A stretch of DNA of 64,000 nt from a virus (lineage: Duplodnaviria > Caudoviricetes): IMG/VR virus record IMGVR_UViG_3300042307_000844; one strand, 5' to 3'. The translations under genes and the position numbers were made by a program. Positions 1 through 64,000 of this stretch are shown one piece after another (positions within the stretch are counted from its first letter, which is position 1; every line of letters starts with the position of its first letter). The notes beneath the pieces were generated by a model that saw only the letters and a program-made list of their open reading frames with translations, did not search any database and had not been told where the DNA came from.

Positions 1-2
1 AT

Positions 3-653
3 GTTTTATCACTCAGTTCTTGGTCGCAAATACAGCAATTTTTAGGGGGTATTGCAAATGGTTCTTACTATAATCCCATCATCACTATGACCGATGGGAC
101 TATTACGAACATAACCACAGCACCAAAAGGCATACAAACATATACAATAGCAGGTTCCTACACATTCACCGTGCCAGAAAATGTCAAAGTAGTGAAATTC
201 ATTGTGACAGGTGGTGGGGGATATGCTGTAGTTAGAAGTGCTGGTGGGGGAGGAACTGCCATTGGGTATATGGATACTATTCCCGGTGAAGAATTCACTG
301 TTGTTGTGGGTGCTGCTGGTAATTCGGGGAATGCTGTCGGTGATACATCATCGATAACAGATGATGATGGTAATATTGTAGCATCTGCCACAGGAGGAAA
401 TACCACGACGGTTTTTGGTGGGAGTTATGGTGGAGGGGGAGCTAATATTGGTTCCTCTCCGAAAGTTACGTCATTTTTGGAAGTCAAAGGTGGGGATGGT
501 GGACACGCTGTTGCTGGGGAGAATGATAGAGACTCCACTGGTGGGTCTTCTTATTGGGGTGGAAGTCGAGCATATGGTGGAGGGGTTGGGTGTAGCACAG
601 CGGGGGCGAGTGATAGCGTAGCTGGTAGTGGAATTGTGTATTTAGAGTGGTAA
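3..653 (+). CDS. Gly-rich tail/fibre-associated protein, 5'-truncated by the window edge
   Basis: The frame is open from base 3 (VLSLSSWSQIQQFLGGIANG...), upstream of the ATG at 87. It has a 'GSYTFTVP...FIVTGGGG..GGGGTAIG' Gly-rich module typical of phage fibre proteins. Confidence 0.6.
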   Translation, partial: VLSLSSWSQIQQFLGGIANGSYYNPIITMTDGTITNITTAPKGIQTYTIAGSYTFTVPENVKVVKFIVTGGGGYAVVRSAGGGGTAIGYMDTIPGEEFTVVVGAAGNSGNAVGDTSSITDDDGNIVASATGGNTTTVFGGSYGGGGANIGSSPKVTSFLEVKGGDGGHAVAGENDRDSTGGSSYWGGSRAYGGGVGCSTAGASDSVAGSGIVYLEW

Positions 654-657
654 TAAT

Positions 658-1716
658 ATGGCTGATATCTACATTTCAAAAATCAAAGTTCGTAGAGGAA
701 CAAACGCTGAGATCAATTCAACCCGTTTTGACCAAGGAGAACTTGTCCACGCAACAGATTCCAAACGTCTATTCATTGGTAACGGAGTGTTGAGTGGTGG
801 TAATCCGGTTTCCAGTAAAGTCCACCCCCCTCTCAACAATTATTATAGTCTTAGCACCACTTTGGCTGAAGTTGGTGATCTTGTATCTGTAAATTCAATC
901 TGGTATCAACTTACTGCATCTCCTTATAGTTCCGCCACGAATTGGGGAGATGTGAGAACAAAATTCTCTTCTGAATTTATATATGATTCGACTTCCACTG
1001 TTAATATGGCAGTAAGTGGACTATCGGCATCCAAAATTAACCCAAACACGGTTACAAATGGTGTCAATATCATTGATGGTAAAATTCAATTAAATTATAG
1101 AACAAATTTCTTTGAAATATCTTCCAATCAACTCTCCATAAAAACAGGAGGAATCACAACAAGGGAAATTCTTTCATCTTCTTTCAGTAATGGATTGAGT
1201 GGTGGTAATGGAAGACCAATTTCTTTGACTGTTTCCCCCACCGATTTCACATTCCAATCGGGAATACTTTCCGCCAATTACGCCAGAATTTCCGCCTATG
1301 GATTGAACACACAATCCCATTTGCCAGTATCCGCATATAACGCTCTCAGTGGAGTTACTGCTAAAGTTGGGAACACAGCATCAGTTGATAAAGTGATTTA
1401 TCAATTACAATCATTACCAGCCACCGCACTATCGAATTGGGAAGCCATTTCCAAAGATGCATTGACAATTTATGATACTCTGACTGGGAATTCCACGCAT
1501 CATTCCTTATCTGCTCTTTTTAATGGTAGTCCATCGCAACTCACGGATGGTGTGGTTCCCGGAATACAATTGACAAGTTTCACGGCATTGTCTTCCAACG
1601 GTCTTTCTTCCGTATCAATCACCTTATCTTCCGCTGGATTCATCACATTTGCGGGGGATACATCCGAAACCGGAAAAACGGTAAATAGATTCGCAATCCC
1701 AATCTTCACATACTAA
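658..1716 (+). CDS. Tail fibre/baseplate-associated protein with Mtd_N-like N-terminal domain
   Basis: N-terminus 'KIKVRRGT...GELVHATDSKRLFIGNG' matches the major-tropism-determinant N-terminal motif; the body is Ser/Thr/Gly-rich. Confidence 0.6.
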   Translation: MADIYISKIKVRRGTNAEINSTRFDQGELVHATDSKRLFIGNGVLSGGNPVSSKVHPPLNNYYSLSTTLAEVGDLVSVNSIWYQLTASPYSSATNWGDVRTKFSSEFIYDSTSTVNMAVSGLSASKINPNTVTNGVNIIDGKIQLNYRTNFFEISSNQLSIKTGGITTREILSSSFSNGLSGGNGRPISLTVSPTDFTFQSGILSANYARISAYGLNTQSHLPVSAYNALSGVTAKVGNTASVDKVIYQLQSLPATALSNWEAISKDALTIYDTLTGNSTHHSLSALFNGSPSQLTDGVVPGIQLTSFTALSSNGLSSVSITLSSAGFITFAGDTSETGKTVNRFAIPIFTY

Positions 1717-1717
1717 T

Positions 1718-2185
1718 ATGTCAATATCAATCACCAACGACACCCTTTTAAAGTTGCTTGCCCGCCAAGGAACCAATGCAGAACGTTTAAACGTTCTGTT
1801 AAATTCAGGAGAATTTGCATTCACCACCGATACTGAACGTCTTTTCATTGGCAATGGTGCGGATAACGGGGGTGTTTTGGTTGGCAATAAATTCAAGGGA
1901 TCAAATCCCGATGTCACCACCTTCTCTCCCGCAGAAATAGGAGATTTGGCATATAATAGTGATGCTCTCGTATTATATAGACTCAAACAAAATGATGGGT
2001 CAAACTTATCCGATTGGGAAAAAATCGGCGGTTCCGGGTTGACAAGTGATATCAACCAAGCTCTGGGAGGTGTTCAGATTGATAATCTGGTTCGGGTCAC
2101 TTCGGTTGGGTGGTCAACGCTGTCTGCTTCCAACGATCCAAACACTTTTTACATCGTTTCTGATGTGAATTATATAATCGTTTAA
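1718..2185 (+). CDS. Second Mtd_N-like tail protein
   Basis: 'RQGTNAER...GEFAFTTDTERLFIGNG' motif; C-terminal 'WSTLSASNDPNTFYIV' resembles the phage tail 'Y.AL..KD..TLY.I' motif. Confidence 0.6.
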   Translation: MSISITNDTLLKLLARQGTNAERLNVLLNSGEFAFTTDTERLFIGNGADNGGVLVGNKFKGSNPDVTTFSPAEIGDLAYNSDALVLYRLKQNDGSNLSDWEKIGGSGLTSDINQALGGVQIDNLVRVTSVGWSTLSASNDPNTFYIVSDVNYIIV

Positions 2186-2209
2186 TGTAACATATACTTT
2201 GACACTGTA

Positions 2210-2686
2210 ATGCCTACAAGCACCACCACTACTCTCTCAGGCACCACCACTCCAACGCCTACTACAAGCACCACGACTGCTCCATCAGACACCACGACTA
2301 CTACAAGCACCACGACTGCTCCATCAGACACCACGACTACTACAAGCACCACGACTGCTCCATCAGACACCACTACAGAACCCCCCATCACTACAGAACC
2401 CCCCACCACTACAGAACCCCCCACAACACCATCTTTAAGTTGTTGCGCTCCCCCTCCAAACCCACCAGTAATCAATCCCCCCATCATTCTGAACTTTACA
2501 ACACGAACCATTCCCCCGTTAGTGATTGATATAACACCCCCGACATCTCTCAATCCATTTACCATTCAAATAACTACGACCACCACAACAACGACTACGA
2601 CCACAACGACCACAACAACTGTTCCAAGAACTGGAACAGTTGTGCCTATTGAATGTGAAAGTTATTGTAAAAAGCTTGGGTTCTGA
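2210..2686 (+). CDS. Thr/Pro-rich mucin-like protein
   Basis: TSTTTAPSDTTTT and TTEPP repeats, a poly-Thr run, and Cys residues (SCCA, ECESYC). Confidence 0.6.
   Translation: MPTSTTTTLSGTTTPTPTTSTTTAPSDTTTTTSTTTAPSDTTTTTSTTTAPSDTTTEPPITTEPPTTTEPPTTPSLSCCAPPPNPPVINPPIILNFTTRTIPPLVIDITPPTSLNPFTIQITTTTTTTTTTTTTTTTVPRTGTVVPIECESYCKKLGF
2250..2425 (+). repeat. Coding tandem repeats: ~3 x 39 bp followed by 3 x 18 bp
   Basis: Unit tacaagcaccacgactgctccatcagacaccacgactac (39 bp, 13 aa) is repeated, then cactacagaacccccca(t/c) (18 bp). Confidence 0.9.
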
Positions 2687-2697
2687 TAATTATTAAC

Positions 2698-3534
2698 ATG
2701 CGAAAACTCACGATTGGTATTCCCACCTATAATGATTATGATGGATTATATTTCAGCATTCAAGCCATTAGAACATATCATCGGGAAGTTATAGATGATA
2801 TTGAATTTATTATTATTGATAATAATCCTGATTCTCCCCATGGGCAATCCAATAGGAATCTCACGAATTGGATCAAAGAACCTTTTCAATACCTCCCATT
2901 CACCAAATACAACGCATCCACCGTTAAAAATAAGGTGTTTTCCCTATCGGATACCCCTTATACCCTATGCATGGATAGCCATGTGATGATTGTCCCCGGT
3001 GCCTTGAAAAAGCTGATCCATTTATACGATTGTGGTGGAGATGGTGGAAATCTTTTACAAGGTCCTCTGCTTTATGATGATTTCCATCATTATTCCACCC
3101 ACTTTGATGACACTTGGAGTTCCCATATGTGGGGAACGTGGCAAACGGATGAGAGGGGCAAGGAAACGGATGCTCCCCCCTTTGAAATACCAGCCCAAGG
3201 CATGGGACTGTTCTCCTGTAGGACAGACTCATGGTTGGGATTCAACAAAGCTTTTAGGGGCTTTGGGGGGGAGGAGAAGTATATCCATGAGAAATACCGC
3301 CAACACGGTAAGAAGACGCTCTGCTTGCCCTTCCTGCGTTGGTTACACCGCTTTGAGCGTCCTGCTGGTATCCCATACAAGAATGATCTCAAGGATCGCT
3401 TTCGTAATTACATGATTGGGCATCACGAATTGGGGCAAGATACCAAAGTTCTCAAGGAACAGTTCAAAGGGGTCGTATCAGTGGAAGATATGAACAAGAT
3501 TGAAGTGGAAGCTACGATATTATCAAAATTATAA
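2698..3534 (+). CDS. Glycosyltransferase family 2
   Basis: 'LTIGIPTYND', 'IIIDN', DxH 'MDSH', and 'FRGFGGEE' GT-A motifs. Confidence 0.85.
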   Translation: MRKLTIGIPTYNDYDGLYFSIQAIRTYHREVIDDIEFIIIDNNPDSPHGQSNRNLTNWIKEPFQYLPFTKYNASTVKNKVFSLSDTPYTLCMDSHVMIVPGALKKLIHLYDCGGDGGNLLQGPLLYDDFHHYSTHFDDTWSSHMWGTWQTDERGKETDAPPFEIPAQGMGLFSCRTDSWLGFNKAFRGFGGEEKYIHEKYRQHGKKTLCLPFLRWLHRFERPAGIPYKNDLKDRFRNYMIGHHELGQDTKVLKEQFKGVVSVEDMNKIEVEATILSKL

Positions 3535-3714
3535 ACAATAGTTCTTCACATTACCCATCTCATCACGGTATCTTGCATATGAATATGTAGCTACACAAGA
3601 ATCTTCGTTTTCCTCCCATACTCCTAGAGTAGATTGCAATTCGTAAATTGCTTTAATATATTGTTCACAGGCAGATTTGGCAAGTGTAATATTTTCGTAG
3701 ATTATTTCTTCCAT
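3529..3714 (-). CDS. Hypothetical protein
   Basis: Small ORF in a tightly packed leftward run. Confidence 0.5.
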   Translation of the reverse strand: MEEIIYENITLAKSACEQYIKAIYELQSTLGVWEENEDSCVATYSYARYRDEMGNVKNYCL

Positions 3715-3717
3715 GTT

Positions 3718-3948
3718 TCAAATATTTCCCAATTGATGTTCAATTCTTGTGTCCCATAACATTGCAGGAAGTCTATCCTCAATATATTGGGTGATTGCCA
3801 ACGGTTTGATCATCTCCGCTGGATTGACTTCAAGTTCTTCCGCCCTCTGTTGAATGAAATGGAATGCTTCCACCAAGCAAGCCCATTTTGCAAATTCCTC
3901 GATGGTCATTTTGATCACCCCTCTTTTTTTAGTTTGTATTTTTATCAT
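3718..3948 (-). CDS. Hypothetical protein
   Basis: Packed leftward ORF; the start may be the internal MTIEEF. Confidence 0.6.
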   Translation of the reverse strand: MIKIQTKKRGVIKMTIEEFAKWACLVEAFHFIQQRAEELEVNPAEMIKPLAITQYIEDRLPAMLWDTRIEHQLGNI

Positions 3949-4474
3949 TTAGTTTTGTTTTAATTAATTTATCGATGTTTAAATCCTCAATCGGTTCCGT
4001 GATCAGAACAGTATCAAGCTTTAAAGTAACGGAATATGTGTTATTACAGGCATCACATTTCACTTCATATTCCTCCTCCGGTTTGAAAATACCCTCAAAC
4101 ATGTTTTGACCACAGTTGCAGGGGAATCTAACGGAAGCTTCTTCCAACATACTCTCGTAGTTTTTAATCACCTCTTCCTGTTCGACCATCACCCCATCCG
4201 CTTCCTGAAGCATCTTCTCCAATTGAATCACCCGCTCATCGGTCTGTTTCTTCTCAAGCTGGTTCTCCAATTCAATAACCCTATCATCCTTTTGCTTGCG
4301 ATTGTTCCACCAAAACATTCCCACCCCACATCCAATCATGGATAACACGAAATATCGTAGGAAATCCATCTCATTTGTGGTCAACCCAAAAGCCAACCCA
4401 AGGGAAATAGTAATTCCTCCCAATATTTGCAGTCCTATTTTTTCTATTTTTTCTGTCATAATTTTTATGTCCAC
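3929..4474 (-). CDS. Membrane protein with coiled coil and CxC/CxxC zinc-ribbon-like C-terminus
   Basis: Two hydrophobic segments, a heptad region, then 'CNCG...CDACN'. Confidence 0.65.
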   Translation of the reverse strand: MDIKIMTEKIEKIGLQILGGITISLGLAFGLTTNEMDFLRYFVLSMIGCGVGMFWWNNRKQKDDRVIELENQLEKKQTDERVIQLEKMLQEADGVMVEQEEVIKNYESMLEEASVRFPCNCGQNMFEGIFKPEEEYEVKCDACNNTYSVTLKLDTVLITEPIEDLNIDKLIKTKLNDKNTN

Positions 4475-4848
4475 ATGTAGCCCCGCTGTTGGATGATGAT
4501 CCGCATCACTTCCGAATCCTCATCATAAAGTTCTTTCTCAATCTTCTCATATTCTTTCCAATCCTCAATCGTGTCAAGAATTTTTACGATTTCAGATCGT
4601 CCCACCTTGATCCAATCATAACATTGTTTGAGCAAGCCTTCTCTGGCCTTGATCAGATCGACAGTCTCTTGCGTCACATGTCCTTTCTCAAGCTCTTCTT
4701 TGAATAGCTCATCAAGATTATCACGAAGACCTCGTTCTTCCTCCACATAATGAACCAGAGATTCAAATAAACAGATTTCCAGCAGTGCGTCCTTATCCAT
4801 CCAAGTTCCTTTGAGCTTGTTTGTTAGCCATCTTTGTTGATTTTTCAT
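4465..4848 (-). CDS. Hypothetical protein
   Basis: Packed ORF abutting its neighbours. Confidence 0.6.
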   Translation of the reverse strand: MKNQQRWLTNKLKGTWMDKDALLEICLFESLVHYVEEERGLRDNLDELFKEELEKGHVTQETVDLIKAREGLLKQCYDWIKVGRSEIVKILDTIEDWKEYEKIEKELYDEDSEVMRIIIQQRGYMWT

Positions 4849-5031
4849 TTATTTTTCAGATTTATAGTGTGCGTATAACCCAACCACACCCAAGAGTATC
4901 CATGTAAATGGAAGATAATCAAGATTTTTTATGTTAATGAGAAGCAATAGCGGGGTAGTTATCACACCCATCACACACCCAAACATGAGTTGATTCCAAA
5001 GTTGTTTGTTCATTTCTTTATTACGTGCCAC
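4849..5031 (-). CDS. Small two-TM membrane protein
   Basis: Two hydrophobic stretches in 60 aa. Confidence 0.55.
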   Translation of the reverse strand: MARNKEMNKQLWNQLMFGCVMGVITTPLLLLINIKNLDYLPFTWILLGVVGLYAHYKSEK

Positions 5032-5065
5032 TTTTATGTTGGATTTCGTATTTCATATTTCATAA

Positions 5066-5248
5066 TCAATTAAAATTATCTTTATCTCTGAAAATATTGT
5101 CAATTTCCCTCAAACAATTCTCCACACCTTCACTTGATAGTGAAATATTTCGAGCAATATAGAGCCTATTGCAGATATCCTGCAATTCCCCAGCTTGATC
5201 AATAAAATCCATTACCACGTCCAAATCAATTGTATTCTCGTCTTCCAT
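5066..5248 (-). CDS. Hypothetical protein
   Basis: ATG lies 7 nt downstream of the repeated 19-bp promoter element. Confidence 0.6.
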   Translation of the reverse strand: MEDENTIDLDVVMDFIDQAGELQDICNRLYIARNISLSSEGVENCLREIDNIFRDKDNFN

Positions 5249-5255
5249 GCTTAGG

Positions 5256-5274
5256 ATTGTAGTCTAGTTTTTAA
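5256..5274 (-). promoter_or_regulatory. 19-bp element copy 1 (TTAAAAACTAGACTACAAT)
   Basis: One of four near-identical copies, each ending in a -10-like hexamer just before an ATG. Confidence 0.7.
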
Positions 5275-5621
5275 TGTCCAATTGTGAATTTCTCAAGCGT
5301 TTTATCCCCGTTCTGCATGAGATACATAATAATCTTCTCCAGATTTCCCTTGAGTTTGATAAGTTCCCCGTTTTTCTGAAATTCCTCCATTTTCAGGAGA
5401 TTTTCCAGATTTCGGGACGCTGCAAACGCATTATCCACGATATTTGCCATTTGTTGGGGTAATTCCCCAAATTCAAACGGTAGAGTGTGGGGAGCCTTGG
5501 CTTCTTTCTCATCCGTCTTGTATTTTCGCATCTGTTCCGAAGGATTCAGCGAACTTTCAAAGTCGAAATCGATGGCACCGGACGCGATTGCAGTGGAATA
5601 GGGAGAATTTGAGGCAGACAT
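5271..5621 (-). CDS. Hypothetical late protein
   Basis: TAAATA (5627-5632) sits 5 nt before the ATG. Confidence 0.7.
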   Translation of the reverse strand: MSASNSPYSTAIASGAIDFDFESSLNPSEQMRKYKTDEKEAKAPHTLPFEFGELPQQMANIVDNAFAASRNLENLLKMEEFQKNGELIKLKGNLEKIIMYLMQNGDKTLEKFTIGH

Positions 5622-5629
5622 ATTAGTAT

Positions 5630-5920
5630 TTAATCACTTTTTCCATAAAGCCTGATAATTCTATAAATATCAGATGCTTCACCCACCTTTTCAACACCTT
5701 GGCAATATGAATCGTTATTACCAGCTTCTTCCTCAACCTCTGTTGCCGTCAGTGTATTACCAATTCCCATTCCAAAATCAATTCCACCCCCAATATATAC
5801 TATTTTATTTTCATTATGATAGATTCCTGTAAATATCCAAGTCTTCCCTTCTTCCCAATCATCACAATGCCACCGAATAACATCACCACATTTCACCGTT
5901 TCCCCGTTTTTGTATGTCAT
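5630..5920 (-). CDS. Hypothetical protein
   Basis: Follows copy 2 of the 19-bp element. Confidence 0.65.
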   Translation of the reverse strand: MTYKNGETVKCGDVIRWHCDDWEEGKTWIFTGIYHNENKIVYIGGGIDFGMGIGNTLTATEVEEEAGNNDSYCQGVEKVGEASDIYRIIRLYGKSD

Positions 5921-5926
5921 ATTTTC

Positions 5927-5945
5927 ATTATATTCTAGTTTTTAA
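5927..5945 (-). promoter_or_regulatory. 19-bp element copy 2 (TTAAAAACTAGAATATAAT)
   Basis: Repeat copy containing a perfect TATAAT. Confidence 0.7.
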
Positions 5946-5968
5946 CGCTATTTCCACTAAATACTATC

Positions 5969-6385
5969 ATGGCTAATAAATTCCACGCTAAATTCCTCAA
6001 AATTCTCCAAGAAGCTCCCCAACTTGACATTGATCCTGATTTGGAGAGAGGTGCTGCTGAGATGTCCCTAGACGATGATGTTGCCATGGATGATTATGAT
6101 GTGGACATGGAAGTTGATCCATCCGCTGTGGATGAGATTGGGGATGCCATGGCTCGCCAGAATGAGCAAATGGTTGGTGTTGTTGATAAATGGAATTCAA
6201 ATATTGATAAGTTCCTTGGTTATCTCAATGGTGATCAGCCAAACAGTATTCAGAGTGTTCTGGCTACCGCCAATCCTGAGTCGATGTTGGGTAATTTGAA
6301 GAACCAACAAGTGAAAATTGGTCGCATTGCTTCCGATCTTGCTGCCCTTCAACAGTCGTTTATGACTGCGAAGAAGTCTCAGTGA
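5969..6385 (+). CDS. Hypothetical acidic late protein
   Basis: TAAATA (5958-5963) + 5 nt + ATG; N-terminus 'KFHAKFLKILQE'. Confidence 0.75.
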   Translation: MANKFHAKFLKILQEAPQLDIDPDLERGAAEMSLDDDVAMDDYDVDMEVDPSAVDEIGDAMARQNEQMVGVVDKWNSNIDKFLGYLNGDQPNSIQSVLATANPESMLGNLKNQQVKIGRIASDLAALQQSFMTAKKSQ

Positions 6386-7507
6386 TTATTTGATTAATTT
6401 CATTTTTACCGTAGCTGCCAAACCCTTGCAGCTATTTTTCACGATTAAATCCGTGGGATATTCATCCATGCCATAAGCCATACACACAGCATTCAGGTCT
6501 TTGAACTTTTTTCCATCATATTCTGGCCAGATGAAGACCTTTTCTCCCATATCAATCAGCTTTAGGGTCTTCTCCCGTGCTGTTTTATCGATCCACTGGC
6601 TATCCAATACCCAAATCCTCTCAAAGAACTTCAAACCATCCATCTGTTCCTGTTGATACGATGTGAAAAGCTGATCACCCTTGGTAATACCCCCAATACC
6701 AAGCCCATTGTTCACAAAACAAGCATCCAGTGGTCCTTCTATGATGAATACCTTATCCAAATCGGATGATATGCGCTCAATTCCAAACACACTCTTATCT
6801 CCCCCATCTTTTGATAGGTAAGAAGGGGATTCGTCATCCACCAATCGTCGGCTCTGGTAATAAACAATCTTCCCGTTCTCATCCTTGAAAGGTATCACCA
6901 GACGCTTATCATGCTTTTCATCCTTCAAAGAGATGTAGAAGGCATCTGGACGGTTCACAGCGGTATCCAATCGCCTTTCCTTGATGTAAGCCAGAGCTTT
7001 TTGGACGATCTTGTTATTCTTGTAGTAATCGGTCTGATTCTTATCAAATAGATTGATACTATCCATCGGTAAGGATGCTGATTTGGGTTTTTCCTGTTTT
7101 TCTTCCATATCCATGACATTAATCATCCCATAATTACCTTTCTCAATCTCATCCACCATCTGATTGAAGGACAATCCCGACACTTCCTTGATCCATTTGT
7201 AAGGCTTGGATGACCAGCCGCAATTGTGGCAAAATATGTTGTCATTTTCGGGAATGTAGAAGCATCGTTTCTTTGATCCCCAACTTTTACCTTCCCGGCA
7301 TATGGGACAACAGCAATTATAATTACCATTATGGCTGTTAAAAGAAACTTTATATCCATATTCGTAAAATTTGGACACCACATAATCAGTGGGAAACTCA
7401 ATGATCCTCTTTTGCAAGGACTTCGTATTGGGCTTGGACAACGCGGCGGATATTTTTTGGGAGATGTTCAACGAATTCAATAATCTCATGTTCTTTGGCA
7501 AAGTCAA
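6386..7507 (-). CDS. gp61: DNA primase (T4 gp61-like)
   Basis: Zn ribbon 'CCPICREG...CHNCG' and TOPRIM 'FIIEGPLDA' and 'VLDSQ'. The true start is uncertain because of a 110-bp overlap with the upstream ORF. Confidence 0.92.
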   Translation of the reverse strand: MTLPKNMRLLNSLNISQKISAALSKPNTKSLQKRIIEFPTDYVVSKFYEYGYKVSFNSHNGNYNCCCPICREGKSWGSKKRCFYIPENDNIFCHNCGWSSKPYKWIKEVSGLSFNQMVDEIEKGNYGMINVMDMEEKQEKPKSASLPMDSINLFDKNQTDYYKNNKIVQKALAYIKERRLDTAVNRPDAFYISLKDEKHDKRLVIPFKDENGKIVYYQSRRLVDDESPSYLSKDGGDKSVFGIERISSDLDKVFIIEGPLDACFVNNGLGIGGITKGDQLFTSYQQEQMDGLKFFERIWVLDSQWIDKTAREKTLKLIDMGEKVFIWPEYDGKKFKDLNAVCMAYGMDEYPTDLIVKNSCKGLAATVKMKLIK

Positions 7508-7667
7508 ATTTGTCTTCCGGGACTCTTTGGATTTTTATATCTGGAACAGAGAGAAACACATAATCATCCCCATCTTTTTTAATAAAATTGAATAATTGTC
7601 CAACGAAATCCCCCGTTTGAACGGCATAAACATCACCTTTCTTAATTTTTGGTTTTTTAAAAAACAT
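7398..7667 (-). CDS. Hypothetical protein
   Basis: Packed ORF in the replication block. Confidence 0.65.
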   Translation of the reverse strand: MFFKKPKIKKGDVYAVQTGDFVGQLFNFIKKDGDDYVFLSVPDIKIQRVPEDKFDFAKEHEIIEFVEHLPKNIRRVVQAQYEVLAKEDH

Positions 7668-7670
7668 TAT

Positions 7671-8021
7671 TCAAAAATCGTCTGCAAGATTCATCCTACC
7701 AGCCATGAACTCTCCAAATTTCTGGATGAATAGGTTTTGCATGGCATTATCCTCCATCTTATTGGCGTGAAATGCGATTTCCACAACATTTCCATCCAGA
7801 TCATATCCGAGGAGCTTACCACATACTAAAAATTCCTTCAAAATAGCCTTTAGAGCATCGTTTGTCAGTGGATGAGAACCTTTCTTACGCTCGTTCCTAA
7901 GCTTCTTTTTCAGGGATTCCCGAAGAACTTCCAATACCTGCTCATCCACGAAGATTTCCTCCGGTTCTTCATCATTCTTGGCCATATTCATACTTATCCT
8001 TGACATAAACAGAATTAACAT
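7671..8021 (-). CDS. Hypothetical protein
   Basis: Packed ORF; the start is probably the internal MAKND. Confidence 0.65.
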   Translation of the reverse strand: MLILFMSRISMNMAKNDEEPEEIFVDEQVLEVLRESLKKKLRNERKKGSHPLTNDALKAILKEFLVCGKLLGYDLDGNVVEIAFHANKMEDNAMQNLFIQKFGEFMAGRMNLADDF

Positions 8022-8352
8022 TCATCTGCCTCACTCCTTTTTCAATCAGAGTAGTGACAACAATTTCCATACTCTGAGTTTTAAGGTTGAAATTCTTGAT
8101 AAAACGATTACCCCCGTCATTAAACTCAAACATCACATCCCCCAGAGCTTCCTTGTTCTGATAACAGGTAATAATAACCGAAGTATTGCTAGGATCAACC
8201 ATGATCGACCATTTGCGGGGATCGTGTTGGGCATACTTATCAAACAGCTTAATGGTTGCAAACCCCGAATCCCTGAGTCTCTTGATGAAATACCCCTGTG
8301 TGCTAACGTTGTTCTTCATGTTAATACTTAACGAATATTTTGGATAACTCAA
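7972..8352 (-). CDS. Hypothetical protein
   Basis: Packed ORF. Confidence 0.65.
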   Translation of the reverse strand: MSYPKYSLSINMKNNVSTQGYFIKRLRDSGFATIKLFDKYAQHDPRKWSIMVDPSNTSVIITCYQNKEALGDVMFEFNDGGNRFIKNFNLKTQSMEIVVTTLIEKGVRQMNVNSVYVKDKYEYGQE

Positions 8353-8753
8353 GCAAGATATTCTTTCATAATGTCACGAATAATCCGTCTTCCTTCCTCA
8401 TTTGCAGAGTGAACATAGACCTTGATGTTATCATTTGGAGACAATTTATCCTTCAGATACTTGGCACAGTGAATACCAGACTTTGTTTGGAAATTCTCCC
8501 ATTCATAATAACCGGGATTCTTGAGAAAATTGATATAATATTTCATGTGTTCCAAGCACAAATCATTGTCAAATGAACAAATGGATGGAAACCCTCGTTC
8601 CTCAATAATCTTCACGAAATCGTTATAATTTCTAACAATTTCCCAATTTCCATTGGATGTTTTGGTCTTATCCAACAGCATCACACCCCCGTCATTATAT
8701 AGAAATGCATCTTTGGGTTGGCGCACATCATCAAGAAATAATAAATAAGACAT
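8349..8753 (-). CDS. Cyclic-phosphate-processing receiver-like (cREC) domain protein
   Basis: 'LFLDDVRQP', 'WEIVRNY', 'SFDNDL', and 'VHSANEEG' pattern. Confidence 0.75.
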   Translation of the reverse strand: MSYLLFLDDVRQPKDAFLYNDGGVMLLDKTKTSNGNWEIVRNYNDFVKIIEERGFPSICSFDNDLCLEHMKYYINFLKNPGYYEWENFQTKSGIHCAKYLKDKLSPNDNIKVYVHSANEEGRRIIRDIMKEYLA

Positions 8754-9604
8754 TATTCAACACCCTCACTAAATTTTTGTTTATCTCTAAATTCAGCCAC
8801 CGATGGGTATCCACCATCAATAACTTTCAATTCCTCTGGATTAATTCCTCGAAATTCCCATACTACCTTCTTTTCAAAGGGGGATATTTTGAAATTGGAA
8901 TGCGCCCTCATCAGAATATCAACGATATCTTCATGTGATAATTCGGGATATATTTTGCTTTTTAATTCTTTGATCTCCCCCGATGGCGTGTCCCTAAAAG
9001 TATCACCGTAATGAGAAAATTGTTTGGAATCTATGGCAACCCAAAAAATATCATCACCCGCAAAACAATTCTTAATACTTTTCAATATATTATTATCAAT
9101 ATTTTTAGTATCACACCAAAAAGCAATCAGAGAGACATTCTTACCAGCAGATTTGGATTTAATATTTTTCCAGATTCTTCCAGAAAATGTGTTGCGTCGA
9201 GTATTGCCCATGATCTGATCCTTTTGATTATCATAATAATAGTCAAGATCATCAGAAGTCGCTTCACCACAAACCTTAACAGAGTAATCTTTTAAAATAC
9301 TCTTAAATTGTTTAGGGTCTGCTTTGACTTTAGCTAAAGCATTGAAAATAGATGGGTGTGTATTGGAAGTATGAAAGAGTGTCTTTCCTATGAAAGAAAA
9401 AGCTTCTCCCGATTCATATGAATAGGAGTCCCCATCAAAATTAATCTGATCAGGACTAGAATTTTTGGAAGGAATCTTAACGTTTTCCATTAAAATTACA
9501 CCTCTTGCTGTAGCTCGCTCCTCAATTATCTTTTGGTAAAGCTCTCGTATGTTCAAATCATCCTTCATTGTTCCAAATTTCCTCCCATTTTTTAAATTTT
9601 TCAA
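8753..9604 (-). CDS. Hypothetical protein
   Basis: 283-aa ORF; alternative start MKDDLNIRELYQKIIEE. Confidence 0.7.
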   Translation of the reverse strand: MKNLKNGRKFGTMKDDLNIRELYQKIIEERATARGVILMENVKIPSKNSSPDQINFDGDSYSYESGEAFSFIGKTLFHTSNTHPSIFNALAKVKADPKQFKSILKDYSVKVCGEATSDDLDYYYDNQKDQIMGNTRRNTFSGRIWKNIKSKSAGKNVSLIAFWCDTKNIDNNILKSIKNCFAGDDIFWVAIDSKQFSHYGDTFRDTPSGEIKELKSKIYPELSHEDIVDILMRAHSNFKISPFEKKVVWEFRGINPEELKVIDGGYPSVAEFRDKQKFSEGVE

Positions 9605-9863
9605 TCAATATATCCAAATTTTTAGATTCATACCTACAATCAACTGAAGTTGTATAGTAATGAATGTTCCTATTCAATTCCTTATAACCACCATAATTCA
9701 ACACATCTTCCCCGTCAGAATGCTCAACTTTTAACACGAATGTATCATACATCCCATTGTCATCAACGTCAATAGACATGAATTTGTCTTTTATTGGATA
9801 AAAACGAACATTCTCGTATTTGGAAGCATTTTCTTTGTATTCTTCTGGATAAAATATAATCAT
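9558..9863 (-). CDS. Hypothetical protein
   Basis: Follows copy 3 of the 19-bp element. Confidence 0.6.
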   Translation of the reverse strand: MIIFYPEEYKENASKYENVRFYPIKDKFMSIDVDDNGMYDTFVLKVEHSDGEDVLNYGGYKELNRNIHYYTTSVDCRYESKNLDILIEKFKKWEEIWNNEG

Positions 9864-9869
9864 GATAGC

Positions 9870-9888
9870 ATTATACTCTAGTTTTTAA
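9870..9888 (-). promoter_or_regulatory. 19-bp element copy 3 (TTAAAAACTAGAGTATAAT)
   Basis: Repeat copy; it also encodes VKN-stop of the upstream gene. Confidence 0.7.
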
Positions 9889-10477
9889 CCATAAAAATCA
9901 CCACCGTAGGATTTGTGGGATCAACGTTTCCGTTATCATCCACAAAATATGAAATACCGTTTTTCACCGGATATTCTCCCTCCATATTCAGCGTTCGATC
10001 AATCACGAAACCATTTCTACTGTAAAGCCTGAACAAACCTTCATCCTTGATGTTGCCTTTATCGTCTTGGGTTGCAAAACAGTCCAATCTTGTGGCTCCC
10101 TGTTTGATAGCCTCCTGCACCAGAGCATTACCCGAAGATTCCTGCGAGGAGAACACCGAAACCAATTCATCTTCATCCTTGATACAAAATCCACTGGAAT
10201 TGTTCTTACCCAAGAAACACTTCATGCGCTGGTAATCTTGAACGGGATAAACACTGAGATTATTCTTGATGTTCTTAAAAAATTTGGGATTTACCGTTTT
10301 GCGAAATTCATCATTCTTCGTGATATTTGTCAGGGCTTGGAAAAATACCCTACCGCTCACCTGTTGAAAATTATCAGGATTGTTTGGATCAAGTCTTTGA
10401 CCCTTTCTTAATTGTTCGGGAGATAATTTGCCAATATCGGTGAATTTTTCCCAAAAAAATTGATAAAACGATTTCAT
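9878..10477 (-). CDS. GNAT-fold acetyltransferase-like late protein
   Basis: 'ELVSVFS...GNALVQEAIKQGATRLDCF...LFRLYSRNGF'; late TAAATA at 10483-10488; N-terminus MKSFYQFFWE. Confidence 0.6.
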   Translation of the reverse strand: MKSFYQFFWEKFTDIGKLSPEQLRKGQRLDPNNPDNFQQVSGRVFFQALTNITKNDEFRKTVNPKFFKNIKNNLSVYPVQDYQRMKCFLGKNNSSGFCIKDEDELVSVFSSQESSGNALVQEAIKQGATRLDCFATQDDKGNIKDEGLFRLYSRNGFVIDRTLNMEGEYPVKNGISYFVDDNGNVDPTNPTVVIFMVKN

Positions 10478-10481
10478 TCAA

Positions 10482-10739
10482 TTATTTAACTGATATATCG
10501 GCAATTACTGTTGAATGATTCAAACGATTATTAAAATCCGACCATTTAATGGGAGTATCCATCGTCACTCCATCGTCCCATGCCCAGCCATTGGGATTCA
10601 CAATACGAATAACCTCTGGCGTTTCCTTGAGCCATTCGTGGGCGGTCTTCTTGGCGAAGATACGCTCCCACCCTTCATCATAAGCTTTGTTCTGGATACC
10701 AGACTTTATAACTTTTCCCGTCACATCATTGATCGCCAT
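10482..10739 (-). CDS. Hypothetical protein
   Basis: Packed ORF. Confidence 0.55.
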   Translation of the reverse strand: MAINDVTGKVIKSGIQNKAYDEGWERIFAKKTAHEWLKETPEVIRIVNPNGWAWDDGVTMDTPIKWSDFNNRLNHSTVIADISVK

Positions 10740-10968
10740 AGATACCCCTTTCTACCATTTTACCATATTCGGAAGAGTCACAAGGATAACTATTGAAACA
10801 ATGATCCCATAGCCAAGGTTCTTGTTCTTCTGATGGCTCAATTTCATCAATCAACTTGTCATATAGATCATTCTGCTGCTGTTGAAGCTGTTCGATAACC
10901 GCTCGCGTTCCTTCAATCTTGCTCCGGTGCTGTTCCATACCATCTGTCGTATTTTGTTCTGTATTCAT
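10726..10968 (-). CDS. Hypothetical protein
   Basis: Packed ORF with a coiled coil. Confidence 0.55.
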   Translation of the reverse strand: MNTEQNTTDGMEQHRSKIEGTRAVIEQLQQQQNDLYDKLIDEIEPSEEQEPWLWDHCFNSYPCDSSEYGKMVERGIYGDQ

Positions 10969-11599
10969 TTATTTTATTTTGTATTTCTTTTAAATCCGTG
11001 TAATAATCCTCAATTTGAGGAATCACATAATTCCTTCGGGTGATCTCATCAATCCCATCAATCAGCATTTCTTTGGCGTTTGGGTTTTCCAAACGATTCT
11101 TCCTAAGCCTGTCATTGATTTCCTTGCGGTTTTGTTCGACTTCTTCCAAATACGCTTTCAATTCATCATCCGTTCTCTTGTAAGGAATGTCGTGCTTTAC
11201 CAAAGTAATATCACTCAATTCACCATCAATGAATTTAACATCCCATTCAATCCATCCACAGATAAATCTATGAGCATCAGGAGTGCCATACTGCATACCC
11301 TTATCTTCAGGATGACGATAAGATTCGTAAATACCAACCGTTCCGGTGAAGTCATATGGCTCCCACCATTCTTTTTCAACTACGAATTCCATACCAAAGA
11401 ACGGAATGTTGGGATTTTCAAAATGATGTCCTGTTTGTCTGAGGATTTCCAACTTCTTTTCAGAATTTACCCTGAAATTCAGCATCAGATTTTCATCCAA
11501 ATCCTTGGTTTGGAACACCAAAGTCTTCCGATCAATCTCTGAAGGAAGATCGGGTAGAGTGATGCTCTCGTCTATTGTGAGGTTGTTAAACATTCCCAT
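10913..11599 (-). CDS. Hypothetical protein (MGMF...FQTKDL phage family)
   Basis: Follows copy 4 of the 19-bp element. Confidence 0.65.
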   Translation of the reverse strand: MGMFNNLTIDESITLPDLPSEIDRKTLVFQTKDLDENLMLNFRVNSEKKLEILRQTGHHFENPNIPFFGMEFVVEKEWWEPYDFTGTVGIYESYRHPEDKGMQYGTPDAHRFICGWIEWDVKFIDGELSDITLVKHDIPYKRTDDELKAYLEEVEQNRKEINDRLRKNRLENPNAKEMLIDGIDEITRRNYVIPQIEDYYTDLKEIQNKINEYRTKYDRWYGTAPEQD

Positions 11600-11605
11600 A
11601 ATTTT

Positions 11606-11624
11606 ATTATATTCTAGTTTTTAA
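11606..11624 (-). promoter_or_regulatory. 19-bp element copy 4 (TTAAAAACTAGAATATAAT)
   Basis: Repeat copy overlapping the stop codon of the clamp gene. Confidence 0.7.
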
Positions 11625-12321
11625 GCGATGATAAGATGTATTCCATCTCAAAATCCCCACTCTTCGTGATGATGCAACCAACTCCCAGCTTGGAATTGAT
11701 CTTGAACACATTTCCGTTCTTGGATACCTTGGAAAGCAATTTGAGATTATCAATCTTCAGAATGAATGATTCCAATTCAAAATCCACTTCATCCCCCACG
11801 ATGCTCAGAGTGTCACTGTTGGGAACCGTCTCATCGCCCAGCTTCCACACCAGAGAATCATTCTCAGTGAAGAGGTAAAGCTTATTGGTGTTTGTGATGG
11901 ATGATTTCTGAAGAACATTGGAAAGGAATTCAAAATCCAAATCAAATTGGAGATTGTATTCAAAATTACGAATCTTTTCCAGAGACAGCTTCGGTTTGGT
12001 GATCACTCCATCTTCGTGGAGATGATACTTGAACTTCAGGGACTTGTCCTTGTATTCCAGATGATTGTTATTCAGCTTGAGCTTGATATCATCGGAAGAA
12101 ATCATATCCAAAGCTTTGGAAAGCTTCTTCAAGGATGGTAGATTGAGATTCTGATCCTCATAATCACCTGCAAGGTAAGCATGGGCATACATGGAATTAT
12201 CCTCGCTGGAGGCAATCCCATGAATACCATCTTCCCTCAGTTCCAGAACACAGGTGTCATGGATTGTGCCGAGGCTTTGTAGCAAGAACTGGAACTCTTT
12301 CTTTTTCAGGCTTAATTGCAT
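11614..12321 (-). CDS. gp45: Sliding clamp (T4 gp45-like)
   Basis: 235 aa with a two-domain alpha/beta pattern ('KFKYHL', 'LKIDNLKLL', 'EYIL'), located in the replication cluster near gp32. Confidence 0.72.
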   Translation of the reverse strand: MQLSLKKKEFQFLLQSLGTIHDTCVLELREDGIHGIASSEDNSMYAHAYLAGDYEDQNLNLPSLKKLSKALDMISSDDIKLKLNNNHLEYKDKSLKFKYHLHEDGVITKPKLSLEKIRNFEYNLQFDLDFEFLSNVLQKSSITNTNKLYLFTENDSLVWKLGDETVPNSDTLSIVGDEVDFELESFILKIDNLKLLSKVSKNGNVFKINSKLGVGCIITKSGDFEMEYILSSLKN

Positions 12322-12733
12322 ATTGCTTTTCTATCAGACTATTTTGCTTTGTCAACTTTAAAGAAATCTCTTTCAGTAAATTGATGATGATATCTGCCTT
12401 GGATGGTTCCAAATTCAGTTCCAATTGCCCGTCATCCACTTTTTGGGGCATGGGAGCATATTGGGGAACTTGTGGAATGGGTTGAGGGGGATAATATGGC
12501 AGTGGAATATTGGTTGCCGCAACATCACCATAATGATGTGTTGGAACGGATTGTTGGGGTGGTTGAATGCGCTCTCGCTTCTGTTGCTCTTGATATTCTG
12601 CGATACCTCTCTTGAGAGTGTTGGTATTGGTAGCCAACTGTGCAGGATTATTGATCATCAACGAATCAATGGCAGCACTCTCCCCAAGTAGAGCAGCCAT
12701 CGTTTTATATTCTTCTGGTATGTTCGGATTCAT
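12257..12733 (-). CDS. Hypothetical Pro/Gln-rich protein
   Basis: ORF between gp32 and the clamp gene. Confidence 0.65.
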   Translation of the reverse strand: MNPNIPEEYKTMAALLGESAAIDSLMINNPAQLATNTNTLKRGIAEYQEQQKRERIQPPQQSVPTHHYGDVAATNIPLPYYPPQPIPQVPQYAPMPQKVDDGQLELNLEPSKADIIINLLKEISLKLTKQNSLIEKQYAIKPEKERVPVLATKPRHNP

Positions 12734-12740
12734 ATATTTA

Positions 12741-12776
12741 AAAAGGAAACCCTCCCCACCGACTTGATGGGGAGGG
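12741..12776 (-). terminator. Rho-independent terminator after gp32
   Basis: 9-bp GC stem ccctcccca/tggggaggg (12750-12776), followed on the minus strand by tttccttttt. Confidence 0.85.
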
Positions 12777-12783
12777 AATCGGG

Positions 12784-13692
12784 TTAATCGTCTAGTCCTG
12801 CAAGAAGTTCGTCAATATCGTCGTCCTCCTGCTTCTCAACTTTCTTTGGTTTTGCCGCTGGTTTCTTTTCCTCATGTTTCATGGGAATTTCATCCTTGTC
12901 CTCGTCTTCAACCGCTTCTTTCTTGGCTTGTTTCAGAGTCTTGCGCTCTTCCTTTTCTTCGCCAACGAAGAAGTGTTCGTTAAGGACTTCCTGAAGCTCA
13001 TCATAGGTCTTCACGGAATACACAGCTTCCAGATCATGGATTTCCGAACAAATCTTTTCAATCTCTTCCTCATCCAGAACAGTCTTAGATTTGGTTGTGA
13101 TAAAGGAAGATTCAAAGGTTGTGTAGTCCCCTTTCTTCTCTGCCACGATCTTGAAATCATGTCCCTTGGTAGGGTCGAAGATGTCCCAACCAAGTTCATC
13201 GGAACGCTCCCCTTCGGTTGCATCATCAATGATCTTCTTGAGTTGTGGTCCCATGCGAAGAATCTTCACCGTGCCATTGTTCTCTGGCTTTGCGGGATCG
13301 TTGATCACATAGACATTCACAAGCCATTGCTCCTTTTGGGAGATGTCCGCACTGTATTCCCTGTTCTCAGCCTTTGGATTTGCTTCTTTCCAGCTTTTGA
13401 AAAGTTTCCAACGAAGCTCCGCAATTGGATCACGATCTCCCATGGTTTGAAGTCCAAGGAAGCTTGTGTATTTACCACTCGCCTTGCTGGTGAATCCATG
13501 CACCCAATGATGAAACAGACTCTTCTCAGGGTCTTCCACGTTGGGAATCAACCTAAGCGTGTAGGTGTGTCCTGCTGGGAAGCTCATGATATTGGAGAAT
13601 TGACCCCCCGATGAATCGTTGTTCTTGTTTAATGCCGCTTTGATCGAATCGAACATAGCTGCGCCGAATTTTGTTTTTTGTTTTGTTGCCAT
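12784..13692 (-). CDS. gp32: ssDNA-binding protein (T4 gp32-like)
   Basis: 'LRLIP', 'HHWVHGF', 'NVYVINDPAKPENNGTVKI', 'FDPTKGHDF', and an acidic tail 'DDDIDELLAGLDD'. Confidence 0.92.
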   Translation of the reverse strand: MATKQKTKFGAAMFDSIKAALNKNNDSSGGQFSNIMSFPAGHTYTLRLIPNVEDPEKSLFHHWVHGFTSKASGKYTSFLGLQTMGDRDPIAELRWKLFKSWKEANPKAENREYSADISQKEQWLVNVYVINDPAKPENNGTVKILRMGPQLKKIIDDATEGERSDELGWDIFDPTKGHDFKIVAEKKGDYTTFESSFITTKSKTVLDEEEIEKICSEIHDLEAVYSVKTYDELQEVLNEHFFVGEEKEERKTLKQAKKEAVEDEDKDEIPMKHEEKKPAAKPKKVEKQEDDDIDELLAGLDD

Positions 13693-13696
13693 TGTT

Positions 13697-14326
13697 TTAT
13701 TTTATTTGTTCTTTTATTTTTGTTATTGCTTTGTGAGAGAATTCCTTCATTTTCTTGCTCAGATGAAATTTGTTTTTCGTCTTTTGAAAAGTGATCCAAA
13801 AATCTGAGAATATGAAATCCAGAATCCGATTCTCCACCTCGATTTTTGAGACACCCAAAGAATGCAAAGCATACATATTAATGTGATGGTTCTTTAGATG
13901 GTCAATCATGTTTGGTAGTGACTCTTCTGTATATAAGGGATATTGTTCCAAAGTCAACCCTTTTTCTTTACAAAAGTTCTTAATAAATTTGAGACTATCA
14001 ACCAATCTCTTGAGAGAACTTTCAGAATCAGGATCATCCATCTCAATCTTCTTCATATACTGTGAATATGCCTTTTTAGCTTTGGAAGTCAAGAAGAATT
14101 CCAGATCAAAATAATCATCATCCTCGAAAATCCTATAAGGAGCAGAGAAGTAATCATCAATTTTAATATTATTATAACTGTTGAAGAACCTTTCCAGAGA
14201 AGCAAGGTGATCCAATTTGGATTGATCCATATCGGAGAAGTCCTTACGAATCCGAAATGGTTTGTCGCGCATCTTACGAGAAATCGCCAGATGGGAGTTA
14301 TATATTCTTTTTTGGAAATCAGTCAT
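13697..14326 (-). CDS. Hypothetical protein upstream of gp32
   Basis: 209-aa ORF. The position is where gp59 often lies, but I see no motif support for that call. Confidence 0.7.
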   Translation of the reverse strand: MTDFQKRIYNSHLAISRKMRDKPFRIRKDFSDMDQSKLDHLASLERFFNSYNNIKIDDYFSAPYRIFEDDDYFDLEFFLTSKAKKAYSQYMKKIEMDDPDSESSLKRLVDSLKFIKNFCKEKGLTLEQYPLYTEESLPNMIDHLKNHHINMYALHSLGVSKIEVENRILDFIFSDFWITFQKTKNKFHLSKKMKEFSHKAITKIKEQIK

Positions 14327-14669
14327 ACCATTTATTGGTTTTAACGTCGAATGATTTCAACTTTCTCCGTATTCTCCAAGTCTTCATCGATTTGGATTCT
14401 TTTTTAGGTTTTGATAAAAATTCTTTCAAATCTTTCTGGAGAACGAACTTATCATAAAATTCATCCCACGTTTTCTTAGAAGCATTTTTCCTTGGTATTC
14501 TAGCGGTGGCGGAAATCATAACCTTCTCCCCAACACAGCCTTCTTCATGTGGTGTTCTCCAACCAAAACATTTACATGTTGGGCAATAATAATTGCGATG
14601 GGAATGTTGTGAACCGGAATCTCCTAAATTAAGTTTCATATCAATCCATAATTGCCACAAATGCTGCAT
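14319..14669 (-). CDS. Hypothetical protein with CxxC
   Basis: 'CPTCKC' in a packed ORF. Confidence 0.55.
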   Translation of the reverse strand: MQHLWQLWIDMKLNLGDSGSQHSHRNYYCPTCKCFGWRTPHEEGCVGEKVMISATARIPRKNASKKTWDEFYDKFVLQKDLKEFLSKPKKESKSMKTWRIRRKLKSFDVKTNKWYD

Positions 14670-14871
14670 GAATGGTTACAGCCCCATCGTCATCCCTACC
14701 TTGATAAGTCACTGCTCCAATATGTCGTAAAAAAACATCACGGGCTAAAAGTCTATTAATTTGATCCTCATAACTTTTCCCAAGTTGCCACGAATCAAAA
14801 TGAGGTAGAGATTCAATGTAATCATACACTTCTCTCACTCCTCCACTAATTAAATCGTATTTTTGTATCAT
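14641..14871 (-). CDS. Hypothetical protein
   Basis: Packed ORF. Confidence 0.5.
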   Translation of the reverse strand: MIQKYDLISGGVREVYDYIESLPHFDSWQLGKSYEDQINRLLARDVFLRHIGAVTYQGRDDDGAVTIHAAFVAIMD

Positions 14872-15167
14872 CGTCTGTTCTTCTCTTGATTCTCTCTGAT
14901 CTTCCTAGCTCTTTCCAATGCCCTCTCAGCAGCCCGTTCGTATTGTTCAGCAGTGGGGAATCCCGCGATCATACCAATACCCACATCTTCATATTCTGTT
15001 AATTCGCGGATGATTTTTCCATCAGACCTAACCATTCTCAGATGTGGTCGTGGTAAATCGTGTTTTCTCCCATCCATATAACCGTCACAATACGATTTGA
15101 TTTGATATTTGATGAAAGAGTTCCATTTGTTTAGACATGGACTTTGGATGCTATAGGTGTATTTCAT
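14868..15167 (-). CDS. Hypothetical protein
   Basis: ATGA-coupled ORF. Confidence 0.6.
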   Translation of the reverse strand: MKYTYSIQSPCLNKWNSFIKYQIKSYCDGYMDGRKHDLPRPHLRMVRSDGKIIRELTEYEDVGIGMIAGFPTAEQYERAAERALERARKIRENQEKNRR

Positions 15168-15598
15168 TGTTCCAAGAGTTCTGGATTTTCAAATATATTA
15201 CCACACACCACCCAATATGTCCAGTCGCATAAATTTACAAAATTATCATGCAGTGGAGATGGCGATCCATGTAAATTATTGACATTGTTATGGACGAAAC
15301 AACATTCTTTATCATTCCAACCAACCACAATTTTACAAAAAGACCCATTACCCACCCTCTCAAGGATATCCCCATCATAAATCTCTTTGTTGTTTTTGTC
15401 TATCAATCCAGTGAATTGTTGAAGAACGTAATCATCGGAACAATCAACATCTCCACAATGTTTAAAATCTCCACGCAACTTGCCGTTCAATTGTAAATAG
15501 AATTTTTCAGCATATTCTCCATTCATTATCGGAGTCGAAGATGGGTAAAACATCTCTTTATATAGAATATTCCAAATCCTGAATTTTATATCTCTCAT
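15164..15598 (-). CDS. YopX family protein
   Basis: 'MRDIKFRIW', 'QFTGLIDKNNKEIYDGDIL', and 'GNIFENPELL'. Confidence 0.9.
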   Translation of the reverse strand: MRDIKFRIWNILYKEMFYPSSTPIMNGEYAEKFYLQLNGKLRGDFKHCGDVDCSDDYVLQQFTGLIDKNNKEIYDGDILERVGNGSFCKIVVGWNDKECCFVHNNVNNLHGSPSPLHDNFVNLCDWTYWVVCGNIFENPELLEQ

Positions 15599-15882
15599 TT
15601 CTTTTTAACTTTTTTCTGCTCGGAACGAACATACTTGGTGACAAATTTACTCTTCGAAATTGTGCTGTCTTGATCCAAAAACACCTTAACAAGCTCCTGA
15701 TCAGAGTCAAGGGACAATATCGTTTTCAGGATCGTTTTCAGCTTCTCCTCTTGGAGAGTTGTCACGAAAACGTTCTGGATGGATAATTTCTTACCTTTGA
15801 TGTTATTTACGAAAGTGCAATAACAGAGAAATAAGTGGTTCTGTTCATTTTCTATTATATTTGAGGAGGGGTCGTATATCAT
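15595..15882 (-). CDS. Hypothetical protein; intact paralogue of the TnpB-disrupted gene
   Basis: Residues 4-30 match the remnant ORF at 17199-17324 at 18 of 27 positions. Confidence 0.8.
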   Translation of the reverse strand: MIYDPSSNIIENEQNHLFLCYCTFVNNIKGKKLSIQNVFVTTLQEEKLKTILKTILSLDSDQELVKVFLDQDSTISKSKFVTKYVRSEQKKVKKK

Positions 15883-15884
15883 AA

Positions 15885-15932
15885 TTAAATTGCGTGGGGT
15901 TGTTCGATAGATGAATCAAATAGGCGTTTCAT
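15885..15932 (-). CDS. 15-aa mini-ORF (MKRLFDSSIEQPHAI)
   Basis: ATG lies 6 nt after the -10 hexamer; the stop is 2 nt before the next ATG. Confidence 0.4.
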   Translation of the reverse strand: MKRLFDSSIEQPHAI

Positions 15933-15938
15933 ATATAT

Positions 15939-15966
15939 ACTATAATCTATTTTTCACCGAAGTCAA
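15939..15966 (-). promoter_or_regulatory. Sigma70-type early promoter TTGACT-N16-TATAGT
   Basis: Same architecture as the promoters at 22511, 27603 and 39018. Confidence 0.65.
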
Positions 15967-16005
15967 ATTAAATTACGATATTTCATAAAATATTAAGAAA
16001 AAGAC

Positions 16006-17239
16006 TAAATAATAACATAGAAGAGGAAATTACATACCAAGCTTTCAAATTCAGAATCTATCCGTTAGATTCTCAGAAGGAATTACTAGCAAAGCATTTT
16101 GGATGCTCTCGATTTATTTATAATTATTTTCTAAAAGAGAAACAAGATCATTATTTGAATAATGGCAAAACTTTAAATTATAATTATTGTTGTTCTGGTG
16201 TTAAAAAATTAAAAGACTCTGATGAATATTCATGGCTCAAAAAAGTCAATTCACAAACACTACAACAATCTTTAAAAAATCTTGAGACTGCGTATGGCAA
16301 TTTTTTCCGTAAGAAATCTAAATTTCCAAAATTTAAAAAGAAATCAAACCAACAATCATTTGGGGTTTGCCAAGGAGTTAAAATAAAAAATAATAATAAA
16401 TTACAAATTTATAAATTTAAAGAAGGAATACCGATTCATCTCCATCGTAAATTGGAAGGAAAAATCAAATCAGCAACAATTTCCAAAACGCCCACCGATA
16501 AATATTTTGCTTCCATCCTTTGTGAAGTCCCCAAGAAATCTAAACCAAAGACTGGTAAGACTTTGGGTATTGACTTGGGTATTACAGATTTCATAGTAAC
16601 AAGCGATGGGGAGAAAGTAAAAAATCCCAAATTCAATCATTCTTTAAAACAAAAGCTTTCAAAAGCTCAAAAACATTTAAGTAGGAAAACGAAAGGTAGC
16701 AATAGATACAAAAGACAAAGAAAAAAAGTAGCGAGAATCCACGAGAAGATAACCAATTCTCGGAAGGATTTCCAACACAAATTAAGCACTCGTTTGATTA
16801 ACGAGTATGATATGATTTCTTTAGAATCTCTGGCTGTTAAGAACATGATTAAGAATGTAAATCTTTCTTATAGTATTCAAGATAGCTCTTGGAGTTCTTT
16901 TATATCAATGTTGGAATATAAAGCCAAGTGGTATGGTAAGGAGATTAGGAAGATTGATAGATGGTATCCTAGTTCCAAGACCTGCCATAAGTGTGATTAT
17001 ATTATCGATAAGCTACCTTTGTCAGTGAGGCGTTGGATATGTCCCAAGTGTGGTGAGAACCATGACAGGGACATCAACGCCGCAAAAAACATTCATCGTC
17101 AGGGATTGGCGATTACAGATGTGGAGATGGAAGCTCTGGTTGCCAGCAATGGCGACGAAACTACTGTCTGTGAAGCGTCTAAAAAGAAGTCTTATAGACT
17201 AAGACTGAAGCCGCTGGGTCTTGCCCATCGGTAGTTCAC
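16006..17239 (+). mobile_element. Non-autonomous IS200/IS605 (IS1341-type) tnpB element
   Basis: tnpB plus a right-end subterminal hairpin CCG-C-TGGG-TCTTG-CCCA-T-CGG (17211-17231) and terminal GTAGTTCAC. No tnpA in the window; the left end is not recognisable. Confidence 0.85.
16017..17234 (+). CDS. tnpB: RNA-guided endonuclease TnpB
   Basis: The frame extends upstream of the called TTG (16155) through the HTH 'AFKFRIYPLDSQKELLAKHFGCSRFIYNYFL' to an ATA at 16017. RuvC D (GIDLG), E (LESL) and D (DRDINAA) are present, plus a CHKC/CPKC zinc finger. Confidence 0.92.
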   Translation: MEEEITYQAFKFRIYPLDSQKELLAKHFGCSRFIYNYFLKEKQDHYLNNGKTLNYNYCCSGVKKLKDSDEYSWLKKVNSQTLQQSLKNLETAYGNFFRKKSKFPKFKKKSNQQSFGVCQGVKIKNNNKLQIYKFKEGIPIHLHRKLEGKIKSATISKTPTDKYFASILCEVPKKSKPKTGKTLGIDLGITDFIVTSDGEKVKNPKFNHSLKQKLSKAQKHLSRKTKGSNRYKRQRKKVARIHEKITNSRKDFQHKLSTRLINEYDMISLESLAVKNMIKNVNLSYSIQDSSWSSFISMLEYKAKWYGKEIRKIDRWYPSSKTCHKCDYIIDKLPLSVRRWICPKCGENHDRDINAAKNIHRQGLAITDVEMEALVASNGDETTVCEASKKKSYRLRLKPLGLAHR

Positions 17240-17259
17240 CTTTGAGATGGTTCACGAAG
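17060..17259 (+). ncRNA. Predicted omega/reRNA scaffold plus guide (guide ~17240-17259, CTTTGAGATGGTTCACGAAG)
   Basis: Inferred from known TnpB biology: the scaffold overlaps the tnpB 3' end and the guide is read from the flank beyond TCAC. The 5' boundary is approximate. Confidence 0.6.
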
Positions 17260-17324
17260 GAACAATAACAAATGAATAAGTGATCGCTCTCGCTTTCTAT
17301 AATTGCAGATGAAGGATTGCTCAT
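17199..17324 (-). pseudogene. 5' remnant of the gene disrupted by the tnpB element
   Basis: MSNPSSAIIESESDHLFICYCSFVNHLKG, then element-derived ELPMGKTQRLQS*; ATGA-coupled to the upstream gene. Confidence 0.85.
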
Positions 17325-18010
17325 AATTCTATTGTTTCTATGTGAATATTGTTTTCAAAAAGCGGTTGGAAATGACTCCAATTTTTATGAAATTGATTTA
17401 GACCAGAATTGTCAAATAAACCCACTTGATATCTAATACCTTTCAATGGGAATGTGTCCCTATTGATATTTTGGAACTCAATTGGAGGAGATTTACCATC
17501 AAAACGAATATCGATATTTTCATCATATTGTCTCCGCACCATCTCACATAATTGTCGGTTGGAAGAAAAATGGATAACATTTTTACCGTTGAAAGCTTCC
17601 CAAGCAGCCAGCGTCAACAAGAAAATGGATACACCTTTTCGTCTGGTAAAGGTGAGATAATTATACCCTTCAATATAACCACGAAACATCGTTTTTTGAT
17701 CATAATTGATCGGATATCCATTAAAATTCTCAAAGAACTTATAGAATTCCCCCGTGGGATTAGGATTATTAGGCTTTGGTGTATAGAACTCCCCAAGATA
17801 TACCGATCCTTCATACGGATTATCATTATTCCATGCCAGAAACAGCATATGAGATATCCTTCGCACGTTATCCCAATCCTTTGGTTGTTTTTCCGCTGGA
17901 TAGAATTTCTCAGAGATTTTAGACACTTCGGAGACGAATCGCAATTCCTCCCCCATTACCTTATTGGGGTTGTGTTTCTCGTTGATGTGTTGTATTTCGT
18001 ATAATTTCAT
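17321..18010 (-). CDS. Hypothetical protein with degenerate P-loop-like C-terminal half
   Basis: 'TRRKGVSIFLL...GKNVIHFS'. Confidence 0.55.
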   Translation of the reverse strand: MKLYEIQHINEKHNPNKVMGEELRFVSEVSKISEKFYPAEKQPKDWDNVRRISHMLFLAWNNDNPYEGSVYLGEFYTPKPNNPNPTGEFYKFFENFNGYPINYDQKTMFRGYIEGYNYLTFTRRKGVSIFLLTLAAWEAFNGKNVIHFSSNRQLCEMVRRQYDENIDIRFDGKSPPIEFQNINRDTFPLKGIRYQVGLFDNSGLNQFHKNWSHFQPLFENNIHIETIEL

Positions 18011-18012
18011 TA

Positions 18013-18495
18013 TTATTCAGGATTTCCAAAGTTAATTTCTCGTTTCTCCCCACAAGCATCAAACCAATGATGATTTTTGGGTTTCAGATATTTATAGAAT
18101 GCTCCTTGAGGGCGCATCTTCCGCTTTCTAGCACAATACAGAAGACAACCATCGTCTCCCGCATCATTCAGAGATTGTTCCAACAGATTCCATTCATCAA
18201 GCTCCTCACAATCACCGCAAGCCCACCAGAAAAAGTCATTGCAATTGATGAAGCACTTCACTTCCCCATCTTTCAATGTGAGATAACGATAATCTTCCAC
18301 TTTCTCCAGTAGAGTTCTCTGATTATCTTCCAGAGAGTAGAACCATTTTTCAAATGCTATGGTATTGTCTATGATTTTTGACAGACAAGCGTTCCACCCC
18401 TCTTGCCATTCGGTTCTTTCGGTAATAATCCCATCCTTTGTGGTTGATTTGGGATATCCGCCGATGCTATCCAGTGCTGTTTCGTAAAAGTTCAT
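18013..18495 (-). CDS. Hypothetical protein
   Basis: Packed ORF. Confidence 0.6.
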   Translation of the reverse strand: MNFYETALDSIGGYPKSTTKDGIITERTEWQEGWNACLSKIIDNTIAFEKWFYSLEDNQRTLLEKVEDYRYLTLKDGEVKCFINCNDFFWWACGDCEELDEWNLLEQSLNDAGDDGCLLYCARKRKMRPQGAFYKYLKPKNHHWFDACGEKREINFGNPE

Positions 18496-19352
18496 ATTTC
18501 AGTTAAGGTTTCACTAAATTTCAAAAATTCCTTGGTGATTTTGCCTCCCGATGCCCATTCGCCCCCACCACCATCACAAAGAGTAGCAGCCATTTTAGCA
18601 ATGTCAACCTCCGACCCCTTGTATCTCCTAAAAGAAATGAATTGTGTATCCGCATTCATCACGATAACCACATCTCCATGATAAGAATCCATAATAGCAC
18701 CCGCTATTTCATTTACGGAGAACTTGGATATGGTCGAAATAACCTTGAATTCCTCCCATTCACCAAAATATAGAGTGATTTCTTCCAATTCCTTTTCCAA
18801 TTCTTTAAAAAATCCATCTGCCAATTTGACTTCTGATGCCGTGAACCCATCAAAACCGTTCCAGAACCTATTTACAAAATTAATGAAACGGTTTCCACCG
18901 GATTTCCTATACAATGCATTCAAATACTTGGTTTCTTCGTGTTTTAGATCATAAGAATTATAATCATCCACATAAAGGAAGAATTTCTTCAAATTCTTGG
19001 TAAATTCCACCTTTTCTTTGAATTTTTTATATAACATCTTGGTGCAAGATGAGCATTCTTCCTGAATCATGGTGGAATCCCACGTTTTGAAGTCTTCAGG
19101 ACGGTCTGAAACGAACACCACACGATGGTCATCAATCTTTTTGATAAGATTTTGATCTAGAACCATGCCGACGATGAAGATTTTATCATAGTCCTCTGCG
19201 TTTTCCTTAGCCCATGGTAGGTATTGCTCTTCAAATTTGCCGAAGAAGCAGTGACGATACTCAAAATTTTTGAAAATGTTCCCCAATAGAATTGTTGATC
19301 CAATTCCATCCAAATCAGAGTTGACCCAAGCAAAAACACGCGACATATTCAT
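18492..19352 (-). CDS. DHH/DHHA1-family phosphoesterase-like protein (degenerate motifs)
   Basis: 'NSDLDG', 'SDRP' at the DHH position, and 'GGGEWASG' in place of GGGH. The start is probably the second ATG (19346). Confidence 0.7.
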   Translation of the reverse strand: MNMSRVFAWVNSDLDGIGSTILLGNIFKNFEYRHCFFGKFEEQYLPWAKENAEDYDKIFIVGMVLDQNLIKKIDDHRVVFVSDRPEDFKTWDSTMIQEECSSCTKMLYKKFKEKVEFTKNLKKFFLYVDDYNSYDLKHEETKYLNALYRKSGGNRFINFVNRFWNGFDGFTASEVKLADGFFKELEKELEEITLYFGEWEEFKVISTISKFSVNEIAGAIMDSYHGDVVIVMNADTQFISFRRYKGSEVDIAKMAATLCDGGGGEWASGGKITKEFLKFSETLTEI

Positions 19353-19375
19353 AATTAATAATTTTTATGGGTTTG

Positions 19376-20692
19376 TCAAGACGACAATTTTTGCAGCAAG
19401 TCCAATTCATCATCATCCATAATTTCTTCCTCGTCGTCCTCCGATTGGTAAATGGAGAGCGTGGAGTAATCAATTCTCATGGCTTGAACCATACCACGAG
19501 GACCAAATCTATTTTTCATCATTCCCAATCGAATCACTGCCATTTCTTGGTCTTCTTCGTTCTGGAAGATGGAAACGATACAGTCCGCAGTCATAACAAT
19601 TGCCAAGGACTCCGCAATTCCCGACATATCGGGGTTATTTTGACCCACGGCAGACCTATTCAATTGGGCAGCACTGATAAATGGGCATTTGAACACGTAA
19701 GATAGGGCGCGGACTTGCTCACAAATCTTCTTACCCTGTTCATAACTATTACTACCCGCAGCAGTAAGCAAAGTAAGGTAATCTACCACCACAGCATCGA
19801 TTCTGACACCAGAATCCTTCATTTTCTTGATGAAAGCTCCCAATTGCTTTGGTGTAATCGTGGATGGGGGGAATTCCTTAATATAAATCCTACCATCGGT
19901 GTTCTTATGCTCCTCTTCCAGAGCATGACGGAGCGTGGGAATACAATTGCGGAACTCCTTCATGGGAATCTTTGTCACATTGGACGCGATTCTCTTGGCA
20001 TAGAGCGTTTCGCTCATCTCCAGAGTCACCACAAGCACATGCTTACCCTGTGATGCCATGTTTGCTGCCACATTACCAAGGAAGATACTCTTACCAATGT
20101 TGGATTGTCCCGCGAATACATACAGAGCCTTACCAGCTTCCGTGAAACCACCATCCAAAGCTTGATCCAACCATTGCCATTTGGAAGAGATCATAGTCTC
20201 ATCACTCAAAATGTCCTCAATGATCTTCTCCGTATCCCCATAAAGCTCAATACCCGTATCAACATTGAGATTGATACCCGCAATCTTTTCAAATTTCTCA
20301 ACAATCTTGGAAGTATCCACTTCTCCTTCCGATATTTCTTCCGCTGACTCCAAAATGGAATGATACATCCCCCGTTCCTTGAGAAATCTTTCCGTATTCT
20401 CCCACAATTCATCTTCATTGTGATTGGAATCTATCTCTTTAAAGGACTCGATTAACTTCTTAAAGTTGGTCTTGAGTTCATCTGTAGTGAGGTAGGTCTT
20501 AACTTCTGAAAATGTGGGGAGAGATTGTCGCTTATCATAGAAATCCGCGACAATATCAAAATATTTCGCAATATTCTTATCCGTGAAATATTTTGGCTGG
20601 ACGTAATCTGCGATGGAAGCTAGGTAAGCTCCATTCGTGATCGCGTTCTTTACCAGAACCTTTTCAAAATAATCAAAATCAATTTCACTCAT
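19376..20692 (-). CDS. gp41: Replicative DnaB-like helicase (T4 gp41-like)
   Basis: Walker A 'AGQSNIGKS', 'TLEMSE', 'VDYL', 'AQLNR', and 'KNRFG'. Confidence 0.95.
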   Translation of the reverse strand: MSEIDFDYFEKVLVKNAITNGAYLASIADYVQPKYFTDKNIAKYFDIVADFYDKRQSLPTFSEVKTYLTTDELKTNFKKLIESFKEIDSNHNEDELWENTERFLKERGMYHSILESAEEISEGEVDTSKIVEKFEKIAGINLNVDTGIELYGDTEKIIEDILSDETMISSKWQWLDQALDGGFTEAGKALYVFAGQSNIGKSIFLGNVAANMASQGKHVLVVTLEMSETLYAKRIASNVTKIPMKEFRNCIPTLRHALEEEHKNTDGRIYIKEFPPSTITPKQLGAFIKKMKDSGVRIDAVVVDYLTLLTAAGSNSYEQGKKICEQVRALSYVFKCPFISAAQLNRSAVGQNNPDMSGIAESLAIVMTADCIVSIFQNEEDQEMAVIRLGMMKNRFGPRGMVQAMRIDYSTLSIYQSEDDEEEIMDDDELDLLQKLSS

Positions 20693-20988
20693 TACCAATT
20701 TTCAAAATTATTATAAAAATCCCACCTTTGTTTAGCACGTTTTGGTAAACAATTAGAGCAATATGTAACATTGCGTCGTCCATCTTTGATGTAAGGTTTC
20801 GGTAACTGTTCGTTTGATAGTGTTACTGAAAAATCTGCCCTCCCACCACATCGCACACAATCCCAATATAGTCTAGCTATTCCCATGATATCACCAATAT
20901 CTGTGATATCAACATTTACCTTTTCCTTCATTTTGGTATTTGTATATAAATCTACTAACTGATCAATTTTTTCTTCTATTTCACTCAT
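20692..20988 (-). CDS. Hypothetical protein with CxxC pairs
   Basis: 'CVRC' and 'CSNC'; shares its MSEI start with gp41. Confidence 0.6.
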   Translation of the reverse strand: MSEIEEKIDQLVDLYTNTKMKEKVNVDITDIGDIMGIARLYWDCVRCGGRADFSVTLSNEQLPKPYIKDGRRNVTYCSNCLPKRAKQRWDFYNNFENW

Positions 20989-21181
20989 ATTTTTTCATTT
21001 TTTTGGTTCTGTTAGGGTTTTCAACAGGCATTAGAAATCCACACTCATCACACTTCCTCACATAATCCCACCTATAATTAAGTTGAGGTAAGCGCACGGA
21101 ATGGACTTCCCCAAAAGTTCCGTTACACCATTTAGTCGCGCCGTTACCTTCAACTGTTCGCATGTCTGGATGCCCGTTCAT
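20981..21181 (-). CDS. Hypothetical protein
   Basis: 'CDEC' in a packed ORF. Confidence 0.5.
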   Translation of the reverse strand: MNGHPDMRTVEGNGATKWCNGTFGEVHSVRLPQLNYRWDYVRKCDECGFLMPVENPNRTKKMKKYE

Positions 21182-21189
21182 CTCTGTTT

Positions 21190-21666
21190 CTACCCATCAT
21201 TATGTGTTAATACCACCCACTTATCCCCATCCTTGATGATACCACATTTTTCTGTCTGTCCTTTGAATTTACCATCCACCATCAACCAATTACATTTCAC
21301 ACCCGCCGAATAAGCAAGCGCAAATCTTTCATCCTCCGTCAAATCTTCCGCTTTTTGCTTGGTTGATACTGATTTAAGATTATCGGAAATCCAATTATTA
21401 TAAATATTCAACGTGTTTTGAAAGTCATTCTCATTATCCAACTGCCATTTTTTACAAAAATCTGGTGCGTCAGCGGAGAATTGAACTCCGATACCCGCCT
21501 TAATAGGGAACCTATTCCTTTCGGACTCCGTGATGTTCTCATCACTCGTTTCGCGCTCTACCATTGAGCTACTGACACTTTGTTCATCAAACATATTGTA
21601 AAAATGGTCATTGTCCTTGACATACATCATCTCATAGTGTTCATTAAATTTAATTTTATTTTCCAT
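21190..21666 (-). CDS. Hypothetical protein
   Basis: Packed ORF. Confidence 0.6.
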   Translation of the reverse strand: MENKIKFNEHYEMMYVKDNDHFYNMFDEQSVSSSMVERETSDENITESERNRFPIKAGIGVQFSADAPDFCKKWQLDNENDFQNTLNIYNNWISDNLKSVSTKQKAEDLTEDERFALAYSAGVKCNWLMVDGKFKGQTEKCGIIKDGDKWVVLTHNDG

Positions 21667-21835
21667 ATTTTTCTAATTCTTTTCTCTTACAAGCATGATG
21701 ATAACTCTCAAATGTTTCATACGACACATCTGAATCAGGCGTGACCATAATGTGTGTAGCTAACCCCAATTCTAATGAATCGTATGACATGAAACGCCCA
21801 CAGATATCACATTTAATCGAATTTTTATTTTCCAT
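21656..21835 (-). CDS. 59-aa hypothetical protein (below the ORF-track cutoff)
   Basis: MENKNSIKCDICGRF...HACKRKELEKYGK*, translated by hand; it overlaps both neighbours. Confidence 0.55.
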   Translation of the reverse strand: MENKNSIKCDICGRFMSYDSLELGLATHIMVTPDSDVSYETFESYHHACKRKELEKYGK

Positions 21836-22505
21836 ATGTCTGAATATAATATGACTCCCCAGCTTTCCAATCCTCTGTAAATTCTCTCAGACCGGGAGAC
21901 TCGTGAGTTATCATAACATCCCCCACCCCGATTTTCAAGCCCTTTTCTAAAATTGATGCGATCATGCAAAGGTCATAAAAATGGAACTTCGATGGACAAT
22001 CCTCATCAAATCGCACTTTCTCAATCGCTTTCCGATTAAATGCCATGAAAACACCATCAATCATCACTACCCTTTGGGGATAGGAACCAAAGCTGGTCAT
22101 GTATTTCTTATCAGCGTTCCCATGAGCTACTGCACCATGTAGATTACCACCTTCCCACCCACCACCCATGATGTGCCAGAGCGCGGGAGACTTGATTTCG
22201 GCTTGAGAACATCCTGCAACACCGACAATATCAAATTCCTGAAATAGTTTCTCCAGCTTTGGACGGGGATCGTGTTCCAGATGGACATCATCGTGGATGA
22301 ACATGACGTATTCAAAGTTCTCTTTGATGGCTAGGTCTAGAAATTCGTTGTAAACCTTGGCAAGTCCTTGGCGATTGTTGAATTTTGGGTGTATGAATTC
22401 ATCCAGATTCAATTCCAATGCTGTTTGGGCTAAGGGAAAGTGCCAATTATTGCCTTTGGTTGCCGTGAAAATGGCGATATTGGATGATACATTAGGATTT
22501 TCCAT
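21825..22505 (-). CDS. Glycosyltransferase (GT-A, family 2-like)
   Basis: 'QGLAKVYN', 'FIHDDV', 'IVGVAG', 'IDGVFM', and 'FHFYDL'. Confidence 0.8.
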   Translation of the reverse strand: MENPNVSSNIAIFTATKGNNWHFPLAQTALELNLDEFIHPKFNNRQGLAKVYNEFLDLAIKENFEYVMFIHDDVHLEHDPRPKLEKLFQEFDIVGVAGCSQAEIKSPALWHIMGGGWEGGNLHGAVAHGNADKKYMTSFGSYPQRVVMIDGVFMAFNRKAIEKVRFDEDCPSKFHFYDLCMIASILEKGLKIGVGDVMITHESPGLREFTEDWKAGESYYIQTYGK

Positions 22506-22510
22506 GAATT

Positions 22511-22538
22511 ACCTTAACATGTCTTATCGGGAAGTCAA
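22511..22538 (-). promoter_or_regulatory. Early promoter TTGACT-N16-TAAGGT, 5 nt before ATG
   Basis: Extended -10 (TGtTAAGGT); the last 11 nt are identical to the promoter at 39018. Confidence 0.65.
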
Positions 22539-23255
22539 CTTTGTTCTCCCACCTCTAAGCATGTTACTAGGTTCGTAATCCTTGGATGTCATGGCGGCAG
22601 TCAAAGGATTATCACTATTCTCATCCCCTGTCCAGACCGGATCAACCCAAACATATTGACCATCATCTCGCATCATCACATTATCTCCATGCAAATCAGG
22701 ATTTAAATCAGGCAAATCCCTACGGAGCAGATACCATCCTTCCAGCAGATTATAAACAGCTTTTGGTAAAGATTTGACTTTTGAAGATAGCTTCATGAAT
22801 TGCGTTCTATCTTGTATTAATTTTGGATTTTCTTTCAAATGGAAATATAGCATCAAATTATTATCTATTAACCCCAACACATTAACAGGTGTTGGTTTAA
22901 GTCTTTCAATTCTCGCTAAATATTGCTTTGCTTCGTCCTTGTATCGTGTGAATTGCGGGACTACTCTTTGTGGTTTGCCGAAGAATTTGGGGAAGGATGG
23001 GTGAGGATTATCGTGAGCATATCTAGCGAATTTTAAGTAAGGATCATCCCAAGAGAAAACTTTTAGAACATACGGCCACTTGGGATGGGAATACACGATA
23101 CCAAACGAACCGGAACCGATGACCTCCCCCCCTGATGCCTCAAATTCTGCAATAAGTTCATCATAGTCCTTATCTGAATTTTCAGGATTTAACATGAATT
23201 CGGTGACAGTATCAAACGCTTCTTTGATTAGGTAAAACTCTGAAAAGGAAATCAT
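22524..23255 (-). CDS. Protein kinase-like (Ser/Thr kinase/APH fold) late protein
   Basis: Gly loop 'GSGSFGIVY', 'VLKV', catalytic 'DLHGDNVM', and 'VDP'; late TAAATA at 23261-23266. Confidence 0.8.
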   Translation of the reverse strand: MISFSEFYLIKEAFDTVTEFMLNPENSDKDYDELIAEFEASGGEVIGSGSFGIVYSHPKWPYVLKVFSWDDPYLKFARYAHDNPHPSFPKFFGKPQRVVPQFTRYKDEAKQYLARIERLKPTPVNVLGLIDNNLMLYFHLKENPKLIQDRTQFMKLSSKVKSLPKAVYNLLEGWYLLRRDLPDLNPDLHGDNVMMRDDGQYVWVDPVWTGDENSDNPLTAAMTSKDYEPSNMLRGGRTKLTSR

Positions 23256-23279
23256 GATATTATTTAGTTAAATATCAAT
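23256..23279. promoter_or_regulatory. Back-to-back late promoters
   Basis: TAAATA on minus (23261-66) and on plus (23269-74), each 5 nt from an ATG. Confidence 0.75.
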
Positions 23280-23705
23280 ATGCTGGAAGATTTGCAACAA
23301 TTATACGAGGAGATTTTAGAAGAAGGTCGTGTATCAAAACACCAATTTTCAGAAATGACGCTTAAAGAAGCGTATCAAATTTGTTATAATGTTTTCAAAC
23401 AATTGGGAGAATCCACTGCTGCAACTTTTAATGTGATGAATTACATCTATCAAAATTTGCCAAATTCGATCAAAACACCAGAAGTTGAAGAAGAAAAAAG
23501 AAAAAATTTCGGAGCATATTTAAGACCGTTTGTGATTGATCTTGTCAACAATAATATAAAAAATATTGATATCGACGAATTAAAAATGAAAATGGTAGAT
23601 AAACAAATGATACGAGATTATATTAATCGCCCTCCAACTGGTAGTAGAAGAAAGGGGATAGTCAATCAAATGAATAGACCCCAAAATAAACAATTACCTA
23701 TTTAA
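23280..23705 (+). CDS. Hypothetical late protein
   Basis: Late promoter; N-terminus 'DLQQLYEEILEE'. Confidence 0.7.
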   Translation: MLEDLQQLYEEILEEGRVSKHQFSEMTLKEAYQICYNVFKQLGESTAATFNVMNYIYQNLPNSIKTPEVEEEKRKNFGAYLRPFVIDLVNNNIKNIDIDELKMKMVDKQMIRDYINRPPTGSRRKGIVNQMNRPQNKQLPI

Positions 23706-23717
23706 CTAAATATAATT

Positions 23718-25130
23718 ATGAGAAATTACGGATTTGATTACTTGGTGGAAAAGGTTCAAGTTTTGTCTGAGATGGCGAAAACTTCCTCAACAAGACCGGA
23801 AAAAAATAAAGAGGTTGCAAACTTTATCAATGTGATTCGACCAGAAATTGGAAAAAAACTGTTTGAAAAATGGAAAGTTCCTGCAAATGTTAAGTTGTTG
23901 AATGATTATGTAACGGAAGCATTATATGAGAAGATTTTTAAAACAACTTTTCAATATACAAGTGTTAATCAATACATTGCAAAGTTGTGGGAAAAATCTC
24001 CTGAATTACAGGATGATTATCTCGATTTCATTGGAACGGGATCAAATGATAGTAATAAACGATCCAAATGGATTATCTCATACTTGGCAAATAAAAAACC
24101 CAATCTTGCAACTTCCGAAGAATTCTTCAACCAAGTAACCAGTCCTGAATATATTGAAAAATATAAACAAATACTTGAAGATAGATTAGAATTTAAAAAC
24201 AGAGCAAAAGGATATGCTACCAGTATTCAAACGAAATATTCCATGTCTGCTAATGATTTTGCAACCATGAAGGGTGAGGTTTGGCCGATTATTACTAAAA
24301 TCAATAGAAGAAGCAAAACTTTACTACCTCCCGGAACACTACAAACTCTTCGCAACAAAGAGAGAATCGTGATTGACACAAGCAATAAAGCAACTTCCGA
24401 AGATTTAAAACCTTTGGATGCGTTTATCGAAACTTTAATAGGCTTACGGGATGATCAAGAATTAGTTGAGTATTACAACGTAGATGTTAAGGGATTGAGT
24501 GGGATCATTAAAACTTTGGAAGATAGATTATCAAATAATAAACCAGTCTCCAAGGAGAAACTTTATGATGCTTTTATCAATAAATTTCCCGCAGAAATAA
24601 GCGAATATGTTGCGGATGAATATGAACGTGATCTGGAATCCCGTAAAACAAAAGGAGTATCTGAAGAAATGATAGATGACAAACGGAAAGCTGTTGAAGA
24701 TATTCTTGACATATATACTCCAGATTTTCTTAAAAGCGTTGCAACCAAGGGTATTATAACGGAACCGGAAATTGAAATAGTTCTCAAATGGAAAGAATTG
24801 ATAAAATCTTCCGATGCTTTGGAAAAACAAGAAGTTTCCGCTGGTAGAAAAGCGGCAGGATTTAGTTCGGCAGAGATTGATACATCCGGTAATTTCTCTG
24901 ATGTTGGAAAAGCTGCTGATAAAAGATTTTACGCTAAAGAAAAAGAAAGCCCAACTCAAAAACCAAAAAAACCTCGTAAACAAAAGCAAGAGGATGAAGA
25001 AAACGGTGTTATGGGTTATTTCTCCGAGCAAGTTAGAAAAGATAGTCTTCTAAACAATATTGGAGAGTTTAAAGAACGCGGATTTAAGAAGCCAGTGAAT
25101 TATCACCACTGGTTAAGCTTAAATGATTGA
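23718..25130 (+). CDS. Hypothetical late protein (470 aa)
   Basis: TAAATA (23707-12) + 5 nt + ATG. Confidence 0.75.
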   Translation: MRNYGFDYLVEKVQVLSEMAKTSSTRPEKNKEVANFINVIRPEIGKKLFEKWKVPANVKLLNDYVTEALYEKIFKTTFQYTSVNQYIAKLWEKSPELQDDYLDFIGTGSNDSNKRSKWIISYLANKKPNLATSEEFFNQVTSPEYIEKYKQILEDRLEFKNRAKGYATSIQTKYSMSANDFATMKGEVWPIITKINRRSKTLLPPGTLQTLRNKERIVIDTSNKATSEDLKPLDAFIETLIGLRDDQELVEYYNVDVKGLSGIIKTLEDRLSNNKPVSKEKLYDAFINKFPAEISEYVADEYERDLESRKTKGVSEEMIDDKRKAVEDILDIYTPDFLKSVATKGIITEPEIEIVLKWKELIKSSDALEKQEVSAGRKAAGFSSAEIDTSGNFSDVGKAADKRFYAKEKESPTQKPKKPRKQKQEDEENGVMGYFSEQVRKDSLLNNIGEFKERGFKKPVNYHHWLSLND

Positions 25131-25854
25131 TCAACCGATCTCTTCCAGCTTCATAAAACTTCACATCTTTTTCAATACCAATATATTTTCTATTGGTATT
25201 TAAAGTTGCGATACCACATGAGTTGGAACCATAACAAAAATCTAATACCAATTCGCCTTCATTGGAATATGTGTTAATCAAGTATTCCAACAATGCTACT
25301 GGTTTTTGAGTTGGATGTATCTTACCTTTATTCTTTTCCCAAAATCCCTCTAAAATGGTTTCAGGATTTTTATGGGTGTATTCCCGATATTCCCCATCAT
25401 TTTTTCCAATAAAAAAAGTATTATCTTTTTTATAGAGTTTTCGTTTGATGGGTTTATCACGTTTTACCATAACGGGGTAATAATTAAGATTGGGATTACC
25501 GAATACCAAAATATTCTCATGTCTCACCATGGGCTTATACTTGGCGGTTTGCATTCCCCGTGAAATATGCTTATCCCAAATCCATTCACATTTATATTCT
25601 TCCAAATTTGAATGAATCAACTTAGAAGTGAATGGTTGTTGAGAAAACAACACGGTGGGAGTTTTATCTTTCCTAATTCTTTTCAACTCTTCCCACATTT
25701 GATTCAGATCAATGATTGAATCCCATGAAGTTGCATACTTCATTTTCTCATATGGTGGATCAGCTAGAATCAAATCAACGGAATTGCTTGGAAGCTTTTT
25801 GAGGACTTCCAAGCAATCTCCATGAAACAGGTGAATACCTTTTTCAATCTGCAT
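25084..25854 (-). CDS. N6-adenine/N4-cytosine DNA methyltransferase
   Basis: 'GDCLEVL', 'DPPY', 'HPTQKP', and 'VLDFCYGS'. Confidence 0.92.
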   Translation of the reverse strand: MQIEKGIHLFHGDCLEVLKKLPSNSVDLILADPPYEKMKYATSWDSIIDLNQMWEELKRIRKDKTPTVLFSQQPFTSKLIHSNLEEYKCEWIWDKHISRGMQTAKYKPMVRHENILVFGNPNLNYYPVMVKRDKPIKRKLYKKDNTFFIGKNDGEYREYTHKNPETILEGFWEKNKGKIHPTQKPVALLEYLINTYSNEGELVLDFCYGSNSCGIATLNTNRKYIGIEKDVKFYEAGRDRLINHLSLTSGDNSLAS

Positions 25855-26968
25855 CTAATTCATCATCCTCTTCCAATGCCACCAGATCATCATCTTCAGG
25901 AGAAGAACCATACGCCCAATGGATTTTGATGCGCTTCTCAAGTTCGGGTAGCAATTTGTGTTCCCAAAGATCAATATTCTTGGAGAATGATTTATAATAA
26001 CCAAGCTTATTTCCTTCCCAATCGGTATATGATGAGCCAGAATTACTAACAACTCCCATACCCTTCATGATTTCCAGAAGACCAAAATACTTGTCAATAC
26101 CCTTGCTAAAGGAGAGATAAAATTCTCCCTCCAGATATTGCTTGATGAAGCGATTCTTAACAGTTAGAGCGCGAATCACAACACCAGAATAGTTCTTTTG
26201 GGAAGCAGATAACTTATCACTAACTTGCTTATTCTCCGAATCCTTGACAAGCTTTCGTGCAAGCTGAACTGTCACGGATGGAAGATACACCGCAGCCTTA
26301 CCTCCCGGCATGTTCTTCTCTAGAGAAGGATACATAGCACTTGGATCATCATACACATGATTGGTGATGACGATAGGAGTCTTGGTGAGAGTTGACATGT
26401 TCGTGCAACGCTTGAGAAGACTCTTGATCGACTTAGCAAATGTTCCCATGTCTGCTGACATGGAATCCTTATCCATTCTCGACAGTTCCATCTCAGAATT
26501 TAAGTTGGCAAGAGAATCAATCACGATAATGAATTTACCGAATTGCTTCTTCTCTCTTACATTAGTAAGGAACTTGTGAATGGCGTTTCTGGTTTGTTCA
26601 ACCGATTCACAACCCACATACTTTACTTTTGAAATATCCAAACCGAATTTGGCAGCGGACTCAGGATCAATGGCACCTTCGGTATCGAAGATGACGGGAA
26701 TTAGCCCTTTCTTTTGGGCATTTGCCATGATGTTTAGAACAACGCCAGTTTTGAAGGCACCTGATGGTCCTGCAAATTGTGTAATTCTTCCATTTGGAAT
26801 ACCACCATACAACGAACCGGAAATCAGGGCATTTAGCACCATACTTCCCGTGTCAATCCAATCATCAACCGATGATAGGGTGGATTCACTTAGGAATGCC
26901 GAATACGGCACCACATCATCCAACGCTTTCAAAGAAGCGAATAATTCTTTATCAATATCTTTGCTCAT
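25844..26968 (-). CDS. uvsX: RecA-like recombinase (UvsX)
   Basis: 'DTGSMVLN', Walker A 'GPSGAFKT', 'DTEGA', 'IDSL', 'NHVY', and 'GG.AA.Y'. Confidence 0.92.
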   Translation of the reverse strand: MSKDIDKELFASLKALDDVVPYSAFLSESTLSSVDDWIDTGSMVLNALISGSLYGGIPNGRITQFAGPSGAFKTGVVLNIMANAQKKGLIPVIFDTEGAIDPESAAKFGLDISKVKYVGCESVEQTRNAIHKFLTNVREKKQFGKFIIVIDSLANLNSEMELSRMDKDSMSADMGTFAKSIKSLLKRCTNMSTLTKTPIVITNHVYDDPSAMYPSLEKNMPGGKAAVYLPSVTVQLARKLVKDSENKQVSDKLSASQKNYSGVVIRALTVKNRFIKQYLEGEFYLSFSKGIDKYFGLLEIMKGMGVVSNSGSSYTDWEGNKLGYYKSFSKNIDLWEHKLLPELEKRIKIHWAYGSSPEDDDLVALEEDDELDAD

Positions 26969-27013
26969 AATTTAACAGTATCTTGTTTCTTCTTTGGGTG
27001 TTCTGATCTTTGT

Positions 27014-27217
27014 TCAATCAATCCCACCTAATGGCTTGGATGTTACTCCCGTAAATTCGGTGTCCAACAATTCATGTCCCGATCTATCAGGAGTAACCTT
27101 TTCAAACACCAGAGCCAAATGATCCCGAATGATCTGAACCTGTTGGGGACTCAGATTATTGCTATCGGAGATTTCAAAATAGCCTTGTAGCCAATATGTG
27201 AACGATTCGGGAGACAT
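27014..27217 (-). CDS. Hypothetical protein
   Basis: 'SFTYWLQGYFEI...QIIRDHL', a small phage protein pattern. Confidence 0.6.
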   Translation of the reverse strand: MSPESFTYWLQGYFEISDSNNLSPQQVQIIRDHLALVFEKVTPDRSGHELLDTEFTGVTSKPLGGID

Positions 27218-27597
27218 TACAGAGAGTTAATGCTTACAACCTTGGGAGATGCACTTGAAATAACTTGCGGTTCCAGCGGAGGGGTGTTGATCTTTTCGTA
27301 TTGGGCAAGAATCCTCTCATCCAGAACGACATCACTTGTAGTGATATTAGCCTTTTGATAAGTCCAATTGTTTTGTCCACGGAATTCCTTGTTGATAAAT
27401 TCGAAGAAGAATACAGGGAAGCTCTGAACTTGAATCTGTCCACTTTGTTCGGGCTGGACAAACACAATAACTGGATTGTGGAGTGTCAGGGTGGTATCGG
27501 TTTCTCTCACCAAATTGCCGATGATGTTGCGTCCAATTTGGTCGATGATTACTACGTGTTTTTCTTTATCCATAATTGTTTTGTATGTTGCTGTCAT
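27217..27597 (-). CDS. Hypothetical protein
   Basis: Preceded by an early promoter. Confidence 0.7.
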   Translation of the reverse strand: MTATYKTIMDKEKHVVIIDQIGRNIIGNLVRETDTTLTLHNPVIVFVQPEQSGQIQVQSFPVFFFEFINKEFRGQNNWTYQKANITTSDVVLDERILAQYEKINTPPLEPQVISSASPKVVSINSL

Positions 27598-27602
27598 GTA
27601 TT

Positions 27603-27630
27603 AACTTACCTCATTATCTGGTTTTTTCAA
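27603..27630 (-). promoter_or_regulatory. Early promoter TTGAAA-N16-TAAGTT, 5 nt before ATG
   Basis: Same spacing as the other early promoters. Confidence 0.55.
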
Positions 27631-27865
27631 GGTATTCTTTCTGTTCTTTCAATTTTTTCTTAAAAGACTTACCCATGTTATTATTACGCTTGGCTAAATC
27701 ATGATAATAATCACAACGATCTTTAATAATGTGTCTTACGATCTCCAACTTGGGATTGGGAAAAGGAACGTCATGATTGGGATCGTTCAGAAGGTTGATC
27801 AGGTTGTCAATGATTCGGTTTTCTGCGTCCGTCAATCCTTTCAAATAAGCGTCTTGGGGTGTCAT
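27614..27865 (-). CDS. Hypothetical protein
   Basis: Packed ORF. Confidence 0.6.
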   Translation of the reverse strand: MTPQDAYLKGLTDAENRIIDNLINLLNDPNHDVPFPNPKLEIVRHIIKDRCDYYHDLAKRNNNMGKSFKKKLKEQKEYLEKTR

Positions 27866-28053
27866 ATTCTTTGTAATGTTATGTTGTTATCTATTCTTAT
27901 CTCAGAATTTGAAAATGTCCAGCATTCTTTGGTGTCATTTATAAAACAAACCCAATATAGATCATGTTCTTGGGAATAATCTATAATCAAATGCGCGTAA
28001 CCCTTTCCTTTCGGGGTAACTATCGGTATGGTGGGATTTAACTGTAATATCAC
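27862..28053 (-). CDS. Hypothetical protein
   Basis: ATGA-coupled ORF. Confidence 0.6.
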   Translation of the reverse strand: MILQLNPTIPIVTPKGKGYAHLIIDYSQEHDLYWVCFINDTKECWTFSNSEIRIDNNITLQRI

Positions 28054-28358
28054 TGCAAATTAAGTTCAATATAAAGAGGGTGGACAGACCAATCCCGATA
28101 CACTTCAATGACTACCCCATATAATGTCAACCATATCTCATTCCCATCGACAATTTTAGAAAATCCTGATTTCGATAGATATTCAAAAAATTCAATACCA
28201 GCAATACATGATTGTAATACGGGCTTTCTACCAAATTCTGTTTGCCATTCCTCTAGAAATTCATCAATTCGTTTTACACAGTGAGCAGTCCTCTCAGATT
28301 GCCATCTTATATTTTTTTCAAGTTCTTCTCTATCTTCTATAATATCGTATTTTTTCAT
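28050..28358 (-). CDS. Hypothetical protein
   Basis: Packed ORF. Confidence 0.55.
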   Translation of the reverse strand: MKKYDIIEDREELEKNIRWQSERTAHCVKRIDEFLEEWQTEFGRKPVLQSCIAGIEFFEYLSKSGFSKIVDGNEIWLTLYGVVIEVYRDWSVHPLYIELNLQ

Positions 28359-28361
28359 AAT

Positions 28362-30869
28362 TTATTCTCCAAACAAGTCATCCAATTCTACGGTTAAGTT
28401 TTCGCTGGGTTTTCTCAATTTCCAACCCACTGCCCTATAAAATCTCTCAATCGCTGCATAAAACACTTTACTAAACATCTTTTCAAAGTCAACTGTGAAG
28501 ATGTTATCAAATTCTTCTGGCCAGTCCCCCTTGAATCCGATCATATCCAGATTGTATTTGTTGGGTTTCTTAACATATACCATGCGAACCTTGTCTCCCG
28601 ACTTGAATTTCTCATATTTGGAACCCCATCCGTTCTGTTCCATGATCATGTCGTGAAAATAAGCGGCTTTCAGATGGGATGGCATACCTTTCACAGTGTT
28701 CATACCATTACACCTTGAGGAATATTCTGCAAAATTGTTCATACTGGAAATCTTGGAAATCTCCGCAATGGATAGATTCTTGAATTCCTCATAAGCCTCG
28801 TTGAACATATCATTGGTTTCCTTCAAAGATTGAGACGTTATCATATGTTCAATAACTTTCTTAACATAAGGCTTAACCTTCTTGGGCATCGTTGTTTTCA
28901 CAACATCAACTCCCCGATACTTGAACTTGTCCACCTTGGTTCCCTCATCATCCAAAACATGAAGGACATAATATTTCTTACCGATGAAGATTCCGCTATC
29001 ACAAATGGTTTCCCGCTTGAACACAAAACGTGGATCAGTGCTTCTCAGGGCTTTTCTTGCCCATTCTGTTATATTTATATTAATATAATCCTCAATATCA
29101 TCACACAGCTTATAAAATTCATCGGATGCGGTTTCTAGCCCAAATTGTTTTAAAGATAAAAATATACTGTCCGTATCACCGTAAACACAACTTTGTTGTA
29201 ATAAGGATTCTGACAAATCCGGTAGATTTTCTCTTACATAATCCTGAAACAGATCATTGCTCTTCTTGATTACCGCTTGTCCAGTCAATGTAACCGATGT
29301 TCCAATATCCTCATCTCCAAGGGGAGCATATTTGTTGAGCATATAACCATACAGGGAATTGAGATGGATTTTGTAAGCGTATTGGATGCTATCGAATTTC
29401 TGCTCCCCTTCTTTATCCCCGTTCTTACGGCATTCCATCATCTTGTTTTTCATCTCTTTACGTTTAGTGTAAAGATTATCTAAGAATTCAGGAACCAGTC
29501 CGCGTTTCTTTTGGGAAAATAGAAATCCAGCCTTGGTTAAAGCCGCTTGTTCCTCATCAATGAATTTCTTGAAGTTCTCAGGTGTCATCTCAAATAACCT
29601 ACCAGAAACATGATGGATTTTTACCTTATCCCCATCCTTCTCCACCCTCCCAATCTTCGTTTCAGGAGAGAGATTCAAGGAAATCATCACCGATGGATAC
29701 AGGGAATTGGCATCAAAGGATACGATGTTCTCCGCAAACCCAATTTTTGGTTCTGCCACATAGCCACCGGGAGCGCGGAAATCCGTCACGGGACGAATGA
29801 ACGTGGGAATGTATTCCCCCCGCATACGGGCGCGTATGGCAATTGCTCCGTTCATTGCTGGAAGTGTTCTGATTGCGCTTTCCAGATCACATAATCCGGT
29901 GTATGCAAGGAATCGGATGAGATTGATATATCCCTTTTTTTGATCTAACCCCACAACGATTTCCACATCGCGTATATTGTAATCAGTGTAGGTATTCCAA
30001 TCATTCTTTGCGAGTTCCCAGAGATTGCCTTCGTGAGCTACCTTATTAATCCCCAATTCAACTTCCCCGATGTTATCCAGCTTATACGATTCCTGTTTCT
30101 CCAGATTGAACTTCTGATAAATCACATAATAATCAAGGATTGACAATCCTTCGACCACATATTCCTTGGATGGCATTCCAAATTTACCGTTTGGATTGGT
30201 CTTTTCATAAATTCTACCTGTTGGGGACAGCTTATCAGCCCATTCCTTCCCCAATTGAAAGGTGATTCGATTTACAAGATATGGAACGTCGAATGCTGCT
30301 ATGTTCCAACCACTTAAAACATCGAAACCTTCCTTTTGAAATAATTTGATGAATGATTTAAGCAACTCCTCTTCGGATTTGCACCAATAATATTTCACAT
30401 CATCTCTCGTGGTGTGAAAATTCTTCAATCCAAATACATGATACATCTTGGATTCGGAATTATAGATCGTGATCAGATTGATTATCGATTCAGCTAATTC
30501 CGGTTCGGGAAAATGTGAGGAATTCGGGCATTCCAAATCAAAATAAGCCACCTTCAAAGGATGTTGGGAGAAATTATCATCCTCACAAACAGACCAATAA
30601 TTATCAATCAGGAATTGCTGATATGGTGGCAAATTCTCATAAATCCGCTTAATATTACTATCTTTTACGAAATTATTCCTGTCGTATCCACTGGCAAATT
30701 CGCGTTTCGTGAGAGATGTCCCATATATGGACTTCTCCGTTCCCTTCTTGTCTTCCAAAAGGATGTAGGGCTTGAAATCATGTTCTTCGCGGATGCGCTC
30801 CCCATTCTCATTCCATGAAAAAAGTGTGATCTTTCTTTCCCGATTGTTGTAAACACAGTTCCTATACAC
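28362..30869 (-). CDS. gp43: Family B DNA polymerase (T4 gp43-like)
   Basis: Exo 'FDLEC', 'GWNIAAFD', 'YNIRD'; pol 'FDANSLYPS', 'KIHLNSLYG', 'YGDTDS', 'KKYY'. Confidence 0.97.
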   Translation of the reverse strand: MYRNCVYNNRERKITLFSWNENGERIREEHDFKPYILLEDKKGTEKSIYGTSLTKREFASGYDRNNFVKDSNIKRIYENLPPYQQFLIDNYWSVCEDDNFSQHPLKVAYFDLECPNSSHFPEPELAESIINLITIYNSESKMYHVFGLKNFHTTRDDVKYYWCKSEEELLKSFIKLFQKEGFDVLSGWNIAAFDVPYLVNRITFQLGKEWADKLSPTGRIYEKTNPNGKFGMPSKEYVVEGLSILDYYVIYQKFNLEKQESYKLDNIGEVELGINKVAHEGNLWELAKNDWNTYTDYNIRDVEIVVGLDQKKGYINLIRFLAYTGLCDLESAIRTLPAMNGAIAIRARMRGEYIPTFIRPVTDFRAPGGYVAEPKIGFAENIVSFDANSLYPSVMISLNLSPETKIGRVEKDGDKVKIHHVSGRLFEMTPENFKKFIDEEQAALTKAGFLFSQKKRGLVPEFLDNLYTKRKEMKNKMMECRKNGDKEGEQKFDSIQYAYKIHLNSLYGYMLNKYAPLGDEDIGTSVTLTGQAVIKKSNDLFQDYVRENLPDLSESLLQQSCVYGDTDSIFLSLKQFGLETASDEFYKLCDDIEDYININITEWARKALRSTDPRFVFKRETICDSGIFIGKKYYVLHVLDDEGTKVDKFKYRGVDVVKTTMPKKVKPYVKKVIEHMITSQSLKETNDMFNEAYEEFKNLSIAEISKISSMNNFAEYSSRCNGMNTVKGMPSHLKAAYFHDMIMEQNGWGSKYEKFKSGDKVRMVYVKKPNKYNLDMIGFKGDWPEEFDNIFTVDFEKMFSKVFYAAIERFYRAVGWKLRKPSENLTVELDDLFGE

Positions 30870-30903
30870 ATCAACAGATTACCACAGGTTCTTTCTAAGT
30901 CAA

Positions 30904-31563
30904 TCACTTGGTAGCAACCAATAAATCATATCCCCTTGCACTGTTTGTATTGGGATCGACAAAAATGTTCGGGAAGTCCTTGCTGATATGTCGTTTCAGC
31001 AATGTTTTATAGAAATTCATCCGTCTTGGATTGTTCTTATCAACTCTCATCATGATACCAACCAACTTGTCCGCGAATCCACCTTGAACACTGTGGATGA
31101 ATGATTGTTTCAACATCTCAAACAATTCCAAGGCATGGATTCCCACATTTCCAGTGTCATCATGTCGCCCACTGGAATCCTTGAACTCAACCATCATCAC
31201 ATATTCTCCATCTTGGATATTTAAAAATGGTTCATATCCTGAAACAATTTCCATCTGATTCTTGTGTTCCGCTTCAAGGGAAGCTTTGTTTGAAATATCG
31301 CGGATACGCTTGGCATTGTTGTAGCTCAAAGTTACTTGGAATTTCTGACCATTTTTCAATTCAATCTCATACGCATCAAAAACGCCGTCATCAAACGGTT
31401 CTTTGTCTTTGATTTTCTCAAATGATTCCAGAAGGAATAAATCATTGTGGGGGATAGATTCAAATATCCCGTCCCATCCAAAATCGGGTTCATCAATCAG
31501 AACGATATCGCCAAATCTGATAGACTCGTAAATAATTCCCAAAATTTTATCATCTTTTTTCAT
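30904..31563 (-). CDS. Hypothetical protein
   Basis: 219-aa ORF; N-terminus 'DDKILGIIYES'. Confidence 0.7.
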   Translation of the reverse strand: MKKDDKILGIIYESIRFGDIVLIDEPDFGWDGIFESIPHNDLFLLESFEKIKDKEPFDDGVFDAYEIELKNGQKFQVTLSYNNAKRIRDISNKASLEAEHKNQMEIVSGYEPFLNIQDGEYVMMVEFKDSSGRHDDTGNVGIHALELFEMLKQSFIHSVQGGFADKLVGIMMRVDKNNPRRMNFYKTLLKRHISKDFPNIFVDPNTNSARGYDLLVATK

Positions 31564-31565
31564 AA

Positions 31566-32756
31566 TTAATCATTCCAATATTTCATGAACCTACGGGATG
31601 GATCACCCCATGCTGTATTAAGTGGCTCCAAGAATGCCCCGATATTCTCCGGTCTTTCAAGGAATCTGCTTTCCCCAAGCTTTCTAAGCTCTGGAACCAG
31701 CTTGTAATATTTGGAACGGTTCTTGTAATTTAGAATCGTTTCCACCTTCTGTTCCAAATCGGTAGAATCTGTGAATTTAAGGAAATCGGGAGCATCCTCA
31801 TACGTCACCATATCCTGCACCATGCAAGGAATACCCAAACAAGCTCCCTCGATGTATTTGATATCGGATTTTGATCTGTTGAATGGTATGTCCTTCAAGG
31901 GCGCAAGAAGCAATTGGGGATTCAAAGAAGCGATGAATTTAGGGTAATCCATCAAAGATTGCCAAGGGTGGAATTCAATCTCCTTGTTATTAACATAAGG
32001 ATGAAGGGGAGGGGGATAAGCACCAATGAAAATAAACTGATACTTGTGGCGATTATCAATGATGAATTTCAGAACATGGGAGAAATCATCCTGTTGTCCC
32101 GTGACATTCTTCACATCAAAGTGCGCTCCCGATCCTGAATAAAGGATGCGTGGTTTCTTTTTATTTCTATCAAAATTCTGGATGACCTTACCATAATTAT
32201 AGTGATGTCCAATCCACCATTCGGGGGGGAAATTGGGGACTACTGAAGTCTTCTGTTGTCCCGTCTTCTCGATGAAAAGATCACGCATGTATTTACATGT
32301 CACTGTCACCTCATCCGCCATGTTCATCATGTCCACACAGTTCTGACGAATCTCATCGGAAGCAAATGCATGTTTATATGAATTATAATCAGGAATCTCT
32401 TCGTGGAATACCACATCATCCACCTCATAGACAATCTTAAATCCGCATTCGGGTTGGATGCTCTTGAGGAATTTGAAGAACTCCTTCTGTTGAGTGGAAC
32501 ACTGACGTTGCAGCTTGATGGTTTTTACATCCTGATACCAATCCTTGTTGAGAACCATTTTGGTGATTGTGGTGGAGTCTCCCAATCCGCACATATTGAT
32601 GTGATTCTCACTCCATCCTATACGATATTGACCACAACCTCCCCTGTCGGCGGCAAAGTTTAGATAAGTATTACCCCTTTTAGGGGGTTCTTGAGTGGGG
32701 GTTTTTACCGAATAGGGATTCTTAGGAAAAGGACTGCTGAATGGCTGAACAAACAT
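31566..32756 (-). CDS. Glycosyltransferase (GT-B-like)
   Basis: 'GCGQYRI', 'YEVDD', 'ADEVTVT', 'APLKDIPFNRSKSDIKYIE'. Confidence 0.8.
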   Translation of the reverse strand: MFVQPFSSPFPKNPYSVKTPTQEPPKRGNTYLNFAADRGGCGQYRIGWSENHINMCGLGDSTTITKMVLNKDWYQDVKTIKLQRQCSTQQKEFFKFLKSIQPECGFKIVYEVDDVVFHEEIPDYNSYKHAFASDEIRQNCVDMMNMADEVTVTCKYMRDLFIEKTGQQKTSVVPNFPPEWWIGHHYNYGKVIQNFDRNKKKPRILYSGSGAHFDVKNVTGQQDDFSHVLKFIIDNRHKYQFIFIGAYPPPLHPYVNNKEIEFHPWQSLMDYPKFIASLNPQLLLAPLKDIPFNRSKSDIKYIEGACLGIPCMVQDMVTYEDAPDFLKFTDSTDLEQKVETILNYKNRSKYYKLVPELRKLGESRFLERPENIGAFLEPLNTAWGDPSRRFMKYWND

Positions 32757-32785
32757 GTAGAGATTTATCCATATTTATACATTTG

Positions 32786-33658
32786 TCAATTGTTTATTCT
32801 TCTAGTAATCCCACCTTCTTTTTCAAGTTCAATAATTGATCCCGTGACTTGTTTCAATATTTCCTTTCTATGGGAAATTGCATAAACAGCCAAATCGTTC
32901 TTTTCAATTCTTTTTTTGACGAGTTCTACCAATAAATCAAACCCCCTCTCATCAAACGCCGCGTCAAAAACCTCATCTATCCATTCCACGTTAGATGACA
33001 CTCCTGAAATCTTCCTTTTCAAATCCTTGAATGCCCATGCACACGCGAGATCGACAGTTCTGCGTTCTCCACCGCTCAGATTCCAGTAAGAAATTTCCTT
33101 GCCCTTGTCATTGGAAAGCTGTTCATCAAAGTATTCATCGAATTTACAACGAATGGACATACCAAGATCATTAATATATTGCTGGATACTTGCGTTCATC
33201 ATGGAAAGGAGTCTCTTCACCACAAAGCTACGGACACCTTCTTCTCCCAGAACGAATTTACACACCTCATAATCTTCCGATTTCTGCTTGAGCAATAGGA
33301 AATTATCACGTTCCGTGTCATATCTCTCCTGCGTCTTGATGATATTCTCCTCAAAAGCTGGTTTGGGTAATTCATCCAACTTCAAATTATCCAGAGATTC
33401 CTTGTATTGTTTGAGACTAATTTCCAGACCTTCCAATTTCTGCTTGGTGACTTTAGCTTCGTTGATTTGGTCTTGAAATTCAGCTACCTTTTGTTGAACC
33501 TTTTCTTTTTTGGAATGAAATTGGGATTTATCTTCCTTCAATTTATCAATTTCCTCAACAATATTATCCAATTCGGATTGATATTGCTCCTTCATTTTCT
33601 CCAGATGTTCCACATGTGTATGGGGAATTTCTTGAAGGCACTTGTCACATTTAATCAT
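32786..33658 (-). CDS. gp46: gp46 (Rad50/SbcC-like) C-terminal half
   Basis: Begins at the zinc hook 'CDKC'; signature 'LSGGE', Walker B 'IDEVFD', and 'ISH'. Confidence 0.92.
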   Translation of the reverse strand: MIKCDKCLQEIPHTHVEHLEKMKEQYQSELDNIVEEIDKLKEDKSQFHSKKEKVQQKVAEFQDQINEAKVTKQKLEGLEISLKQYKESLDNLKLDELPKPAFEENIIKTQERYDTERDNFLLLKQKSEDYEVCKFVLGEEGVRSFVVKRLLSMMNASIQQYINDLGMSIRCKFDEYFDEQLSNDKGKEISYWNLSGGERRTVDLACAWAFKDLKRKISGVSSNVEWIDEVFDAAFDERGFDLLVELVKKRIEKNDLAVYAISHRKEILKQVTGSIIELEKEGGITRRINN

Positions 33659-33959
33659 TTTTCAAAATTTCGTTTAAATCTTTTCTCTCCGTTTTGCATA
33701 TAGCAAAAACACGATCAATCATTCTATTAGCGTTAGGTAACAATTTATAGGTTTTAAATTTATTCAACAAATCATATAATTTAGACATTCTAATATAATC
33801 ACCATCAGATTTTTCATTATCTAAAACATTTAGAAAATCTTCAATAGATGTCAACTTACCCCAATCCAATGAATAAGGAATTTGTGTAAAATGAGATTGA
33901 TGGTTTATCCAGTGTTCAACCCTACTTTTTTCAATAACGAATATTGGTTGTTTTTTCAT
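33651..33959 (-). CDS. Unknown 102-aa ORF inserted inside gp46
   Basis: Overlaps the stop of the N-half and the start of the C-half; more AT-rich than the flanks. Confidence 0.7.
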   Translation of the reverse strand: MKKQPIFVIEKSRVEHWINHQSHFTQIPYSLDWGKLTSIEDFLNVLDNEKSDGDYIRMSKLYDLLNKFKTYKLLPNANRMIDRVFAICKTERKDLNEILKND

Positions 33960-34873
33960 ATCACTTTCTCAATTTGTTCAATTTCTTTCACCTTCAGCTT
34001 CCTCAAAGTCTCCTTGGAAGAGATTTCGTTATTCACATGACCGATCTTTCCATCCAGCTTTCTCCAAGCATCATCCCACTTCTCTTTCTCCGTTTGGATG
34101 GTAGAAATATCCATAATAGATGTTTTAGCAATCTTTTCAGATGTTTCATCAATCTTTTCCTGAATTTCTTTGCGCTTTTGATCAAGAATCGCTTCCCGCT
34201 CTTGGACTTTCTTCAAATAATCTTCTTGCTGCTTGTTTAGGGTTTCCAATGTGTTATTGATTTCTTCCAACTTGGCAGAAGAAATGTTCATCTCCCCTTT
34301 ATTATCACGAATCAAAGTCTTCAATTCGTTGCTCATCTTACCAAAGACTTCCAGAGAGAAAATGTCATTGATGAACTTGCGCTTCTCTTCAGGTTTCTTT
34401 GCCATGAATGGGATGTTATCCGAAAGAGATAAAATATCACAACTACGACAAATCACAGGATTGGAACCGATCAAATCACAGATGAATTTGTCGGTGTTGG
34501 CAATGGAATCCTTGGTGATGTCTTCCTCGCATCTCAGAAGCGTCACAGTGCTTGGTTTGACTTGCCGCTTTATCGTGTATGTCTGAACGTCTTGCTCCGT
34601 CTCTACGTCGAACGTAAGCTCAATGGCACCCTTTCCTTTGGTGATGTTGTTGATGATGAAATCCTTTTTAATTTCACGGATGGTTTTACCGAATAATGCG
34701 AAATAGAAAAGTTCGGCCATAACTGATTTTCCAATACCGTTCACACGATCTGGATTATCAATATTCCTACCAGTGATCAGATTAAATCCTGATTGGAAGT
34801 CAACCGATATTTGGTCATTTCCCACACTGAGGAAATTTTGACCTTTTAAATTTTTATAAATTATTCGTCTCAT
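33956..34873 (-). CDS. gp46: gp46 (Rad50/SbcC-like) N-terminal half
   Basis: 'NFLSVGN', Walker A 'NGIGKS', 'LFGKTIR', then a coiled coil ending at ...IEKVI*. Confidence 0.92.
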   Translation of the reverse strand: MRRIIYKNLKGQNFLSVGNDQISVDFQSGFNLITGRNIDNPDRVNGIGKSVMAELFYFALFGKTIREIKKDFIINNITKGKGAIELTFDVETEQDVQTYTIKRQVKPSTVTLLRCEEDITKDSIANTDKFICDLIGSNPVICRSCDILSLSDNIPFMAKKPEEKRKFINDIFSLEVFGKMSNELKTLIRDNKGEMNISSAKLEEINNTLETLNKQQEDYLKKVQEREAILDQKRKEIQEKIDETSEKIAKTSIMDISTIQTEKEKWDDAWRKLDGKIGHVNNEISSKETLRKLKVKEIEQIEKVI

Positions 34874-34882
34874 ATTATTTTA

Positions 34883-35083
34883 TCATCCGCATTGTTTCAT
34901 TTTTTGGATAACTTCTTTATCAATCTCTTCTTGAATAATATCACGAAATATTTGCATTTCAATTGAATTGAACGCTTCATCATATTCTTCCTGTGTGTAA
35001 TCCTTATACCACCTACCAGTGTGGTCTTCATACACCCGAATATAACCATCCTTTACGGGAAATTCCTCATCTACACTTTTCAT
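34883..35083 (-). CDS. Hypothetical protein
   Basis: Packed ORF between gp47 and gp46. Confidence 0.5.
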   Translation of the reverse strand: MKSVDEEFPVKDGYIRVYEDHTGRWYKDYTQEEYDEAFNSIEMQIFRDIIQEEIDKEVIQKMKQCG

Positions 35084-36086
35084 ACAATTCGTCGTTGATT
35101 TTTTTAACTCTTACCAATTTATCTGGTTCTAAATTCAATTGTTCATAGAACTCGTCAAACATTCCCACAATATCAATGGAATCCACCTGTTCAACATCCC
35201 CGATTGTCTTGGTTGCCACGTTGTATTCCGTTGTGAGGCGGAATGGAGCAAAGTTGGACAGGTAAATCTTTAACTTCTCCACCTTATCATCATCCATCTC
35301 CTTGTCAATGATCAGCTTTACGATGTTTCCTTCCACATCCTCCGCTTTGTAGTCCTTAATCTTGGACAGGGGAATTTTGATAAATTCTGGAGACACCGTA
35401 TTCTTCACGAATTCCACCGAATCATCTTCCAGATTCAGAATGTGATAGCCCTTATCATCTCCGCAATCGTTGAAATCGTGGGGAAAGGTATTGCCAATAT
35501 AGCGGATTGTTCCCTCATTGTATTTCTTGATACTCTTAGTATGGAAATGACCAGACCAAACGTTGGTTGTTCGGGATGCTAGGAAATCCATAACTTGGAA
35601 TCCATGATCACAAACCTTGTAATTGTTCATCTGAAATGATTGAATTTCAAAGTGTCCAAAGATGTGATCAAATTTACCTTCCGGCAATTCATGGTTCCAT
35701 GGAACGAATAGCAATTTCTTACCAAACGCATCAAATTCCAAATTCTGGTCAATGATGGTGATGTTATCATGACCCTTGAGGAATCCCAAGCTATGGACAT
35801 CGGAACGGTTCTTGTAGAACGCATCGTGGTTGCCAATCACCATAAAGAGGTTGAAATTCTTGAATTTGGCGATCAATTCGGATGCAACGTGAATTGTCTG
35901 AACGGAAATCTCCGAACGGTTGTGGAAGAAATCACCAAGGAAAAAGATGTCTGAAATCTTCTTTTTCTTTAAATCAGCGACGATCCAATCAGCCCATTTT
36001 AAGGCTATCTCATGCCACTCCGTCGAATTTCCATATAGACCCAAATGAAGGTCTGAAAATAATGCTACTTTATTTTTCTTTATCAT
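35067..36086 (-). CDS. gp47: gp47 (Mre11/SbcD-like) nuclease
   Basis: 'SDLHLG', 'GDFFH', 'GNHD', 'GHFE', 'GHFH'. Start taken at MIKKNK (36086). Confidence 0.93.
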   Translation of the reverse strand: MIKKNKVALFSDLHLGLYGNSTEWHEIALKWADWIVADLKKKKISDIFFLGDFFHNRSEISVQTIHVASELIAKFKNFNLFMVIGNHDAFYKNRSDVHSLGFLKGHDNITIIDQNLEFDAFGKKLLFVPWNHELPEGKFDHIFGHFEIQSFQMNNYKVCDHGFQVMDFLASRTTNVWSGHFHTKSIKKYNEGTIRYIGNTFPHDFNDCGDDKGYHILNLEDDSVEFVKNTVSPEFIKIPLSKIKDYKAEDVEGNIVKLIIDKEMDDDKVEKLKIYLSNFAPFRLTTEYNVATKTIGDVEQVDSIDIVGMFDEFYEQLNLEPDKLVRVKKINDELYEKCR

Positions 36087-36378
36087 ATTCTTTTGCTGTT
36101 TCATTAAGCACATCTCCAATATTTCGGAAAAAACTTTCAATGTGGTAGTTATCTCTCCACATCATATCTCGTCCAAAAGACGGTGTATATTGATCAATAA
36201 TTTTAGCAGATTTCTGCTGAACCCTGTCGAGATAATCCTTTCTCACTTCGTTCAATAATTCATCCTTGTCGTATTCTGATCGAATCAATCCTTCCACTTT
36301 TTCAATCAACAATCTCTGATCAAGAGATGCTTGCGATTTAATTTGTTGTAAGTTCATGCTATTCGTCATCATACTCAT
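36070..36378 (-). CDS. Hypothetical protein
   Basis: Packed ORF. Confidence 0.55.
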   Translation of the reverse strand: MSMMTNSMNLQQIKSQASLDQRLLIEKVEGLIRSEYDKDELLNEVRKDYLDRVQQKSAKIIDQYTPSFGRDMMWRDNYHIESFFRNIGDVLNETAKEYDKEK

Positions 36379-36808
36379 CTCCCTCCAAATTCGGTTTCAC
36401 ATATACATGTCCCATGGAATCCGGCCCACTCATGCTTTCCATATACACCATCTCCTTGTAATCCTCCAGACCCTTGTGTTGACCGTTTTCCTTCTTGATG
36501 CGGTTACAGAAAGCGTTCCAAGCAATGCGGTTGAAATAGGAAAATGGGTTGTATTCCGATTCGATGTTATAGAGCTTCTTTTCCAAAGCTGCATACATTT
36601 TCAACACCGCATCCCCGACCATTTCCTGTTTCCAAGACTTGGAATAACGGATGAAATTGATCTTGTATGACAATCCCTCCGCAATATTCATCAAATGGAC
36701 ACCCAATTCATCCAAATTCTCCCCCGTTTCATAATACTCAACCAATTGCTGTTTGAAGAGCTTGGAATTGACATAATGGGGTTTCTTAGCGTTTTTGTTT
36801 TCCGTCAT
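36359..36808 (-). CDS. gp55: Late-transcription sigma factor (T4 gp55-like)
   Basis: 'HYVNS', 'EMVGDA', and 'NPFSYFNRIAWNAF..RIKKE'. Confidence 0.92.
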   Translation of the reverse strand: MTENKNAKKPHYVNSKLFKQQLVEYYETGENLDELGVHLMNIAEGLSYKINFIRYSKSWKQEMVGDAVLKMYAALEKKLYNIESEYNPFSYFNRIAWNAFCNRIKKENGQHKGLEDYKEMVYMESMSGPDSMGHVYVKPNLEGDEYDDE

Positions 36809-38223
36809 ATATTAATAGCAATTTCTTTAGATCGCCACACGATCTGTTCCTTATCATAAATCTCCTGCCTATGTAACGCATGGGAATAAGAATACTTTAA
36901 ATTATCTGATACATCAATGATGCGGAGCTTGGATTTGTTATCATGCAACCGGAGTCCCCGACCAATGGATTGCACGACCCGAATGAATGATTTACCAAGT
37001 CCCGCAAATATGATATTTGGGAGATTCTTGATATTAATACCAGTTGAAAAAATGGATGCCATTGCAATACAAATGATATTATCATTCTTTTCCATCATGT
37101 CAATTATTTTCTTTCTTTCTTCGACTTCCATTTCCCCCTTAACAAAGAACACTCTCTTATCAGATCGGGAACGCACAATATGTAATAACTGATCCCCATG
37201 ATCAAGGTGATTAACCATGATAAGGGTATTACCAATAAGTGCATCAGATAATTTAGCGATGATTTGATTTCTTTTTTCGTGTTTGTATAGATATTCCAGT
37301 TCATCTTTATATTTAAATTTTTTGGTTTTTGGGTGATTGAGTTGTAGAGACGTAATTTCCACATCAGAAATATATCCCTCATCCCTAAGTTCTTTGGATT
37401 TCTTCTCATATATCACGGAGCCAAATGTTCCAATTGTCTTCCATTGATCAATGGGCTTATCAGAAAGGGTTCCCGTGAAACCGAATTTATTGGGAGTGTG
37501 GATTTTGTTTATGATTTTGGAAATCTGATTATCGGCTGAAATTTTATGACATTCATCGGTTATGAGCAGATTTACGCTCAAAATCCATGGATTGTCGGTA
37601 AATTGAGAAAGAAGGTTCTCAGAATTGCATATCACAACTTGGGTATCCTGCGGTTCCGTCCCTCCTGTCCATCCTGAATACGTGAATGTCACGCCATAAT
37701 CTTCAAAATCACCCTGTAATTGGTTCACAAGAGATAGACCGGGGACTACTATGAGACATTTGAATGTATCATTTGATACGTTTCTCGTATAATTTTCTAT
37801 GAGAAGTGCCTGTGCCAGAGATTTTCCGGCAGATGTCGCAAGTAGAAACGTCCCAAATCCTTTTTTCAGACCAGCAATCACTGAATCCTTCTGATAATAT
37901 CGGGCATCGTATTTCAAATCATCCCAAAATTCCTCAATCACCACCCCGCACTTCAATCTCTTCTTGAAATCATCAGTTAGGGATATATCGGTGATCTGGT
38001 TATCCCTGAGATATTTCAGAATCTCCCCATGGAATCCAAAATCAAACAAACCAGATGGTGTGATGGCATACTTGCGATCCTTGACGAACCGATGTCCTTT
38101 CTTCTTGGCGAAGAATGCCCCATCATTCTTGGCGGAAAAATGATTACGAATCATCCCAAGGGTGTCAGAATCGGTGATGATCTGCCCCTGCCTTTTGGAT
38201 GGTTTGTAGTCAAGGGTTATCAT
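36805..38223 (-). CDS. uvsW: SF2 helicase UvsW
   Basis: 'YQKDSV', 'ATSAGKS', 'DECH', 'GFTGT', 'STGINI', 'QSIGRGLR'. Confidence 0.93.
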   Translation of the reverse strand: MITLDYKPSKRQGQIITDSDTLGMIRNHFSAKNDGAFFAKKKGHRFVKDRKYAITPSGLFDFGFHGEILKYLRDNQITDISLTDDFKKRLKCGVVIEEFWDDLKYDARYYQKDSVIAGLKKGFGTFLLATSAGKSLAQALLIENYTRNVSNDTFKCLIVVPGLSLVNQLQGDFEDYGVTFTYSGWTGGTEPQDTQVVICNSENLLSQFTDNPWILSVNLLITDECHKISADNQISKIINKIHTPNKFGFTGTLSDKPIDQWKTIGTFGSVIYEKKSKELRDEGYISDVEITSLQLNHPKTKKFKYKDELEYLYKHEKRNQIIAKLSDALIGNTLIMVNHLDHGDQLLHIVRSRSDKRVFFVKGEMEVEERKKIIDMMEKNDNIICIAMASIFSTGINIKNLPNIIFAGLGKSFIRVVQSIGRGLRLHDNKSKLRIIDVSDNLKYSYSHALHRQEIYDKEQIVWRSKEIAINI

Positions 38224-38622
38224 TTAAGATTCTTGGAGAGTCTTGATACTGATTATATTTTTAATATCTTGGGAAATGAAAGTGATCAGACTCACCACCC
38301 TATCGAGATATTCCACCAGATACTCTTGTTCCTTGATCTTCTGGTTGATGTTCTCCAGCGATGGGGTCTTGTCCAGATCGTCCATCACTTGCTTGTTGAG
38401 AGCCACTGGAGACTCCTCCATCAGCTTCTTCTGAAGTGTGTGCTTGGTGGATGCCTTGAGCTTGTAGAGATTGTCCTTTTCGATCTTCGCATCGATTAGA
38501 CGGCATACCCAGAAATGTTTCTCTGCGGGAACTCTCTTAGTGACACCCTCCAGCGTGAAGTCGTCAATTTTAACGAACTCTTCGAATTGTGTTTGGTATT
38601 TTTTAATCAACTCAAGCGACAT
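38224..38622 (-). CDS. uvsY: Recombination mediator UvsY
   Basis: 132-aa helical protein directly upstream of uvsW. Confidence 0.72.
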   Translation of the reverse strand: MSLELIKKYQTQFEEFVKIDDFTLEGVTKRVPAEKHFWVCRLIDAKIEKDNLYKLKASTKHTLQKKLMEESPVALNKQVMDDLDKTPSLENINQKIKEQEYLVEYLDRVVSLITFISQDIKNIISIKTLQES

Positions 38623-38637
38623 ATATTAAATAGTAAC

Positions 38638-38886
38638 ATGGAATACTCTCGTGTCAAGGATGAAAAGAATATCGCAAATATTTATCAACAAATGCTTAAT
38701 GAGGATATGACAAGCGGTGGTGCGTTTGGTGGTGATATTGCGGGTCATGCTGGAATGGAGAACACGGATTGGTTTGCACCGGGGGATGCCAGAAACCCGT
38801 ATGGAATGGGAATCACTACGAGAAGTGGTCAATTGAGTGCGAAAAAAGGTAAGAAACGTAAGAAAAAGCGTGTTCAGAAACAATAA
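38638..38886 (+). CDS. Small basic late protein
   Basis: TAAATA (38627-32) + 5 nt + ATG gives MEYSRVKDEKNIANIYQQMLNE...; the ORF-track start at 38515 is too far upstream. Confidence 0.7.
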   Translation: MEYSRVKDEKNIANIYQQMLNEDMTSGGAFGGDIAGHAGMENTDWFAPGDARNPYGMGITTRSGQLSAKKGKKRKKKRVQKQ

Positions 38887-38906
38887 TTTTTGTACATAAG
38901 ACCAAG

Positions 38907-39045
38907 CCCGCCCACCACCCCTAATTATATTCGCCATATTGATTTGTCAATAGTGTAATATGAATTATTTTCAAGTTTTTTCAATTATTGTTCATCTATT
39001 CCCACCCTCCTCCCTATACCTTAACATGACTATTTCAAAAGTCAA
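38907..39045 (-). promoter_or_regulatory. Two tandem promoter + G-tract units; candidate replication origin
   Basis: TTGACT-N16-TAAGGT-ATA-GGGAGGAGGGTGGG and TTGACA-N15-TATAAT-TAG-GGGTGGTGGGCGGG, 94 bp apart, pointing towards uvsY. Confidence 0.55.
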
Positions 39046-39049
39046 TACC

Positions 39050-39226
39050 TTATAATTAATTAGCTTATTATTAGATATTGATTAGATATTAACTATGATT
39101 AAAGATAACTAAAGAAAGAAACAAAGAAAAAAAAATTAATTCTAATAAATACAATCAATCAGCTTACCAAAGCGTACCAACGCTTATCATTAGATATTGA
39201 TTTAGATTAATTATAATTAAATATAA
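39050..39226. other. Very AT-rich non-coding tract with repeated TTAGATATTGATT
   Basis: The motif occurs at ~39071 and ~39190; A-runs at 39110-39135. Confidence 0.55.
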
Positions 39227-39697
39227 ATGGAAAAAATTTTGGAAACCGCCCCACAAATCACCACTTGGAAGAATTTCCCAACCGATACGGAAGGTGTTGT
39301 GGGATTTGTTTACCTCATCCGCAACAATCATCCAGAATCTACACGCAAATATTACATCGGTAAGAAACAGCTTCTCAAGCGTGTGAAGCGCAAACCATTG
39401 AAAGGTAAGACACGCAATCGCATTTCATTTGTGGACAATGATGTGGAGAAGTATTGGGGATCGTCCAAAGAACTCCTGAATGATATTGAGAAATATGGGA
39501 TTGAGCATTTTTCAAGGGAAGTGATAGAGGTGTGTTACTCAAAATTCCATATGACGTATTCGGAACTACTGTGGCAGATCAAAACCAATTCATTAATGGA
39601 TCAAAGATTCTACAATGGCATTCTAAATGTTAGGATTTCGAAGATACCCAAAGGATTTGTTGACATTGAACGTGATCCTGCTATTTTGAAGCTGTGA
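39227..39697 (+). CDS. GIY-YIG-family (Seg-like) nuclease
   Basis: 'GFVYLIRN...YYIGKK', 'YWGSS', 'FSREVI', 'FYNG'. Confidence 0.75.
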   Translation: MEKILETAPQITTWKNFPTDTEGVVGFVYLIRNNHPESTRKYYIGKKQLLKRVKRKPLKGKTRNRISFVDNDVEKYWGSSKELLNDIEKYGIEHFSREVIEVCYSKFHMTYSELLWQIKTNSLMDQRFYNGILNVRISKIPKGFVDIERDPAILKL

Positions 39698-40194
39698 CAA
39701 GGATTCAATTTCAAAATAGAAAGATCATCGACATTGATGAGATATTTCGGGATACGAATGGAAATTTCGCAATCCTTTTGGAATCCCTTGGATTGACCAC
39801 CACCTTTGATTTCTCCAAGCGCAATAACCAAAAATTATACACCCACGAGTTCATCAAGACCACAACACAATTCCTGAAATACAACACCCACACGGATTTC
39901 ATTTTCTTTTCCAATGCTCTTACCAAGGACAAGTTCCGCAATCGACTTTTGGCTAAAATCCGGCGAATCTTCAAGATAAGGATTTGGGAAGCCAATTATG
40001 ATTTGGAGCATTTAAAATACCTGATTGATATTCGGGACTGTTCCACCATCTCTGGATTGGAAATGGCATTTTCGGATCGCAAACCCCCATCGTTCCGCAA
40101 GATTTCCAAATATCTGGAAAAGGAAGGTCTGACATTCCTAAATGAAAAATACTTTCAAGATGTGGTAAACAAAATGATAATTTTCAATCATTAA
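39694..40194 (+). CDS. Hypothetical protein
   Basis: GTGA-coupled ORF. Confidence 0.65.
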   Translation: MTRIQFQNRKIIDIDEIFRDTNGNFAILLESLGLTTTFDFSKRNNQKLYTHEFIKTTTQFLKYNTHTDFIFFSNALTKDKFRNRLLAKIRRIFKIRIWEANYDLEHLKYLIDIRDCSTISGLEMAFSDRKPPSFRKISKYLEKEGLTFLNEKYFQDVVNKMIIFNH

Positions 40195-40207
40195 TCTAAA
40201 TAGTATT

Positions 40208-40657
40208 ATGAGCAAATTTCTTGAGATTTTAGAACAACACGATCCTGCCAACCAATCCAAGATGGATGCGGCATTTCAGGCGAAATTCTTCCTTTATGAA
40301 CAAGAAGTCCCTTTCAGTTCCAAAGGTTCCCAAATCATCCTTCATGCGGAACAAGGGGATATTATTTTGGAAGCTGTGGGTATGCAAGCCCGTCAAGATA
40401 TGGGCGATCTCCCAGAGGAAGAACAACAAACAGTTGGTTCGTATGATATTGACGGAGAAGTTGAAAAATTGGGCGCAAAAGCATTAAGTCTTGGCCCAAT
40501 GGGTAAGCTTCTTGGGACGAAGGCACAGAAAGCGAAAGCGGCAGCTAAAGAGCGCGATAATGTTGCGGGTCAAGCGGTAGAACAGTATAAAAACAACACC
40601 AACAGCCTAAGAAAAGCGGTTGCAAAATCCAAAGCGAAAAAATTCAACGTTGTTTAA
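40208..40657 (+). CDS. Hypothetical late protein
   Basis: TAAATA (40197-202) + 5 nt + ATG. Confidence 0.75.
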   Translation: MSKFLEILEQHDPANQSKMDAAFQAKFFLYEQEVPFSSKGSQIILHAEQGDIILEAVGMQARQDMGDLPEEEQQTVGSYDIDGEVEKLGAKALSLGPMGKLLGTKAQKAKAAAKERDNVAGQAVEQYKNNTNSLRKAVAKSKAKKFNVV

Positions 40658-40658
40658 C

Positions 40659-41063
40659 ATGAAATCTAAAACCTTACAATTAATCGCAAGATACCAAACC
40701 ATCTTGGAACAAGATGAGCAAAATCCTGAAGCTGGTATGGAACAAGCACCACCCCAAGAAGGACAATCTCCTGCACCAGAGATGCCTCCTGAAGAACCTC
40801 AAGAGACAATCCCCCTGAGTTCTCCCGCCGAAGTGCGTTACATGGAAGATGTGGTTCTAGCTGCTCTCATGGAACCCCCCAGTGGCACGGATCGCATTGC
40901 TTTGGAAAACATCCTAGATTTGCTACGCAGACCTGATAATATCAAGAGAATTCAAGCATCGGGACAAACCGCAAAGGATTTGTATCAATCAAAAGTTCTT
41001 CCAATTATCCGTCCTGCACAACAAGGACAGGACATTCGGGATAATTTAGATCAGATGGACTAA
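40659..41063 (+). CDS. Hypothetical late protein
   Basis: Start taken at MKSKTL, 1 nt after the upstream stop. Confidence 0.7.
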   Translation: MKSKTLQLIARYQTILEQDEQNPEAGMEQAPPQEGQSPAPEMPPEEPQETIPLSSPAEVRYMEDVVLAALMEPPSGTDRIALENILDLLRRPDNIKRIQASGQTAKDLYQSKVLPIIRPAQQGQDIRDNLDQMD

Positions 41064-41071
41064 ATAATATT

Positions 41072-41530
41072 ATGAAATTCAAAGGAGAAGAAAATGCCGT
41101 GCTTTGGGAATCCTATACTGGAAGAAATTTTAAACGAGAAGACGCAGAAGAAGACTTCATGAGCGATGATCTTGAAGACGATTTTTCTGATGATGGTATT
41201 GACGATTTTGACGATGACATGGATTTTGGCGATGATCTTGACGATGATCTTGGAGGCGGGGAAGCACAAGGAATGGTCATGCAAATTGATCCAATTGCTC
41301 CCGTGGAATCGCATGAGGTAAATGAGGTTCTGGTATCGGAACTCAAGAAGCTTTCGGAATATGGTAAGCGTCTTTATGACATGAAAGATTCCGCTGAATT
41401 TGAAGATTGGATGGTTTCAGCAATCACCATTGCATCTACTTACGTTTCCGATGTTTGGCACCGTCTGGATGCCAAGGCTGATTTCGCCAATACGGGGTTT
41501 GAGCAAGCCGATGATTTCGAACAATTTTAA
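41072..41530 (+). CDS. Acidic hypothetical late protein
   Basis: TAAATA (41061-66) + 5 nt + ATG; Asp-rich tract. Confidence 0.75.
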   Translation: MKFKGEENAVLWESYTGRNFKREDAEEDFMSDDLEDDFSDDGIDDFDDDMDFGDDLDDDLGGGEAQGMVMQIDPIAPVESHEVNEVLVSELKKLSEYGKRLYDMKDSAEFEDWMVSAITIASTYVSDVWHRLDAKADFANTGFEQADDFEQF

Positions 41531-41531
41531 T

Positions 41532-41798
41532 ATGATATCCAAATCAGAAGAAAATGAAATTATATGGGAATCGTTGAAAACAGATTCTTCTCAAGATCAT
41601 TTGTCTCTTCTTATGGACTCCAAGCACATGATCGAACATATGATTAAAACGATTAATAATTATTCAATGTTCCATAGCACCCCCGATAAACCTAAACCAA
41701 AATTCCCAAATATTGGGGAGATTTCATCTGCACATAAAAACGTAAAACGGATTTACGAAAGCATGGGCGTAGATGTTAATGAAAAACCAGTAATTTAA
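41532..41798 (+). CDS. Hypothetical protein
   Basis: Start taken at MISKSEENEIIWES, 1 nt after the upstream stop. Confidence 0.6.
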   Translation: MISKSEENEIIWESLKTDSSQDHLSLLMDSKHMIEHMIKTINNYSMFHSTPDKPKPKFPNIGEISSAHKNVKRIYESMGVDVNEKPVI

Positions 41799-41802
41799 AT
41801 GA

Positions 41803-42261
41803 ATGAGAAGTTTCAAGCAATTCTTTGTGGAAAAAAACATCCTCGGTTTGGAAGAGGATATCGTAGTTGATGGTGTCGGAACCATATCCGCCAAATTGGA
41901 TACGGGTAATGGTGCTTACAATGTTTTACACGGAGAAGACCTTGAGTTCGGAAAAGACAGACAAACCAACCAACCCATAGTAAGATTTACAACCATGAAT
42001 TCCATACGCTTAGAAAAACCAGTCAAAGATACCATCACTATTAATCTAGGGGCTGGTAATACGGAAGAACGTCCAATCTGTTTATTTGATTGTGCAATTG
42101 GGGGTAAGAGATTCCCCAATACGCCATTTTCAATTGGTAATAGAGCGGATAACGATCATAAGGTTTTAATTGGTAAGGGATTTATAGCGAAGCAGTTGGA
42201 TGCGCTTGTCGATGTTGCCCTTAAAAATGTGGCAGATCAAAATTTAACAGCAGATGTCTAA
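41803..42261 (+). CDS. Retropepsin-like (RimK-associated 'Zn_protease' family) protease
   Basis: 'AKLDTGNG', 'EERP', and 'FSIGNR...VLIG'; N-terminus MRSFKQFFVE. Confidence 0.75.
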   Translation: MRSFKQFFVEKNILGLEEDIVVDGVGTISAKLDTGNGAYNVLHGEDLEFGKDRQTNQPIVRFTTMNSIRLEKPVKDTITINLGAGNTEERPICLFDCAIGGKRFPNTPFSIGNRADNDHKVLIGKGFIAKQLDALVDVALKNVADQNLTADV

Positions 42262-42937
42262 TAAAATATCACAAAAAGAACTTTTGAGTGAGGGATTTTG
42301 GGATGCTTTTGGAAAAGCAAAAGAAAAACTCAGAGAGAAATTTCCTAGAACTACTAGATTGGCATCTTTAGCTGGTTCTGTTGCTGATGTGGTAGCTCCA
42401 GAAATAATGCAACCTATTAGAAAGCAAAAAGAATGGAGAGATTCCGCCAGTGAAAAAGCTAAAAGAGCTTCAATGACTCAAGATCAAATTACGTTGGATT
42501 ACATTCATGAAGATGGGTTCCACGAAGAGCGAGGTGAAAAGCTCAATTGGAATCCGAAACGAAACGCCGATGGGACATACACAGCAACTATTAAAGTGGG
42601 GGAGTTGGTAAACGATCCACAGACGGGTGATCCTAAATTGGGTAGAACATTCTCTGCTGATAAATCAACATATATTGTTAAATTTGATCCGAAAAATAGG
42701 ACAGCCAAAAGAGTTAGAGGACCAGACAGACAGCTTGCTTCCAGTACCGACCAAATTAGGTATGCATTGGAAGATGCTGGTTATAATACTGTGGGTGGTA
42801 TTAAAATTACTGGAAATAATCGAGATGGTACTATAAATGTGGACGCATATATATTAACTAATATTGGTGGGAATCAACAACGGACTTTACAACATTTTAT
42901 TTATAATCCTTCCACGGAACAAATATCCATTCCTTGA
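42254..42937 (+). CDS. Hypothetical protein
   Basis: 227-aa ORF. Confidence 0.7.
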   Translation: MSNKISQKELLSEGFWDAFGKAKEKLREKFPRTTRLASLAGSVADVVAPEIMQPIRKQKEWRDSASEKAKRASMTQDQITLDYIHEDGFHEERGEKLNWNPKRNADGTYTATIKVGELVNDPQTGDPKLGRTFSADKSTYIVKFDPKNRTAKRVRGPDRQLASSTDQIRYALEDAGYNTVGGIKITGNNRDGTINVDAYILTNIGGNQQRTLQHFIYNPSTEQISIP

Positions 42938-43326
42938 CATTCTCAAATGTCTCCATAAATCCTATCATGCAAGTGGAAATCAAAGCGCAAGAGGATGAGA
43001 ATTTCAAATTCATTACAACGGACGAAACGGATGATCTTAAAGATGATTCCCATGTCAGTTCTGTGAATAATGACGATAATGTATTGGTTGGAAGAACTTG
43101 GAATAAATGGTATGGTGAATACATGACACCCGAAGAATTGGAAGAAAAGCAAAAACAACAAGAGATACGGGATGAAGAGCTTAAACAAAAATCAATTGAA
43201 AGATTGAAAGCAGAAAAAATCGCAGAACAACCCGTTCAACTGGAACCGCCCAAACGCATGGAAGCAACGCTGAACAATAAATCGGGACACGAATGGTTTA
43301 ATGGAACATCTTGGGGATTGAAATGA
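42934..43326 (+). CDS. Hypothetical protein
   Basis: Coupled ORF. Confidence 0.6.
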   Translation: MTFSNVSINPIMQVEIKAQEDENFKFITTDETDDLKDDSHVSSVNNDDNVLVGRTWNKWYGEYMTPEELEEKQKQQEIRDEELKQKSIERLKAEKIAEQPVQLEPPKRMEATLNNKSGHEWFNGTSWGLK

Positions 43327-44144
43327 TAACAAATATTAAAATTCTAAATGGGTTTGCCACTGAGCTTCCCAATTTCCACAAGGGAATTGAATTCCAATTT
43401 TCGGAAGGGCTAACTATTTTGAATGGTCCAAATGGCTGCGGCAAGACCAGTGTTCTAAAAATGCTCAAGGCATATTGTGGCATCCCCAATGGATATGCGG
43501 GATGGTCTAGGATTTCTTCGGAACTTGCTCTGGGAGCGCAGCAGAGAAGTCATTTCCCTTACGTGTATCGCGCCTATTCCCCCGGTCAATCCGACTGTAT
43601 TGTGGGTTGGGATGGAACACCAACCTTCTATAATGAAGGGGATGTAAAGATTGACCAATGGGGATGGTTCACTCACAAGGATATTTCATCAGAAGATGGT
43701 ATGACCACGGAAGCGGAACACATGGATGCAATGGTTGAGAAACCATCATCGGGTCAATATCGTTTGAAAAAGCTCAACAAACTATTCAACATGCTCAAGA
43801 GTCCTCCTGATCTCACCAAGTATGTTTCTTCCCATCCCGCACAAGTTGGAGAGGTCGATTACATCCGTTCCCTACCGCGCACGGGCAGGGTGACATTGCT
43901 TCTGGATGAGCCAGAGCGAGCATTATCCCTACCCAAGCAGATGGAACTCTTTGCTCTTCTGAAAAGGATGTCCAAGGAATACCAAATCATCGTGGCAACC
44001 CATTCTCCCTTTGTTTGCCTCATGGATTTGGATGCTAAAATCTATGATATTGAAGTTGGATATAGTGATGAATGTAAGAATATCATTGAAAATTTAGTAA
44101 AGTATAATGGGGAAGAACAATGGATTTTAAGTGGTGGTGAATAA
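43323..44144 (+). CDS. Stand-alone ABC/SMC-type ATPase
   Basis: 'GPNGCGKT', 'SSGQ', 'LLDEPE', and 'ATHSP'. Start set at the ATGA overlap. Confidence 0.85.
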   Translation: MITNIKILNGFATELPNFHKGIEFQFSEGLTILNGPNGCGKTSVLKMLKAYCGIPNGYAGWSRISSELALGAQQRSHFPYVYRAYSPGQSDCIVGWDGTPTFYNEGDVKIDQWGWFTHKDISSEDGMTTEAEHMDAMVEKPSSGQYRLKKLNKLFNMLKSPPDLTKYVSSHPAQVGEVDYIRSLPRTGRVTLLLDEPERALSLPKQMELFALLKRMSKEYQIIVATHSPFVCLMDLDAKIYDIEVGYSDECKNIIENLVKYNGEEQWILSGGE

Positions 44145-44174
44145 TAAATATAATAGAATTTAATAAATAATAAT

Positions 44175-44411
44175 ATGAGCGGGTTTTTTAAAGAAAAATA
44201 CGGAGGTTCTGCTGGGGCAATTTTGGATGCTTGGGGGCATGACCGAATCAATGCGGAGATTGGAAACATCTATGAGCAACATGTATTTGGTGCCAAGAGC
44301 ATCAACATGGACGAACTTCTAAATGAATTTCATGGACAAGCTACGGGCGGTGCTGTGAGGTATTCGGCTGATATTAAGACTGCTCCCAAAGGGGGCTTAC
44401 TGGAAGGATAA
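44175..44411 (+). CDS. Hypothetical protein
   Basis: Small ORF. Confidence 0.55.
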   Translation: MSGFFKEKYGGSAGAILDAWGHDRINAEIGNIYEQHVFGAKSINMDELLNEFHGQATGGAVRYSADIKTAPKGGLLEG

Positions 44412-44416
44412 AAATT

Positions 44417-44806
44417 ATGAAAAACGTATATGAAGCGACATTTCCTAGTCCTATGACTGAGGAACAAAAAGAAGAAGCCACTAAAATTGCTAGACATCTG
44501 GCAACACATTACTTAAACGCTGTATGGGATATGTCAAGTGGACGAGGAGTCCCATCTGAAGAAGTAACAAATATCCAAGAGAAATATAAACAAGTGGAAC
44601 AGCAAGTCGTGAGGGAATATGAGAAATCTCTGAATGAAAAGGTTCTTAAATTCTTCATGTTAAAGCGTAAGAAGAAAGGGGAAAAGATTTCCATTGATGA
44701 TGTTGTAAGCATTATCAAATATAAGCTAATATCCAAACCAAAGAGGAAATTGGATTGTTTCATGTGGGATAAAGAATATAATATTTATCCGTTGGTTAGA
44801 CGGTGA
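44417..44806 (+). CDS. Hypothetical protein
   Basis: Packed ORF. Confidence 0.55.
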   Translation: MKNVYEATFPSPMTEEQKEEATKIARHLATHYLNAVWDMSSGRGVPSEEVTNIQEKYKQVEQQVVREYEKSLNEKVLKFFMLKRKKKGEKISIDDVVSIIKYKLISKPKRKLDCFMWDKEYNIYPLVRR

Positions 44807-44849
44807 TCACACATAGATATTACTCAGATTTTGACTAAGTAATATCAAC

Positions 44850-45596
44850 ATGGCAATTAAAAATGCTCCGAAAGGAAAACGCCGGGAAGTCAATTTAGTA
44901 GATGTTGAAAGTGCTATCGCCAATAGCTACAATAAGATTGACTTCAAATTTAAAAACAGAGCTTTCAAATTAACCGACAAACAAAAAGAGTTGGTTTCAA
45001 TTATAAACGATCCAAATACTAAGGTTGTTATAATTCAAGGCCCAGCCGGAACTGGAAAATCTTGGACATCTATTTATTGTGGATTGACGTTGATTAAAGA
45101 ACAAAGATTTGAAAAGCTTCTTTATGTGAGAGCCATGGTTGAAAGTGCTTCCAAATCCATGGGATATCTTCCGGGGTCAGAAGCAGACAAGACATTACCA
45201 TTTAATGCTGTAGCTTTTGAGTTGATAAATAAGCTGGTAGAAGATAAGGATTTACCTAAAATTCAAAAAGCTGGTATCATCGAAACTATGCCAGTAAACC
45301 ACGCTAGAGGACACACATGGGATAATATGTTTGTTTTAGTTGATGAAACGCAGCAAATGGAAACCAAGGAAATTCTTACGGTTGCTAGTAGGCTGGGGGA
45401 GAATAGCATTATGGTCTTAGCTGGAGATCACATGCAACCAGATATCCAGAGGAGTGGTTTTCAGGCTGTTTATAATGCCTTCAACGATCAAGAATCCATT
45501 GATAATGGTATCAGGACATTTGAATTTACGGAAGATGATATCGTAAGGTCAAAAATTCTCAAATTCATCGTCAAGAAATTTAAGACAATTTCTTAA
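44850..45596 (+). CDS. phoH: PhoH-family ATPase
   Basis: 'GPAGTGKS', 'GYLPG', 'RGHT', 'DETQ', 'GDHMQPD', 'DIVRS'. Confidence 0.93.
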   Translation: MAIKNAPKGKRREVNLVDVESAIANSYNKIDFKFKNRAFKLTDKQKELVSIINDPNTKVVIIQGPAGTGKSWTSIYCGLTLIKEQRFEKLLYVRAMVESASKSMGYLPGSEADKTLPFNAVAFELINKLVEDKDLPKIQKAGIIETMPVNHARGHTWDNMFVLVDETQQMETKEILTVASRLGENSIMVLAGDHMQPDIQRSGFQAVYNAFNDQESIDNGIRTFEFTEDDIVRSKILKFIVKKFKTIS

Positions 45597-46848
45597 AATT
45601 TTTAACAGAATATGTTATCAGCCTATTCCAAAAATCCAATCCTTCAGGATGATGTCTTTCAATTATCAATCTGAGAGTCTTCATTAAAACATTTAAATCT
45701 TTCATAATTTGATAAACATTTGAATGTTCTGTTATATTTGGTGCTAAAGATTCGTTGAAGATTTCTTCAAAAGTTCTTCCATTGTTGTTCATTCGTTGTA
45801 ATCTTTCAGCGTGTTTTTTATTATCACTTTCTTTCTTTTTATATGTCATTTTTTTAATCCTACTCAGATCAAAATTAGGATCAATTTGCTCCACTATACT
45901 TCTAATATAATGTGGTCGCCAGTTACAATTGGCTAATTGTTGTATTTCTTTAATATTTAAAGGTTTTTCTTTTAAAGCTGGTATAATTATTTGTTCACAT
46001 AACTCTAAATGTGTCATTCCATTGTTAGCATTTCGTTCCATTACTTCACTCTGTCTCGCCTTCCACGCATCAGAAAGTTTGATACCATATCTTGGATTTT
46101 TATCACCCTTCACCGATAATTCACCGGATGCGAATTTTTGTTTTCTTTTTTCTTTAGTTCTTTTAATACCCGCATCGTAGATGTGTGGATTTTCTAATTT
46201 TCGGATACGCCTAGTTTCTTTTTGTTTTTCAATTGTTTCTTTTGAATGTTTTTTACCTCTCATAAATGATCTATCGACCAATTTATTTGATATTCTCATT
46301 TTTTTCTTGGTTTCTTCACTATGTTTTCTACCAATCATATTACCAACTCTACCTTTTTTATACTCTTCTGGCATGATAGGTGTCCATCCTTGTAAAATCA
46401 TTTCATCATAATGGTTGGGGTCTAATATATTAACATATATAACATTTTCACTCATGTATAATTTTTTATATTTAGGTTTTGCTTTTTTAAGAGATTCATA
46501 AAATCTAGAATTAACATATCGTTGTTCTTGGTGTTTATTTTTTAATCTCATTTGGAAGAAGGCAAAATTCATTTTTTGGTTCTTAATTTTACAATTAAAC
46601 ATTTTCGTCAGCAAAAGATGTGCTATAAAATGATCTCTTCCGGGTAAAATGACTACGTTATCATCACAAGATAGAATTTCAGGATCGACAAATCGTTTAA
46701 ACGATTTTGGTATGATGTGATGTTTTTCACAATAGACATCATCGGAATATTGAGTTGATAAAGATTTATTTATTATGGTAACATACCATTTGACATATTT
46801 TGAGTTGTTCGATATTCTTGTTATTTCGTTTAGTATTGATTTGGTCAT
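45580..46848 (-). CDS. Free-standing HNH homing endonuclease with NUMOD3 repeats
   Basis: 'EKHHIIPKS...N.VILPGRDHFIAH' and 'GRKHSEETKKKM'/'GKKHSKETIEK'; own late TAAATA at 46854-59. Confidence 0.88.
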   Translation of the reverse strand: MTKSILNEITRISNNSKYVKWYVTIINKSLSTQYSDDVYCEKHHIIPKSFKRFVDPEILSCDDNVVILPGRDHFIAHLLLTKMFNCKIKNQKMNFAFFQMRLKNKHQEQRYVNSRFYESLKKAKPKYKKLYMSENVIYVNILDPNHYDEMILQGWTPIMPEEYKKGRVGNMIGRKHSEETKKKMRISNKLVDRSFMRGKKHSKETIEKQKETRRIRKLENPHIYDAGIKRTKEKRKQKFASGELSVKGDKNPRYGIKLSDAWKARQSEVMERNANNGMTHLELCEQIIIPALKEKPLNIKEIQQLANCNWRPHYIRSIVEQIDPNFDLSRIKKMTYKKKESDNKKHAERLQRMNNNGRTFEEIFNESLAPNITEHSNVYQIMKDLNVLMKTLRLIIERHHPEGLDFWNRLITYSVKNFKKLS

Positions 46849-46964
46849 ATAAGTATTTAGTATAAAAGTTCAAAATTTTTCAAAAAACGAGTTAATTACT
46901 ATTCTATCAAGATTTGAACAAAGTAGCTTGCAATCCTATAATTATCTGTTAAGTTAATATTATT

Positions 46965-47699
46965 ATGAGAGCAGCCATTGTGGGGACATCGAATACCGGA
47001 AAATCAACATTAGTGAAAGCTTTTTTGAAAAAGTGGCCAATGTATAAGACAACTGCGAAAACATATCGTGACATTCTAACGGAGAATAATCTTGAACATT
47101 CTTCAAAGACCACAACGGAAACGCAGATTTTGATTCTTGATTGGATGACTACTACATTGGAAGAAAATAAAGATGAAAAATACGTGGTATATGATCGCTG
47201 CCCCTTAGATAATCTTGCATATTCCCTACATGCCGCTGAAAATAACTTAATCTCTGAAGAAGTTTTGGGACTCACCGTTGATATTGTTCGTCGTTCCTTA
47301 AAAAATCTAGATATCATCTTCTGGTTGAAATATGATCCATCAATCAAGATTGTCAATGATGGGACACGCGACACGAATCTTAATTACATTCGGGAGATTG
47401 ATGACATCTTCGCAGGTCTTTATGAACAATATTCCGATCATTTGGGAAACACCCCGTTTTTCATTGCGGAGGATTGTCCCGCGATCATTCCCGTTGACAT
47501 GTCAAATCTCGATGATAGGATTGCGTGGATTGGTGAGTTCATTGATCAGAAAGGTAATCTCGTTGAGACGGGGGAAAGCGTTCTCGATCCCAAGAATCTG
47601 GAAACGATGGAACAAATGCTGAAAGACCAAGGACTCTGGATTGATAAGGATAAGCAATACAAGAATCTGACGGATCAGATTAAGAATTTTAAAATATGA
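46965..47699 (+). CDS. P-loop nucleotide kinase-like (AAA_28/NadR type)
   Basis: 'GTSNTGKST' and 'DRCPLD'. Confidence 0.75.
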   Translation: MRAAIVGTSNTGKSTLVKAFLKKWPMYKTTAKTYRDILTENNLEHSSKTTTETQILILDWMTTTLEENKDEKYVVYDRCPLDNLAYSLHAAENNLISEEVLGLTVDIVRRSLKNLDIIFWLKYDPSIKIVNDGTRDTNLNYIREIDDIFAGLYEQYSDHLGNTPFFIAEDCPAIIPVDMSNLDDRIAWIGEFIDQKGNLVETGESVLDPKNLETMEQMLKDQGLWIDKDKQYKNLTDQIKNFKI

Positions 47700-48499
47700 A
47701 GGAAAGAATCGGGTTAGGTATTATAACCAAAGATCGTCCACAATTTCTAAAAAAATTGTTGGATAGTATTGATGGGTGTAATTGGTTGGAGTTGATCATC
47801 ATCAATGATGGTGATCCATTTGAATGCCCCGGATATAATTATTATATCCATACAAACGAAACAAATTTGGGAGTTGCGGCATCTAAAAATAAGGCAATGA
47901 AACATTTGTTGAACATTGGTTGTGATCACATCTTCCTCATTGAAGACGATATGCTTATCAAAGACCCAAACATTTTTCAAGCATACATTGACGCTTCCAA
48001 GAAGAGTGGAATCCAACACCTGATGTTCGGCTACCACGGTCCTGCCAATAAGAATGGTATCTCCCATGGTAAGCCATGTCCCCGATTGGTGGTAGATTAT
48101 GGGGATTTATCCCTAGCTTTCAATCAGCATTGCGTGGGAGCGTTCTGTTATTATTCCCGCAAGTGTCTGGAAGATGTCGGTCTGATTGACGAGAAATTCC
48201 GAAATGCTTTTGATCATGTTTCCCATAGCTATGAACTTGCCTTGAAAGGATATTCCACTCCTTACTGGTGGTGGGCTGATCTAGCCAATTCCTTGGATTA
48301 CATTGAAGAACAAGCGTGTTCAGAGGAAAATTCGTCCATCAAGACTCCCGAATCCATGCAGAAATGGCAGGATAATATTCGGGGTTCCATGGAGTATTTC
48401 AAGGAAAAATTTGGTATATTCCCATTTGGGAGTGATGGTGTTCCAGATACGAGGGAACAAGAGGTATTGACATTTTTGAAAAGCGTGAGATCATTTTGA
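47696..48499 (+). CDS. Glycosyltransferase family 2
   Basis: 'IITKDR', 'INDG', 'NLGVAASKN', 'IEDD', 'GLIDEKF'. Confidence 0.88.
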   Translation: MKERIGLGIITKDRPQFLKKLLDSIDGCNWLELIIINDGDPFECPGYNYYIHTNETNLGVAASKNKAMKHLLNIGCDHIFLIEDDMLIKDPNIFQAYIDASKKSGIQHLMFGYHGPANKNGISHGKPCPRLVVDYGDLSLAFNQHCVGAFCYYSRKCLEDVGLIDEKFRNAFDHVSHSYELALKGYSTPYWWWADLANSLDYIEEQACSEENSSIKTPESMQKWQDNIRGSMEYFKEKFGIFPFGSDGVPDTREQEVLTFLKSVRSF

Positions 48500-48738
48500 T
48501 TATGGTGAAAGAAATTAAAACAATCAAAGTTGATTATTGGTCACATCAAAAATTATCCGAAAAAATCATTTTGATGATTCAAAGTAGTATAGATAAAAAT
48601 GAGAGTGTTTATGAATTGAATTGTGTTCCGAATATGAAAAAACCCTATTTTTGGGAATTTTGGAAATGGAGTACTTATCGAAAAGAGTGTGATAGAATCA
48701 TGGAATCGGTTCGGTCGAGTATTAACAATTTTAAATAA
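48496..48738 (+). CDS. Hypothetical protein
   Basis: Coupled ORF within the island. Confidence 0.5.
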   Translation: MIMVKEIKTIKVDYWSHQKLSEKIILMIQSSIDKNESVYELNCVPNMKKPYFWEFWKWSTYRKECDRIMESVRSSINNFK

Positions 48739-49547
48739 TGAAAACAGATTTAAATAATATTGGCTTGATGATTCACTTCCGTAGGGATGTGGATGACCGC
48801 TTTCGCAATCTGGAAATGGTTGTTAAATTTTATCGTGAGAATTCCGATAACCTGCAAATCGCCATTCTAAATGACGATAAGGAATTGGATAAGGACTTCA
48901 AGAGACTCTGTAAGCAATACGATTGTAAGGGTCTATTCATGGAGAACAACGATGTCTATTGGAGAACCAAGGCATTCAATGAGATGTCCAAAATTCTGGA
49001 TGTGGAGTGTCTAATTGCGGGAGATACTGATGTGATCGTTGATCCGAAATTTATTCTGGAAGCAAAGCAATTGTTTGACGAAAATACGGGGATTGTGTAT
49101 CCTTACAACGGAATGTTCATACATTTGAAGCAACCGATGTTTGAAATATTCGCCGTAGGTCAAGCCCTACTTGACCTATTGGACAAATCTCAAACACTGA
49201 AACCTATTCCTTATGATCAGGATGAGAATTTTCTCGTTGCACATCCTCAGAGCAAAGGGGGGATGGTAATGTTTAGTAAGAAAGCATTTTTAGATTGTAA
49301 CGGATACAATCCCAATTTCAAGGGATGGGGATATGAAGATGATGAAATTCTAGCTAGATTTCAGAAATCGGGTTGGGATATTTTGAGAGTTGGTAATAAA
49401 GACGCAATTGCATGGCATCTTCCTCATGAGAATACGGTGAGAGAGAAACATCCATATTACGAAAACAATCGTAAGCATTCTGATTTTGTTTGTGGCAATA
49501 CTTGGGGACAAGAATTGGAAAATTATATCAAGAGTTGGAAGATTTGA
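48738..49547 (+). CDS. Galactosyltransferase-like (GT7 C-terminal motif)
   Basis: 'DTD' and 'GYNPNFKGWGYEDDE'. Confidence 0.85.
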   Translation: MKTDLNNIGLMIHFRRDVDDRFRNLEMVVKFYRENSDNLQIAILNDDKELDKDFKRLCKQYDCKGLFMENNDVYWRTKAFNEMSKILDVECLIAGDTDVIVDPKFILEAKQLFDENTGIVYPYNGMFIHLKQPMFEIFAVGQALLDLLDKSQTLKPIPYDQDENFLVAHPQSKGGMVMFSKKAFLDCNGYNPNFKGWGYEDDEILARFQKSGWDILRVGNKDAIAWHLPHENTVREKHPYYENNRKHSDFVCGNTWGQELENYIKSWKI

Positions 49548-50242
49548 AACCTAGATTTTCCATATGTATTCCCGTTTGGGAACAGCACGGATTTGGTCTT
49601 CAATATCTGAAAGACCTGATTCATTCGATTCAAATCCAAACATTTCATGATTGGGAAATTGTAATTTCCGATCACAGTCAAAATTTTGATATTTCCGATT
49701 ATTGCTTTGAAGAATGGAAAAATGATTACACCATACGATATGTCAAATATGATGAAAATTACGGCAACGGTGTCGCCAATCTCAACAATGCTTTAAAAAT
49801 GGCAAATGGAGAAATTATCAAGATCATGTTTCAAGATGATTTCATGTTCACGCATAAATGTTTAGAAGCTTTACATGAAACGTTTCAGGATGAAAATACA
49901 AAATGGGCTGTTTGTGGGTGCAATCATACGAGAGATGGGGTAAAATTTGAAAGACCCATGGTTCCGTCTTGGAATAATTATTTATTGGAAGGTATAAACA
50001 CGATCAGTTCCCCATCCGTTCTAGCATTTAGAAATGAAAACATTGAATTGTTTGATGAGAACTTGACAATGCTCATGGATGTGGAATACTACTATCGATT
50101 GGGAAGACGATACGGATTACCTACGATACTTGAAGATTGTTTGGTTACTAATCGTTGTCATGAAAATCAAATCAGTAGTAGGTATTCTGGAAATTTGGGA
50201 GATGAAGTAAGATATTGTAAAGAAAAATATGATAGTAACTGA
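49544..50242 (+). CDS. Glycosyltransferase family 2
   Basis: 'FSICIPVWE', 'ISDHS', 'FQDD', 'DVEYY'. Start set at the TTGA overlap. Confidence 0.85.
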   Translation: MKPRFSICIPVWEQHGFGLQYLKDLIHSIQIQTFHDWEIVISDHSQNFDISDYCFEEWKNDYTIRYVKYDENYGNGVANLNNALKMANGEIIKIMFQDDFMFTHKCLEALHETFQDENTKWAVCGCNHTRDGVKFERPMVPSWNNYLLEGINTISSPSVLAFRNENIELFDENLTMLMDVEYYYRLGRRYGLPTILEDCLVTNRCHENQISSRYSGNLGDEVRYCKEKYDSN

Positions 50243-51119
50243 AATATACAACGGTCAAGGGCTAGGTAATCAACTTGCTTGTTATGTGACAACACGGGTA
50301 GTTGCCAAGGATAAGGGATTTGATTTTGGGATTATGAATCCCCATAAATTTAAATGTTTGGATTTTATGGATTTAGATTTTGGATTGCCTGTTACGGGTG
50401 GTTCTGGTAGGGAAGGTGGACCACCTGATACGCTTCCCGATGATATTCAGCATTATTTTAAAGAAAGATGGTTGTATCTTTCAAATGGTTCTAATGTGAC
50501 AATCGATGATCTAAATTTGGAATCTATTCAGGATAATACAAAAATTGACGGGATTTTTCAATCGGAAGATCGTATCATCCATCGTAAAGATGAAATTAGA
50601 CAATGGTTGAAAGTCAAAGCAGAAAAAGATTGCTATGATTATTCTGATCCAAATATTTGCATCATTAATTATCGTGGTGGAGAATATGCGAGTGTTGTCC
50701 ATTTCCATTTAAATGGGAAGTATTGGGATGATGCGATTGATAGAATGCGAAAAATTAACCCGAATTTTAGATTTGTAGTTATCACTGATGATGTAGAAAG
50801 AGCAAGCAGACAATTCCCTGATTTTGAAGTGAAACATTATGATGTGGGGACAGATTTCACTATTATCAAGAATGCTCATTATTTGATTTTATCAAATTCC
50901 AGCTTCCCGTATTTTGCCACTTTACTAAGTGATACTGTAAAGTATATATTAGCTCCCAAGTATTGGGGTCGCCATAATATCTCTGATGGTTATTGGTCAT
51001 GCGGATATAATATTTTTAGAAATCACAATTATTTAGATAGAGAGGGGAATCTCTTTACTTGGGAAGAATGTGTGATAGAACATGAGGAATACAAAAAACG
51101 AACAGGAATTTATGGGTAA
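50229..51119 (+). CDS. Alpha-1,2-fucosyltransferase-like (GT11)
   Basis: 'GLGNQL', 'YRGGEY', and 'ILSNSSF'. Confidence 0.85.
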   Translation: MIVTEIYNGQGLGNQLACYVTTRVVAKDKGFDFGIMNPHKFKCLDFMDLDFGLPVTGGSGREGGPPDTLPDDIQHYFKERWLYLSNGSNVTIDDLNLESIQDNTKIDGIFQSEDRIIHRKDEIRQWLKVKAEKDCYDYSDPNICIINYRGGEYASVVHFHLNGKYWDDAIDRMRKINPNFRFVVITDDVERASRQFPDFEVKHYDVGTDFTIIKNAHYLILSNSSFPYFATLLSDTVKYILAPKYWGRHNISDGYWSCGYNIFRNHNYLDREGNLFTWEECVIEHEEYKKRTGIYG

Positions 51120-51888
51120 AGTATTTGATGTATTTTCATTTTTCAATGAGTTGGATTTGTTGGAAGTTCGTCTGAACATTCTGGACAAATACGTGGATTA
51201 TTTTGTGATTGTAGAATCGAGACAAACTTTCACAGGAGTTGAAAAGCCGTTGTATTACGAGGAAAATAAAGAGCGTTTCAAACAATGGCATTCCAAGATC
51301 ATTCATCATGTGATGCCTGATTTTCCCCAAGATGGAGATCATTATCAACGAGCATTGAGAAGTCCAAATGTTGGAGACGGTGCGGAGAATTGGTTGCGAG
51401 AATTTTATCAGAAGGAAGCTCCAATCCGTGCTTTGGAAAACATTTGTATTGATGATGATATTATTTTTCTATCAGATTTGGATGAGATTTGGAATCCTGA
51501 AAATCCAGACATTTGTTATAATTTACAACATGGACAAGTTTATCGACCAATCCAAACAGCATATCCATATTATTTAAATAACCGTTCCAATCAGGATATC
51601 GGTTGCTGGACGGGAACAAGAGTCGGGACATATAAGACGCTAAAACATTATGGTTGCAATCATTTTAGGACAGAGCGAGAAGCTAAGAGCATCCCCGTTT
51701 CAAACGGGGGGTGGCATTTCAGTTGGACAAACAAGGATGCAAAATATGAAGCATTTAAATACAACGATGTCCAAGCTCGTTATGAAATCGTTTCCAGAGA
51801 ACAAACTTGGAAAGACGAATCGGATTTACCAGAGTATATTATGAAAAATAAAGAAGAATTGGTGGAGAAAGGATTAATGTTGCAATGA
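51112..51888 (+). CDS. GT17-like beta-1,4-GlcNAc transferase
   Basis: 'FNELDLLEVRL', 'VES..TFTG', 'SDLDEI', and 'GWHFS'. Confidence 0.85.
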   Translation: MGKVFDVFSFFNELDLLEVRLNILDKYVDYFVIVESRQTFTGVEKPLYYEENKERFKQWHSKIIHHVMPDFPQDGDHYQRALRSPNVGDGAENWLREFYQKEAPIRALENICIDDDIIFLSDLDEIWNPENPDICYNLQHGQVYRPIQTAYPYYLNNRSNQDIGCWTGTRVGTYKTLKHYGCNHFRTEREAKSIPVSNGGWHFSWTNKDAKYEAFKYNDVQARYEIVSREQTWKDESDLPEYIMKNKEELVEKGLMLQ

Positions 51889-52478
51889 CAAGAACTGAAA
51901 TTATTAATGCGCTTATTGATAAGCATGGATATGAAGATTATCTGGAGATTGGCGTAAATACGCCATCACAACCGGGATATAATTGGGTGGGGGTGAAAGC
52001 TAGAATTAAACACGGAGTTGATCCTAATGTTGATACAACATATCGGATGACATCTGATGAATTTTTCGAGAAACCTTTATCACAGAATTATAGTATTATT
52101 TTCGTAGATGGACTTCATATTTTCGAACAGGTTTATCGTGATATTGTAAATTCTTTAAAATACTTGTCTCCAAATGGAACTATTGTCGTTCATGATTGTA
52201 ATCCCGTCACGGAAATCACACAGCGCAGAGAACGTGCTTCCGATGCGTGGCATGGTGATGTTTGGAAGGCTATTGTGAAGCTCCGCATGGAGGAAATCGG
52301 ACTCACCATCCACACAGTTGACACCGACGAGGGATGTGCTATTATCCGTAGAGGTAGTCAAATTCTACTTCCCGTTTCTTCTGATGAAGACCCATATGAT
52401 TATTCGTTTCTGGAAAGACGAAGGGTGGAAGCTCTGAATCTGATTGGTGTTGAAGAATTTAAGAGAATTTATCTATGA
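51885..52478 (+). CDS. Class I SAM methyltransferase (Methyltransf_24-like)
   Basis: 'YLEIGV', 'FVDGLH', and 'VHD'. Confidence 0.85.
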   Translation: MTRTEIINALIDKHGYEDYLEIGVNTPSQPGYNWVGVKARIKHGVDPNVDTTYRMTSDEFFEKPLSQNYSIIFVDGLHIFEQVYRDIVNSLKYLSPNGTIVVHDCNPVTEITQRRERASDAWHGDVWKAIVKLRMEEIGLTIHTVDTDEGCAIIRRGSQILLPVSSDEDPYDYSFLERRRVEALNLIGVEEFKRIYL

Positions 52479-52684
52479 AACCTATGATAAAATGGCATCC
52501 AGCTTTTCGCTGGTCAGTTGGAGCTTTGATATGGATGTTCTTCATAGTTCCCGTTTGTGTAATTGGCTCGATATATTTGCTATTAACTGATACATTGGAA
52601 TCTATTGGTGATAGGTTTTCAGAGCTTGGCGATGTCTTAGGAGAAACTTTCGGAGGCATTTTATTCGGTGAAAAAAATTCATAA
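52475..52684 (+). CDS. Small membrane protein
   Basis: One long hydrophobic segment. Confidence 0.5.
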   Translation: MKPMIKWHPAFRWSVGALIWMFFIVPVCVIGSIYLLLTDTLESIGDRFSELGDVLGETFGGILFGEKNS

Positions 52685-53402
52685 AAATTTCGTAGTCGTT
52701 AGCGATTACAATTGGCTACCCGATAATCTTGAGGATTCTTGGGTTGACAGGTGGTGTGAGAATTATCTGATCTATGACCGCTATCATCGATTTCCCGAAT
52801 CGGATAAGGTGAAACATCAGAAGAATGTGGGGCAAAATGTTTATGATATGTTCCACTTCATTCTTGAGAATTACGATAATCTCCCCGATTCTACTTTATT
52901 CTGTCGAGCATGTCTGATGAATCAAAAAGATACGGGAACACCAAGGCACGATGAAAATGGTCGAGTTATTTCCAACGGAAATTGCACTGAAGAATTTTTC
53001 CTAAGTGTTGCCAACAATACAACATTCACAGAAATTCAGGATTTTACCACGGAGCCTTGGAGAATTAATAATGTGGCTAACAAGATCGGGGATGACAACA
53101 GCTACATGGAAATCAATAACTCTTGGTATTTTGGAAAACATCAAGGGAAATATTATTCAAACATCAACGATTTTTTCAATGACATGTGGGAGAATCCTGA
53201 GATTCCTGAGTGGTTCAGATTCGCACCGGGAGTGAATTATATCATCCCGAAGGAGTATATTTTGAAATACTCCAAAAAATTCTACCAAAGAATCCTTGAT
53301 ATACTTGGATGGGATGTTATTGTTGGGGAAGCTCACATGATTGAGCGAGCATTGTGGACAATATTCCATAATGATTGGAAAGTAAAAGAAGAATATAGAT
53401 AA
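52668..53402 (+). CDS. DUF3431-like protein
   Basis: 'NVG......FILENYDNLPD...F', 'FAPG', and 'AHMIERA'. Confidence 0.65.
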   Translation: MKKIHKNFVVVSDYNWLPDNLEDSWVDRWCENYLIYDRYHRFPESDKVKHQKNVGQNVYDMFHFILENYDNLPDSTLFCRACLMNQKDTGTPRHDENGRVISNGNCTEEFFLSVANNTTFTEIQDFTTEPWRINNVANKIGDDNSYMEINNSWYFGKHQGKYYSNINDFFNDMWENPEIPEWFRFAPGVNYIIPKEYILKYSKKFYQRILDILGWDVIVGEAHMIERALWTIFHNDWKVKEEYR

Positions 53403-53956
53403 TGCAACCAATACATTTAAGAAACATCCCCCCTCCTGCTGAAACATTCAACCATACTGAATTTTTCGATTTGTTATTCAAGTGGATTCGTCCAGAACAC
53501 TATCTAGAACTTGGTGTGCGGCATGGAGGTAATTTCGTCACGCTTGCCAAACACTGTAAGAAAGCGGTTGGAGTTGATATGATTCCCGCCGAATTTCCGG
53601 TGGTGGGTAATATGGAATACCACCAAAAAACAACTGATGATTATTTTGAATCATTAACTACTGAACAATTTGATGCCGTGTTTATTGACGCTGACCATTC
53701 CCACGAACAATCTTTGAAAGATTTTAACAATGTAAAAGATAGAGTGATCGAGGATGGATTTATATTTTTTCATGATACCTATCCTTGGGATTGGTCTATG
53801 ACTGACAGAGGGCAATGTGAAGATGTTTACAAAACCGCGAAATATATCAAACAAAATCTAATCGATGACTTTGAAATTGTCACATTACCATTCAATCCCG
53901 GTGTGACGATTTGTAAGAAGATTTCTAGAACAAAACAAATGATTTATGACTGGTGA
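53402..53956 (+). CDS. Class I SAM methyltransferase (Methyltransf_24-like)
   Basis: 'YLELGV', 'FIDADHS', and 'FHD'. Confidence 0.85.
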   Translation: MQPIHLRNIPPPAETFNHTEFFDLLFKWIRPEHYLELGVRHGGNFVTLAKHCKKAVGVDMIPAEFPVVGNMEYHQKTTDDYFESLTTEQFDAVFIDADHSHEQSLKDFNNVKDRVIEDGFIFFHDTYPWDWSMTDRGQCEDVYKTAKYIKQNLIDDFEIVTLPFNPGVTICKKISRTKQMIYDW

Positions 53957-54878
53957 GAAAATTTTCATAACGGGCGGTGCTGGATTTCTTGGTAGAAATT
54001 TAATTCGTCGCTTGCATCAAGATAATGAAATCACCGTGTATTCACGCGATGAGTCCAAACACTATTATCTGAAAAAGGAATACCCAAAGGTGAATTTTGT
54101 GGTTGGAGATATCCGCAATCGTGATCTGCTGATCAGAAAATCAAGACATCACACTGTGGGTATTTTCGCCGCATCCCTGAAACAGATTGAAGCTTGTAAT
54201 GATAATTATGAGGAAGCTTCAAAAATCATTATTGATGGTGCAATCAATTCCAGAATTGCGGCAGAGGAAAATAATTTCAAAGCTGCTTGCTTCATCTCAT
54301 CTGATAAAAGCAGAGCAGCAACTACAATTTATGGTGCAATGAAATATGTAGCTGGTGAGTGTTTCATTGCAGGAGAGTGGAGTCCTACCAAATTGACAAC
54401 AGCGGTCTATGGCAATGTTATGAATTCCACAGGTTCAATCATTCCGTTGATTTGGGAATATATTAAGAGTGGTAAGACGCTTTCCCTATACGGGGAAGAA
54501 ATGACTCGGTTTCTAATGGATGTGGATGATGCTGTTGATTTAATTTTAAAATCTACGAAATATAATAAATGTAACGTGATTCCTAGTCTGAGATCATTCT
54601 ATGTAATTGATATTTTTAACATTTATAAAGAAAAATTTGGTCTAAAATATGAGATATCAGAACCACGAACGGGGGAGAAGATACATGAAATCATGGCATC
54701 TTCCGAAGAAATTCGCCGGATGCGATATATGGATGGTGACGATTTATATTTATTATATCCAGATAAATGTGGTCATGACATTACATTTTTTAATAATGAA
54801 TATTCTTCAAGAGACAACTCACTTGAATATATAGAACTTGAAAGGTATTTAGAATCTAAAAATTATTTCAAACCATGA
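53946..54878 (+). CDS. UDP-GlcNAc 4,6-dehydratase-like (CapD/PseB/FnlA family)
   Basis: 'TGGAGFLG', 'SRDE', 'SSDK', 'YGAMK', 'YGNV', 'MTRF', 'GEKIHE'. Confidence 0.9.
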   Translation: MTGEKIFITGGAGFLGRNLIRRLHQDNEITVYSRDESKHYYLKKEYPKVNFVVGDIRNRDLLIRKSRHHTVGIFAASLKQIEACNDNYEEASKIIIDGAINSRIAAEENNFKAACFISSDKSRAATTIYGAMKYVAGECFIAGEWSPTKLTTAVYGNVMNSTGSIIPLIWEYIKSGKTLSLYGEEMTRFLMDVDDAVDLILKSTKYNKCNVIPSLRSFYVIDIFNIYKEKFGLKYEISEPRTGEKIHEIMASSEEIRRMRYMDGDDLYLLYPDKCGHDITFFNNEYSSRDNSLEYIELERYLESKNYFKP

Positions 54879-55675
54879 AAATTGTAGTATTTGGTAGCAC
54901 AGGAATGTTGGGGACTTATTGTGTGAAGTATTTTTCCCAAATGGGATACGATGTGGTCGGGGTGGATAGAACCACGTTAGACCTAACATCGGATCATAAA
55001 ACGATATTAGATTACCTACATCGGAACGTGACGGAAAATGATATTATAATCAACGCCGCTGGATGCATTCCCCAAAGAGTTAAAGATGATGATGTGATGT
55101 TTGCTGTTAATACCATATTTCCACATGTATTATCAAAATTTAAAATAGACGTTCCTTGCCAAATTATACATGTAAGCACTGATTGTGTTTATAGTGGGGA
55201 GCGCGGGTTTTATGATGAAAATTCCCCCCACGATTGTAAAGACACATATGGAAAAAGCAAGTCATTGGGGGAGCCTCAAAATCTCACTATCATTAGAACA
55301 TCGATCATTGGGGAAGAAATTCACAACAAACGGTCGTTATTAGAATGGTGTAAACGAGAATCTGATAATACTGTTCGTGGGTATGTCAATCATTGGTGGA
55401 ATGGTGTTACATGTCTGGAACTATGTAAGCATATGGAATATATCATCCGTAATTGGTATTTCTGGGCTGGGGTGACGATATACTACTCACCAGACACCCA
55501 CACAAAATATAATTTAATCAACATGATTTCGGATATTTTTAATCTAAATTTAACAATAATCCCAACTATTGGTAGTAAATGTTATCGAAATATGAAATCT
55601 ATTACTTCTCCGTGTTCATCTAAAACCATCAGGCAGCAGTTAATAGAATTGAGAAATTTTAATATATATTGTTGA
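54875..55675 (+). CDS. RmlD-like NDP-4-keto-6-deoxysugar reductase
   Basis: 'GSTGMLG', 'STDCVY', and 'YGKSK'. Confidence 0.88.
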   Translation: MKIVVFGSTGMLGTYCVKYFSQMGYDVVGVDRTTLDLTSDHKTILDYLHRNVTENDIIINAAGCIPQRVKDDDVMFAVNTIFPHVLSKFKIDVPCQIIHVSTDCVYSGERGFYDENSPHDCKDTYGKSKSLGEPQNLTIIRTSIIGEEIHNKRSLLEWCKRESDNTVRGYVNHWWNGVTCLELCKHMEYIIRNWYFWAGVTIYYSPDTHTKYNLINMISDIFNLNLTIIPTIGSKCYRNMKSITSPCSSKTIRQQLIELRNFNIYC

Positions 55676-55704
55676 ATTATTTGATTTGTCGCTAAATAAT
55701 CATA

Positions 55705-58700
55705 ATGAGATTGTTTAGCGAAAAGGTGTCTCCCACCTTAACTGACTCTCCTCTTAACATCATCAAAGTTCAAGATTTCTCGGAAATCTTTTTCGGTGTC
55801 TATGAGGTCGAGATAAACAAGAATAAATATCCAGTCGAAAAGATTTCCGAACACAACGGCGATCCGGTGGTGTCTATTCCAGTTGAGATGGGGGGTAAGA
55901 TAGCGAATTATCCCTTTGTTCTTACCAAAGGGAAATTTGAGGTTGTGTTCAATGAACACAGTGATTACGTTGATATTTTTGAATCCAAATTGGAGGATTT
56001 CTCCGAAGAGGAACCCGATGTAATAATTGAAAAAAATGAGATTTTTATTCCCGAAGTTATCGAAGATCGGAAAAATGAAATTCTTTTACAGATTCAAGAG
56101 GCAAAGAAAAATGCCCTGATTGCCGCCAAAAAGGAATTGGAAATCAGAAAATCCCGTCAAATCAAACAGATTCGGGAGGAATCAAATACCAAGAAAAAAG
56201 CACTTGAAAGCTATCTGGAGAGTGCGCGGGAAAATCTGGTTGATGAATTTACGATCATATCCCAACGAATCAAAAAAGAAGTTTTTGATAGTAATGATGA
56301 GAAATATTTGGAGATTCGGGAAACGATTGATAACAAGATTGAGGAGATACGCGATTCCCTTGATGAATCTCTGAAAAAAGACTTTAGTAAATCCTCCCAA
56401 CTGATTGACAAGTCCATCAAGCAATTGGTCAAGGATTTGTATGAAAATAATATCAATCCAAAAGTTGATAAAGAACTTCATGATATCGCGGTTGAAATTC
56501 ATGAAAAGGTTTCAGAGATTGATAATAATTTAAATTCCAAACTGAAAGAGAAAGCTGATCTTTCCTTACTTGAAGGAGTTGATAAAGAATTATCTGCGAT
56601 TCGGGATGCCAACATTGAACTCAACAATTCCCTGAACAAAGGTGTTCAAAAAGCCCTTTCCCGTGTGGGTAATGTTGATAAAAAAGTAATTCAAATTTCT
56701 GAAGAATTTGAAAGAAAACTGGATGAAAAGGAACAAGAAGTCGTAAGTTACTTTGATGAAAAGCTAGAATTGGTTAAGGAAGAAACCCTTGATATTACCG
56801 ACGAAGCTAGAAAATATTTTCAAAATCTAATTCAGGAAAGCAGAAATAATCTGCTTACGGAGATTCGTAAGATCAAAGCTGAAAAACCCGTTGAATACGT
56901 TTTGGAAACGAAGAAATCTGGTAAGGTTGTCAAGGATTGGGATTCGATTGAGAAGGAATGGAATACTAAAATTCATGATAAGATTGAGAATGTAAAGACC
57001 GATCTCCGTAAATATGTAGCTGTATATGCCTCTGGTGGGGGGACTAATGCCACCCAATACCAAGATGGGGGAACCATGAATGGTGACTTAACAGTGGTTG
57101 GAACCATCAGCGCATCACAATATCTTGGAATCCCTTATCCATCAGAGAATGATACATTAGATATTGTTACATCTAGGGGTAATATCACTAATAATTCAAT
57201 AAAGGTTAATAATCTTTCCGCCAATTCAGTCAATTTAACATCGGTAATAGAGGCATCAGCATTCATTACTAATGGCGGCACATCCTCGGAATTTGTAAAA
57301 GGAGATGGCTCTCTGGATAACACAAGCTATGTGAAGACAACGGATATGGCATCTACGCTTATCTTATATGCAACCAGTGCAGCTTCTGATATAGGCGGAT
57401 ATTCAAGATTAGTAACCTCAAATCTTGATCCAGATTATGACGATACGGCGGTCAATATTCCAACTGGGCCGATAACAGGAACGGATCAACTAATAGCATC
57501 ACTTATTCTTGATGCTGGTGTGATTGTGGGAGATGTTGGTATTTTTGCGACCACCACTATTGGTAATGTAAAAAAGGTTGCTGGTTCTGGTTCTGCTGGA
57601 GGATCGTTTCATTTTCATATCTACAAAAGGGATTCGGATGGAACCGAAGAATTTATAACTGCTAGCGATCCAACTAGCACTGTTACATCAGATTTTTATT
57701 CCGAATTTTCTAGTTCTGCCATTTTCAACAATGGTGTATTTGCCGATACTGATAGACTCGTTCTTAAATTTTATGGTTCCAAAGTCGGGGGTGGCAGTAG
57801 TGCTTCTTTTGAATTCCAATTCGGAGGAGAAACGCCTGTAAGAACTTTGCTTCCTGTTCCTGTAAGCGTCTTGCTTAGTGATTATGTACCATACACCGGA
57901 GCAACTGATAATGTTGATCTTGGATCGAGGTCATTGTCATCTTCAAAAGTATCTGTAAATGCAGGAACAGTAATCGAACCTTCTTATAACTTTACAAGTG
58001 ATGATAATAGTGGAATGTGGAGTCCTGCTTCCGATACGTTGGCGTGGTCAACCAATGGCGTGGAGAGGATGAGAATTAATGCTAATGGAAATGTCGGTAT
58101 AGGAATTACTTCGCCACGTTCAAAAATAGATATTGTTGGCAATTTGACACCTAACTCACATAGATTTAGTCAAAATTCGTTCGTTCTTGATGATACAGAA
58201 GGCTTGATGCAATTTATTGCCGCTGACTCTGCAAGTTATGCAGGTGGATTAGTATTCACATCTGCTCCGACATCAGGTAATAATAAACACTGGGGATTAT
58301 TTGCGGGTGGACCTAGTGTTTCAAATAATTTTTCAATAAGGTATGCAACTACGTCTAATAATACAACAGTAAATGTATTTAATGACACTGAACTATTCAC
58401 AATTCTTAAAACTGGAAATGTCGGTGTCGGGACAGCTACTCCAAATGAAAAATTAACTGTAGCTGGGAATACTTTTGTTACTGGCGGTTTGGGTATCGGC
58501 GCTACAAATACAGCAGCTGGAACTATACAACTTGGATCAAACGGTTCAAACGGCGCACCTTCTATTGGTTGGGAAACTACTGGGTTTTATAAAACAGCTG
58601 GTAATTCAGTTGTGTTCACAAGTTCTGGTGCAAATGCGACCACTTTTACCGCAGGTGGAGGTATTAGCACTTTAGGTAATGTTGCAGGTGGATCAGGGAC

Positions 58701-59727
58701 AGTAAATGCTCCTTCTCATACATTTACTGCGGAGTCAAGTTTAGGTATGTGGAGGGCTGGTACAAATATACTAGCTTTCTCTACGGCTAGTTCTGAGAGG
58801 ATGAGAATTGATGCTAATGGAAATGTCGGTGTCGGGACAACTACTCCAAATGAAAAATTAACAGTCTCGGGAAATATATCTGCCACCAATATATACTCCG
58901 GTAATATTGTATATAATACAGGTGATCAAAGTATTGCTGGCGATAAAACCTTCACAGATGACTTGATTTGTAATGGACAAATAACAGCACCAAACCAGAC
59001 ATCCTCAACGAGCGATTCGGTTATTACAAAAAGTCTAGGTGATCTCTTATATACCCAAGCATTTGGTGGTTGGTCTATTCATATAGATCAGAATACTGGA
59101 TGGACTCCTTCACTTTTAGGCAGTGGCACGGCAGCTGCGTTTGGCGGAAACATACTTGCTTGTAATACCTCCACAGTATCTGGAAACAGGGCAGCTATAT
59201 ATGCTGGTGGTTATGCGCCTTATACTTATTGTCCTCCGGGGGGGACACATGCCAATAATAGTAATAGTGGTGTATATTTTGATAGAAAATTGGTTTTTGG
59301 ATTCAGAATCACTCACAACTATGGCAGTAACCAAGGCATTGCCGCCAATGCGGAAGGTTATTTAAGGTTTGGGGGAAACCGTGGTGATACCACATTTGGT
59401 CCTCTTACCGAGGCGGGAATCGGTGTATTTATTTCCAATAGATTTTTATATGGAATGGTTCATAATGGAACATCTTTAAACCAAACAACACTTCCAATTT
59501 ATAATATGGCTGGATGGCCATATCCAGTTAATTACATTGAGATTTACAGCGATGGATTGGGAAATGTTTCATTTTTCAATAATAGAACTTTAATTCAGAC
59601 AATTTCAGGTGGACCTACAAGCAGAACCGGAACTGCAGGAACCGGAACATATTTCGGAGCAAGAACAAACGAGAACTTAAATCTATCATTATTTATCCCA
59701 CAGGGATTGACACTAACATACCTATGA
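55705..59727 (+). CDS. 1340-aa fibre protein: N-terminal coiled coil plus beta-rich tail-fibre repeats
   Basis: Late TAAATA (55693-98); ~440 aa charged helical region; 'SGGG...GGTMNGDLTV' switch; three 'GNVG.GT..P..KL.V.G' repeats. Confidence 0.75.
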   Translation: MRLFSEKVSPTLTDSPLNIIKVQDFSEIFFGVYEVEINKNKYPVEKISEHNGDPVVSIPVEMGGKIANYPFVLTKGKFEVVFNEHSDYVDIFESKLEDFSEEEPDVIIEKNEIFIPEVIEDRKNEILLQIQEAKKNALIAAKKELEIRKSRQIKQIREESNTKKKALESYLESARENLVDEFTIISQRIKKEVFDSNDEKYLEIRETIDNKIEEIRDSLDESLKKDFSKSSQLIDKSIKQLVKDLYENNINPKVDKELHDIAVEIHEKVSEIDNNLNSKLKEKADLSLLEGVDKELSAIRDANIELNNSLNKGVQKALSRVGNVDKKVIQISEEFERKLDEKEQEVVSYFDEKLELVKEETLDITDEARKYFQNLIQESRNNLLTEIRKIKAEKPVEYVLETKKSGKVVKDWDSIEKEWNTKIHDKIENVKTDLRKYVAVYASGGGTNATQYQDGGTMNGDLTVVGTISASQYLGIPYPSENDTLDIVTSRGNITNNSIKVNNLSANSVNLTSVIEASAFITNGGTSSEFVKGDGSLDNTSYVKTTDMASTLILYATSAASDIGGYSRLVTSNLDPDYDDTAVNIPTGPITGTDQLIASLILDAGVIVGDVGIFATTTIGNVKKVAGSGSAGGSFHFHIYKRDSDGTEEFITASDPTSTVTSDFYSEFSSSAIFNNGVFADTDRLVLKFYGSKVGGGSSASFEFQFGGETPVRTLLPVPVSVLLSDYVPYTGATDNVDLGSRSLSSSKVSVNAGTVIEPSYNFTSDDNSGMWSPASDTLAWSTNGVERMRINANGNVGIGITSPRSKIDIVGNLTPNSHRFSQNSFVLDDTEGLMQFIAADSASYAGGLVFTSAPTSGNNKHWGLFAGGPSVSNNFSIRYATTSNNTTVNVFNDTELFTILKTGNVGVGTATPNEKLTVAGNTFVTGGLGIGATNTAAGTIQLGSNGSNGAPSIGWETTGFYKTAGNSVVFTSSGANATTFTAGGGISTLGNVAGGSGTVNAPSHTFTAESSLGMWRAGTNILAFSTASSERMRIDANGNVGVGTTTPNEKLTVSGNISATNIYSGNIVYNTGDQSIAGDKTFTDDLICNGQITAPNQTSSTSDSVITKSLGDLLYTQAFGGWSIHIDQNTGWTPSLLGSGTAAAFGGNILACNTSTVSGNRAAIYAGGYAPYTYCPPGGTHANNSNSGVYFDRKLVFGFRITHNYGSNQGIAANAEGYLRFGGNRGDTTFGPLTEAGIGVFISNRFLYGMVHNGTSLNQTTLPIYNMAGWPYPVNYIEIYSDGLGNVSFFNNRTLIQTISGGPTSRTGTAGTGTYFGARTNENLNLSLFIPQGLTLTYL
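58063..58862 (+). repeat. Near-identical internal repeats in the fibre gene
   Basis: 58063-58098 vs 58795-58830 (35/36 identical); 58414-58457 vs 58819-58862 (43/44 identical). Confidence 0.85.
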
Positions 59728-60113
59728 TTACAAACAAAACACAAACACAAAAGGATATTGATCAGATTGAAAAACTAGCTGACAATACAATCAGAGCTTT
59801 AAAGGCGGCGGTTTCATCACTGAACAACTCTTTTGATTATTTTTGGAGTTTACCTAATGATAGACTCGAATCAGTTATAAATGAACTTTTAGTAAAAGGA
59901 GTTTTTGAAGATATATTCGAGAAACATTTCAAAACAGCTACAGCATTTAATAATATTCTTGCATCTAATGGAGTTATGGATATTAGATGCAAATCAGAAA
60001 TACCGAAGGTGATGACCTTCGATGTGGAAGGTGTAAAAATATCTGAAAAAACACATGAATCAGAAGCGATTATGGAACCTGTGATTGTAGAAGAATCTAT
60101 TCTCGAAGAATAA
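59724..60113 (+). CDS. Hypothetical protein coupled to the fibre gene
   Basis: ATGA overlap; possibly a fibre chaperone (inference only). Confidence 0.6.
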   Translation: MITNKTQTQKDIDQIEKLADNTIRALKAAVSSLNNSFDYFWSLPNDRLESVINELLVKGVFEDIFEKHFKTATAFNNILASNGVMDIRCKSEIPKVMTFDVEGVKISEKTHESEAIMEPVIVEESILEE

Positions 60114-60121
60114 ATAATCCT

Positions 60122-60586
60122 ATGGGTTCTTTGGGATTATCAAAACGGAATAATAAGTTTCATCAAGGTTTCTACGCACCCAAAAATCTAAATAAATATG
60201 TCGGCAATATTGATAATATTATATACCGATCCGGTTTGGAATTAAAGTTGTTTCGCTTTTGTGATAATAATCCCAATGTGGTGGAATGGAATAGTGAGGA
60301 CATTATTGTGCCTTATTTCGATACTCTTTTGAAAAAGAATCGTAAATATTTTATTGATGCCTATGTAAAGATACAGGAAGGGGATATTGTCAAGAAATAT
60401 TTGGTGGAAGTCAAGCCTTGGAAGCAGACGCAAGAGCCGAAAGCTGGGAAGGGTAAGAAGAAATCCAATCTGTTATATGAACAGGTTGCTTGGAAAAACA
60501 ATTGTGACAAGTGGGCTTTCGCAAAAGAATTCGCCAAGAAACATGGGATGGAATTCATTATTATTACGGAAAAAGAACTAAATTGA
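60122..60586 (+). CDS. gp4: Head completion protein (T4 gp4-like, TnsA-type nuclease fold)
   Basis: 'QGFYAPKN..KYVG', 'YRSGLE', 'WNSE', 'YFID', 'EVKP..QT'. Confidence 0.9.
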   Translation: MGSLGLSKRNNKFHQGFYAPKNLNKYVGNIDNIIYRSGLELKLFRFCDNNPNVVEWNSEDIIVPYFDTLLKKNRKYFIDAYVKIQEGDIVKKYLVEVKPWKQTQEPKAGKGKKKSNLLYEQVAWKNNCDKWAFAKEFAKKHGMEFIIITEKELN

Positions 60587-60601
60587 TATCAAAGTCCATT
60601 C

Positions 60602-62380
60602 ATGGGACTAAATAATACTATGGGTGGAAAGTATCATAGTAATAAAGATGTTATAGATCATTTCAAAAGAATACACTGTGATAAATACGATTATTCATTA
60701 GTTCATTATACTGGTAATCTAAATTTAGTCGATATCATATGTCAAAAACATGGAGTATTTAAGCAGTCTCCAAAAAAACATAAAATAGGTCATGGGTGTC
60801 ATAAGTGTAATACCCAAAGAAAGCGAACTGAAGAGGAGGCAATTGAAGAGTTCAAAATAAAACACGGTAATAAATACGATTATTCGGATTTGGAATATAA
60901 AAACGGTTCCAGTCTGATTAAAATAGGATGCCCAACTCATGGGTGGTTTTATCAAAAAGCCAGTGAACATAAAATCGGTTATGGGTGTGCTAAATGTGCC
61001 AATCACGAGAAAAGTCCCCCATATGAAGAATGGTTAAATTCGTGTGTTGAAAGACATAATAATTATTATGATTATTCTATTTCAAAATACGAAACATTGT
61101 CTAAATCAGTTAGAATAATTTGCCCAAAACATGGAATTTTCACACAAAAGGCGGGAACACATAGAAATGGTAGTGGTTGTAAAAAATGTGGGGATGATAG
61201 AAAAAGTTTGAAATATCAACAATTATTTACCACGGAATCTTATATAGAAAAGTTAGAAGAAAAACATGGTGATAAGTATGATTATAGTAAGGTTAATTAT
61301 ACCACTTTAAAAAATCCTGTCACTCTTACATGTCCCAAACATGGAGACTTTACAAGATTTCCCCAAAATTTATTAAAAGGTGGTGGATGTGACAAATGTT
61401 TAGATGAAATCAGAGTTAAAAAATCTCTAACAAAAGTTAAAAAACATTTTAAACATAATAATTTCGAGTTGGTAATAGATGAAAGCAAGTTCAAGGGATT
61501 CAATAATGAGATATTTTTAACATGTTCAAAGCATGGAGAATTTGTAAGATTTCTTGATATGAATATTTTTGTTTTAAATCATCCGTGTTTAAAATGTGGG
61601 ATGAAGATATCAAAATTGGAACAACGAGTGTCCGAAACGTTGGACGATCTTGGAATATCACACATCCAACACACTAGATATAAAGATGATAACGGTAAAA
61701 TATACGAAATTGATATATTAACCCCTGATTTGAGTATAGGGTTTGAGATTAACGGACTTAGATATCATGGAGAAGTTATGGGTAAGGATTCTGACTATCA
61801 TAGGTGGAAAACCGAAGAATGTTATAAACGAGGTATAAAATTGACACACATTTATGAAAATGAGATTATAGGATCAGACCACTTCAAACACAAAATTTTC
61901 AGAGAATTGGGATTGAGAACCCAAGCAAATGACTCGTGTGTATTTGAATATGTTGGAGATGATTCCATAAATGATTTTATAATCAATAATCACCCATTGG
62001 GGTTGATGAAAAATTGTATTAATATGGTTTGTTGTAATGATGGAGATATATATGGTTGTATATCGTTTAAAGATAACACTGTATTAAGAGTAGCCAATAA
62101 ACACGATGTTGATATGTCTAAAGTGTTTCAATCTATGATAAGACAGTATATGAATGATCATGAATTAAATACAATAGTAAGTAATGTGTTATTTGATTGG
62201 GATGATCTTACACTATTTGAAGAATCAGGATTTATCGTCAAAGATACCATCGAACCAGTTTGTTGGAAATTTATCAACGCGAAACATGATAAGATTTACA
62301 CCCACGATGAAGAATTATTGGCTGATAATGTTGATAAATTTTGGGATACTGGTGGATATTTGATGGAATTTTTGATTTAA
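60602..62380 (+). CDS. Homing-endonuclease-like protein: five CxxHG..CxxC repeats plus a PD-(D/E)xK/Vsr-like domain
   Basis: Repeats 'HGDKYDYS..Y...CPKHG.F......GC.KC', then 'SKLE...EIDI....GFEINGLRYH'. Confidence 0.75.
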   Translation: MGLNNTMGGKYHSNKDVIDHFKRIHCDKYDYSLVHYTGNLNLVDIICQKHGVFKQSPKKHKIGHGCHKCNTQRKRTEEEAIEEFKIKHGNKYDYSDLEYKNGSSLIKIGCPTHGWFYQKASEHKIGYGCAKCANHEKSPPYEEWLNSCVERHNNYYDYSISKYETLSKSVRIICPKHGIFTQKAGTHRNGSGCKKCGDDRKSLKYQQLFTTESYIEKLEEKHGDKYDYSKVNYTTLKNPVTLTCPKHGDFTRFPQNLLKGGGCDKCLDEIRVKKSLTKVKKHFKHNNFELVIDESKFKGFNNEIFLTCSKHGEFVRFLDMNIFVLNHPCLKCGMKISKLEQRVSETLDDLGISHIQHTRYKDDNGKIYEIDILTPDLSIGFEINGLRYHGEVMGKDSDYHRWKTEECYKRGIKLTHIYENEIIGSDHFKHKIFRELGLRTQANDSCVFEYVGDDSINDFIINNHPLGLMKNCINMVCCNDGDIYGCISFKDNTVLRVANKHDVDMSKVFQSMIRQYMNDHELNTIVSNVLFDWDDLTLFEESGFIVKDTIEPVCWKFINAKHDKIYTHDEELLADNVDKFWDTGGYLMEFLI

Positions 62381-62395
62381 AACATAAATAAGAAC

Positions 62396-63067
62396 ATGGC
62401 ATTAAAACTAAAGCTGATGTACAATGATCCCACCAACTTCGATGGATTGGAAATTGTCGAAGAACAGACTAATCGTGGAAGTGGTAGTAATCTATATGTG
62501 CAGGGGGTTTACCTTGGTTCGGAGATTAATAAGAACGGGAGAATCTATCCAGAGCATGAGCTTGATCGTGAAATTAATCGGTATCTGAATGAGATGGTTG
62601 TAACTAAACGATCACTTGGGGAATTAAATCATTCCAATACCAGTGAGGTAAATCCAGAGCGTGCATGTCACCTTGTTACTGAACTCAGGAAAGATGGTAA
62701 GGCATGGGTTGGGAAATCAAAGATTCTCTCTGGAGAAGGCATGATATGTGGAAATATTGTTCGCGGACTCATCAATAATGGAGTTTCCCTCGGTATGAGT
62801 ACTAGATCGCTTGGATCGTTGCGTGAAGCGTCTGGTCATAAGGTTGTGGAAAACATGCATTTGGTTGCAATCGACTGTGTTGCCGATCCATCATATCCAA
62901 CAGCTTTTGTTGACGGTATTCTTGAAAGTAAAAGTTGGACTATTACCGAAAACGGTGATTACGAACAAATCTACGAGGACTTTGGCAAAGCTCTAAAAAC
63001 ACTTCCAAAACACGATGTTGATAATTATCTTCGCGCACAGATCATAAAGTTTATCCAACAAATCTAA
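62396..63067 (+). CDS. gp21: Prohead protease (T4 gp21-like)
   Basis: 'NKNGRIYP', 'SLGELNH', 'GMSTRSLGS', and 'DCVADPS'. Confidence 0.95.
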   Translation: MALKLKLMYNDPTNFDGLEIVEEQTNRGSGSNLYVQGVYLGSEINKNGRIYPEHELDREINRYLNEMVVTKRSLGELNHSNTSEVNPERACHLVTELRKDGKAWVGKSKILSGEGMICGNIVRGLINNGVSLGMSTRSLGSLREASGHKVVENMHLVAIDCVADPSYPTAFVDGILESKSWTITENGDYEQIYEDFGKALKTLPKHDVDNYLRAQIIKFIQQI

Positions 63068-63075
63068 ATAATACT

Positions 63076-63612
63076 ATGGGCAAAACATATAAAGATTTGA
63101 AGAAACAGGGCAAGCACGTTTTCGATGGACCGGAAGTGAAACAGCGCAAGAATTTTGCCCCCGCAACCAAAACGGAAAAGCCGAAGAAGGGCAAAGGATC
63201 GTATAATCGCGGGAACGCTTTTGATGAGGATGAGGAATCCGGTGATGATAAGAGAACCAAACGTATTAAACAGGCTGAATCCATGGGTTACAAGAAATTA
63301 CCACAACATGATGCGGTTTGGACACATAAAGGTATGAAAATTTATGGAGTTAATAATCTCCCACCATTGAAAGATGAAAAAAATGATGAGGATGAGGAAA
63401 AAGCCTGTTGGAAAGGTTACGAAAAGAAAGGCACCAAGAAAAAGGGTGGAAAGACTGTCAACAATTGTGTGAAGGAATCAACCGATCTCTCCAAATTCAT
63501 TGAGGCTATCATGACCAATGATCATGCCCAAGCTCATAAACAACTCAAGGATGCTGTGAATTTCAAAATCCAACAGAGAATTGCTCAAGAAATCGACAAT
63601 CCTTTGTTCTGA
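63076..63612 (+). CDS. Hypothetical late protein between gp21 and gp22
   Basis: TAAATA (63065-70); contains a 'CWKGY...GGKTVNNCV' motif. Confidence 0.7.
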   Translation: MGKTYKDLKKQGKHVFDGPEVKQRKNFAPATKTEKPKKGKGSYNRGNAFDEDEESGDDKRTKRIKQAESMGYKKLPQHDAVWTHKGMKIYGVNNLPPLKDEKNDEDEEKACWKGYEKKGTKKKGGKTVNNCVKESTDLSKFIEAIMTNDHAQAHKQLKDAVNFKIQQRIAQEIDNPLF

Positions 63613-63649
63613 TTTTCAAAAAATTCATACCCGATCTCTAAATAATAAT

Positions 63650-64000
63650 ATGAAGAAAAAAAGCACGAACCTTTTCTCGGAAGACATCCAAAAAAGTCTG
63701 GGACTCAGCGATGAATCCATCAAGGCAATTCAGGAATCCCTTGAATCCAAGATTGATCTGGCCGTTGAAGCTGCCCTTTTGGAACAGGATGAAGTATATG
63801 CCTCCAAACTCAAGACCCTGATGACATCCGTTGATAAGGATCGCACGGTCAAGATGAAAAAGATCATGGAAGCTTTTGATAGAGATAAGACCGCAAAGCT
63901 GGTCAAGGTTATCAAAAAGTATGAGCGCGAACAGAACGGCGATCTTCTCAAGTTCAAAAAACAACTTACGGAATCCGTTAGTGCTTTCCTTGACGAGTTC
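63650..64000 (+). CDS. gp22: Prohead scaffold protein (T4 gp22-like), 3'-truncated
   Basis: Not in the ORF track (no stop within the window). MKKKSTNLFSEDIQKSLGLSDESIKAIQESLESKI...; late TAAATA (63639-44); coiled coil downstream of gp21. Confidence 0.75.
   Translation, partial: MKKKSTNLFSEDIQKSLGLSDESIKAIQESLESKIDLAVEAALLEQDEVYASKLKTLMTSVDKDRTVKMKKIMEAFDRDKTAKLVKVIKKYEREQNGDLLKFKKQLTESVSAFLDEF

Follow-up and report, generated by a model that had tools for sequence, protein, structure and literature searches.

A tnpB gene lodged in a conserved phage gene

The locus described here lies in a 64,000-nt stretch of DNA (the window) belonging to the 177.6-kb record of a lytic, T4-like phage from lake water. 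Isolates in GenBank are only distantly related to this phage: its gp32 shares no more than 32% identity with that of cyanophages, and a DNA search against GenBank phages returned no matches. At the centre of the locus is a tnpB gene on the plus strand (16017..17234), flanked on the left by an intact minus-strand copy of a conserved gene, here called X (15595..15882), and on the right by a displaced remnant of the 5' end of X, also on the minus strand (17240..17324). Every feature that an earlier note had described in this region was found at its place.

The tnpB frame is open from 16008 to 17234 and would encode about 405 aa if the ATA at 16017 is the start. No ATG, GTG or TTG precedes the HTH domain, and with ATA in place of a canonical start codon TnpB protein levels may be very low. 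The product matches the Pfam families OrfB_IS605 (1.7e-33), Cas12f1-like TNB domain (2.3e-26) and HTH_OrfB_IS605 (7.8e-16), as well as the structures of ISDra2 TnpB (E 3.4e-88, phmmer); the HTH/WED-REC, split RuvC and zinc-ribbon TNB domains of the IS200/IS605 family are all present. The RuvC D, E and D residues, already noted as intact, align with those of ISDra2 TnpB in the motifs GIDLG, SLESL and HDRD. This intact, ISDra2-like nuclease looks active. Relatives sharing 70-80% identity occur in phage contigs only, bacterial genomes reaching at most 50%, which suggests that this tnpB belongs to a phage-resident lineage.

The statement that tnpA is lacking holds beyond the window: Y1 tnpA (PF01797) is absent from the whole 177.6-kb record in a search whose positive controls worked, and the gene is present in a related phage contig only (L047:2079-2474). 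No IS200/IS605 left end is recognizable to the left of tnpB. On that side, similarity to the TnpB relatives begins just 20-70 nt or so before the start codon, in a segment that contains promoters and no shared hairpin. The combination of a Y1 HUH TnpA with left- and right-end hairpins, which marks an autonomous IS200/IS605 transposon, was not found.

Right end, omegaRNA scaffold and guide

The right end reads TTCAC (17235-17239), a terminus common to seven phage relatives (eight elements in all) that contains the TCAC at 17236-17239 named as the right end in the earlier note. Upstream of the guide, and overlapping the 3' end of tnpB, a putative omegaRNA scaffold (17102..17239, plus strand) terminates in this sequence. 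RNAalifold analysis of the eight elements predicts 32 pairs, 15 of which show compensatory changes; hence both the scaffold and the right end of a TnpB/omegaRNA nuclease are recognizable at the sequence level, the RNA being a predicted one. No Rfam family was found for the omegaRNA region (E up to 1). Judging from the covariation and the conserved terminus, the guide RNA is under selection. Its predicted guide portion (17240..17259, plus strand), placed by its position after the right end, would span the 16-20 nt with which the right flank begins and corresponds to the displaced 5' end of X. The phage's own record contains no further near match to it besides the site in resident X.

Chimeric make-up of resident X

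Across 39 related IMG/VR loci, X is found in synteny and as a single copy. It has no Pfam or PHROGs match; a profile search of the PDB gave chance matches only, the Atlas yielded nothing usable, and an AF2 model (pLDDT 81, all-helical) found no Foldseek match in PDB or BFVD. The guess, made from the position near gp32, that X might be a gp33-like factor found no support in the Pfam, PHROGs, PDB and Foldseek searches.

The remnant retains 29 codons and remains coupled to its upstream neighbour, as had been observed, its ATG overlapping the stop of a 229-aa gene (ATGA). The 29 residues are fused to 12 read from the right end to form a 41-aa ORF (17199-17324). The resident copy encodes 95 aa and is indeed an intact paralogue: BLASTP aligns it with the remnant at 18/28 identical residues (E 4e-15), and at the DNA level 54/85 nt are identical (63.5%). 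The 3' part of the disrupted copy, reported missing from the window, is absent from the whole record.

Comparison with other alleles shows that the two parts of resident X differ in their affinities. The 3' 200 nt (15595-15794) share 77-83% identity with the closest alleles (64-83% across all 13 compared), whereas the first 88 nt (15795-15882) show 59-74% identity whichever allele is compared; Fisher p values for the 5' versus 3' identity lie between 0.0002 and 0.009 for the four closest relatives. The 5'/3' identity gap amounts to 12.6 points in resident X, compared with 0.3 +/- 6.9 in 45 control pairs, so X has no intrinsic rate difference between its two ends. The remnant is 95% identical to the L030 allele (81/85 nt, with an identical peptide) and 82-84% identical to those of L219 and L023; it and the resident 3' part are, respectively, 82% and 83% identical to L219. 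By these comparisons, resident X is a chimera with a foreign first 88 nt, and the remnant and the resident 3' part fit together as a single native allele. A foreign inserted gene end combined with a native displaced end that groups with relatives is the pattern left by homing elements of the mobile-ORF type (see below). Conservation of the neighbouring 100 nt across all alleles prevents an exact placement of the left breakpoint at the TTAC motif, the presumed TAM, that precedes the foreign segment.

Two elements of the earlier note need revision here. It had proposed that a whole replacement allele travels with tnpB; this applies to the foreign first 88 nt and not to the rest of the gene, which is native-like, and the cargo is thus a replacement gene end. 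Nor is the resident copy recoded: its 30-nt target region is that of a natural TnpB-less allele (L025), and its protein differs from the remnant at 10/28 residues.

Expression signals on the left side

Between X and tnpB, an outward sigma-70-like promoter (15966-15939, minus strand; TTGACT-16-TATAGT, 10/12 matches) makes it plausible that resident X has a promoter of its own, as had been claimed. This early-type promoter would drive X and the downstream early genes, and it is conserved beside the related TnpB genes in L047/L048. A 15-aa mini-ORF read from the sequence (15885..15932, minus strand) stops 2 nt ahead of the start codon of X and has its ATG 6 nt past the -10 box, which makes a leaderless mRNA probable; TnpB copy 2 of L047 shares the promoter and the initial 7 nt of the mini-ORF. 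On the plus strand, a phage late-promoter-like TAAATA-N5-ATA (16006..16019) has its ATA at the tnpB start position. The window has 18 occurrences of the form with ATG, TAAATA-N5-ATG, where 1.75 are expected, and the motif with ATA is kept in 7/7 close TnpB relatives. Altogether, these data suggest that the element includes phage-adapted expression signals.

Guide-matching and mismatched alleles

The site in resident X that corresponds to the guide (15791..15814, plus strand) consists of TTAC (15791-15794) followed by a 20-nt stretch (15795-15814) with mismatches at positions 7, 8, 10, 11, 14 and 20, exactly as had been listed. ISDra2 TnpB ceases to cut when a double mismatch falls in guide positions 1-12 (PMC10097598); with four mismatches in that interval, the resident copy should escape its own guide.

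The uninterrupted allele that the earlier note had predicted in relatives was found in four contigs (L030-L033), where TTAC is followed by 19/20 matching positions (1-19 identical). One guide mismatch each is seen in L034/35 and L003, that of L034 being at position 7. The remaining alleles have TTTC, TTGC or TTCC before the site, or 5-8 mismatches. TTAC precedes the matching site in L030-L035, the resident copy and L051; the resident copy of L050 has TTGA, and the closest empty-site relatives (L219/L220) carry TTTC rather than TTAC, the site in L219 agreeing with the guide at 19/20 positions. TTAC is thus a candidate TAM, from two loci only. At the sequence level, then, putatively cleavable alleles occur in relatives next to a differing allele in the carrier, as in homing systems, and both guide-matching and presumably resistant alleles appear to exist in nature. 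A metagenome scan with an 18-nt junction-neutral pattern yielded chance matches and one already known naive allele, nothing else.

The gene order upstream of X varies. In L219/L220, p160 is followed by the p229 homologue and then intact X; in the guide-matching relatives, DHH is directly upstream of X, without p160/p229.

One allele, in L025, resembles that of L030 except for 8 differences in X, which are grouped at target positions 7-23 and agree with the resident sequence. The patch is suggestive of a repair footprint at the target. It is a weak footprint since many other clusters of differences separate L025 from L032 (5% divergence), on which ground we rejected its reading as a clean conversion tract.

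Spread and recurrence of the architecture

In a search for the element in diverse backgrounds, the contigs carrying it proved near-clonal, a diverged flank being seen in L002 only. This contig is 100% identical to the window over 14646-18607 and then 8.5% divergent, with a sharp break at 18608, possibly reflecting a recent transfer. Mosaic patches are common in these phages, so both the L002 block and the L025 patch could be products of ordinary recombination.

A diverged duplication anchored at the right end was also found at two other target genes, in phage contigs L050 and L051. In L050 it spans 38 nt with 5 differences, none of which alters the peptide; a search for naive relatives of this target found none. 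In L051 the duplication comprises TTAC, the start codon and an upstream motif, and the naive relatives (L131-133) have a single copy. No duplication accompanies four further close copies of TnpB (L047 copies 1 and 2, L049 and L052), so the arrangement is not universal. The 95-nt direct repeats of L065, which are not anchored at the right end, were set aside as different. The three independent loci, X included, suggest a general design over accident.

Discussion

The layout of the locus is that expected of an RNA-guided homing element whose cutting is predicted from sequence, and the homing interpretation of the earlier note is partly supported. We propose that the segment 15795-17239 (1,445 bp), lying exactly 3' of TTAC in X, is a target-specific, TnpA-independent TnpB homing cassette, a proposal to which we give a slightly better than even chance. 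The mechanism is framed by analogy with ISDra2 TnpB, the free-standing homing endonucleases of T4 and mitochondrial mobile endonuclease ORFs. The cassette would comprise tnpB under a phage late promoter, together with an omegaRNA that takes its guide from the displaced 5' end of X beside it. On the side opposite the guide would sit a repair module made up of the outward early-type promoter, the short leader ORF and the foreign, guide-mismatched first 88 nt of X; because this module is in frame with the native 3' part, X would stay functional. In a mixed infection, TnpB-omegaRNA would cut a relative's X allele having TTAC and a matching 12-16 nt, presumably 15-21 bp from the TAM as ISDra2 TnpB does (PMC8612924). 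The phage recombination machinery could then mend the break on the cassette-bearing genome, with X and the downstream genes as one homology arm and the 85-nt remnant and the upstream genes as the other. The cassette and flanking markers would be copied in, or the rival genome lost. Mismatches in the seed would spare the resident copy, and the divergence between resident and remnant might also limit deletion of the cassette through repeat recombination.

A broader proposition is that lytic freshwater phages carry a lineage of TnpB-omegaRNA cassettes that spread without transposition, each locked to one gene and equipped with a built-in repair module (a diverged copy of the gene end, with promoters where needed) that makes insertion into coding sequence harmless and the carrier immune to its own guide. 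Such cassettes would act as gene drives between co-infecting phages, an RNA-guided counterpart of the mitochondrial mobile endonuclease ORFs. We advance this tentatively, rating its chance at a little under even.

In several respects the element resembles ISDra2-type IS200/IS605 TnpB, in which the right end specifies the omegaRNA (Karvelis 2021, PMC8612924; structures 8EXA, 8BF8, 8H1J). The protein family and RuvC residues are the same, the scaffold overlaps the 3' end of tnpB, and the right flank serves as the guide. As in IS200/IS605 elements, the insertion abuts the 3' side of a 4-nt motif (TTAC, the motif of IS608 too) and parts that motif from the target. Unlike ISDra2-type elements, it resides in a lytic T4-like phage genome without tnpA, has no recognizable left-end hairpin, uses a late promoter and an ATA start, and carries on its left side a replacement end of the interrupted gene with an outward promoter; its target would presumably be a co-infecting relative's allele instead of the post-excision sister chromatid.

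Closest of all is the mobile endonuclease ORF (mORF) of fungal mitochondria, which comes with a duplicated gene end. In Allomyces atp6 and in Glomus atp6, atp9, cox2 and nad3, mORFs carry a foreign C-terminal segment and leave the native C*-terminus downstream (PMC3630166). In both cases the endonuclease gene sits between a divergent inserted gene-end copy that is used and a displaced native end; relatives group with the native remnant, leaving the inserted copy as the outlier, and the hybrid gene stays functional. mORFs, however, encode LAGLIDADG or GIY-YIG enzymes, whereas the phage nuclease is RNA-guided, its host is a phage, and the end replaced is the 5' rather than the 3' one, so that a promoter must be carried too. 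The T-even free-standing homing endonucleases SegF, SegB and Mob mediate intronless homing and localized marker exclusion (reviewed in PMC13565253). Here, too, nuclease gene and target gene are neighbours in a T4-like phage, a conserved gene provides the polymorphisms that tell self from non-self, and co-conversion of flanking markers is expected; the differences are that recognition relies on a guide RNA copied from the target and that the insertion is inside the gene, compensated by the duplicated gene end.

Known roles of TnpB are to restore its transposon once this has been excised and to drive the spread of insertion sequences in plasmids; TnpB-driven transposon homing (bioRxiv 10.1101/2023.03.14.532601) and a plasmid gene drive (PMC11870625) have been described. 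For co-infecting phages, homing has so far been proposed as a possibility (PMC13565253). The locus offers a concrete natural case, with a guide, susceptible, resistant and possibly converted alleles, and phage-adapted signals. The proposed repair module would explain how an RNA-guided nuclease gene can live in a conserved gene of a compact lytic genome. RNA-guided phage homing becomes directly testable with few synthetic targets, and three separate literatures, on OMEGA nucleases, T4 intronless homing and mitochondrial mORFs, are linked. Guide-matching polymorphism may also shape core-gene allele diversity in lake phage populations.

The strongest competing explanation is that of a relic carried along passively: with the help of a TnpA acting in trans, an IS605-type element would have entered X at TTAC, recombination with a divergent phage in the same cell would have rescued the defective genome, and TnpB and its omegaRNA would have hitch-hiked since, driving nothing. 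The exact IS200/IS605 geometry of the insertion (TTAC / ... TTCAC /) fits this account, as do the related autonomous element with Y1 tnpA in L047, the ATA start of tnpB, the near-clonal population of carriers and the frequent mosaicism of these phages. However, the ORF, its catalytic residues and the omegaRNA structure, with its compensatory changes, are kept among phage copies only 70-80% identical; phage-specific promoters lie inside the cassette; the repair-module architecture arose at three different genes; and a compact lytic phage would be expected to lose a neutral 1.4-kb insert. We thus regard the relic as unlikely, if still a serious contender.

Somewhat less probable still is a pure weapon, in which TnpB destroys co-infecting relatives with a matching X allele and excludes them without copying itself. 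The guide-target evidence applies equally to such exclusion, and the upstream gene order of the susceptible relatives leaves just 85 nt of homology on that side; competitor killing has been noted where homology is too low for conversion (PMC13565253). Against this, the 85-nt remnant and the conserved body of X form usable homology arms, and L002 has the cassette block within a diverged flank. Homing and killing can, moreover, coexist.

That two strains with different X alleles were joined during assembly, as diverged copies of one gene segment 1.4 kb apart in a metagenome might suggest, is effectively refuted and has a negligible probability: the arrangement is identical in L002, L104, L105 and L216-L218, from several independent samples and assemblers, all sampled words of the locus are present in 24 lake-water runs from 24 studies, and in 4 runs single contigs of 8-17 kb cross both junctions with zero differences. 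Among the runs searched, no RNA run contained the locus. The exact TnpB protein is indexed in 60 collection blocks and the exact X protein in 117, and the two genes are adjacent in every contig read that holds the exact proteins.

TnpB, its RNA and the divided gene X

The open frame at 16008-17234 (+) encodes a protein with HTH, OrfB_IS605 and TNB domains whose nearest match is ISDra2 TnpB (E 3.4e-88), with all three RuvC motifs present. The earlier note had described a TnpB with an intact RuvC D/E/D triad and no tnpA, and both points hold: the 177,639-bp IMG/VR virus record containing the window has one tnpB, and tnpA was not found in it. The right end was also correctly placed; its terminus (TTCAC, 17235-17239) recurs in seven related elements. 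When the final ~200 nt of eight elements were aligned, an omegaRNA consensus emerged in which 15 of 32 pairs show two-sided changes that preserve pairing, evidence that selection acts on the scaffold; one helix pairs a GGRAY box with the bases directly 5' of the terminal AC. No Rfam family matched this region. Protein and RNA form a TnpB-omegaRNA pair of the IS200/IS605 kind; the unit does not qualify as an autonomous transposon because it lacks TnpA and a left end of the expected type. TnpB relatives with 70-80% identity occur in phage contigs only, the top bacterial match being 50% identical.

About 200 nt past the right end, a terminator-like hairpin with a T-run (17443-17466, +) lies antisense to a 229-aa gene. 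It is possibly the end of the tnpB/omegaRNA transcript, or a chance occurrence (two found versus 1.2 expected).

Immediately 3' of the right end are 29 minus-strand codons of gene X (17240-17324), a conserved 95-aa gene, whose ATG shares bases with the stop codon of a 229-aa gene lying upstream. An intact paralogue at 15595-15882 (-) matches this remnant at 18 of 28 residues (E 4e-15) and 54 of 85 nt. The predicted guide (17240-17259, +) differs from the resident site at positions 7, 8, 10, 11, 14 and 20, exactly those reported, and this site is preceded by TTAC, the presumed TAM. The missing 3' part of the disrupted copy is absent from the window, as had been noticed, and no second 3' half of X was found in the entire 177,639-bp record, nor any further near match to the guide.

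Soundness of the locus

The phage originates from lake water. All sampled words of 15500-17400 were present in 24 lake-water runs from 24 studies, contigs crossed both junctions with zero differences in four of these runs, and four independent assemblies (L104, L105, L216, L218) are identical across 8-13 kb. Of the indexed blocks of the collection, 117 contain the exact X protein and 60 the exact TnpB protein, and the two genes are adjacent in all contigs read. The locus is not an assembly artefact, and the two-strain chimera that could have undone the earlier interpretation is ruled out. The neighbourhood is typical of a T4-like replication module (gp32-like SSB, DnaB-type helicase, DHH protein, YopX); identity of its gp32 to that of cyanophages does not exceed 32%, isolates being distant relatives only. 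The YopX-family gene (15164-15598, -), directly downstream of X, is missing there in most relatives, where X is followed by a 99-aa or 209-aa gene; it is a further variable insert beside the cassette.

Alleles of X in related phages

X is syntenic and single-copy in 39 related IMG/VR loci, of which only L002 has tnpB; the gene order is DHH, variable genes, X, variable genes, 209-aa gene, gp32. The main prediction, that relatives would carry an uninterrupted allele with TAM and guide sequence, was borne out by four contigs (L030-L033): the X N-terminus equals the remnant peptide, and TTAC precedes a sequence identical to the guide over positions 1-19. Alleles in L034/35 and L003 have TTAC and a single mismatch (position 7 or 2). 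Elsewhere the TAM site reads TTTC (12 alleles), TTGC or TTCC, its third base falling at the wobble position of a glycine codon, and many alleles have 5-8 guide mismatches. The empty-site relatives L219 and L220, with the same upstream genes, match the guide at 19 of 20 positions but carry TTTC. Thus, susceptible and presumably resistant alleles coexist in nature.

Composite structure of resident X

Across the 13 alleles compared, identity to resident X is 59-74% in its first 88 nt and 64-83% in the remaining 200 nt (77-83% for the closest alleles). This contrast is significant against L219, L023, L003 and L030 (p 0.003 to 0.0002 and 0.009); among TnpB-less alleles, 45 control pairs have equal divergence in both segments (difference 0.3 ± 6.9 points, compared with 12.6 in resident X). 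Identity to L219 is 82% for the remnant and 83% for the resident 3' part; to L023 it is 84% and 82%. Together the two pieces behave like one normal allele. On the simplest reading of these comparisons, they are the native gene, and 15795-15882 arrived with the cassette (15795-17239); the exact breakpoint base cannot be fixed because all alleles share a conserved stretch of ~100 nt beside the TAM. To call the resident copy "recoded" was therefore inaccurate: its 30-nt target region is that of the TnpB-less allele L025, and its peptide differs from the remnant's at 10 of 28 residues.

Expression signals

An outward promoter motif (TTGACT-16-TATAGT, 15966-15939, -) is followed after 6 nt by the ATG of a 15-aa ORF (-) ending 2 nt before the X start. 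Since promoter and first ORF bases also accompany a related TnpB copy in L047/L048, there ahead of a different gene, the promoter is part of the cassette. With it, X and the genes beyond would regain the early transcription that the oppositely oriented insert would otherwise cut off. On the plus strand, a TAAATA-N5 motif precedes the ATA at 16017. TAAATA-N5-ATG occurs at 18 sites in the window versus 1.75 expected (e.g. 23253-23266, 44164-44177, 63639-63652) and is probably the phage late promoter; its closeness to the start codon would leave late mRNAs with almost no leader. All close TnpB relatives retain the motif with ATA, and no ATG, GTG or TTG codon lies upstream of the HTH domain of tnpB. 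ATA, never ATG, stands four codons ahead of a conserved N-terminal (I/L)T(Y/F)Q in the window, L047 and L049-L052, and could be a conserved non-canonical start holding TnpB levels low.

Proposed mechanism and traces of exchange

We envisage that TnpB made late in infection would load omegaRNA with the remnant as guide and cleave matching, TTAC-flanked X alleles of co-infecting relatives. The cassette would then be copied by recombination-dependent repair from the carrier genome, the conserved X body providing one arm, while the other would come from the remnant or from more distant upstream genes; unrepaired rival genomes would be lost. The carrier would be immune, because its TTAC-flanked copy mismatches the guide at four sites in positions 1-12, a region in which double mismatches leave ISDra2 TnpB unable to cut (PMC10097598). 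The remnant, which matches the guide, follows TCAC rather than TTAC. The locus may have arisen by canonical insertion at TTAC, next by homologous crossover with a divergent phage within the conserved X body, and then by an illegitimate join somewhere in 15896-15925.

Another sample yielded L002, which equals the window throughout 14646-18607 and is 8.5% divergent thereafter, with the break in the DHH gene, a hint of what co-conversion would produce. L025 (299-332) is L030-like within X except for eight differences, all at target positions 7-23 and all equal to the resident sequence; this span includes the ISDra2 TnpB cut positions (PMC8612924). The patch could be a footprint of repair from an immune copy, or ordinary mosaicism. 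Both hints are weakened because mosaicism is general in these phages: in the DHH gene (18608-19354), strains identical over the cassette differ in patches, which shows frequent short-patch exchange in the population, and L217 has nine SNPs at 19176-19254 that are the same variants as in L002.

The observation itself is confirmed; its interpretation as RNA-guided homing or phage competition is partly supported, by the matching alleles and the non-chimeric locus, the "recoded" copy having failed.

Comparison with other systems

The architecture matches that of the mobile endonuclease ORFs known from fungal mitochondria: these import a foreign end for the gene, and the native end persists as a remnant (PMC3630166). 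In its proposed behaviour the cassette matches intronless homing by T4 Seg and Mob enzymes, and "non-restorative transposon homing", given as theoretical for phages in a 2026 review (PMC13565253). No report of a TnpB cassette carrying a gene-repair module was found in the literature.

The architecture recurs at two other phage TnpB loci. In L050, the 38 nt 3' of the right end are repeated directly before the left part of the cassette with five differences and an unchanged peptide; the copy on the upstream side completes a 70-aa gene, and the overlapping gene that follows begins with the downstream one. In L051, upstream TTAC followed by TTGTTTCAT matches downstream TTCAC followed by TTGTTTCAT, a repeat spanning the start codon and upstream motif of a 79-aa gene; the motif is single in naive relatives. 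Four other TnpB copies showed no repeat. L047 (784-4210) has two head-to-head TnpB copies, the first beside a 131-aa Y1 TnpA gene (2079-2474) and apparently forming with it an autonomous IS605-type element; autonomous relatives thus exist in related phages. A more distant phage TnpB (L065) has ~95-nt direct repeats, ~80% identical, at 2857-2951 and 4427-4522; the downstream one begins ~200 nt past the likely right end, a geometry unlike that of the window cassette.

Follow-up and report, generated by a model that had tools for sequence, protein, structure and literature searches.

A lake-water T4-like phage carries tnpB, an RNA-guided transposon nuclease gene, with ATA where the start codon would be expected, and the question raised by this locus is whether the gene is broken or is deliberately weakly translated. 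Cas12 descends from TnpB, itself a compact nuclease for genome editing; the means by which natural elements set the dose of TnpB are, to our knowledge, little known. In the window, i.e. the whole 64,000-nt stretch of DNA analysed, a T4-type late-promoter core, TAAATA (positions 16006–16011, + strand; CTAAATA with the preceding C), is followed by five nucleotides (ATAAC) and by the ATA at 16017–16019 (+ strand), in frame with an N-terminal HTH, as the original prediction had it. The comparative evidence suggests that the gene is most likely not broken but has in ATA a start codon of deliberately low strength, because the whole phage-borne lineage keeps the ATA under selection; the reading favoured here, with a probability of roughly 0.7, is that translation of a late and probably leaderless mRNA truly begins at AUA, which throttles the nuclease. 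What is new in this locus is the ATA start itself.

Read from the ATA, the frame spans 16017–17234 (+ strand; 405 codons and the TAG at 17232–17234) and encodes a full-length RNA-guided nuclease of the IS200/IS605 family with three Pfam domains, all above the curated cut-offs: PF12323, HTH_OrfB_IS605 (residues 8–51, positions 16038–16169, + strand; 57.7 bits), PF01385, OrfB_IS605 (residues 166–280; 115.8 bits) and PF07282, Zn-finger TNB (residues 292–359; 92.1 bits). The product matches the solved ISDra2 TnpB (8h1j/8exa) at an E-value of about 1e-88; in alignment with the solved ISDra2-like chain the catalytic D-E-D residues are kept (in GIDLG, SLESL and HDRDINAA, respectively), and so is the CxxC...CxxC zinc finger (CHKC...CPKC). 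The 3′ end of the gene is overlapped by a guide-RNA (omega RNA) scaffold (17090–17239, + strand): 16 copies remain similar up to 17239, where the right end of the element reads ...GGTAGTTCAC (...GTTCAC), the next 20 nt differ in every copy, and RNAalifold places 25 pairs in the scaffold, 16 of which show compensatory changes; an Rfam search of positions 15500–17600 gave no family match. The three domains, the D-E-D RuvC site, the zinc finger, a structured guide RNA overlapping the 3′ end and the use of flanking DNA as guide are all shared with ISDra2/IS608-type TnpB (PDB 8h1j, 8exa).

In the window copy the in-frame stop upstream lies 15 codons before the ATA, and neither ATG nor GTG nor TTG occurs in between; the same is true of every other ATA copy, the stop lying 0–36 codons upstream and, in copy L005, directly adjacent. 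The first canonical in-frame start of the window copy is the TTG at 16155–16157 (+ strand; codon 47), which was chosen by the gene caller (359-aa product P0001) and is probably not the biological start; its use would remove the HTH, as originally pointed out. A truncated TnpB made from the first canonical codon, with the upstream codons untranslated, is what gene callers in effect propose, since internal starts are picked in 57 of the 60 closest database clusters; such a product is nonetheless quite improbable, as the position of the internal start shifts from copy to copy (codon 17, 23, 24, 47 or 60) and the protein would be devoid of the PF12323 region, which aligns from residue 4–5 of the solved ISDra2 TnpB. 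Moreover, the supposedly untranslated codons are under purifying selection: among the ATA copies (dS about 1.2) the median dN/dS is 0.11 for codons 2–46 and 0.135 for the rest of the gene, and pN/pS is 0.07 in codons 10–16, which precede every canonical start. Because the callers drop the N-terminal domain in those 57 clusters, a bias arises for this lineage wherever TnpB diversity, domain content or 'dead' copies are surveyed. Three other candidates were discarded: ATT at codon 5 as the true start (CTT or ACT in five copies); GAGGA at 16023–16027 as a Shine-Dalgarno motif for a downstream start (no suitably spaced start codon follows, and the motif is missing in relatives); and an upstream extension of the frame (no upstream start codon; stops 0–4 codons before the ATA in L005, L007, L008 and L154).

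A sequencing or assembly error at 16019, the outcome that would have made the ATA an artefact, is given hardly any probability: nothing was found in its favour, and a slip is ruled out because two other assemblies, possibly not independent samples (contig L002 of IMG/VR 3300044638 and the 4,080-bp contig L158 of NCBI GCA_043537725.1), are identical, and because the same ATA is present in thirteen diverged relatives besides the window copy. Indeed, all 14 distinct copies of the clade (about 67–85% amino-acid identity) carry ATA five nucleotides behind TAAATA (or TAAGTA/CAACTA); the comparison at 16019, proposed at the outset as a check, found ATG in one clade member (L149) and GTG in another (L150) at the aligned codon, with the same box upstream, while more distant homologues begin with M/VEKEVQYKAYKFRL (M or V) at the position aligned to the ATA. 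Eleven columns are all-Ile in the 14 copies and codon 1 alone is codon-invariant, the other ten being variable, even though ATA accounts for only 25% of the Ile codons in these tnpB genes. Synonymous variation is low in codons 2–9 (pS 0.36, versus 0.75–0.83 downstream), as expected for an initiation region. The codon is thus conserved, has no alternative and is followed by codons under purifying selection, the combination by which a functional non-canonical start is recognised. Since the ATG copy L149 nests, with weak support, within the ATA clade, the ATA appears not to be strictly irreversible, and its invariance may in part be due to a preference, at the DNA level, of the promoter start region.

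The same comparison decides between the two options left by the original prediction, i.e. a weak non-AUG start limiting the nuclease or a gene recently silenced by a single G-to-A change. Decay, in which that change killed the start codon and left a fossil element, would be consistent with the single base that separates ATA from ATG and with the missing tnpA and short left end of this copy; it is very improbable, given 14 copies that share the ATA at dS about 1.2 with frames, catalytic residues and guide RNA intact and HTH codons under purifying selection, a lineage found at many different loci, and a first codon more conserved than any other Ile codon. All the comparative evidence agrees, instead, with the weak start.

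The arrangement upstream of the ATA recurs throughout the genome. In the window, TAAATA-N5-ATG occurs 18 times (1.75 expected; none of 100 shuffles reaches 18) and 17 of these sites open ORFs of at least 40 codons; the layout had been correctly noticed, but the fourteen other genes initially counted are too few, while the site chosen for comparison, ctaaataataatATG at 63638, does exist. Genome-wide, the spacing of five gives 45 matches, of which 44 have ORFs of 50 codons or more, in a sharp peak above every other spacing from 0 to 15 (2–8 matches each). The genes so arranged include head-closure, prohead-protease and homing-endonuclease genes, two homing/HNH endonuclease genes being found in the window. 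Box and spacing are thus identical at tnpB and elsewhere, whereas the start codon is not: ATG is the rule, GTG stands at N5 behind TAAATA in three long ORFs, and tnpB is the sole long ORF of the genome with ATA in that place. The phage has a late sigma factor gene of the gp55 type (36359–36808, − strand; phrog_234, 'late sigma transcription factor', E 5.4e-24), so that tnpB combines the box at the genome-wide spacing with a gp55 homologue, as a T4-type late transcription unit does.

The late box had been taken as evidence that the gene was captured under gp55 control. The control itself is supported by a position behind a late box at the spacing of dozens of late genes in a phage with a gp55-type factor; a local capture is not, as the box, in the form gACTAAATAAt-N3-start, lies within about 40 nt common to copies at many different phage loci. 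It is found in 12 of the 14 ATA copies (TAAGTA in two, CAACTA in one) and also in the ATG and GTG clade members, and on these grounds we consider the late promoter to be part of the element and not acquired locally.

In T4 the late-promoter box TATAAATA occupies −13 to −6, and in the Aeh1 variant CTAAATA extends from −12 (PMC1524935). Under this rule, transcription by gp55-directed RNA polymerase would begin at A16017, the first base of the start codon and the predicted +1, which places TAAATA at −11 to −6 and would yield a leaderless mRNA with 5′-AUA. The start point is thus a predicted one, and the conserved left end reaches about 40 nt upstream; both facts leave some room for a real AUA start on a leadered mRNA, with a 5′ end slightly or further upstream of 16017 and an AT-rich leader bound by the 30S subunit. 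Such a leader is rather unlikely: the sole strongly conserved upstream element is TAAATA at the exact N5 spacing of 44 ATG genes, no Shine-Dalgarno motif is present upstream of the ATA, and read-through from an upstream gene is not to be expected because all the genes neighbouring tnpB are on the opposite strand.

The favoured leaderless AUA start may be pictured as follows. The ATA at 16017, whose assignment as initiation codon is based on its alignment with ATG, GTG, M or V starts and on codon invariance, would open a full-length, functional TnpB in an IS605/IS608-like lineage living in aquatic T4-like phages, whose elements bring along a T4-type late promoter (CTAAATA) joined directly to the start codon. 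ATA would have replaced an ancestral ATG or GTG and then been retained by selection, with the result that production of the nuclease is late and reduced. Leaderless messages in E. coli rely strongly on a 5′-terminal AUG, and for this reason a leaderless AUA might be read very poorly. AUA starts in E. coli reach 1–2% of AUG in vivo, as do AUC, AUU and CUG; in vitro AUA competes about equally with AUG and far better than AUU, and the retention of ATA rather than ATT or ATC would fit this difference (PMC5499595). Expression-limiting non-AUG starts, such as the AUU of infC and other AUA, AUU, AUC and CUG starts, similarly have a near-cognate codon at an authentic start kept by selection; unlike the infC type, the codon here is AUA, is predicted to stand at the very 5′ end and has no known autoregulatory factor.

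Mammalian mitochondrial mRNAs are also leaderless and begin with AUA (PMC11775629). The parallel is one of analogy only: in mitochondria AUA is read as Met through a modified tRNA-Met, and nothing comparable is known or encoded in the phage, in which no tRNA able to read AUA as initiator was found in the window, the six tRNAs of the genome being those for Lys, Asn, Glu, Thr, Tyr and Pro. A more elaborate possibility, to be regarded as speculative and with a small chance of being right, is that the 5′-terminal AUA acts as a conditional start, efficient only when the fidelity of initiation is relaxed late in infection (e.g. with IF3 limiting or 70S-type initiation dominant), the start codon both timing and dose-limiting an RNA-guided homing nuclease; if so, leaderless AUA initiation of the mitochondrial kind would have a counterpart in the bacterial world, coupled to RNA-guided homing between lytic phages. 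Returning to the simpler throttling start, the left end of these phage-resident elements seems to combine two fixed controls, a phage late promoter and a near-cognate AUA codon at the start; should the message be leaderless, as is implied by the spacing, it would represent a selected non-AUG leaderless start outside mitochondria, with a bearing on how strict the requirement for a 5′-terminal AUG is.

The distribution of the lineage sets it apart from ISDra2/IS608-type elements. It is found only on T4-like phage contigs and not in cellular genomes, where the best match is 50% identical; in a cultured-phage collection, megablast and blastn recovered no near relative of the locus and tblastn only TnpBs at 50% identity or less. 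ATA-start copies lie at many phage loci, beside helicase, UvsX/RecA, gp25 baseplate, terminase and other genes, some contigs carry two of them, and a divergent Y1_Tnp gene is kept in the relatives L147/L148, L149 and L157; the many loci, the paired copies and the occasional Y1 tnpA point to a lineage that stayed mobile. As in IS608, some relatives thus retain a Y1 tnpA and a TTAC-type target motif is likely (PMC13565253); in contrast to that type, the phage lineage fuses a late-promoter box to its start codon, which is ATA, and the window copy is not an autonomous IS605/IS608 element, tnpA being absent and only about 40 nt being shared upstream of the start.

This short left end, holding the late-promoter box, is placed at 15977–16016 (+ strand), where similarity to the other copies begins, the window copy and L146 being alike from ATTACGATATTTCA... 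onwards; it adjoins a TTAC (15973–15976, + strand), a candidate TAM or TnpA target motif that is also present at the exact insertion point in the uninterrupted gene, and TTAC is the motif used by IS608 (PMC13565253). Both the boundary and the TTAC are tentative because they are consistent in the window copy, L146, L003+ and L152 and not in all copies. At the other end, the predicted 20-nt guide CTTTGAGATGGTTCACGAAG (17240–17259, + strand) is antisense to codons about 24–30 of X, a small conserved phage gene that the element interrupts; the orphaned 5′ fragment of X (17240–17324, − strand; about 30 codons, MSNPSSAIIESESDHLFICYCSFVNHLKG) encodes a protein identical to the N-terminus of the intact X in L182. 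TTAC followed by the guide recurs in uninserted X alleles of related phages with a match at 19 or 20 of 20 positions (19/20 in L182–L185; one mismatch in L061, L193, L186 and L187), which suggests RNA-guided, TAM-dependent cleavage by TnpB. Together with its guide RNA, TnpB would cut TTAC-flanked sites, here in the uninterrupted allele of X, and inheritance of the element would be favoured when related phages co-infect a cell.

In this putative homing role tnpB resembles the T4-type homing endonuclease genes (I-TevI, Seg, Mob), which are likewise selfish site-specific nuclease genes behind late promoters in lytic T4-like genomes; I-TevI expression is damped through mRNA structure. It differs from them in targeting by an RNA guide instead of by the protein, and in that damping is proposed to operate through the start codon. 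As for those enzymes, the target is predicted to be the allele of related phages that lacks the element (for a review of homing, see PMC13565253), and the guide-target match opens RNA-guided homing, or cleavage of competitors, between lytic phages to a direct test.

Beyond the opposite end of the element lies a complete copy of gene X, named X′ (15595–15882, − strand; 95 aa), its first 30 codons representing a diverged allele. A restoring of the target gene by cargo as a general trait of the lineage was discarded, the flanking target duplication being seen in the window copy only; because of this restriction, the duplicated sequence is better explained by recombination between phages. X′ contains a TTAC and a protospacer-like site (15791–15814, + strand) that has mismatches to the guide at positions 7, 8, 10, 11, 14 and 20; L177 carries the same sequence as its natural allele.

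In the plus strand of the window, the late-promoter core TAAATA (16006-16011) is separated by the five bases ATAAC from an ATA codon (16017-16019), from which the tnpB frame runs for 405 codons to a TAG stop at 17232-17234; all neighbouring genes are encoded on the opposite strand, and the source record (IMG/VR), of which the window is a part, comprises 177,639 bp with 39% G+C of an uncultured T4-like phage from lake water. Read from ATA, the product carries, above the Pfam cut-offs, the HTH_OrfB_IS605 (residues 8-51), OrfB_IS605 (166-280) and Cas12f1-like zinc-finger TNB (292-359) domains, retains the RuvC D-E-D motifs (GIDLG, SLESL, HDRDINAA) and the CxxC...CxxC finger, and matches the solved ISDra2 TnpB (8h1j, 8exa) at E ~1e-88, in an alignment that takes in the solved chain from residue 4-5 onward. 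The stretch from the upstream in-frame stop to the ATA contains no ATG, GTG or TTG; the sole canonical in-frame start is TTG 16155 (codon 47), which gene callers have chosen, yielding the 359-aa product P0001. We propose that AUA is the real start of a late, probably leaderless message and limits the dose of TnpB, and place the probability of this reading at about 0.7, mainly because leaderless translation in E. coli strongly prefers AUG.

The pattern TAAATA-N5-ATG (N5, five bases between box and start codon), on which the original prediction was built, proved genuine: the window contains 18 occurrences (1.75 expected), a number that no shuffle attains, and 17 of the 18 sites open ORFs of at least 40 codons; genome-wide, a spacing of 5 gives 45 matches (44 with ORFs of at least 50 codons) against only 2-8 for each other spacing from 0 to 15. 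Box-led genes include head-closure, prohead-protease and scaffold-like genes and two homing/HNH endonuclease-like genes directly behind TAAATA-N5-ATG (586 aa, 60620-62380, plus strand; 422 aa, 45580-46848, minus strand); the latter share the box of tnpB, but with ATG, and the selfish nucleases of this phage seem generally to be tied to late expression. The phage also encodes a gp55-type late sigma factor (36359-36808; phrog_234, E 5.4e-24). The T4 late box TATAAATA occupies -13 to -6, and in phage Aeh1 CTAAATA begins at -12 (PMC1524935); under the T4 rule +1 would fall on the initial nucleotide of the start codon, and box-led messages would thus be leaderless. GTG stands exactly at the N5 position in three long ORFs of the genome (824, 741 and 101 codons; 0-based TAAATA offsets on the scanned strand of G000:C1, 134750 on the plus strand, 74675 and 167726 on the reverse complement), suggesting that putative leaderless late messages of this phage tolerate non-AUG starts; ATA in that position is found in tnpB alone among the long ORFs. 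No Shine-Dalgarno motif was found for tnpB, and no special decoder among the six phage tRNAs (Lys, Asn, Glu, Thr, Tyr, Pro).

The region is identical in two other assemblies, possibly not independent samples: an IMG/VR contig (sample 3300044638) and, over 4,080 bp, a 90-kb contig of NCBI GCA_043537725.1; the index of the assembly collection lists the truncated TnpB protein in 59 blocks. Relatives taken from viral contigs, metagenomes and assemblies bring the set to 14 distinct copies at ~67-85% amino-acid identity (the window and the related contigs L003, with two, L005, L006, L007, L008, L069, L146, L152, L154, L155, L156 and L157), and in 14/14 codon 1 is ATA, behind gACTAAATAAt-N3, with TAAGTA as the box in two copies and CAACTA in one. 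A sequencing error at the ATA is contradicted by both the identical assemblies and the diverged relatives, and its probability is negligible; the same invariance at such divergence speaks against recent inactivation of tnpB, which the original prediction had offered as G-to-A silencing and which is now very improbable. Behind an identical box the codon is ATG in L149 and GTG in L150, both in the same clade (support 100/99), and more distant homologues start MEKEVQYKAYKFRL or VEKEV... at the position aligned with ATA, which is therefore the ancestral position of the start codon; by this comparison ATA has been retained while the copies diverged extensively. The tree places the GTG copy at the base and, with weak support, the ATG copy among ATA copies, so that either one reversion or two origins may be envisaged.

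In all 14 ATA copies the stretch from the in-frame stop upstream to ATA is free of canonical starts; this stop lies 0-36 codons away (adjoining ATA in L005, four codons off in L007, L008 and L154). Codons 2-46 have a median dN/dS of 0.11 (dS ~1.2), compared to 0.135 for the rest of tnpB, and codons 10-16 (FKFRIYP), which lie ahead of all canonical starts, show pN 0.059 and pS 0.834; such a protein-coding signature requires translation to start on ATA or immediately beside it. A truncated TnpB made from an internal canonical start, the product that gene callers report, is improbable: codons 2-46 are under selection, and such starts are not conserved, the first one falling at codon 17, 23, 24, 47 or 60 depending on the copy. 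Eleven alignment columns are isoleucine in all 14 copies, and only at codon 1 do all copies use one triplet (ATA); the remaining ten mix ATT, ATC and ATA, the last being the minority isoleucine codon overall (25%). Synonymous sites of codons 2-9 (16020-16043) are unusually conserved across the clade (pS 0.36, against 0.75-0.83 in codons 10-16 and 17-46), GAA at codon 4 and ACA at codon 6 being invariant; such low variation is the expected product of selection on an initiation region and suggests that the first ~25 nt of the putative message are selected at the nucleotide level. ATT at codon 5 is not conserved among the copies.

According to the proposed mechanism, gp55-RNA polymerase would initiate transcription at A16017 in the late phase of infection, producing a message that begins AUA-GAA-GAG, and initiation at AUA with reduced efficiency would give full-length TnpB at low dose, the same pattern of a nuclease kept scarce and late as in the T4 homing endonuclease genes. 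An AUA start on a leadered message, which differs from the leaderless proposal only in the point where the transcript starts, is a less likely alternative. Among transposable elements, IS911 OrfB uses an AUU start. In E. coli in vivo, near-cognate AUA, AUC, AUU and CUG yield 1-2% of AUG, and in vitro the competitive strength of an AUA message is close to that of AUG and far above that of AUU (PMC5499595), an advantage which would fit the lack of ATT or ATC at codon 1. Leaderless AUA starts are known in mammalian mitochondria (PMC11775629) but need a modified tRNA-Met there, so the likeness is an analogy only.

The tnpB copies adjoin many phage loci (DEAD-box helicase, UvsX/RecA, baseplate gp25, large terminase, sugar epimerase and others), and upstream similarity among them spans only ~35-40 nt, box included; the late promoter is, on this evidence, part of the element's own left end, and the capture under a local late promoter originally envisaged is not borne out. 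The best relative in cellular genomes (representatives of 185,579 prokaryote species) is only 50% identical, so the box-bearing lineage appears to occur only in phages. TnpB elements, late-promoter control of phage nucleases and non-AUG starts are known singly; what would be new is their combination in a phage-restricted lineage that carries its own late promoter and a selected, probably leaderless AUA start, of which no description was found in the literature. A practical consequence of the ATA start is systematic mis-annotation of these TnpBs, since the calls for 57 of the 60 closest database clusters omit the N-terminal domain. A divergent Y1 tnpA is present in some relatives and absent from the window copy; in L147 (2393-2478) and L157 (2394-2478) it lacks an ATG and a TTG opens the frame 2 nt past another CTAAATA box, and in L149 it is N-terminally truncated. 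Some contigs carry two ATA-start tnpB copies, in opposite orientation and flanking a single Y1 tnpA in L003/L147/L148, ~70 kb apart on one 120-kb contig in L007/L008.

At the right end, conservation among 16 aligned copies stops at ...GGTAGTTCAC (17239), followed by 20 nt that are different in each copy; the preceding 150 nt, overlapping the 3' end of tnpB, have a consensus fold of 25 pairs, 16 with compensatory changes, and are the predicted guide (omega) RNA, for which Rfam holds no model. The predicted guide CTTTGAGATGGTTCACGAAG (17240-17259) is antisense to codons ~24-30 of X, a small conserved gene (~94 aa) directly following a 229-aa neighbour gene in element-free relatives. Element-free X alleles read TTAC followed by the guide sequence, matching at 19/20 positions in L182-L185 and with one mismatch in L061, L193, L186 and L187. 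The motif TTAC, which IS608 uses as its target (PMC13565253), also abuts the tentative left end of the element (15973-15976); the element is thus inserted at TTAC within X, with its guide aimed at the element-free alleles of related phages, the layout that a putative role in TnpB-driven retention, or in homing when phages co-infect, would require. This insertion left a native 5' fragment of X of 30 codons (17324-17240), and across the element lies a complete second copy, X' (15882-15595), whose first 30 codons are a diverged allele. The 94-nt spacer preceding X' (15883-15976), whose origin was not found, ends in TTAC and carries a minus-strand sigma70-like TTGACT-N16-TATAGT. At the guide site X' is identical to the natural L177 allele, with guide mismatches at positions 7, 8, 10, 11, 14 and 20; recombination between two phages that restored X with a putatively cleavage-resistant allele is the most parsimonious explanation.

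Follow-up and report, generated by a model that had tools for sequence, protein, structure and literature searches.

A T4-like freshwater phage in which the Rad50-type ATPase gp46 is predicted as two chains, with the break immediately ahead of the zinc hook

In a T4-like freshwater phage, the gene for the Rad50-type repair ATPase gp46 is interrupted by a stop codon, an ORF of 102 aa and a new start, which raises the question of whether the cell restores a single chain by removing or bypassing the interruption, whether the gene is simply broken, or whether the enzyme works as two chains. We addressed this question in the window, that is, the whole 64,000-nucleotide stretch analysed here (IMG/VR record IMGVR_UViG_3300042307_000844), and in its relatives. 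Judging from the reading frames, gp46 is encoded as two proteins that are cut just before the hook. The gene order on the minus strand is gp46N, 102-aa ORF and gp46C, head to tail, with the break 3 codons ahead of the first hook cysteine:

35067..36086, minus strand: gp47 (Mre11/SbcD-like nuclease), partner of gp46; an ORF with a likely ATG at 36086, with 339-aa homologues carrying PF00149 Metallophos in relatives
34883..35083, minus strand: 66-aa ORF in a variable slot between gp47 and gp46N; relatives have other ORFs there, which in L020 and L062 is a member of the 102-aa family
33956..34873, minus strand: gp46N, the Walker A head lobe and ascending coiled coil; 305 aa, C-terminus ..KEIEQIEKVI-stop
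33956..33964, minus strand: left junction GTGATATGA, where the gp46N stop TGA and the cargo ATG overlap (ATGA)
33651..33959, minus strand: cargo ORF 'A', 102 aa, small and mostly helical in its AF2 model; no Pfam or PHROG match
33647..33661, minus strand: right junction AAAATGATTAAATGT, where the gp46C start and the cargo stop overlap by 8 nt
33638..33649, minus strand: CDKC zinc-hook motif, gp46C residues 4-7, aligning with the CxxC of contiguous relatives
32786..33658, minus strand: gp46C, which has the hook, the descending coiled coil and the C-terminal ATPase lobe; 290 aa, starting MIKCDKC

This layout bears out what the initial annotation had said of the anatomy: the ORFs and the position of CDKC agree with a split of gp46 at the zinc hook, and the insert is a 102-aa ORF coupled by start and stop codons on both sides, through the ATGA overlap on the left and the 8-nt overlap on the right. 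The split is a genuine and recurrent DNA arrangement, as the stretch is contained in 24 lake-water runs from 2018-2024, and contigs from lake metagenome runs (X1, X3 and X15) span both junctions with 0 mismatches. No Shine-Dalgarno sequence was found ahead of the cargo ORF or of gp46C, a promoter and terminator scan of 32600-36500 gave nothing over shuffled expectation, and a DNA search against cultured phages returned no match.

Do the two pieces still look like a working enzyme? Profile searches divided the SbcC-like family phrog_77 between them in a complementary manner, with the halves matching profile positions 293-562 and 629-951 at E about 1e-41 each (gp46N: phrog_77 E 3.8e-41, AAA_23 E 6.6e-13; gp46C: phrog_77 E 7e-41; SMC_N was also among the domain matches of the halves). 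The ATPase motifs are complete across both halves, gp46N having the Walker A NGIGKS at 34724-34741 and gp46C the signature LSGGERR, the Walker B VEWIDEVFD and the H-loop ISHR. With its Walker A lobe, the motifs of the C-terminal lobe, the adjacent gp47 phosphoesterase gene, a modelled antiparallel coiled coil of the Rad50 type and a CxxC hook with putative zinc binding, the locus belongs with the Rad50/SbcC/gp46 family. A single fold-back polypeptide is not what the ORFs encode: a stop, the 102-aa gene and a new start lie between them, making this a split member of the family. No second gp46 copy was found in the 177.6-kb record (an 87%-complete genome). Among split alleles, dN/dS was 0.06-0.15 at dS 0.8-2.4 (gp46N 0.06-0.13, gp46C 0.07-0.15), which indicates that they are under strong purifying selection.

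The two halves are also predicted to reassemble, through the head and an antiparallel coiled coil. Structure prediction of the gp46N and gp46C complex gave an ipSAE of 0.79 against 0.00 for the best control, a value attained by 51 of 78 solved complexes, as against 2 of 108 mismatched pairs; the score excludes the hook-proximal 60-80 residues and may partly recall solved Rad50 structures. At least 90% of contacts agreed between three runs (partner pLDDT 75-81), and the predicted contacts comprise the ATPase head and a heptad-spaced antiparallel coiled coil between gp46N 155-241 and gp46C 81-150. Of the three options that the initial annotation had left standing, a two-chain gp46 joined through its coiled coil is thus the one favoured by the complex prediction and by dN/dS.

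Public data contain about 45 different N-halves of split genes, each 305-310 aa long and terminating KEIEQI[ED]KV.., and junction-pattern scans of IMG/VR and JGI metagenomes added one new split locus (L043). Split and whole gp46 alleles were found together in one lake. The contiguous alleles are 596 aa long, hold a different 31-nt segment at the break site, and read ..KEIDKFSSVEDGIQCDKC.. there, not EKVIKCDKC; the sole metatranscriptome contig matched (X25) derives from such an allele. In split relatives the left junction reads GTAATATGA, GTTATATGA, GTAACAAAATGA and similar, and the right-junction core ATGATTAAATGY is common to gaps with cargo A, B, C and I, the gp46C start being slightly altered in types D and E. 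Against cultured phages, tblastn of the halves gave identities no higher than about 30%, and trees built from the two half-proteins left close alleles without resolution (the C-half row of L005 is mis-framed and was disregarded in these trees and in the comparison of flank synonymous codons). The remaining junction-pattern matches (L025, L027, L041-42, L044-46 and L048-49) were chance matches, and P-RSM1 and phiAS5, considered as split candidates on account of their annotations, both have contiguous genes.

One way to recover a single chain would be to take the insert out again. The initial annotation had regarded TGAT, present at 33654-57 and 33960-63, as the boundary of a cassette, and the corresponding explanation holds that the insert is a mobile element with a TGAT target-site duplication, and that its removal from the DNA, the RNA or the protein leaves the form GTGATTAAATGT and a single-chain gp46. 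The two copies are indeed there, 306 nt apart, and the arithmetic of an in-frame deletion is right, but no natural allele has the resulting sequence: the predicted empty-site pattern had 0 matches in IMG/VR, and the contiguous alleles differ at the site, in their 31-nt segment. TGAT occurs in the window about 9.6 times per kb per strand, or about every 100 nt, and it appears at both junctions because start/stop overlaps produce it. The left copy rests on the wobble base of a GTG Val codon, which is GTA or GTT in relatives that share the insert, and is missing in L001-L003 and L005, whose junctions are the same or similar; since the left junctions of relatives differ, the TGAT is not conserved, and by these comparisons the repeat is no more than chance. 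Features of a removable element were likewise absent. Rfam gave no match at E <= 1 over 32600-35100, and so no group I or II intron, the 306-nt insert being occupied by an ORF; a search that does find the intein in relatives P0049 and P0050 gave no intein match (PF14890, Hint) for the insert or for the termini of gp46N and gp46C; neither a conserved terminal repeat with a transposase or recombinase, nor any recombinase at all, was seen; and DNA contigs contained no joints. The removable-element explanation is largely refuted, and we consider it highly improbable.

Nor does a ribosomal hop of about 306 nt, from an ATA-TGA take-off to an ATT landing as in T4 gene 60, fare any better as a route to one chain. 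It has in its favour an Ile codon followed by a stop and an in-frame Ile codon further downstream, but take-off and landing are unmatched, and ATA and ATT codons are read by different tRNAs. Moreover, the last sense codon is ATA or AAA depending on the relative, gap lengths lie between about 210 and about 1050 nt, with genes under purifying selection inside the gaps, and there is no take-off hairpin, the junction RNA folding less well than shuffled controls (z = +1.2). The very long hop proposed at first is, on these grounds, scarcely conceivable. Alternatively, gp46 might simply be broken here, as a pseudogene or an assembly artefact, as a stop codon within a normally single gene would suggest; this is already contradicted by the recurrence of the arrangement in independent runs over years and in about 45 protein clusters, and dN/dS of about 0.1 and the intact motifs, in a genome with no other copy, also speak against it, which leaves it an extremely remote prospect.

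What, then, is the gap? At least eight layouts were found in it ([A], [A+I], [B], [C], [D], [E], [F1+F2] and [G1+G2+G3]), made up of ten ORF families with one to three ORFs per gap and mutual similarity only between F2 and G3. The initial annotation had set relatives split here without any insert as its refutation, and this applies in part: the break is common to many relatives, with other inserts, so the 102-aa insert did not create the split. In L063 and L064 the gp46C start is duplicated around an extra ORF, which itself begins MIKCD, and this duplication reads as the footprint of an insertion. The same small genes are also found elsewhere. In L020 and L062 a family A gene separates gp47 from a contiguous gp46, in L050 and L052-54 the family is upstream of gp47, and in L066 it is distant from gp46/47; in L014 the gp46 is again contiguous, and a gene of family F2/G3 is found downstream of it. 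The gap between gp46N and gp46C is therefore best read as an exchange slot for unrelated small genes and not as a spliced, excised or bypassed insert. The suggestion that the insert is a selfish element did not hold up either, as it has no nuclease or recombinase signature (no nuclease domain turned up in any of the ten ORF families of the gap, its own included) and its family also occupies ordinary intergenic slots near gp47 and gp46.

The 102-aa protein has ten close homologues and 34 representative clusters, its gene has a dN/dS of 0.08-0.32, and its AF2 model has a pLDDT of 82. Profile searches (Pfam, PHROGs and PDB profile) and searches of the ESM Atlas, both feature-based and shape-based, yielded no lead, tblastn of the ORF against phages gave no match, and structure searches (Foldseek against PDB, AFDB and BFVD, and a wide VIA-align search) returned only generic helical-bundle matches, none of them significant (best Z 5.9). 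The protein might be a working partner of the Mre11/Rad50-like machine, acting for instance as a cap or as a regulator at either the hook or the head, and be retained beside gp46/47 for that reason. All close members of the family lie in the gp47/gp46 neighbourhood, in three different positions, and the gene is under purifying selection with translational coupling on both sides. Yet other split alleles carry unrelated ORFs there, many genomes have no such protein at all, the distant family member is remote from gp46/47, and no fold or family clue emerged, so that we think a partner role improbable.

How did so many phages come to share the break? L021 and L023 have 53-60% identity to the window overall, against 80-83% in the junction flank at the N end and 97% at the C start, whereas contiguous alleles that are equally diverged have 17-27% (N end) and 47-67% (C start) in the same blocks. 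Synonymous codons in the flanks were more alike than elsewhere, a modest effect (pooled Fisher p = 0.003; L023 p = 0.006, L021 p = 0.15). Some 30 codons to either side of the break thus look horizontally shared between phages otherwise about 55% identical in gp46, judging from this identity pattern; part of it could instead reflect stronger constraint on free termini. As regards origin, and compatibly with a two-chain enzyme holding a cargo slot, a free-standing homing endonuclease gene may have first broken the hook and then been lost or replaced by small ORFs, with nearby endonucleases still driving co-conversion. The shared look of the flanks would agree with this, as would HTH and DUF7487 (TnsA-like, PD-(D/E)xK-type) ORFs directly after gp46C in the split-bearing L005, L021 and L060/61, HNH and GIY-YIG ORFs nearby in relatives, and the analogy of Aeromonas phage gene 43, already split and then invaded (PMC2988022). 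Against it, 0 of 10 gap ORF families has a nuclease domain, gp46 in the window has no adjoining endonuclease gene, and no cleavage site or activity is known; we regard such an origin as rather unlikely, if worth keeping in mind.

We consider it very likely that gp46 is a functional two-chain 'genes-in-pieces' enzyme, with the gap as a cargo slot and a break that was spread by recombination. The sequences show the anatomy, the polymorphism, the diversity of cargo, the purifying selection and a lack of features of introns, inteins and bypassing; to these, this model adds three steps that we infer, namely separate translation, non-covalent assembly in vivo and recombinational spread. The halves would be translated separately from one polycistronic message by way of the overlapping stop and start codons, would reassemble non-covalently by contacts in the ATPase head and along the antiparallel coiled coil, and would then work with gp47; the break would be placed at the apex, where the chain reverses direction. 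The DNA between the cistrons would be an ordinary T4-type intergenic slot for interchangeable small accessory ORFs, with the short conserved coupling sequences as the sites of the recombination that swaps them, and the break and the roughly 30 codons that flank it on either side would have a single origin and have moved by recombination between diverged phages. More tentatively, and with rather more doubt than belief, the hook-apex break may be a spreading 'split module', a gene-internal safe-harbour slot in an essential, well-expressed repair gene, in which small phage genes are taken up and exchanged via the coupling sequences and which is kept in balanced polymorphism with the whole gene. 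If so, it would be a natural demonstration that Rad50 can dispense with covalent continuity between the ascending coiled coil and the hook.

The zinc hook and coiled coils of Rad50 are thought to relay conformational signals between hook and head, and a natural enzyme under strong selection whose ascending helix is freed from the hook would offer a ready means of gauging the importance of covalent continuity. In phage genomics, the locus shows that a core gene can hold an internal hypervariable slot (ten ORF families in eight layouts), and annotation and pangenome pipelines are otherwise liable to call a split gp46 a broken gene.

We found no paper on a split gp46 or on a gp46 cut at the hook apex, and the locus is best placed by comparison with known systems. 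As in T4 gene 60, where bypassing spans a 50-nt gap with matched codons and a hairpin (bioRxiv 10.1101/2022.08.31.505936), an interrupted T4-type gene has a stop immediately after its last sense codon; unlike gene 60, the distance is 306 nt, the codons are unmatched, no hairpin is present and the gap encodes a conserved protein. Like Rad50, SbcC and T4 gp46 with Mre11, SbcD and gp47, the split gp46 has the full motif set, a gp47-like gene upstream and phrog_77 matches in both halves. It differs from them in its two chains, cut 3 residues before the hook cysteines, which leaves the ascending helix without a covalent tie to the hook.

Other parallels are the genes in pieces of T4-type phages, namely Aeh1 nrdA/mobE, T4 gene 39/60/mobA and gene 43A/43B of Aeromonas phages 25 and 44RR (PMC2988022, PMC3045599). 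In the general sense gp46 is one of them, with whole alleles of 596 aa in relatives, dN/dS of about 0.1 and a predicted complex: as in those cases, an essential replication or repair enzyme is encoded as two cistrons in a core cluster, non-covalent reassembly would be needed and relatives are whole, and as in the gene 43 case, the gap DNA differs between phages. Unlike nrdA/mobE and 39/60/mobA, there is no homing endonuclease between the pieces, and the target is the hook apex of gp46; further differences from the T4-type cases are the at least eight alternative gap contents and the presence of split and whole alleles in one lake population. Fractured genes (Dassa et al. 2009, PMC2677866), which combine a split intein with a free-standing homing-endonuclease gene, share with gp46 a phage gene in pieces and an unrelated ORF between them. 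The hook break differs in having no intein halves: its pieces end and start in ordinary extein sequence, so trans-splicing is not expected. In the relative L067, gp46 is in three pieces and an atypically split intein lies at Walker A; there, a split intein and a homing-endonuclease gene sit at the Walker A break, with no intein at the hook break. A healed and an unhealed break thus stand side by side in one gene, a direct contrast between splicing-dependent and splicing-independent breaks.

In the window, gp46, a Rad50/SbcC-type ATPase, is encoded as two separate halves (gp46N and gp46C), which lie head to tail on the minus strand with the gene for the Mre11/SbcD-like partner gp47 and two small ORFs, in the following order:

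35067-36086, minus strand, gp47
34883-35083, minus strand, 66-aa ORF
33956-34873, minus strand, gp46N, 305 aa
33651-33959, minus strand, 102-aa ORF (cargo A)
32786-33658, minus strand, gp46C, 290 aa

The gp46N stop overlaps the start of the 102-aa ORF (ATGA), the stop of the latter shares 8 nt with the gp46C start, and gp46C has the N-terminus MIK-CDKC. Both halves match the SbcC-like profile phrog_77 over complementary parts (293-562 and 629-951, E ~1e-41 each), with NGIGKS in gp46N and LSGGERR, VEWIDEVFD and ISHR in gp46C, which occurs once in the record, a viral contig of 177,639 bp with an estimated completeness of 87%. Small ORFs also occupy the gp47-gp46 and gp55-gp47 slots (34883-35083 and 36070-36378). 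In relatives from public data (numbered with L), these slots hold other ORFs, e.g., an HNH gene (L010:3638-3997), a 236-aa ORF (L011:2273-2983) or a GIY-YIG-like gene (L020:1449-2186). The gp55-gp47-gp46 block as a whole is an insertion hot spot.

The complete stretch was present in 24 lake-water metagenome runs (2018-2024), and contigs from three runs bridged both junctions with 0 mismatches, one of them (636 nt, depth ~92) covering the entire insert. Thus, the split arrangement is no assembly artefact, and the insert in gp46 described in the initial annotation is backed by metagenome contigs. A minor contig end in run X15 fits the whole allele, a single gene (depth ~7 vs ~92 for the split allele), indicating that split and whole gp46 coexist in the same lake sample. 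Loose contig ends at position 33978 in X15 and in the metatranscriptome X25 fit the contiguous allele (..DKFSSVEDGIQ..), and the sole RNA contig found (X25) belongs to the whole allele.

Between split alleles, both gp46 halves have a dN/dS of 0.06-0.15 (dS 0.8-2.4); hence, the break has outlasted much synonymous divergence with the protein still constrained. Constraint extends to cargo A (dN/dS = 0.08-0.32). The gp46N-gp46C complex was predicted with an ipSAE of 0.79 (three runs) vs 0.00 for the highest-scoring control (of three); 51 of 78 solved complexes, but only 2 of 108 mismatched pairs, attain this mark. The runs shared at least 90% of contacts (partner pLDDT 75-81), which were predicted between the two head lobes and, with heptad spacing, along an antiparallel coiled coil formed by N residues 155-241 and C residues 81-150. 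Solved structures of Rad50 are available, so the score shows likeness to Rad50 and is no proof that the pair binds. Of the readings first proposed for the locus, the two-chain enzyme is the one that this constraint and the modelled complex favour: gp46 of the window is very probably a functional two-chain enzyme, with its internal gap serving as a cargo slot.

Many close relatives, retrieved from IMG/VR and a protein collection, share the break, their N-halves ending KEIEQI[ED]KV.. and their C-halves starting M(..)KCDKC. The initial annotation had proposed comparing homologous loci for an empty site; many of these are split at the same break, with differing inserts in the gap.

Cargo ORFs in the gap between the gp46 halves
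A, 102 aa: window, L001-3, L043
A + 87-aa ORF I: L063/64
B, 108 aa: L006/7
C, 69-72 aa: L060/61; fused in frame to gp46C in L005
D, 89 aa: L021/22
E, 69 aa: L023/24, L067
F1 + F2, 76 + 155 aa: L057
G1 + G2 + G3, 75 + 180 + 91 aa: L058/59

All-against-all BLASTP found no mutual similarity among these families, the F2-G3 pair excepted. Family A also lies between gp47 and contiguous gp46 (L020, L062), immediately upstream of gp47 (L050, L052-54) and, as a distant member, in an unrelated neighbourhood (L066), and family F2/G3 lies downstream of contiguous gp46 in L014; the cargo consists of ordinary small phage genes also resident elsewhere. The 87-aa ORF inserted after cargo A (L063:572-845, also L064) opens with the first five gp46C codons (MIKCD), and the 14-nt gp46C start sequence ATGATTAAATGYGA is repeated on either side of it: judged from sequence, the footprint of a cassette that recombination inserted at the coupling sequence. 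In a comparison of the window with L002, the dS of cargo A (0.41) is below that of the flanking gp46 halves (0.81 and 1.05), which, in this small sample, hints that the cassette was swapped more recently than its flanks. In L005 (4915-5991), cargo ORF C (69 aa) has no stop and continues in frame into gp46C as a 358-aa ORF, unlike in L060/61, where it retains its own stop.

The insert had also been taken for a 306-bp cassette bounded by TGAT repeats. The repeat is present at 33654-57 and 33960-63, but uninformative, as TGAT has a frequency of about one per 100 nt on each strand of the window. Both copies arise from the stop/start overlaps, and the left one requires a GTG valine codon, which is GTA or GTT in L001, L002/3 and L005 with the same junction layout. 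Deleting the interval would yield ..EKVIKCDKC.. as proposed, but natural contiguous alleles (596 aa) read ..KEIDKFSSVEDGIQCDKC.. instead. On the left, split and whole alleles are homologous up to GAAATTGA, and on the right homology ends at the first Cys codon; whole alleles have a different 31-nt segment between these points, and the predicted empty-site pattern had 0 matches in IMG/VR. Background frequency, absence of the left copy in relatives and the differing whole alleles led us to reject the cassette. Splicing and excision were likewise discarded, as searches for an Rfam family (E ≤ 1), a Hint or intein domain in the insert and joints across it in DNA contigs were all empty; junction RNAs folded less stably than shuffled sequences (z +1.2 and +2.2). 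A very long ribosomal hop of the gene 60 type fails on its unequal codons (ATA vs ATT), a last sense codon that varies among relatives, and gaps that range from ~210 to ~1050 nt and encode conserved proteins.

A size-restricted search gave ~45 clusters of split N-halves, and a whole-allele query gave 206 clusters at E ≤ 1e-80, ~50 of them with ≥70% identity; hence, split and whole forms have similar frequencies in the close clade, and further out the whole form dominates. Overall, gp46 of L021 and L023 is 53-60% identical to that of the window, with 80-83% identity over the last 30 N-half residues and 97% over the first 30 C-half residues; the same blocks of equally diverged whole alleles (L020, L050) reach 17-27% and 47-67%. 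Identical residues use the same codon in 62-69% of cases in the flanks vs ~50% elsewhere (pooled Fisher p = 0.003). Since the flanks are unusually alike in both protein and synonymous codons, we read the break as having a single origin, the module being later passed on by recombination; stronger constraint on the free termini could contribute to the high flank identity. In several split-bearing contigs, gp46C is directly followed by endonuclease-like ORFs (337-382 aa) that carry DUF7487 and several HTH motifs (L005:6017-7030; L021:4456-5604; L060:3289-4302). Showing weak TnsA-like endonuclease similarity, these are candidate free-standing homing endonucleases that could drive co-conversion of the split module; none lies within the window, and none was seen in any gap. 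The L005 ORF ends in a gp46-like tail (..ENGITRRVN), as though inserted into the gp46 3' end.

In L067 (3674-7224), as in L068, L060 and L061, gp46 is in three pieces, with the first break within Walker A (..NGIGK/S..). In L067, piece 1 comprises residues 1-49 and a 28-aa N-intein, and piece 2 a 123-aa C-intein (PF14890, ending ..SHN/S) joined to residues 50-305. Between the intein halves lies an endonuclease-like ORF of 362 aa in which YW..G..EE.S motifs recur, and piece 2 is succeeded by a cargo ORF of 69 aa and gp46C. From its sequence organization, the Walker A break of L067 and L060/61 matches the 'fractured gene' layout (PMC2677866), with an atypically short N-intein. No intein occurs at the hook break of these loci; the lineage would thus splice protein at Walker A and not at the hook, which suggests that the hook break needs no covalent repair.

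No published description of a split gp46 was found in the literature, and two candidates from cultured phages proved to be whole genes. Among described systems, those nearest to it are the genes-in-pieces of T4-type phages, namely nrdA/mobE, gene 39/60/mobA and gene 43A/43B (PMC2988022, PMC3045599). Split gp46 differs from these in that its gap carries no endonuclease, its site is the Rad50 hook apex, its cargo varies strongly, and split alleles exist alongside whole ones.
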